Shown piece by piece: positions 1 through 21,501 of a DNA stretch of 21,501 bases. The number at the start of each line of letters is the position of its first letter. Position 1 is the stretch's first letter. The stretch spans positions 2,712,418 through 2,733,918 of the forward strand of contig NZ_CP019434.1 of assembly GCF_001975725.1 (NCBI RefSeq), read 5' to 3'. Source of the stretch: Acidihalobacter ferrooxydans (lineage in GTDB: Bacteria > Pseudomonadota > Gammaproteobacteria > DSM-5130 > Acidihalobacteraceae). The position numbers and the translations under genes were made by a program. The notes below the pieces were generated by a model, which was not told the origin of the DNA, ran no database searches, and was given only the letters and a program-made list of their open reading frames with translations.

Positions 1-36
1 TCCTCTACGGTAATGCGTGTGGCGTGCGCCACATGC

Positions 37-1221
37 TCATCGTGCCACCATGCCGTTCCCGGCCCCGAGGCGGGGCATCTCCTGGCGCACGATGTCCCAG
101 ATGAAGCCGGCCAGCTCACGGGCGATCGCCACGCACACCCGTTTGACGTTCTTGCCCGCCTGGGTCAGGGTGCGGTAGCGGCCACAGAGTCTTTTCTGTG
201 CCCGCCAGGCGATCGCCTTGGCCTGTTCCGGGGCCGCTTTGGCCTTGCGTTTGAGGTGCATCGTCTGACGCGCCGGGAACCGATAGCTCCAGGCACACTC
301 CACCAGCATGCGGCGCGCATGGGCATTGCCGGTCAGGGTGATCGCGCCCTGGCGTCGTCGGCCGCCGCTGCTGTGTTCACTCGGCACCCGCCCCAGGTAG
401 GCCATGAGCTGTTTGGGTGACTCGAAGCGGCTGATATCGCCAAGCTCCGCCAACAGCACGATGGCGGCCAGTGTGTCGATGCCGCGCAAGGCCACCAGCG
501 CATCCACCACCGGGGCCAATGACCAGTTCGGCAGGGCCTGCATCAATTGGGCGGTAAGATCGGCCACGCGTCGAGAGGCGGCCTTGACCGCGTCGATGTA
601 CTCCTGCAGCACCACCTGCAGCCAGGGTTGTTCGAAGCGGATCGATGCCATCCAGTTGAAGTGGGTCGCCGTCCAGCGTGTCTTGCCCGTGGGCCAGTGA
701 TGCCCGTGGCGCAACAAAAATCCGTTGAGCTGCTGGCGTGCCTTGCGCTCCTGACCCTTCATGTCGTCCCGCGCCCGCGTCAGATCCCGCATCGCTTCCT
801 GCTCGGCGTCCGGCACCCACACCGGCGTCAGTTCGCCAGCCCGTAACAGCCGCGCCAGCTTCAGCGCATCACGCCGGTCGGTCTTGACCCGCTCGCCCGC
901 CTTCTTCGGAATCAGCGAAGGCGCCACCACCTGACAGTCATGCCCCGCCGCGACCAGCCGCCGATACAATCCGTAACCACACGGGCCGGCCTCATAGCAA
1001 AACTGCAACAAGGCGCCCTCGAACTCGGCGCTCAGGCGATCCAGCCATCGGCTCACCTTCTTCGGCTCATGGGCGATCTCTCCCCGGTACAGGGGTTCAT
1101 CGCGCCCTGGCAGGGCGACCGCCACCGCAATCGTGTCCTTGTGAACGTCCAGTCCGACGTAGGCGGCATATCGCTCCGTCACGATCGGTGCCGAAGTCTG
1201 GTTTGCGCTATCCTCTTTCAT
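37..1221 (-). CDS. IS110-family transposase (DEDD recombinase)
   Basis: 394-aa ORF with N-terminal 'YAAYVGLDVHKDTIAVAVALPG' and later 'LPNWSLAPVVDALVALRGIDTLAAIVLLAELGDISRFESPKQLMAYLGRVPSEHSSGGRRRQGAITLTGNAHARRMLVECAW', typical of IS110 transposases. Confidence 0.93.
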   Translation of the reverse strand: MKEDSANQTSAPIVTERYAAYVGLDVHKDTIAVAVALPGRDEPLYRGEIAHEPKKVSRWLDRLSAEFEGALLQFCYEAGPCGYGLYRRLVAAGHDCQVVAPSLIPKKAGERVKTDRRDALKLARLLRAGELTPVWVPDAEQEAMRDLTRARDDMKGQERKARQQLNGFLLRHGHHWPTGKTRWTATHFNWMASIRFEQPWLQVVLQEYIDAVKAASRRVADLTAQLMQALPNWSLAPVVDALVALRGIDTLAAIVLLAELGDISRFESPKQLMAYLGRVPSEHSSGGRRRQGAITLTGNAHARRMLVECAWSYRFPARQTMHLKRKAKAAPEQAKAIAWRAQKRLCGRYRTLTQAGKNVKRVCVAIARELAGFIWDIVRQEMPRLGAGNGMVAR

Positions 1222-1330
1222 GACCTGTCCTCCTCAATGTGGCTCTGTGGCGGGAGTGATTTCCCAACCCACCCCAACATAACCCACGTGCGTTGAGGTT
1301 GGGCAGGTCAAAACATCATGTCTAGCGAAA

Positions 1331-1540
1331 CTCCATACAAGCGCTTGGAAAAGGGCGTGGGAAAAAGCGGGATTACCGTCTACAGACAGAGGAACTCGAA
1401 AAGGCGTACACAACCGGCGTCATACTTGCGGTCGCACACTGAGAGCGGCCGGGGTATCGCAGGAAACTCGAGAAGCGCTAATCGGCCACGCCAATGGGGA
1501 CATCACGACGCACTACTCGGCGGCAGAACTGTGGGAACTA
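1331..1540 (+). pseudogene. Tyrosine integrase C-terminal fragment, part 1 (5' truncated, interrupted by IS630-family element)
   Basis: Frame through 1331-1540 reads LHTSAWKRAWEKAGLPSDRGTRKGVHNRRHTCGRTLRAAGVSQETREALIGHANGDITTHYSAAELWEL. It contains the tyrosine recombinase HxxR, GH and catalytic HYS boxes. The ORF track missed it because it calls only ATG-initiated ORFs. Confidence 0.85.
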
Positions 1541-2623
1541 GTGTAGTGCGTCATTCTGTTTGGAACTTAAGCGCCGATTGGCGCGGACTACCTTCTGGAG
1601 GATGTCATTGGCACTGGCCGTCCAGATGAATGATTTCGGTTGCCGATTATGCTCAGCGATAGAGTCCTCAATCGCGTGGATCAGTTCCGGTACGCTGGTG
1701 AACACGCCACGGCGCAGTTGCTGGGTGGTGATGTCACGAAAGAAGCGCTCCACCCTGTTGAGCCAGGACGCGGAGGTGGGCGTGAAGTGGATGTGAAAGC
1801 GTGGGTGCTTGGCCAGCCACTGTTTCACTTTCGGATGCTTGTGCGTAGCGTAGTTGTCGCAGATCAGATGCAGCGCCTTGTCCCGGGGCGTCTCGCGCTC
1901 GATCTGGCGCAGGAACTTCAGCCATTCGACATGCTGATGACGCGCCTGACATTGACCGATCACGGTACCATCGAGCACGTTGAGCGCCGCGAACAAGGTG
2001 GTGGTGCCATGACGCTTGTAGTCATGGGTCATCGTCGCGGCACGGCCTTTCTTCAAAGGCAGGCCCGGTTGGGTACGGTCCAAGGCCTGGACCTGACTTT
2101 TCTCGTCACAGCAGAGCACCAGCGCGTGCGCGGGCGGATTCAGATACAGCCCGACCACGTCTTCAAGCTTTTCGATAAACCGCGGGTCGCGCGAGACCTT
2201 GAACGTCTCGATGCGGTGCGGCTTGAGGCCATGCGCTTGCCACACCCGACGAATGCTCGCCTCGCTGACACCGGTGCGCACCGCCATGGACCGCGTGCTC
2301 CAATGGGTGGCGTTAGCAGGCCGGGTCTGCGTGGTCAGGCGCACGATCTCGGCCTCGTCCACCGTCTTGGGACGCCCGCCCCGCGGGCGATCCCGATGAA
2401 TGGCCGCCAGTGCTCCTTGCGCATAACGCCTGCGCCAGCGACCCACTTGCACGCGTCCGATATTCAACGCCTGAGCAATCTCATGGTTGTTCATCCCGCG
2501 CGCGGCAAGCAACACAATCGCCGCACGACGCGCTTCGCGCACACTGGCCGTATTGGAATTCTTCAACTGTCTCAGCCGCTTCTCTTCGTCGGCGTCCAAC
2601 TCAATCACCGGGGCTACTCTCAT
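1538..2623 (-). CDS. IS630-family transposase
   Basis: 361-aa ORF with an N-terminal HTH (ASVREARRAAIVLLAARGMNNHEIAQALNIGRVQVGRWRRRY) and a DDE domain (ALVLCCDEKSQVQALDRTQPG..., HLICDNYATHKHPKVKQWL..., HFTPTSASWLNRVERFF). Its stop codon lies at the IS end and TA duplication. Confidence 0.95.
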   Translation of the reverse strand: MRVAPVIELDADEEKRLRQLKNSNTASVREARRAAIVLLAARGMNNHEIAQALNIGRVQVGRWRRRYAQGALAAIHRDRPRGGRPKTVDEAEIVRLTTQTRPANATHWSTRSMAVRTGVSEASIRRVWQAHGLKPHRIETFKVSRDPRFIEKLEDVVGLYLNPPAHALVLCCDEKSQVQALDRTQPGLPLKKGRAATMTHDYKRHGTTTLFAALNVLDGTVIGQCQARHQHVEWLKFLRQIERETPRDKALHLICDNYATHKHPKVKQWLAKHPRFHIHFTPTSASWLNRVERFFRDITTQQLRRGVFTSVPELIHAIEDSIAEHNRQPKSFIWTASANDILQKVVRANRRLSSKQNDALH

Positions 2624-2673
2624 AGCGCTTGTCCTGCATCTGCCTGTTCCCGTAGTCAGACATCAGGCAGGAT

Positions 2674-4006
2674 CACTAGTGTCCGGAAAAATCTGGCATG
2701 ACCCTCTATAATCAACTGTTTTTACGAAAATAACATGCCTTTTTCGCCTGTCACCGACTTGAACTGGCCTCCGGGCCAGGCGCACGCTTCAACGCGGTAT
2801 TCCGGGTTGGAGCGACCAAGTCATGTACACAGGAAAACTCGTGTTCGCACAGGCGATAGATCACCTGCCTTTGCACACACTGCGGCGCTGCATTCAGCTC
2901 TACAACGGCAACCGGCACGTCAAACGCTTCAGCTGTCAGGATCAGTACCGATGCATGGCCTTTGCACAGCTCACCTACCGGGAGAGCCTGCGCGACATCG
3001 AGGCCTGCCTCAACGCCCAGAGCAACAAGCTCTACCACATGGGCATCCGTTCTCGCATCGCGCGCAGCACACTGGCCGAGGCCAACGAGAAGCGCGACTG
3101 GCGCATCTACGCCGACTTTGCTCAGTCACTGATCCAGATCGCCCGGCGACTGTATGCCGACGAGGACCTTGGCCTCGAACTCGACAACACGGTCTACGCG
3201 CTCGATGCCTCCACCATCGATCTCTGCTTGTCCGTATTCCCCTGGGCGCATTTCCGGCAAACCAAGGCCGCCGTCAAGCTACACACGTTGCTCGATCTAC
3301 GCGGCAATATCCCTTCGTTCATCCATATCTCCGACGGCAAGCTTCACGATGTGAATGTGCTCGACCTTCTACTGCCAGAGCCCGGCGCCTTCTACATCGT
3401 GGATCGTGGCTATACGGACTTCGAGCGTCTGCATCAGCTTCACCAGGCGTTGGCATTTTTCGTCATTCGCGCCAAGTCCAACCTGCAGTTCCGGCGGGTG
3501 TACTCCCGCCCCGTGGACAAACAGACCGGTCTGCGTTGCGATCAAACCATCGCGCTCACTGGTGTCCGCAGCGCCCGGCACTACCCGGACCCACTTCGTC
3601 GCATCAAGTACTACGACGCAGAGACCGACAAACGGCTGGTCTTTCTGACCAACAACTTCACGATCCCGGCGATCACCGTAACGGATCTCTACCGGTACCG
3701 CTGGCAGGTGGAGCTGTTCTTCAAATGGATCAAGCAGCACCTGCGCATCAAGTCGTTCTTCGGCACGTCAGAAAATGCGGTCAAGACGCAAGTCTGGATC
3801 GCCGTCTCCGTCTATGTCCTGGTCGCCATCATCAAGAAGCGACTCGATATCCCGGCCAGTCTCTACTCGATCCTACAGATTTTGAGCCTGACCATTTTCG
3901 AAACAATGCCCCTGAATCAATTGCTTACAGAGGATGACCCCGATATGACTCATTCCGACCCCCATAACCAGTTGAATTTATTTGAATAATATTCCGGACA
4001 CGAGTG
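2674..4006 (+). mobile_element. IS4-family insertion sequence nested in the IS630-family element
   Basis: Terminal inverted repeats CACTAGTGTCCGGAA (2674-2688) and TTCCGGACACGAGTG (3992-4006) match at 14 of 15 positions. A 9-bp direct repeat AGGCAGGAT lies at 2665-2673 and 4007-4015. Confidence 0.88.
2823..3989 (+). CDS. IS4-family transposase
   Basis: 388-aa ORF with motifs typical of the family: LDASTIDLCLSVFPWAHFRQTKAAVKLHTLLDLRG, FYIVDRGYTDFERL, YRYRWQVELFFKWIKQHLRIKSFFGTSENAVKTQVW (YREK-like signature). Confidence 0.94.
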   Translation: MYTGKLVFAQAIDHLPLHTLRRCIQLYNGNRHVKRFSCQDQYRCMAFAQLTYRESLRDIEACLNAQSNKLYHMGIRSRIARSTLAEANEKRDWRIYADFAQSLIQIARRLYADEDLGLELDNTVYALDASTIDLCLSVFPWAHFRQTKAAVKLHTLLDLRGNIPSFIHISDGKLHDVNVLDLLLPEPGAFYIVDRGYTDFERLHQLHQALAFFVIRAKSNLQFRRVYSRPVDKQTGLRCDQTIALTGVRSARHYPDPLRRIKYYDAETDKRLVFLTNNFTIPAITVTDLYRYRWQVELFFKWIKQHLRIKSFFGTSENAVKTQVWIAVSVYVLVAIIKKRLDIPASLYSILQILSLTIFETMPLNQLLTEDDPDMTHSDPHNQLNLFE

Positions 4007-4048
4007 AGGCAGGATATTAAGTTCTTTTAATTATGACGCACTACACTA

Positions 4049-4183
4049 GCGCAAGCAGCCGAAGTGATCACCGGCCGTAGCATCAAGCAGACACCAGCGC
4101 TGCATGTGATCGCCCGCACAGCCGCTGTCGGCGTGTCGGAAAACAAAAAGGGGCTAACGGCAAAAAGCTCGCTAACCCCTTGA
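4049..4183 (+). pseudogene. Tyrosine integrase C-terminal fragment, part 2
   Basis: Joining 1540 to 4049 (removing the IS630-family element and one TA) continues the same frame: ...AELWEL|AQAAEVITGRSIKQTPALHVIARTAAVGVSENKKGLTAKSSLTP*, with the stop at 4181-4183. Confidence 0.8.
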
Positions 4184-4189
4184 TTTTAA

Positions 4190-4234
4190 TGGCGCGCCCG
4201 GAAGGATTCGAACCTCCGACCACCTGGTTCGTAG
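4190..4234 (-). repeat. attL: duplicated tRNA-Arg 3' end
   Basis: Identical to 10379-10423. The sequences diverge immediately after the anticodon-loop complement TTCGTAG (TTAGGT versus CCAGGT). Confidence 0.93.
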
Positions 4235-4352
4235 TTAGGTGAATCTAGGTTTCATGCGGGTTCAGCCCGAATCACGTAAAACGCTAACCGACTGATTTCC
4301 TTGCATTCGCGTATTCAACCCGTGTCAGCTAGAATTAGCCAAGCGCCGCAAA

Positions 4353-4384
4353 ATTGGCAACAAATTGGCAACAGATTGGCAACA
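4353..4384 (+). promoter_or_regulatory. Candidate integrase arm-type sites, 3 x ATTGGCAACA at 11-bp spacing
   Basis: ATTGGCAACA at 4353-4362, 4364-4373 and 4375-4384, between attL and int. Same motif and spacing occur near attR. Confidence 0.6.
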
Positions 4385-4414
4385 GCCGCCGACCACCTGA
4401 CCCGGAACGCAAAC

Positions 4415-5692
4415 ATGGCAACTGAGAAGCGCCTTTCCCCACTGGCAATCAAGAACGCGAAAGCCACCACCCGCGACCGTTGGCTAAACGATGGTGGAGG
4501 TTTGTTTCTGCATGTCCGGCCATCCGGTAGCAAGGCGTGGCGGCTGCGATACACCATCAACGGCAAGCGGCGAGTCAAGAACCTGGGCGATGCCGGCGTA
4601 GTGAGTGCCCGCGAAGCACGCGACGCCGCGCATAAGGCACGCAAGCTGGTTGAGCAAGGGCTAGATCCGATTGAAGAGGAGGCCGCCGCACGCGAGGCCG
4701 AACGCAAAGAACTGGAACAGCGGCGCACCTTCGAGGATGCCTTGAACCGATGGGCCGAACTTGAGCTATCGAGCCGCAAGGACGGGGGCGCGGAAAGCAT
4801 ACGTGCCCTGCGTAAGGACGTGCTGCCGGTCTTGGGTGGCCGTCTGCTGGACGAAATCACACGCGGCGATGTGCTGGACGCGCTGGACGGGATCAAAGCC
4901 AGAGGCGCCGCCATTATGGCGAACCGCACCTTTGGCGACCTGCGGCAATTTTTTAACTGGTGCGCGTCACGCGAATGGGTGAGCGACAGTCCCTTGCGAG
5001 GCGTCAGAAAGGAAAACATCGGCGGACGGGAAAAAGAACGCGACCGGATACTGTCGGCGGGCGAATTGATAGAGCTACGCGACAAGCTACCGGGCGCGAA
5101 CCTTGAACCGCAAACCGTGGCGGCGGTCTGGATAATGCTTGCGACACTTTGCCGGGTGGGCGAGTTAATTCAAGCCAGATGGGAAGATATCGACCTTGAA
5201 AGCGGCACGTGGAGGATACCGGCGACCAACGCCAAGAACGCACGCGAGCATGTCGTTTTTCTGTCCGACCTTGCGATGCGGCAATTCGCCATTTTGCGCG
5301 AACGTACCGGGTGTGGCGAATGGGTAATGTTGTCGCCTTCAAAGGACGGTCACATAGGCATGAAAACCATCACGAAGCAGATACGCGACCGCATGCGCGA
5401 GGAACCCTTGAGCAACCGCACCAAGGCCGCAGGCGCATTAATCCTGACCGGCGGAGCATGGACACCGCACGACTTACGCCGAACAGGTGCAACGCTGATG
5501 GGTGAATTAGGCGTTTTGGGGGAAGTAATCGAGCGATGCTTAAACCACGTTGAGCCGAGCAAGATACGCCGCACGTATCAGCGGCACGAATACCGGGCAG
5601 AGAAGCGCGAAGCCTGGATGCGGTTGGGTGATTATTTGGATGACCTGCTGACTGGCCGTTCGCGTAAGGTTGTGAATATCCAGCGAGCATAA
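4415..5692 (+). CDS. P4-like tyrosine integrase (DUF4102-type N-terminus)
   Basis: Start placed at ATG 4415 (MATEKRLSPLAIKNAKATTRDRWLNDGGGLFLHVRPSGSKAWRLRYTINGKRRVKNLGDAG). C-terminal boxes: LCRVGELIQARWEDIDLE, TPHDLRRTGATLM, YQRHEYRAEKREAW. The track's upstream start (4301) would translate through the ATTGGCAACA repeats. Confidence 0.93.
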   Translation: MATEKRLSPLAIKNAKATTRDRWLNDGGGLFLHVRPSGSKAWRLRYTINGKRRVKNLGDAGVVSAREARDAAHKARKLVEQGLDPIEEEAAAREAERKELEQRRTFEDALNRWAELELSSRKDGGAESIRALRKDVLPVLGGRLLDEITRGDVLDALDGIKARGAAIMANRTFGDLRQFFNWCASREWVSDSPLRGVRKENIGGREKERDRILSAGELIELRDKLPGANLEPQTVAAVWIMLATLCRVGELIQARWEDIDLESGTWRIPATNAKNAREHVVFLSDLAMRQFAILRERTGCGEWVMLSPSKDGHIGMKTITKQIRDRMREEPLSNRTKAAGALILTGGAWTPHDLRRTGATLMGELGVLGEVIERCLNHVEPSKIRRTYQRHEYRAEKREAWMRLGDYLDDLLTGRSRKVVNIQRA

Positions 5693-5762
5693 TGAACGAA
5701 ACCCGGCGAGTGCGACCAACACGCGCCAGGCTTCTGACCAAACGTGATGGAGGGATCACGCG

Positions 5763-6449
5763 ATGGCTAGCGAAGATTGTACACAAATTGAATTCACGCA
5801 GGAGGGGGACTATTGGCTCGCGTTCGACGACGTGGGCAATTGTGGCGAAGGCAAGACCAAGGCCGAGGCACGCAGGGATTTACGCGGACAACAAGCCCGC
5901 AACGCCGCCGAGGTCGAGACGTTCATTGCAAGGCGCGAGCATGAAGCCGAGCAATCGAAGGCCAAGGCCGAGGCCGAACGAAAGCGGCAATTCGATGCCA
6001 ACCTGGGCCGTTACCTTCGCGCGATAGGCAAGCTTGAGCGCAGGATAAATCGCCGTGTGCAAAACGGCACCGCGCAACGTGAAAGCGACCGCCGAAAAAT
6101 AATTGCTGACGAGCTGGAAGGCTTCGCGTACGACTACCCACCCATCGAGACCACACCGCAAGCGCCCGGCTGGTTGGAGCAATCAACGGTGAAAATAGTC
6201 CCACCAACATCTACGCAGGTGGCGGACTGGCGAAAGAGTGTCAAGAAAGCGGCTAATGCACACCGGCAAGCTGCCAAAAACCGGGAAAAGCAACCTGCCG
6301 CCACCCGGGCCGCGATCAAAGCCAAGCACTTGGCGACCGAGCGCAAGAAAAAGGCAGTCAGGGCGCTGGCGGCGCAAGGGAAAACAAATCGACAAATTGC
6401 TTCCGTCCTGGGACTGAGACCCCGGCAGGTGCAACGGTTAAAAAAATAA
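5763..6449 (+). CDS. Uncharacterised protein: HicB-like N-terminal stretch, charged/helical middle, C-terminal HTH
   Basis: 228-aa ORF with upstream purine-rich GGAGGG. N-terminus 'IEFTQEGDYWLAFDDVGNCGEGKTKAEARRDLRG'; C-terminus 'KKAVRALAAQGKTNRQIASVLGLRPRQVQRLKK' is HTH-like. Confidence 0.7.
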   Translation: MASEDCTQIEFTQEGDYWLAFDDVGNCGEGKTKAEARRDLRGQQARNAAEVETFIARREHEAEQSKAKAEAERKRQFDANLGRYLRAIGKLERRINRRVQNGTAQRESDRRKIIADELEGFAYDYPPIETTPQAPGWLEQSTVKIVPPTSTQVADWRKSVKKAANAHRQAAKNREKQPAATRAAIKAKHLATERKKKAVRALAAQGKTNRQIASVLGLRPRQVQRLKK

Positions 6450-6543
6450 TTCAGGGGGGTGACATTTCCCCGCTCTGCATAAAAAAGCCCGCGAATCGCC
6501 GTGTGCAATGCTTGACCCGTGTTCAATCAACAGGGGTCAAACA

Positions 6544-6747
6544 ATGCAAACTACGTTCGATCAGAACCGAATTATCCGCAACAAACAAGCCGCTGCCTTC
6601 CTGGGCGTTTCGGTTGCGACATATTGGCGACTTGTTCGTGCGGGCACGTTGCCGCAGCCGGTCAAAATCACGGCTCAAATAGGCGGCCAGCCGCTGCACG
6701 TGCTTGAGGAATTTCTCGAGCGCCTGAGCGCCGGGGGTGAGGTATGA
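6544..6747 (+). CDS. AlpA-like / excisionase-type HTH regulator
   Basis: MQTTFDQNRIIRNKQAAAFLGVSVATYWRLVRAGTLPQPVKITAQIGGQPLHVLEEFLERLSAGGEV, an MerR/AlpA-type winged helix pattern. It overlaps the next gene by 4 nt (ATGA). Confidence 0.8.
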   Translation: MQTTFDQNRIIRNKQAAAFLGVSVATYWRLVRAGTLPQPVKITAQIGGQPLHVLEEFLERLSAGGEV

Positions 6748-7181
6748 CCGCCCCGATTGACCGCGTGCTGCCATTGCTCGACGGCGTTCGTCAGACCGGC
6801 CCAAACCGATGGATTGCACGCTGCCCGGCCCATGCCGACAAAAGCCCGAGTCTGAGCATCCGCGAGGCCGAGGATGGGCGCCTTCTTGTGTACTGTTTTG
6901 GTGGTTGCGAGGCCGAAGATGTGACCGCCGCGCTTGGCTTGCGAATGGCCGACCTGTTCCCCGAACGCCCGCAGTACCGGCCCGGAGACAGGGCACAGGA
7001 GCCGCGCATTTCGCTGACCGACCTCGTTGATCTGCTGGCGCATGAGGCATTAATAGCCTACGTCGCAGCAGCTGACGCGGCGCACGGAAAGCCCATATCC
7101 AACGAGGACGCCGACCGCGCAGCCCTGGCCGCGCAACGCATCCGGACGGCTGTTGATTATGCGCGAGGGTACCCACGATGA
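6744..7181 (+). CDS. CHC2 zinc-finger (primase N-terminal type) protein
   Basis: 145 aa with 'WIARCPAHADKSPSLSIREAEDGRLLVYCFGGCEAEDVTAALGLRMADLFP', the CPxH...CFGGC CHC2 pattern. It overlaps the downstream start by 4 nt. Confidence 0.85.
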   Translation: MTAPIDRVLPLLDGVRQTGPNRWIARCPAHADKSPSLSIREAEDGRLLVYCFGGCEAEDVTAALGLRMADLFPERPQYRPGDRAQEPRISLTDLVDLLAHEALIAYVAAADAAHGKPISNEDADRAALAAQRIRTAVDYARGYPR

Positions 7182-8899
7182 GCATACTTGGCCAACTTGA
7201 ACGCGCTGCGCAGGCACGCGCCAAAGCCTCAAGCGTTATCGACGCATTGGCCGACCGCGACGACCCGGAAACCGATGCAGCCGAAACGATGGACGCGTTC
7301 CAGGATTACGAGCGACTAGCGCAGGACGAACGGACGACCGAACCGCCCAAGCCCGAACAGGAACAGGGTGGCGCCGCAATCGAACGCCGAGCGCAGACCG
7401 TCGAACGGACCGGAAAGCCAAGCACGCCACCCGCGCCGCTGCCAACCGGGCTGCCACCTGTCGAGAAGTTCGATCTAGCGCTGTTGCCGGAAAGTCTAAG
7501 GGAAGCATGCGGTGACGCGGCCCATCGCATGCAATGCCCGCCCGATTTCGTCGCAGTTGGGTACATGGTGGCGGCGAGTTCCGCGGTTGGGCGCATCGTG
7601 GGCATCAAGCCAAAACGCCGTGACGACTGGCTTGTGGCGCCGAACCTTTGGGGCTGCGTCGTCGGCAGACCGTCCGCCCTGAAAACCCCCGCGCTTTCCG
7701 AAGCGCTGAGGCCGCTAAAGGCGCTTGAGGCCAAAGCGCGGGAGCAGTTCGCGAAGGAACGTCGGCAATTCGAGACCGCGCTTCAGTTGCACGAATTGAA
7801 AATGTCGAGTGATCGAAAAAAAGCAGCCGCCGCCATTGCCAAGGGTAACACCGCTGAGGCCGAAAACATTTTATTAGGGTCGGGAACAGAGCCTGAAGCG
7901 CCCACATGTCGGCGATTCATCGTCAACGACACCACGGTCGAAAAGTTGGGCGAATTGCTGGCCGAAAATCCGCGCGGGCTGCTGATGTTTAGAGACGAGC
8001 TAGCCGGGTGGTTTTCTTCACTCGACCGCGAATATGCGACGACTGACCGGGCTTTCTATCTTGAAGCGTTTAATGGAAGCGGCAGCTTCGTCTATGACAG
8101 AATCGGGCGCGGGACGGTTCACATTGAAGCGGCAACGGTGTCCTTACTGGGTGGAACGCAACCGGGACGACTGTCCGCGTATCTGCGCGGCGCGATTAAG
8201 GGCGGCGCAGGCGATGACGGGCTTGCGCAACGGCTTCAACTGTTGGTGTGGCCCGATCCGGTGAAATGGGAACACATCGATGAGTGGCCGAACGCTGACG
8301 CCAAGCGCGAGGTGGTTCGCGTGTTCGAGCACTTGGTTGATCTAAACCCGGAAGAGGCGGGGGCAACGAAAGTAGAGTACGACGCCATCCCTACACTGCG
8401 GTTCGACGACGGCGGCCAGGAGGCCTTTGACGGCTGGTACAACGCTCACATGAAGCGCCTGCGCGATGAGGACTTGCCGCCCTACCTTGAGAGTCACTTA
8501 GCAAAATACGCGAGCTTGATGCCTAGCTTGGCGCTGATCGACCACCTTTCATCGTTCCGAACTGGCCCCGTTACGGAGGAATCAGCGATTCGAGCCGCCG
8601 CGTGGTGTGAATACTTGGAGAGCCATGCCGTCCGGGCCTATTCGCCGATGGTGACGGGGGCCGTCACCGCTGCTGAGCGGCTGTTGAAAAAAATCAAAGC
8701 GGGCGAACTCGGCTCTGCATTTACGGCGCGGGATGTGTACCGGAAGTGCTGGTCAATGCTGACCGACATCGAAGATGTGCGCGAGGCCATCGATCTACTG
8801 GTGGATTATGGGTGGCTTGTCGCGCAATCCATCCCAACACGTGGGCGGTCGGCGACCATCTTCGAGGTGAGCCCTGCCGCATCCAAGGGGGGTGAATGA
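7178..8899 (+). CDS. DUF3987-like protein (putative primase-helicase/ATPase associated with mobile elements)
   Basis: 573 aa with PPDFVAVGYMVAASSAVGRIVGIKPKRRDDWLVAPNLWGCVVGRPSALKTPALSEAL, VEKLGELLAENPRGLLMFRDELAGWFSSLDR and GSGSFVYDRIGRGTVHIEAATVSLLGGTQPGRLSAYL. It overlaps the next ORF by 4 nt. Confidence 0.8.
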   Translation: MSILGQLERAAQARAKASSVIDALADRDDPETDAAETMDAFQDYERLAQDERTTEPPKPEQEQGGAAIERRAQTVERTGKPSTPPAPLPTGLPPVEKFDLALLPESLREACGDAAHRMQCPPDFVAVGYMVAASSAVGRIVGIKPKRRDDWLVAPNLWGCVVGRPSALKTPALSEALRPLKALEAKAREQFAKERRQFETALQLHELKMSSDRKKAAAAIAKGNTAEAENILLGSGTEPEAPTCRRFIVNDTTVEKLGELLAENPRGLLMFRDELAGWFSSLDREYATTDRAFYLEAFNGSGSFVYDRIGRGTVHIEAATVSLLGGTQPGRLSAYLRGAIKGGAGDDGLAQRLQLLVWPDPVKWEHIDEWPNADAKREVVRVFEHLVDLNPEEAGATKVEYDAIPTLRFDDGGQEAFDGWYNAHMKRLRDEDLPPYLESHLAKYASLMPSLALIDHLSSFRTGPVTEESAIRAAAWCEYLESHAVRAYSPMVTGAVTAAERLLKKIKAGELGSAFTARDVYRKCWSMLTDIEDVREAIDLLVDYGWLVAQSIPTRGRSATIFEVSPAASKGGE

Positions 8900-9405
8900 T
8901 GGGTCGGTACTTGGAAAAAATTCGCGAAAACGCCCAAAACCGCACTGACAAAACTGACAAAAGCCCCCTTGCCGCAACTTCTGTCAGTTCTGTCAGCGCC
9001 CAATCCGGCCATTTTCAGAAAAAAAACGAGGCCCCTCCGATTCATGGGATGACGGCGCACGAGGAAGCGAGCATCAGGGCCTGGTTGGCGTACATCGAGG
9101 AAACCGACCCTGCAATCGTCGCCGAGGTTCTGACCCGATGCCGCCGGATGCCTGACGCACGGGCCTACTTCCTGCGGCGGGCAAAAGAGGTTCCACAAAC
9201 AGAACCCGACCACGCGGTGACCTGCGGGGCCTGCCGACACTTCCAGCGGACCGAGCACCCGCACCTGGGGCATTGCGTCAGAGGCGAGCCGGAAGCAGCC
9301 GCTGGGCTTTGGGATAGTGACCGGCGCATGTGCCGTGTGTTCGAGCCTGTGGACCGCGACGAGAACCGACATTCTGGCAGGCAGGACCACCCCAAGCCCG
9401 CGTAA
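8896..9405 (+). CDS. Hypothetical protein with C-terminal Cys cluster
   Basis: 169 aa, start overlapping the DUF3987-like gene. C-terminus 'VTCGACRHFQRTEHPHLGHCVRGEPEAAAGLWDSDRRMCRVFEPV' gives a CxxC...C...C putative metal-binding cluster. The N-terminus contains a palindrome-encoded peptide. Confidence 0.7.
   Translation: MMGRYLEKIRENAQNRTDKTDKSPLAATSVSSVSAQSGHFQKKNEAPPIHGMTAHEEASIRAWLAYIEETDPAIVAEVLTRCRRMPDARAYFLRRAKEVPQTEPDHAVTCGACRHFQRTEHPHLGHCVRGEPEAAAGLWDSDRRMCRVFEPVDRDENRHSGRQDHPKPA
8942..8999. repeat. Palindromic repeat copy 1 (intragenic)
   Basis: Arms GCACTGACAAAACTGACAAAAG (8942-8963) and CTTCTGTCAGTTCTGTCAGCGC (8978-8999), imperfectly complementary, with a 14-nt loop. Confidence 0.85.
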
Positions 9406-9469
9406 CGACGCAGAGCGGATGACGCATTACGCCAAACCGGCACGAACTTACCATTACGGAGACTTACCA

Positions 9470-9883
9470 ATGGCAAAAAAAATCGTTACCCTTCAAACAC
9501 ATATGCGCCGCAAGGAGGCCGTCAAGCTGCGGCTGGCGGGCCTGAGCTACCGGCAGATTGGTGATCGGCTCGGCATTAGTCACGTTGCCGCGCTGAACCA
9601 TGTTCGCGCCGTGCTGGATGAACTTCGGTCTGAGACCGCCGAGACCGCCGAGCAGATTCGCCGAATCGAGTTAGAGCGCTTGGACTGCGCGACCGCGTTA
9701 GCCATGCGCATGATCGACCGGGGCGAGCTGGCCGGTATTGATCGGCTCATCAAGATTCAGGAACGGCGTGCCCGGTTGCTTGGATTGGATGCTGCCGAGC
9801 GGGTGGACGTTTCGACGCAGGAGATTCCGACCGTCATCATTGCCGAGCCGGTGAGTCCGCGACTGCCTGATACGAAGCACTGA
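9470..9883 (+). CDS. HTH protein resembling small terminase subunit / sigma region 4-like proteins
   Basis: 137 aa from ATG 9470: MAKKIVTLQTHMRRKEAVKLRLAGLSYRQIGDRLGISHVAALNHVRAVLDELR... then 'IRRIELERLDCATALAMRMIDRGELAGIDRLIKIQERRARLLGLDAAE', a motif resembling phage/plasmid small-terminase-like proteins. The start was chosen over 9317, which overlaps the upstream gene. Confidence 0.6.
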   Translation: MAKKIVTLQTHMRRKEAVKLRLAGLSYRQIGDRLGISHVAALNHVRAVLDELRSETAETAEQIRRIELERLDCATALAMRMIDRGELAGIDRLIKIQERRARLLGLDAAERVDVSTQEIPTVIIAEPVSPRLPDTKH

Positions 9884-9948
9884 TTGCTTGAATCTGCACC
9901 GGTGCCGAGTAGCGGATAATCACCGAGGAGAATTTTCCGGGAATGGCC

Positions 9949-10020
9949 GGAATGGGAACTGACAGAACTGACAAAAGTTCGATCCGGGTAACTTCTGTCA
10001 GTTCTGTCAGTTCCCATTCC
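9949..10020. repeat. Palindromic repeat copy 2 (intergenic, long hairpin)
   Basis: Arms GGAATGGGAACTGACAGAACTGACAAAAGTT (9949-9979) and AACTTCTGTCAGTTCTGTCAGTTCCCATTCC (9990-10020): 31-bp stem with one mismatch and a 10-nt loop. It extends imperfectly to 9933-10036. Confidence 0.95.
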
Positions 10021-10182
10021 AAGCATTTCCGTAAAACACGCCCCGGTAGCCATCCGGCACCATTCGCCGCCTAGACGCATTTTGCGTACACCGTACAAGG
10101 CGAATGCCCGCCAGCCGTACCCTAGCCTACCTTTCGCGTGATAGGCCCACAGACACCCCGCTACGGCGGTCTGGCGGCCTGT

Positions 10183-10199
10183 TTGTCGGCAACCGACAA
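10183..10199. repeat. Short perfect hairpin
   Basis: TTGTCGG-CAA-CCGACAA. Confidence 0.7.
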
Positions 10200-10251
10200 G
10201 GATTGCTTGATAGCCATTCAGCGCCGCGCCTGACCGGGTGGGCGGACAGCG

Positions 10252-10291
10252 ACCAAGGGCTTGCACGGGCTTAAACGAAACAGCCCTTGGT
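10252..10291. repeat. Inverted repeat near the attR end
   Basis: ACCAAGGGCT (10252-10261) and AGCCCTTGGT (10282-10291), perfect 10-bp arms. Confidence 0.7.
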
Positions 10292-10299
10292 GGCGTTCA

Positions 10300-10320
10300 A
10301 TTGGCAACAAATTGGCAACA
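10300..10320 (+). promoter_or_regulatory. Candidate integrase arm-type sites, 2 x ATTGGCAACA at 11-bp spacing
   Basis: ATTGGCAACA at 10300-10309 and 10311-10320, matching the triplet near attL. Confidence 0.6.
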
Positions 10321-10378
10321 AATCCGCGTTTTCGTCTAGTGGGCGATGCCTCGCAATGCTCTAAGTCCTTGTTTTAAT

Positions 10379-10455
10379 TGGCGCGCCCGGAAGGATTCGA
10401 ACCTCCGACCACCTGGTTCGTAGCCAGGTACTCTATCCAACTGAGCTACGGGCGC
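10379..10455 (-). tRNA. tRNA-Arg (ACG)
   Basis: Reverse complement GCGCCCGTAGCTCAGTTGGATAGAGTACCTGGCTACGAACCAGGTGGTCGGAGGTTCGAATCCTTCCGGGCGCGCCA folds as a full cloverleaf with encoded CCA and anticodon loop CTACGAA. Confidence 0.96.
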
Positions 10456-10515
10456 TCTGAGCTGCGGGATTATCCTTATGCCTTGCCGGATCGTCAAGAG
10501 CGAACAGAATAAATA

Positions 10516-10606
10516 TGGCGGAGAGAGAGGGATTCGAACCCTCGATACGGGGTTACCGTATACACACTTTCCAGGCGTGCTCCTTCAACCACTCGGACAT
10601 CTCTCC
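10516..10606 (-). tRNA. tRNA-Ser (GGA)
   Basis: Reverse complement GGAGAGATGTCCGAGTGGTTGAAGGAGCACGCCTGGAAAGTGTGTATACGG...CGAGGGTTCGAATCCCTCTCTCTCCGCCA, with long variable arm, anticodon GGA and encoded CCA. Confidence 0.96.
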
Positions 10607-10738
10607 GGAACTGCGATCGTGCTCGTGCTGACGCCCATAGAGCAGCGGGCGAACAAGGCCGCAAAGGTTACCGGACTTACGCAAAAGTGTAAATCAAAAG
10701 GGCGTGGTTCATGGCCGCGGCAACGAATGGTTTTCGCG

Positions 10739-11659
10739 CTACCCAACTGCCCATGACATCATTCGTCGCGGCGCGATACGTCCGTCGTCCAGGGTTTCAC
10801 CGATACCCATGAATCCTGCCGGGCTGTAGAGACGGACACGCTTCTCGCCGGGCGCATGCGGCACCCACACCGCCTGGCCCTGGCGGATGTAACGCGCAGC
10901 ATCCATCGTCAGCTCAACAGCCGGCCAACGCGCTAACGCGGCATCCACGGGAATCAGCAATGCATCGCGCGCAGCCGCGTCCATCTGCTCCAGTTCGGCC
11001 AGCGTATGCATCGTTGGGGTGTCGAACGGTTGCACGCCCAAACGACGTAGCGATGTAACGTGTGCGCCACAGCCCAGAGACTCGCCGAGATCGTCGACCA
11101 GCGTGCGCACGTAGGTACCGCTGGAGCAGACGATATCGAATTCGAGCTCGTCACCGTCTCTGGTCAGCAGATCGTATCGAGCGATATGCACACGCCGCGA
11201 CTTGCGTTCGACTTCCTCGCCTTGCCGCGCCAGTTCATACAAGCGCTTGCCTTGATGTTTGAGCGCCGAATACATCGGTGGAATCTGCTCGATGTCGCCT
11301 CGCAACGGTGACAGCGCGCGCTCGATAGCAGCTGCGTCGATACTTGCCGGAACCGTTCGCGTTTCAGTGATTGCCCCCGCCGCATCGCCGCTATCGGTCC
11401 GCACGCCGAGGCGACAGTGCGCGCGGTAGCGTTTGTCCGCTTCCAGCAGGTAGGAGGAAATTTTGGTCGCTTCGCCAAAGCACAGCGGCAGCAGGCCGGT
11501 CGCAAGCGGGTCGAGGCTACCCGTATGTCCAGCCTTGTTGGCATTGAACAGGCGCTTGGCCGCTTGCAGGGCCTGATTGGAGCTGGGGCCTAACGGCTTG
11601 TCGAGCAATAACACGCCATGCACGTCGCGTCGCCGCGGCCTGCGCTGTGGTGTTGACAT
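10739..11659 (-). CDS. truB: tRNA pseudouridine(55) synthase TruB
   Basis: 306 aa with DVHGVLLLDKPLGPSSNQALQAAKRLFNANKAGHTGSLDPLATGLLPLCFGEATK and VRTDSGDAAG; position after rbfA. Confidence 0.96.
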   Translation of the reverse strand: MSTPQRRPRRRDVHGVLLLDKPLGPSSNQALQAAKRLFNANKAGHTGSLDPLATGLLPLCFGEATKISSYLLEADKRYRAHCRLGVRTDSGDAAGAITETRTVPASIDAAAIERALSPLRGDIEQIPPMYSALKHQGKRLYELARQGEEVERKSRRVHIARYDLLTRDGDELEFDIVCSSGTYVRTLVDDLGESLGCGAHVTSLRRLGVQPFDTPTMHTLAELEQMDAAARDALLIPVDAALARWPAVELTMDAARYIRQGQAVWVPHAPGEKRVRLYSPAGFMGIGETLDDGRIAPRRMMSWAVG

Positions 11660-11665
11660 GGACTA

Positions 11666-12040
11666 TCAATCCTCGGAGTGGCGTTCGCGGTCTTGGCGCA
11701 GGGCCTTCGCAATGAGCGCATCGAGCCGATCCCCATGCGCCTGGCTATCGTCGTAAACGAAACGCAATTCGGGCACGATCCGCAGTCTCATGCGCCGGCC
11801 GAGCTCACGGCGCAGAAAACCAGAGGCGCGACGCAGCGCGGATTCGCTCGCCGTCCGCGCCGCATCATCACCCAGCACCGTAAAATACACTCGCGCATAG
11901 GCGAGATCCCTGGAGACCTCGACATCGCCCAGCGTGATCATGCCGACGCCGGGGTCCTTGAGTTCCGTGCGAATGAGTACCGCCAACTCGCGATGGATCT
12001 GCTCACCGACGCGCAGCGCGCGGGAAAACTCTCGTGGCAT
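11666..12040 (-). CDS. rbfA: 30S ribosome-binding factor RbfA
   Basis: 124 aa with MPREFSRALRVGEQIHRELAVLIRTELKDPGVGMITLGDVEVSRDLAYARVYFTVLG...RRMRLRIVPELRFVYDDS; between infB and truB. Confidence 0.95.
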   Translation of the reverse strand: MPREFSRALRVGEQIHRELAVLIRTELKDPGVGMITLGDVEVSRDLAYARVYFTVLGDDAARTASESALRRASGFLRRELGRRMRLRIVPELRFVYDDSQAHGDRLDALIAKALRQDRERHSED

Positions 12041-12061
12041 GCCTGTGTCCTGTTGCCCGCT

Positions 12062-14881
12062 CTAAAGCGTGCGGGCGACTTCAACCCGCTCGTAGACTTC
12101 GATCTGATCGCCGGGGCGCACGTCATTGTAGTTCTTGACCGCGATACCGCATTCGGTGCCGACCTTAACTTCGTTGACGTCATCCTTGAAACGACGCAGC
12201 GACTCCAGTTCGCCTTCGAAAACCACCACGTTGTCGCGCAGTACACGAATCGGGTTACCGCGACGTACCGCACCCTCGACGACCAGACAGCCGGCCACCG
12301 CGCCGAGACGCGAGGAACGGAACACATCGCGCACCTCCGCGAGACCGACGATCTGCTCGCGCATCTCAGGCGAGAGCAATCCCGTCAGCGCCTGCTTGAC
12401 GTCATCGATGACCTCATATATCACGCTGTAATAGCGTAGATCGACGTCCTTATCGGCAGCCAGCCGGCGCGCTGCCGCGTCGGCACGAACGTTAAAGCCA
12501 ATGACGATCGCATCGGACGCCAGCGCCAGATTGATGTCGGACTCGGCGATGCCACCCACGCCGGAGGAAACGATCTTGACTACCACCTCGTCCGTGGACA
12601 GTTTTTGCAGCGCATCGCGCAGCGCCTCGGCACTGCCCTGCACGTCGGCCTTGACCAGCAGGTTGACAGCCTGTACCGCACCGTCCTGCATCTGTGTGAA
12701 CAGGTTTTCGAGCTTGGCCGCCTGCTGACTGGCAAGCTTGCTCTCGCGGAACTTGCCTCGGCGGAATTCGGCCACCTCGCGCACCTTGCGCTCATCGGGC
12801 ACGACGAGCACGTCGTCGCCCGCGTTCGGCGTACCGGATAGCCCAAGCACCTGCACCGGAATCGACGGACCCGCTTCGAGCACTTCCTGGCCATTTTCAT
12901 CGAACATCGCGCGCACGCGACCGAATTCCTGACCGGTCAGCAGCATGTCGCCACGCTTGAGAACCCCCTTCTGTACGAGCACGGTGGCCACCGGACCACG
13001 TCCCTTGTCCAGACTCGACTCGACTACCACGCCCGACGCCGGGCCATGGTCGGGGGCTTTGAGTTCCAGCACTTCGGCTTGGAGCAATATGCTGTCGAGC
13101 AGATCATCCACCCCATCGCCGGTCTTGGCCGAGACGGGGATAAACTGGGTATCACCACCCCAGTCTTCGGATATCACCTCGTACTGCGACAGCTCGTTCT
13201 TCACGCGGTCCGGATCGGCGTCGGGTTTGTCCATCTTGTTCACCGCGACGACCAGCGGCACGTTCGCCGCACGCGCATGCTGCACCGCCTCCACGGTCTG
13301 CGGCATGACACCATCGTCAGCGGCCACCACAAGCACCACCACGTCAGTCGCCTGCGCGCCACGCGCACGCATTGCAGTGAACGCGGCGTGGCCCGGTGTG
13401 TCGAGGAAGGTCAGACCGCCGCGCGGCGTCGTCACATGATAGGCACCAATGTGCTGTGTAATGCCACCGGCCTCGCCCGCCGCCACCTTGGCACGCCGAA
13501 TATAGTCCAGCAACGAGGTCTTGCCGTGATCAACGTGACCCATGATGGTGACCACCGGCGGCCGCGCGACTTCTTCGCGATGCTCGTCCGTGATTTCCAT
13601 ATCCAGGCCCTGCTCGATATCCGCATCCGAGACCGGCTTGGCAATATGCCCAAGCTCCTCGACCACCAGCGTCGCAGTATCCTGATCGATGTTCTGGTTG
13701 ATGGTCGCCATCACGCCCATGCTCATCAGCGCCTTGATGACTGCCGGAGCCTTGATCGCCATGCGCTGCGCCAGATCACCCACGGTGATCGTCTCCGGCA
13801 CCTGGACCTCGTGGACGATTGGCGCAGTGGGCATCTCGAAGCCGTGCTTGGAAGGCCCTTCCGCAGACACGCGTGCGCGCTTGCCCTTGAGCGCCTTGCC
13901 GCGGCGCCCGCGCTTGTCGCTCGCCACATGCAGCTCGGTGCGTGCAGAGCCATTATTGCCCGCATCGCCACGCCCCTTGACACGACCCTTGGCGGCCTTG
14001 CCGCGTCCGCGCCCGGCATCATCGGGCTGCTGGCTACGGCGAAGCTCTTCTTCGGCCTGCCGACGGGCCTGCTCTGCTTCTCGCCGCTCGGTTTCCTGCT
14101 TGCGCTTTTCTTCCGCCAGCTTGCGTTGGCGCTCGGTTTCCTGACGTTCTTCCACGGCCTTGCGACGCGCTTCGTCCAGCCGACGACGATCTTCTTCGAG
14201 CTGCTTGGCCAGCTGGGCGGACTTGTTGGTCAGCGCGTTGAATTCTTCGTCTTTGCGTATCTGCGCGGCGGCAGCACGCTCCTCGGCTTCAATCTCTTCC
14301 GCGGTGGGCGCAACTGGCGCGGTCGGCGCAGCGTCAGCCGCCGCGACCGACTCGACCTCAGGTTCCGGCTCCGCTTCCGGCTCGGGCGTCGGCTCAGGAG
14401 TCGGTGACGGCTCGATCTCAGGATCGGTCACGGCTGGCGCCTCACTCACAGGCACTTCACTCACAGAGGTTTCAGTCGCCTGCATTTCGACCGTAGGTGC
14501 AGGGGCCGTACTGCCAGTATCGACCGGCGTCTCGGCTTGCGGCGCCTCAACTTCAGTTTCAGGCGCTTCTTCAGCCGCCACACGGCGCTCGTACACGCGC
14601 TTCTTGCGCACTTCGACGCTCACCGTCTTGGCACGCCCCTGTGCGCCGCCGACCTTAAGCTCAGTGGTGCTGCGGCGGCGCAGCGTGACCCGCTGACGCG
14701 GTTCACTGTCACCGTGTCCGCGCGACTTGCGCAGGTACTCCAGCAGCTGCATTTTCTCTTCTTCGCTCACGGCATGATCGGGCCCGCTGGCCCCGATACC
14801 CGCCTCCTTGAGCTGTTCGAGAAGACGCTCGACGGGCGTCCCGACGGTTTCGGATAGCTGCTTAACTGTCACCGTACTCAT
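12062..14881 (-). CDS. infB: Translation initiation factor IF-2
   Basis: 939 aa from ATG 14881 ([29 protein letters not shown]...). G motifs [27 protein letters not shown] and [10 protein letters not shown]. The track's longer start at 15010 adds a non-conserved N-terminus. Confidence 0.96.
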
Positions 14882-15027
14882 CTCGGTCACCTCTTCATAT
14901 TCGTACATACTACGTGGACATTCCACGCCGGGCGGCCAGGTCGTCATTGACCCACTGCATCGCTCGCGCCGCACGCCGCCCGTCTGCGATGACCAGCCTG
15001 CGGTCACCACGCAAAAATTCCCGCTGA

Positions 15028-16521
15028 CTATTCCTCGGCTTGAGCAAACCAGGGGGCACGCGCCACCATGATCAGCGCAGCCGCGCGTTCCTCGTCAAGA
15101 TCAGCGATCCCCAGCAGATCGTCGACCGCCTGTTCGGCCAGATCCTCCGCCGTGACGATGCCACGTTGCGCCAACGCCTGCGCCAGCACTTCATCCATGC
15201 CATCGAGCGCGAGCAAATCTGCTGCCGGTTCTCCATCGCCCTCTTCGGCGGCAATCGCGCGCGTCAACAAGGCATCGCGTGCTCTGGCGCGTAGCTCCTC
15301 GACCACATCTTCGTCGAATTCCTCGATACCGAGCAGTTCAGACACCGGCACGTAAGCCACCTCCTCGACGCTGGAGAAACCTTCCTGCACCAGAATCATG
15401 GCGACCTCTTCATCGACATCCAGCTGCTGCATAAATGCATCGGTCAGTTCGCGGACTTCGCGCTCGGTCTTTTCCTCGGCCTGCGCCTCTGACATCACAT
15501 TGAGATCCCAGCCGGTCAACTGGCTGGCGAGCTTGACGTTCTGACCGCCGCGACCGATGGCCTGCGAAAGCTTGTCTTCATCAACAGCCAGATCCATGCT
15601 GCGACGATCCTCGTCGACGACGATGGACACGACTTCAGCCGGCGACATGGCGTTGATGACAAATTGCGCCACATTCTCGTTCCACAGCACGATATCGATG
15701 CGCTCGCCAGCCAGTTCGTTGGAAACCGACTGCACGCGCGAACCGCGCATGCCGACACACGCACCGACCGGATCCAGACGTGGATCATTGGAGCGTACGG
15801 CGATCTTCGCCCGCAAGCCCGGGTCACGCGCCGCGCCCATAATGTCGATCAGCCCCTGCCCTACTTCGGGCACTTCGAGCTTGAACAATTCGATCAAAAA
15901 TTCCGGCGCCGTACGGCTGATGAACAGCTGCGGGCCTCGCGCCTCGTGACGCACTTCCTTCAGGTAACCGCGCAGCCTCTCGCCGGGGCGTACGTTCTCA
16001 CGCGGAATCATGTCTTCGCGCCCGATGAATGCTTCGGCGTTGCCGCCCAGATCAAGATAGATGCCGTGGCGCTCGCTACGCTTGACCACCCCCATCACCA
16101 GATCGCCGATGCGATCCTCGAAGGCCTCGACTACCTGCCGACGCTCGGCCTCGCGCACTTTTTGTACGATGACCTGTTTGGCCACCTGAGCCGCGATACG
16201 CCCGAAATCGGCGGCATCGATCGGCTCCTCGATATATTCGCCGATCTGAATGTCCGGGTATTGTTGCTGCGCATAGCTCAGCAGACGCTGACGCTCCGGC
16301 GTTTCGAATTCCGGATCCTCATCGTCCATGACCAGCCAGCGGCGGTAACCCTGATAATCACCGGAATGTCGATCAATGCTCACCCGCACGTCGATATCGC
16401 CGGGGTGTTTCTTGCGGGTGGCCGAGGCCAGCGCTGCTTCGATCGCCTCGAAAATAATTTCCTTGTCGACCGCCTTCTCGTTGGAAACCGCGTCGACGAC
16501 CAGTAGAATTTCTTTATTCAT
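15028..16521 (-). CDS. nusA: Transcription termination/antitermination factor NusA
   Basis: 497 aa with [39 protein letters not shown]1/KH region ([70 protein letters not shown]) and two C-terminal HhH-like repeats. Confidence 0.97.
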
Positions 16522-16575
16522 TGCAACTCTCCAGGGTACACCCGCACTTCGCAGACCACGCCTTATGAATTCATG

Positions 16576-17070
16576 TCAATCCCGCCGCGGCGGGGCATCG
16601 CCGGTGTAAACCAAACGCGCCCGCTGCACCGCCTCAAGCGCGACAACCACTGCCTTGCCATCGACCTCGACACGCACAGCCTCGTCATCGCATGCCTGTA
16701 ACACACCGATCATGTTGCGCCGCCCATCGACCGGCCAGCGCAAGCGCAGCTTCAGCATCTCGCCGCAGTACAGTCGATACTGCTCGGCCTTGAACAGCAC
16801 CCGGTCCAGCCCCGGCGACGACACCTCGAGGCGGTAAGCTTCCGGGATTGGATCTTCGACATCAAACAAGGCGCTCAGCTGAGCGCTGATGTCCGCGCAG
16901 TTCTCCAGCGTAACGCCTTGCGGCCCATCGACGAAAACCCGCAGCAACGCACTACCGCCGAACGGCGTGTATTCAAGCCCCCACAACGCCAGCCCGAAGC
17001 TCTCCACCACCGGCGCGATCATCCGTTCCAATTCGCTATGCGATGCAGCGCGGCTCATGTCAACATCCAT
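16576..17070 (-). CDS. rimP: Ribosome maturation factor RimP
   Basis: 164 aa with LWGLEYTPFGGSALLRVFVDGPQGVTLENCADISAQLSALFDVEDPIPEAYRLEVSSPGLDRVLFKAEQY; directly upstream of nusA. Confidence 0.95.
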   Translation of the reverse strand: MDVDMSRAASHSELERMIAPVVESFGLALWGLEYTPFGGSALLRVFVDGPQGVTLENCADISAQLSALFDVEDPIPEAYRLEVSSPGLDRVLFKAEQYRLYCGEMLKLRLRWPVDGRRNMIGVLQACDDEAVRVEVDGKAVVVALEAVQRARLVYTGDAPPRRD

Positions 17071-17103
17071 CCGGTCATCGTCGGCCAGTCCGTTTCGGCC
17101 AAT

Positions 17104-17129
17104 AAAAAGGCCCCATCCGGGGCCTTTTT
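17104..17129. terminator. Bidirectional-looking intrinsic terminator/attenuator between tRNA-fMet and rimP
   Basis: AAAAAGGCCCC-ATCC-GGGGCCTTTTT: GC stem with A tract on one side and T tract on the other. Confidence 0.8.
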
Positions 17130-17146
17130 ATTCCAAAAAATTTCTT

Positions 17147-17223
17147 TGGTAGCGGGGGCAGGATTTGAACCTGCGACCTTCGGGTTATGAGCCCGACGAG
17201 CTGCCAGACTGCTCCACCCCGCA
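17147..17223 (-). tRNA. Initiator tRNA-fMet (CAT)
   Basis: Reverse complement TGCGGGGTGGAGCAGTCTGGCAGCTCGTCGGGCTCATAACCCGAAGGTCGCAGGTTCAAATCCTGCCCCCGCTACCA: three G:C pairs in the anticodon stem, CAT anticodon, mismatched 1-72. Confidence 0.95.
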
Positions 17224-17411
17224 TCAGGAGCTGCGCATCATACTAAAGCACTTACATTTTGACAAGCGCTCTCACGGAGACTTTTTTCGCCAACCCCATT
17301 TAGTCGAACATGTAGTCGAACAGGGATGATCCGGACTTGCCTGGCCGTGACGAATCGGTGACATCGAGCCCGATAATCCAAGTACTCCGGTCGGGTACAT
17401 GCCACGCGCGC

Positions 17412-18857
17412 TTACAGACTCGCAGCGGCAAGCGCACAGTACGTCATCAATAGGCCCGGTAATATACCGAGTGCCAGCAGCGCCAGGCCGTTGATGCTCA
17501 TGACCACGCTGACATCCAGACCGGGTTTGAGTGGAGTTTCATCTTCGGCCTTGTCAAAGTAGACGTATTTAATTGCCCGCAGATAATAAAACGCGCCGAT
17601 TACCGACATGATCACCGCATACAAAGCCAGCCAGGGCTGCCCGACCTGCACCACCGCCTGAAGCACGACGAGCTTGGCATAGAAGCCGACCGTCGGCGGC
17701 ACACCGGCCATCGAGAACATCAGCACCAGCATGATAAAAGCCAGCCATGGGTTGCGCTGATTGAGCCCCCGAAAATCTTCCAGATTTTCCGCCTCGAAAC
17801 CCTTGCGACTGAGCACGGCGATCATACCGAACGCACCTGCGGACATCAGTGCATAGACCAGCACATAGAACATCGCCGCAGCATAGCCATTATCTGTTCC
17901 GGCCAGCACGCCCATGAACACGAAACCGACGTGGGAAATGGTCGAGTACGCCAACATGCGTTTGATGCTGCGCTGCGCGATGGCGACTATATTACCGACC
18001 GCCAATGACAGAATGACCAGCAGACCCAACATGCCCGACCAGTGTATCTGTGCACTCGGCAGGGCCTCGGCCAGCAGTCGGATAACCATGGCAAACGCGG
18101 CGATCTTGGTGACCGAGCCGATGTATAGCGTAACCGAGGTCGGTGCGCCCTCGTACACGTCCGGCACCCACATGTGGAACGGCACGGCCCCCAGCTTGAA
18201 CGCCACGCCGGCCACGATGAACGCCACCGCCAGCCCGACCGCCAGCGGCGGGTGTGTCGATTGCACCAGCGCGGCGGCGATCGTGGATATATCCAGCGAG
18301 CCGGTCAGTCCGTAGAGAATCGACATGCCGTAGAGCAGCAGGCCCGAGGCCAACGCGCCGAGCACAAAATACTTCATCGCCGCTTCCGATGCTCTGGCGG
18401 AATCGCGCTGGAAAGCCACCATCGCGTACAGCGCCAGCGACATCAGTTCCAGACCGAGATAAATCGTCAGCAGGCTGTGCGCCGAAATCAGCACCATCAT
18501 GCCGAGCACGCCAGCCAGGCCGAGCACGTAATACTCGCCGCGAAACAGGTCGCGATCACGCATGTACGGGCGCGAGTAAACAAACACCGCAATCGTCACC
18601 ACCAGCACAAACAGCTTGAGCAGTACCGACATCGGGTCGCTGACGAACGTGCCGGCGAAGGCCAGCGCGCGTGCGTGCGGATTGAAAATCAGCACCAGCG
18701 CAGCGGTCGTGGCCAGGCTGAACTGAGTCAGCCAGTAGGTCACGTTGCGCTGGCCATCCTTGAGAAAAACGTCGATGACGAGCACCGCGCAGATCATGCC
18801 GAGCAGGAACAGTTCCGGCACTATCAAGATGAAATCGTTGGCGGAAGGCAGTGTCAT
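17412..18857 (-). CDS. nuoN: NADH-quinone oxidoreductase subunit N
   Basis: 481-aa membrane protein with KLGAVPFHMWVPDVYEGAPTSVTLYIGSVTKIAAFAMVIRLL and YSTISHVGFVFMGVLAG. Confidence 0.95.
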   Translation of the reverse strand: MTLPSANDFILIVPELFLLGMICAVLVIDVFLKDGQRNVTYWLTQFSLATTAALVLIFNPHARALAFAGTFVSDPMSVLLKLFVLVVTIAVFVYSRPYMRDRDLFRGEYYVLGLAGVLGMMVLISAHSLLTIYLGLELMSLALYAMVAFQRDSARASEAAMKYFVLGALASGLLLYGMSILYGLTGSLDISTIAAALVQSTHPPLAVGLAVAFIVAGVAFKLGAVPFHMWVPDVYEGAPTSVTLYIGSVTKIAAFAMVIRLLAEALPSAQIHWSGMLGLLVILSLAVGNIVAIAQRSIKRMLAYSTISHVGFVFMGVLAGTDNGYAAAMFYVLVYALMSAGAFGMIAVLSRKGFEAENLEDFRGLNQRNPWLAFIMLVLMFSMAGVPPTVGFYAKLVVLQAVVQVGQPWLALYAVIMSVIGAFYYLRAIKYVYFDKAEDETPLKPGLDVSVVMSINGLALLALGILPGLLMTYCALAAASL

Positions 18858-18876
18858 TCGATTCGGATCCTGTTCC

Positions 18877-20388
18877 TTAGAGCTTCGAGGTCAAGGCCTG
18901 TTGCAAAAGGTGCTGCACGGAAACGTGCACCACATCGAGCAGGGGCGCGGGCCAGACGCCGAGCAGCAGCACGGCAATGGCCAGCAAGCTCAGTATCAGC
19001 GTTTCACGGCCGTTCATGTCTTTCAGCGCGGCCACCTGAGGATTCGTAACCGGGCCGTAAACCACGCGCTTGATGAGCCATAGCGTGTAGGCAGCGCCGA
19101 TGATTAGCGTCAAGGCGGCGATCAGCGCCAGCCAGAAACTGCCGTGGAAACTGGCGAGAATCACCATGAATTCACCGACGAATCCAGAGGTGCCCGGCAG
19201 TCCGGCATTGGCCATGGCAAACAGCACGAAAAACCCGGCAAATACGGGCATGCGGTTGACGACGCCGCCGTAGTCACCGATCTCGCGCGTATGCATGCGA
19301 TCGTAGAGCACGCCGACGCAGAGAAACATCGCGCCGGAGATGAAGCCGTGCGACACCATCTGCACCATGCTGCCCTCCAGCGCGAGCGCGCTGGCTTGCG
19401 GGTCGCCGGTGTGTGCGGCGATGGCATAAATCACGAAGATGCCAAGGGTGACAAAACCCATGTGCGCGATCGAGGAATAGGCGATCAGCTTTTTCATGTC
19501 CTGCTGCACGAGCGCGACGAAGCCGATGTAGACGATGGCCACCAGAGACAGGAAAATCATCAACCCACTCAATGCCTGGCTGGCATCGGGCGTAATCGGC
19601 AGCGCGAACCGCAAAAAACCGTACCCGCCGATCTTGAGCATGACCGCGGCCAGGATGACCGAGCCGCCGGTGGGCGCCTCGACATGCGCATCCGGCAGCC
19701 AGGTATGTACCGGCCACATCGGAATTTTCACCGCAAACGCGCCCAGGAACGCCAGGAAGATCAGAATCTGCGCGGTCATTCCCAGATGCAGGCGCTGAAA
19801 ATCGAGAATGCTGAAACTGCCCGACAGGGTGTACATATAGATCAGCGCAATCAACATCAGGACCGAGCCGAGGAAGGTATAAAGGAAAAATTTGAGCGTC
19901 GCGTACACGCGCCGCGGCCCACCCCACACGCCGATCACAATGAACATCGGAATCAGCATGCCCTCGAAGAAAATGTAGAACAGGATCGAGTCCAGCGAAG
20001 CGAACACCCCGTTCATCAAGCCTTCCATGATCAGGAAAGCGGCCAGATACTGGCCCTGGCGCTCCTTGATTACCTCCCAGCCTGCGATGATCACCAGCAC
20101 GGTACTGAAGGTCGTCAGCAAGATCAGCGGCATGGAAATACCATCGACGCCGAGGTAGTAATTGATATTCAGGGCGCTGACCCACGGCTGAAATTCAGTG
20201 AACTGCATCGCCGCGGTGTGCGGATCGAAACCGGTATACAGCGGCACGCTCAACAGGAACGTGACGATGGAGAAGATCAACGCCAGACGGCGCGTGCCGC
20301 CGGCCTTGTCGCCAGCGCCAAGCACCACGAAGCCACCGATAATCGGCGTCCAGATCACCAGGCTGAGTAGTGGCCAATGCGAAAGCAT
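18877..20388 (-). CDS. nuoM: NADH-quinone oxidoreductase subunit M
   Basis: 503 aa with YYLGVDGISMPLILLTTF, KIPMWPVHTWLPDAHVEAPTGGSVILAAVMLKIGGYGFLRF and KKLIAYSSIAHMGFVTLG. Confidence 0.96.
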   Translation of the reverse strand: MLSHWPLLSLVIWTPIIGGFVVLGAGDKAGGTRRLALIFSIVTFLLSVPLYTGFDPHTAAMQFTEFQPWVSALNINYYLGVDGISMPLILLTTFSTVLVIIAGWEVIKERQGQYLAAFLIMEGLMNGVFASLDSILFYIFFEGMLIPMFIVIGVWGGPRRVYATLKFFLYTFLGSVLMLIALIYMYTLSGSFSILDFQRLHLGMTAQILIFLAFLGAFAVKIPMWPVHTWLPDAHVEAPTGGSVILAAVMLKIGGYGFLRFALPITPDASQALSGLMIFLSLVAIVYIGFVALVQQDMKKLIAYSSIAHMGFVTLGIFVIYAIAAHTGDPQASALALEGSMVQMVSHGFISGAMFLCVGVLYDRMHTREIGDYGGVVNRMPVFAGFFVLFAMANAGLPGTSGFVGEFMVILASFHGSFWLALIAALTLIIGAAYTLWLIKRVVYGPVTNPQVAALKDMNGRETLILSLLAIAVLLLGVWPAPLLDVVHVSVQHLLQQALTSKL

Positions 20389-20429
20389 GCGGTTCCCTTA
20401 CAGTCTTGTCGTTATCGGTCGAACGCGCC

Positions 20430-21501
20430 CTAGCGGAGCACGAACCAGCTCAACAGCACCAGCACGCCGATGATCATGGCAAAGCTGTAGTGGTAGAGAT
20501 ACCCGGTCTGTACCCAGCGCACCCGCGCGGCCGTCCAGCCGATCAAGCGGGCAGTGCCATTAACGACCAGGCCGTCGATCAACAGCGCATCACCCAGGCG
20601 CCACAACAGGCGCCCAAGCCCGCGCGAGCCGGCGGCAAACACCGCATCGTTAAAAGCATCGAAGCCATAGCCTTTTTCCAGTACCGTGCGTACCCAGCCC
20701 AGGCGGGAATGGACATGCAAACCCAGTTTCGAACGGTACAGGGTCACGTCCCAGGCCACAGCAACACCGGCCAGCGCCAGCCAGAACGGCGGCTGCGCCA
20801 GGCCATGCAGCGTGAACGAAAGAAGTCCATGGAAATGCTCGCCCAGGACTGCGAGCACATCATACTGTGGCGCGACATAGATCGAATTCCCGAAGAAACT
20901 GCCAAATAGCAGTGGATAAGCCACGCCACCCGCGCCAACGGTGGCGATCGCCAGCAGAATCAGCGGCACGGTGACCACCTTGGGCGATTCATGCAGGTGC
21001 GCCCGGGTGTGCGCATCCATGCGCTCCTCACCGTGATAGACGAGGAAGAACAGGCGAAAGGTATACAACGCGGTCACGAACACGCCCAGAATCAACATCA
21101 CGGCAGCAAAGTGCGCGCCTGGAATCTGCGATGCCTCGACGGCCCCGATGATGCTTTCCTTGGAAAAAAAACCGGAAAATCCTGGAAAGCCGATCAGCGC
21201 CAGCGAACCGATCAGCGACGTCCAGTAGGTAATCGGCATGTACTTGCGCAGACCGCCCATCTTGCGAATATCCTGCTCGTGATGCATCGCCATGATGACC
21301 GAGCCGGCGGCAAGGAACAGTAGCGCCTTGAAGAAAGCGTGGGTCATCAGATGGAACATGCCGGCGGCGAAAGCCGAAGCACCCAGCGCGGCCGTCATGT
21401 AGCCGAGCTGCGACAACGTCGAATAGGCGATCACACGCTTGATGTCATTCTGCACGATACCGATCAACCCCATGAAGAACGCGGTGATCGAGCCGATGAT
21501 C
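20430..21501 (-). CDS. nuoL: NADH-quinone oxidoreductase subunit L (N-terminus outside window)
   Basis: Frame is open to the window edge (...IIGSITAFFMGLIGIVQNDIKRVIAYSTLSQLGYMTAALGASAFAAGMFHLMTHAFFKALLFLAAGSVIMAMHHEQDIRKMGGL). The track's ATG at 21473 is internal. Confidence 0.95.
   Translation of the reverse strand, partial: IIGSITAFFMGLIGIVQNDIKRVIAYSTLSQLGYMTAALGASAFAAGMFHLMTHAFFKALLFLAAGSVIMAMHHEQDIRKMGGLRKYMPITYWTSLIGSLALIGFPGFSGFFSKESIIGAVEASQIPGAHFAAVMLILGVFVTALYTFRLFFLVYHGEERMDAHTRAHLHESPKVVTVPLILLAIATVGAGGVAYPLLFGSFFGNSIYVAPQYDVLAVLGEHFHGLLSFTLHGLAQPPFWLALAGVAVAWDVTLYRSKLGLHVHSRLGWVRTVLEKGYGFDAFNDAVFAAGSRGLGRLLWRLGDALLIDGLVVNGTARLIGWTAARVRWVQTGYLYHYSFAMIIGVLVLLSWFVLR

Follow-up and report, generated by a model that had tools for sequence, protein, structure and literature searches.

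What are two long, related palindromes doing near the end of a small integrated island of Acidihalobacter ferrooxydans? The initial annotation of this 21,501-nucleotide stretch of DNA (here called the window) compared them with bipartite replication signals such as ori/crr of the satellite P4 and listed packaging sites, regulatory RNAs, and a small mobile palindrome as alternatives. Sequence comparison suggests that the repeats within the palindromes are very probably bound by the DUF3987 helicase that the island itself encodes. The two are probably helicase-bound iteron clusters, with copy 1 as the origin of the excised island and copy 2 as a second site for the helicase.

The island and its two palindromes

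The island measures 6.19 kb and is integrated in a tRNA-Arg gene, between 45-bp direct repeats. Its left end, attL (4190 to 4234, no strand), is identical to the 3' part of that gene and exactly matches positions 10379 to 10423, the 3' 45 nucleotides of tRNA-Arg(acg) (10379 to 10455, minus strand, found by ARAGORN and as Rfam tRNA), which form the attR core. The island is phage-satellite-like. Its order of genes, with those given coordinates here all on the plus strand, begins with a tyrosine integrase (4415 to 5692; Pfam Arm-DNA-bind_3, Phage_int_M, and Phage_integrase; phrog_1 integrase, E value of 5.7e-65), an HTH protein, and an AlpA-like HTH protein of the excisionase/regulator type (6508 to 6747; HTH_17 and Phage_AlpA, both scoring under the Pfam curated cutoffs; phrog_66 "excisionase and transcriptional regulator"). 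A small CHC2 zinc-finger protein (6744 to 7181), the DUF3987 (YfjI-family) helicase (7178 to 8899; Pfam DUF3987 E value of 5e-88), the Cys/His-rich ORF169 (8896 to 9405), and a small-terminase-like (TerS-like) HTH protein of 137 amino acids (9470 to 9883) complete it. The last of these has Pfam matches under the curated cutoffs (HTH_23 and Sigma70_r4_2), a match to phrog_645 (E value of 1e-23), and 36 to 44% identity to the leftmost gene (gene 1) of Microbacterium phage genomes, which in most cases bears the annotation "terminase small subunit"; PDB sequences gave no useful matches.

Can such an island replicate by itself? The CHC2 protein has a primase-type zinc ribbon only (Zn_ribbon_DnaG, E value of 5e-05, under the curated cutoff; phrog_6088 DNA primase, N-terminal part only) and no Toprim domain, and it does not resemble the Toprim protein found in L284, the closest related island. 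Homologues of it sit before DUF3987 genes in four other loci (L077, L176, L197, and L236). Neither Pfam nor the comparison with L284 revealed a recognizable catalytic primase domain or a Toprim domain among the island proteins, so autonomous replication is uncertain.

The helicase is the proposed origin-binding initiator. In its 573 amino acids, Pfam finds DUF3987 only, and PDB sequences offer no useful matches. Its homologues (n = 5,301 at E values below 1e-20) frequently carry a fused Toprim, Prim-Pol, or RepB primase domain, and one member of the DUF3987 family has proved to be a helicase of 5'-3' polarity that possesses a small C-terminal domain (PMC11724360). An AlphaFold2 model of residues 470 to 573 (pLDDT of 87) has the order helix-strand-helix-helix-strand-strand and predicts a winged-helix domain at about residues 505 to 566 (8690 to 8875, plus strand). 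The best Foldseek matches of the C-terminal model are winged-helix DNA binders of the MarR, PadR, and ROK types, all weak (E values above 1e-3).

The palindromes themselves, each about 100 bp long, are built from inverted CTGACARAA units, two plus two, in a 9-bp phase. Copy 1 (8913 to 9022, no strand) carries them at 8945 to 8953 and 8954 to 8962 (plus) and at 8979 to 8987 and 8988 to 8996 (minus). Its inner units are 16 bp apart, 14 bp of which are unpaired, and top-strand A-tracts lie at 8915 to 8920 and 9023 to 9030. Copy 2 (9927 to 10036, no strand) is related to copy 1, inverted relative to it, and 1 kb away, with units at 9959 to 9967 and 9968 to 9976 (plus) and at 9993 to 10001 and 10002 to 10010 (minus). 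It had been described as a 31-bp stem with one mismatch, extendable to 9933 to 10036, and both statements hold: the arms 9949 to 9979 and 9990 to 10020 pair at 30 of 31 positions around a 10-nucleotide loop, and the extended form pairs at 41 of 47. Also confirmed were the match of the reverse complement of the right side of copy 1 (8976 to 9016) to the left side of copy 2 (9939 to 9979) at 35 of 41 positions and the two phased CTGACA units per arm, all eight of which were located. The palindromes flank the last two genes, as had been noted, only in a loose sense. Copy 2 is intergenic (the last gene ends 44 bp before it, and the attR core at 10379 follows 342 bp after it), but copy 1 lies inside the 5' end of ORF169.

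CTGACARAA occurs eight times in the window (8945, 8954, 8979, 8988, 9959, 9968, 9993, and 10002, the third, fourth, seventh, and eighth on the minus strand), always within the two palindromes; shuffled sequences average 0.16 occurrences, and 0 of 100 reached eight. Palindromes with 20-nucleotide arms and at most three mismatches are confined in the window to copy 1, copy 2, and 6504 to 6548, and 10 shuffles gave none. As single strands, copy 2 folds at -38 to -39 kcal/mol (z score of about -10.5 to -11 versus shuffles) and copy 1 at -15.4 (plus strand) and -23.5 (minus strand) kcal/mol, far better than shuffles. AT content is 0.50 to 0.54 in the core and 0.44 to 0.52 in the flanks, and that of the island is 41%.

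Palindromes after other DUF3987 genes

Is the arrangement a peculiarity of this island? The initial annotation called for a search for the hairpin beside DUF3987-like genes elsewhere. A scan of viral and metagenome contigs for the DNA motif alone returned 240 loci, 57 of which encode a DUF3987 homologue (24 to 50% identity). Among the 53 of these with the 3' end of the gene on the contig, 39 carry units in both orientations (CTGACA and TGTCAG) no more than 330 bp beyond the helicase stop codon. The typical offsets are 58 and 67 bp for the forward units and 84 and 93 bp for the inverted ones; in the window, where the iterons of copy 1 begin 46 bp past the stop, they are 46, 55, 83, and 92 bp. 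The closest relative, L284, carries the palindrome after its helicase gene, and in an Acinetobacter plasmid it is intergenic, directly after the YfjI gene. A 10.7-kb Rhodovastum plasmid, in which the DUF3987 gene is the sole gene annotated with a replication-type product, has a 27-nucleotide inverted repeat of phased CGACA units directly after the stop of that gene. The proposal that the palindromes are a replication signal associated with the CHC2/DUF3987 genes is thus strongly supported, with phased inverted units after DUF3987 genes in dozens of unrelated contigs.

Contigs found through the helicase protein alone have the same layout (two units, a spacer, and two inverted units, with an A-tract at each end), in most cases directly after the helicase gene, with other 5-nucleotide cores: CCGAC, CCTAC, CTGCA, CTGCC, CCCTC, CCTTC, CCCCC, and GCTAA. 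Top-strand tracts of at least five A's lie within 55 bp upstream in 31 of 66 palindromes and downstream in 28 of 66, against a background of 6.5%. The palindrome is not universal in DUF3987, since no such repeats follow yfjI of E. coli K-12 CP4-57, which leaves K-12 without a ready model. In a relative on Bartonella pBT01, the iterons flank an AT-rich stretch; GC skew on pBT01 was dropped as independent evidence of an origin, as that plasmid also has a RepC replicon.

This recurrence bears on two of the alternatives. Strong hairpins at gene ends, present as two related inverted copies 1 kb apart, could be RNA elements (a terminator, an attenuator, or a small RNA) or a small, MITE-like mobile palindrome. 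Neither copy has a T-run terminator, though, and Rfam searches at the palindromes gave only microRNA and lncRNA hairpin families, at best 44.9 bits and all below their gathering scores. A mobile palindrome is disfavored because it would not hold the fixed place after the helicase stop that is seen across unrelated contigs, with a sequence that covaries with a protein residue (see below), and a CTGACARAA scan of the 21.5-kb window revealed no further copies. We regard this whole group of explanations as very improbable. Might the palindromes instead be packaging (pac) sites for the TerS-like protein encoded between them? Sites of this kind usually lie in or beside terS, the 137-amino-acid HTH protein does resemble small terminase subunits, and the two copies bracket ORF169 and terS. 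A packaging site is still improbable because the motif travels without a TerS-like gene: more than 50 loci, plasmids included, have the palindrome after a DUF3987 gene but no homologue of the TerS-like protein, and the sequence of the palindrome covaries with the helicase. L284, moreover, has the palindrome but carries a DUF5681 gene where the window has the TerS-like gene, and the two proteins are unrelated, with no similarity.

The start of ORF169 overlaps the helicase stop (ATGA), and copy 1 writes its first approximately 35 codons, giving the peptide TDKTDK...SVSSVS. All 103 ORF169 homologues combine a palindrome-encoded N-terminal part with a conserved C-terminal domain, and none of them, nor any TerS-like homologue, occurs in the 57 helicase-bearing motif-found loci. 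Homologues with 52 to 64% identity over the aligned C-terminal part (58 to 78% of the query) stand after helicases barely related to that of the window (E values of 0.12 and 0.009) and carry other units at the same place: GCGACA, GCTACA, CGCACAAT, and GCGGACG. The iteron class goes with the helicase lineage, not with ORF169. The window helicase is essentially unrelated to those of L002 and L003, so ORF169 has been shuffled between helicase lineages. Open reading frames crossing the palindrome read it in at least two frames, as LTKLTK..SVSFVS or TDKTDK..FVSFVS; since downstream genes use different frames, it is the DNA that is conserved, not the peptide.

A winged-helix residue and the iteron core

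Per-column covariation was scanned over 433 alignment columns in 45 nonidentical helicases; a strict automatic rule assigned 48 of 74 loci to iteron classes, which are set by our own pattern rules, with many CTGAC loci retrieved through the motif itself. One residue, R522 of the window helicase (codon 8741 to 8743), predicts iteron class better than any other column (AMI of 0.65; next column, 0.39), and the same holds for the third nucleotide of the core (AMI of 0.80; next, 0.20; z = 15). Position 522 is Arg in 32 of 32 loci with G at core position 3 and Lys, Gln, Leu, or Asp in 13 of 13 with C or T. On a tree of helicase cores, residue and nucleotide switch 11 times each, perfectly matched, and close relatives may differ: L305 (CCTAC, Leu) and L301 (CCGAC, Arg) share 90% helicase-core identity, and L324 (CCCCC, Lys) and L317 (CTGAC, Arg) share 88%. 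Only the per-column scan was informative, as identity over the whole winged helix carries no signal (mean of 0.38 within a class versus 0.36 between classes). In the AlphaFold2 model, R522 is inside the confidently modeled winged-helix domain, where the first helix of the helix-turn-helix ends, outside the canonical recognition helix. This covariation is a second line of support for the replication-signal idea. In lambda and iteron plasmids, specificity likewise depends on an initiator that matches its iteron.

Is it the double-stranded iteron that is recognized, or a folded single strand? Hairpins can act as entry sites for primase or helicase, as with ssiA/ssiB of RSF1010 or the stem-loop of pRN1, in which case the fold would matter rather than the double-stranded repeats. 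Both copies fold very stably, the two arms change jointly between iteron classes, mismatches between arms are mostly transitions (G.T on the bottom strand in 31 cases versus 15 on the top strand), and the pRN1 origin needs an intact stem (PMC4234260). Against this stand the constancy of the 5-nucleotide core within a class, spacer positions that differ between arms without compensation, 38 other (transversion) stem mismatches, loops ranging from 4 to about 60 nucleotides, and arrays of direct units only, without a possible hairpin, in L077/L295 and L333. The strand bias could equally well arise if selection disfavors stable hairpins in the mRNA of the gene that overlaps the palindrome. Recognition of the fold is therefore judged unlikely. 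A strand-specific hairpin deduced from the G.T bias was also considered and rejected, the bias being too weak and confounded by coding strand and ascertainment. The hairpin reading, it may be added, is still that of an origin and differs only in the form of DNA recognized.

How would binding by the helicase lead to replication? Each iteron consists of the 5-nucleotide core CTGAC and an A-rich 4-nucleotide spacer and recurs every 9 bp, with the pair on either side facing the center of the palindrome; the C-terminal winged-helix domain would bind all four. In the proposed sequence of events, (i) helicase subunits dock on the inverted iterons; (ii) helicase assembles on both arms, and opening would be aided by the flanking top-strand A-tracts and possibly by cruciform extrusion of the palindrome; and (iii) the helicase is loaded for replication, with the CHC2 zinc-finger protein and a host or helper primase aiding priming. 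The anatomy of the sites, their conserved design beside DUF3987 genes, and the covariation of protein and DNA are direct observations. That binding serves origin firing and that loading is symmetric we infer, and any role of hairpin extrusion is of the same kind.

Second sites and known origins

Copy 1, as the conserved member of the pair, is most likely the replication origin of the excised island. What, then, is copy 2? It has the same four iterons in a cleaner, noncoding palindrome near attR and would be a second site for the same helicase. A second site is not constant: L284 has no second copy downstream on its contig, and the distal sites found in 18 of the 57 helicase-bearing motif-found loci, and in the window, vary in place. 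Some are doublets that precede the start of the helicase or primase gene by 70 to 80 bp (L115, L252, L268, L269, L091, and L077); others lie beside int (L122, L162, and, in the GCTACA group, L010 to L012). Among loci of the ORF169 family, second sites are confined to the GCTACA group, just upstream of int, and L028. Copy 2 is proposed as an accessory site of variable occurrence, which could act as an auxiliary cis-acting replication site, in copy number control by pairing of the two sites, or in regulation.

Rep proteins of iteron plasmids autoregulate via inverted repeats, and the distal doublets, far from the helicase 3' end and in several cases just upstream of a helicase or primase start, look like autoregulation. 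Could the iterons be operators only, with the helicase controlling its own operon, ORF169/terS, or int, and the origin located elsewhere? The overlap of copy 1 with the start of the next gene would suit such a role. Yet the universally conserved site stands after the helicase gene, not before it, is flanked by A-tracts, and matches in position the proven origins of PICIs and pRN1; promoter scans, moreover, gave nothing promoter-like close to the two copies. We consider a purely regulatory function rather unlikely, and regulation and origin function can coexist.

How does the proposed origin compare with known ones? The origins of PICIs, phage-dependent islands that include the SaPIs and Gram-negative members such as EcCICFT073, lie immediately 3' of the rep (pri-rep) gene and contain two iteron sets (PMC6092414). 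Copy 1 is likewise directly 3' of the proposed initiator gene, has two iteron sets, and belongs to a small integrase/AlpA island. PICI iteron sets, however, flank an AT-rich stretch, whereas the spacers between the inverted sets in the window are short (14 and 10 nucleotides) and not AT-rich, with the A-tracts outside, which counts against the proposed origin; the proposed initiator is a DUF3987 helicase, and the site is embedded in the next gene. In the archaeal plasmid pRN1, replication depends on a stem-loop of about 100 nucleotides that lies 54 bp after a primase-helicase-winged-helix gene and still functions at another position, and similar stem-loops follow the primase-helicase genes of phages such as BIP-1 (PMC4234260). 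Copy 1, a palindrome of about 100 nucleotides with iterons from position +46 after a helicase gene with a predicted winged helix, resembles it. The pRN1 protein, though, is a superfamily 3 helicase with a prim-pol domain, and its stem-loop is conserved in structure, not sequence, with no iterons identified; in the DUF3987 loci, each class keeps the sequence of its 5-nucleotide cores, which covary with a protein residue.

The satellite P4 itself has two separated clusters of one iteron, ori and crr, bound by the C-terminal winged helix of the primase-helicase alpha. The resemblance is only functional: the window has two separated iteron clusters in a small integrative element. But the DUF3987 helicase is not of the alpha type, the island has no Toprim domain, and the second site is not conserved. 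Nor does the island contain any P4 type I iteron (TGTTCACC); both matches in the window (1697 and 13237) fall outside it. In lambda, ori is inside gene O, and the initiator-binding repeats in the coding sequence give a low-complexity peptide. There, the iterons lie in the initiator's own gene; in the window, they lie in the 5' end of the following gene. The PICMI satellites of Vibrionaceae, also comparable, are islands of about 6 kb that carry int, alpA, and a "primase" of the DUF3987 or DUF5906 type needed for replication; no origin is named for them (PMC10803314). The window island has int, an alpA-like gene (below the Pfam cutoff), and a DUF3987 gene, but PICMIs integrate next to fis, their mandatory marker, and lack terS, whereas this island lies in tRNA-Arg and has a TerS-like gene; Pfam found no Fis-type match among its proteins.

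Few replication genes are as common in phage satellites, genomic islands, and small plasmids as those for DUF3987 helicases. We found no literature linking DUF3987 with iterons, and these helicases appear as yet to have no origin assigned. On balance, we lean toward the view that those of satellites, islands, and small plasmids use an undescribed class of origin, a 9-bp-phased iteron palindrome just after the gene and routinely in the first codons of the next one. Its core would be read by one winged-helix position, Arg for G and Lys, Gln, or Leu for C or T, and this code would set replicon specificity and be switched often between close relatives. If the palindrome is the origin, the cis-acting site of thousands of such elements would be readable directly from sequence, and compatibility or specificity groups would be predictable from one amino acid and one base. 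It would also explain the repetitive palindrome-encoded N termini (LTKLTK/FVSFVS and TDKTDK/SVSSVS) of many hypothetical proteins, and hosts that are hard to work with, among them acidophiles and halophiles such as Acidihalobacter, could be given minimal replicons.

The island and its two palindromes

A 45-bp direct repeat (4190-4234 and 10379-10423), matching the 3' part of tRNA-Arg, bounds an island of 6.19 kb. In order, the island encodes a tyrosine integrase (ATG at 4415), a 228-aa protein with a helix-turn-helix (HTH) at its C terminus, an AlpA-like HTH protein, a 145-aa CHC2 zinc-finger protein (6744-7181), a 573-aa DUF3987 (YfjI-family) helicase (7178-8899, + strand), ORF169 (8896-9405, +), and a 137-aa HTH protein (9470-9883, +). 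The last of these shares 36-44% identity with the product of gene 1, located at the left end in Microbacterium phage genomes and in most annotations called a terminase small subunit (TerS). It also matches phrog_645, whose PHROG label, "Rnase E," looks wrong, the phage homologues being gene 1 at left ends and mostly small terminase subunits. Given this gene content, including a TerS-like protein akin to a phage gene 1, the island looks like a minimal phage satellite. Among database proteins, the closest comes from Acidihalobacter ferrooxydans. Domain searches of the island proteins found no Toprim domain, and the CHC2 protein and the helicase form a two-gene module without a recognizable catalytic primase. 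The 11-bp unit ATTGGCAACA(A/G) is repeated three times in tandem at 4350-4385, just inside attL and 30-65 bp ahead of the integrase ATG; these repeats may serve the integrase as arm-type sites or act as operators. On the other side of attL, at a distance of about 1.6 kb and in lower-G+C surroundings, is an IS630-like transposase gene (1538-2623, - strand; DDE_3 with HTH domains).

The palindromes, copy 1 (8913-9022) and copy 2 (9927-10036), are each built of two plus two inverted CTGACARAA units, iterons made of a 5-nt core and an A-rich 4-nt spacer. Positions and counts in the initial annotation proved exact on recount: in copy 2, 30 of 31 positions pair between the arms (9949-9979 and 9990-10020) and 41 of 47 in the extension (9933-10036), and the flanks are related as claimed, the reverse complement of the right side of copy 1 matching the left side of copy 2 at 35 of 41 positions. 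The further statement that the palindromes flank the last two genes holds for copy 2, in noncoding DNA past the TerS-like gene, but not for copy 1, which lies within the first ~35 codons of ORF169, where its arms encode TDKTDK...SVSSVS. The 21.5-kb window has eight CTGACARAA units, all of them within the two palindromes and all in inward-pointing, 9-bp-phased pairs; the expectation from the shuffled window is 0.16 occurrences. Palindromes with 20-nt arms and at most 3 mismatches are found at three places in the window versus none in ten shuffles. Single-strand folding of both copies is far beyond that of shuffled controls (z down to -11), and cruciforms with loops of 10 and 14 nt are possible. 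The third strong palindrome (6504-6548; 20-nt arms, 3 mismatches, 5-nt loop) contains TTGACCC...GGGTCAA and overlaps the annotated start of the AlpA-like gene; another ATG, at 6545 and with an AGGGG ribosome-binding site, comes just past the palindrome. The palindrome may be an operator of the alpA-helicase operon.

Iterons past DUF3987 genes

How far does this arrangement extend? Three independent samples of loci were compared. In the first, loci encoding ORF169 homologues (genome contigs and a few metagenome places), nearly all carry a 9-bp-phased palindrome just past the DUF3987 gene, within the 5' part of the ORF169 homologue, with units that vary by group (GCGACA, GCTACA, CGCACAAT/CGCAGAAT, and GCGGACG). 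The helicases are barely related to that of the window (E 0.12 and 0.009), whereas the aligned C-terminal part of the ORF169 proteins, covering 58-78% of the query, shows 52-64% identity. Such near-unrelated helicases beside similar ORF169 proteins show that ORF169 has been shuffled between helicase lineages and that the unit goes with the helicase, not with ORF169. The ORF169 family (P0001-P0103), found after DUF3987 helicases of unrelated lineages, has a conserved Cys/His-rich C-terminal domain, C..C..HPHLGHC..GEPEA.AGLWD..R.C, for which Pfam, PHROG, and NCBIfam gave no match, and many members share an N terminus, MTLSALIKKGGL, before the palindrome-encoded part. In one gammaproteobacterial MAG (L001/L002, 1-16516), the ORF169/DUF3987 module sits between a restriction-modification pair of ResIII helicase and N6_N4 methylase and a PIN/RHH toxin-antitoxin pair, the latter accompanied by a Cas9-Cas1-Cas2 locus; no integrase is nearby.

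The second sample, a scan of viral and metagenome contigs for the bare DNA motif CTGACARAACTGACARAA, gave 240 loci, 57 of them with a DUF3987 homologue (24-50% identity) and none of these 57 with an ORF169 or TerS-like homologue. Where the 3' end of the helicase gene was on the contig, units in both orientations lay within 330 bp past its stop in 39 of 53 loci, with typical spacing resembling that of the window (46> 55> 83< 92<, in bp after the stop). Loci retrieved by the helicase protein alone, the third sample, show the same layout with varied 5-nt cores (CTGAC, CCGAC, CCTAC, CTGCA, CTGCC, CCCTC, CCTTC, CCCCC, GCTAA, and GTGCC), with an A-rich spacer after each core. Of the 74 loci, 48 could be assigned by a strict automatic rule, and several of the rest have visible palindromes. 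An Acinetobacter plasmid has an intergenic CTGACA palindrome right after its YfjI gene, and Bartonella pBT01 has GTTTTGAAGG iterons on either side of an AT-rich stretch after toprim-YfjI. In a 10.7-kb Rhodovastum plasmid, where the DUF3987 gene is the only one annotated with a replication-type product, phased CGACA units form a 27-nt inverted repeat immediately past the stop of that gene. The feature is absent at Escherichia coli K-12 yfjI. Stand-alone CHC2 proteins (~140 aa, no Toprim) are also encoded directly upstream of CTGAC-class helicases at four loci (L077, L176, L197, and L236). A type ISP restriction-modification gene adjoins the YfjI module in both pBT01 (L288) and Acinetobacter pYUSHP14-1 (L289), which suggests a shared cassette.

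Is it the DNA, the peptide, or a transcript that is conserved? Reading frames crossing the palindrome use at least two frames (LTKLTK...SVSFVS or TDKTDK...FVSFVS), and the conserved entity is DNA, not peptide. The core is invariant within a class, while the two arms differ at spacer positions with no compensating change; loops range from 4 to about 60 nt, and a few loci have direct arrays only, from which no hairpin is possible. At the two window palindromes, Rfam hits were limited to microRNA and lncRNA hairpin models and stayed below threshold, and a T-run terminator is absent from both. L077 (identical to L295; 38-160 bp past the helicase stop) and L333 have no palindrome; a CTGACAAAACTGACAAAA doublet recurs there in each of three direct 54-bp repeats, a direct-iteron version of the site. 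Top-strand tracts of five or more A's lie within 55 bp of 66 distinct palindromes in 47% of cases on one side and 42% on the other versus a 6.5% background, with T-tracts at 3-5%; around copy 1 they occupy 8915-8920 and 9023-9030. Because the tracts are on the same strand on both sides, the otherwise symmetric site has a direction, which suggests a directional property of the DNA itself, such as bending or easy melting.

A helicase residue that covaries with the iterons

What might recognize these units? We aligned 45 nonidentical helicases with an assignable downstream iteron class, the classes following our own pattern rules and many CTGAC loci having been retrieved via the motif itself, and scored 433 columns for predicting class. 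The column of window residue R522 (motif FTARDVY-R-K) was best by far, with an adjusted mutual information of 0.65 for iteron class (next column, 0.39) and 0.80 for the third core nucleotide (next, 0.20; z = 15). With Arg in this column, the third core nucleotide is G in 32 of 32 loci; with Lys, Gln, Leu, or Asp, it is C or T in 13 of 13. On a tree of the helicase core, 11 G/non-G and 11 Arg/non-Arg changes fall at the same tips, including pairs of helicases with 82-90% core identity. R522 is part of the C-terminal ~100 residues, modelled as a winged helix (pLDDT 87) whose nearest structures, all at weak E-values, are the DNA-binding domains of MarR, PadR, and ROK proteins; the residue is outside the canonical recognition helix of the model. 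For one DUF3987 protein, 5'-3' helicase activity, an oligomeric state, and a small C-terminal domain have been demonstrated (PMC11724360). Together, we regard these results as strong computational evidence that the iterons are read by the C-terminal domain of the helicase itself, and it is highly probable that the helicase binds these sites.

A putative origin and a proposed accessory site

Copy 2 carries four iterons like copy 1 in a cleaner palindrome that lies 44 bp past the TerS-like gene; attR is a further 342 bp away, and in the excised, circular form int would follow about 570 bp downstream. The closest relative, whose helicase is 55% identical, has a palindrome after the helicase gene and nothing like copy 2 downstream on its 5.2-kb contig. 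Distal doublets, present in 18 of the 57 helicase-bearing motif-retrieved loci and in the window, vary in place, often lying 70-80 bp upstream of a helicase or primase gene or adjoining int. With no counterpart in that relative and such variability elsewhere, copy 2 is best described as a putative accessory site for the helicase, not a conserved partner of copy 1. It may boost firing like crr of satellite P4, pair with copy 1 to limit copy number, or regulate transcription. The interval from copy 2 to attR holds a short inverted pair, TTTGTCGG-CAA-CCGACAAGG (10183-10201), whose CCGAC is a one-base variant of CTGAC and an "Arg-type" core in other islands; the pair may be a chance occurrence or a weak third site for the helicase. 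A 13-bp-stem hairpin, GCGACCAAGGGCT...AGCCCTTGGTGGC (10249-10294), without a T-run, lies in the same interval.

Several known systems bear comparison. The likeness to P4 ori/crr proposed in the initial annotation stands for the two-site arrangement, but not for the helicase family or the iterons, both of which differ. The experimentally proven PICI origins (PMC6092414) are similar in position and in having two iteron sets but possess an AT-rich center, which the window palindromes lack. The pRN1 stem-loop origin (PMC4234260) is alike in size and position, although it serves another helicase family and the island conserves sequence units, not structure alone. PICMIs (PMC10803314) are close in size and gene content and share markers except fis, whereas the island is integrated in a tRNA gene and carries a TerS-like gene. 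Our literature search found no paper tying DUF3987 or YfjI to iterons or an origin.

Four inverted, 9-bp-phased sites at a conserved post-helicase place, flanking A-tracts, and the winged-helix covariation make copy 1 a likely replication origin. Helicase subunits would dock on the iterons via the winged helix, the inverted arrangement letting two facing assemblies form. Supercoiling and the A-tracts, possibly with cruciform extrusion, would make single strands accessible, and the 5'-3' helicase would then be loaded. Since the island has no Toprim domain, priming would require the CHC2 protein together with a host or helper primase.
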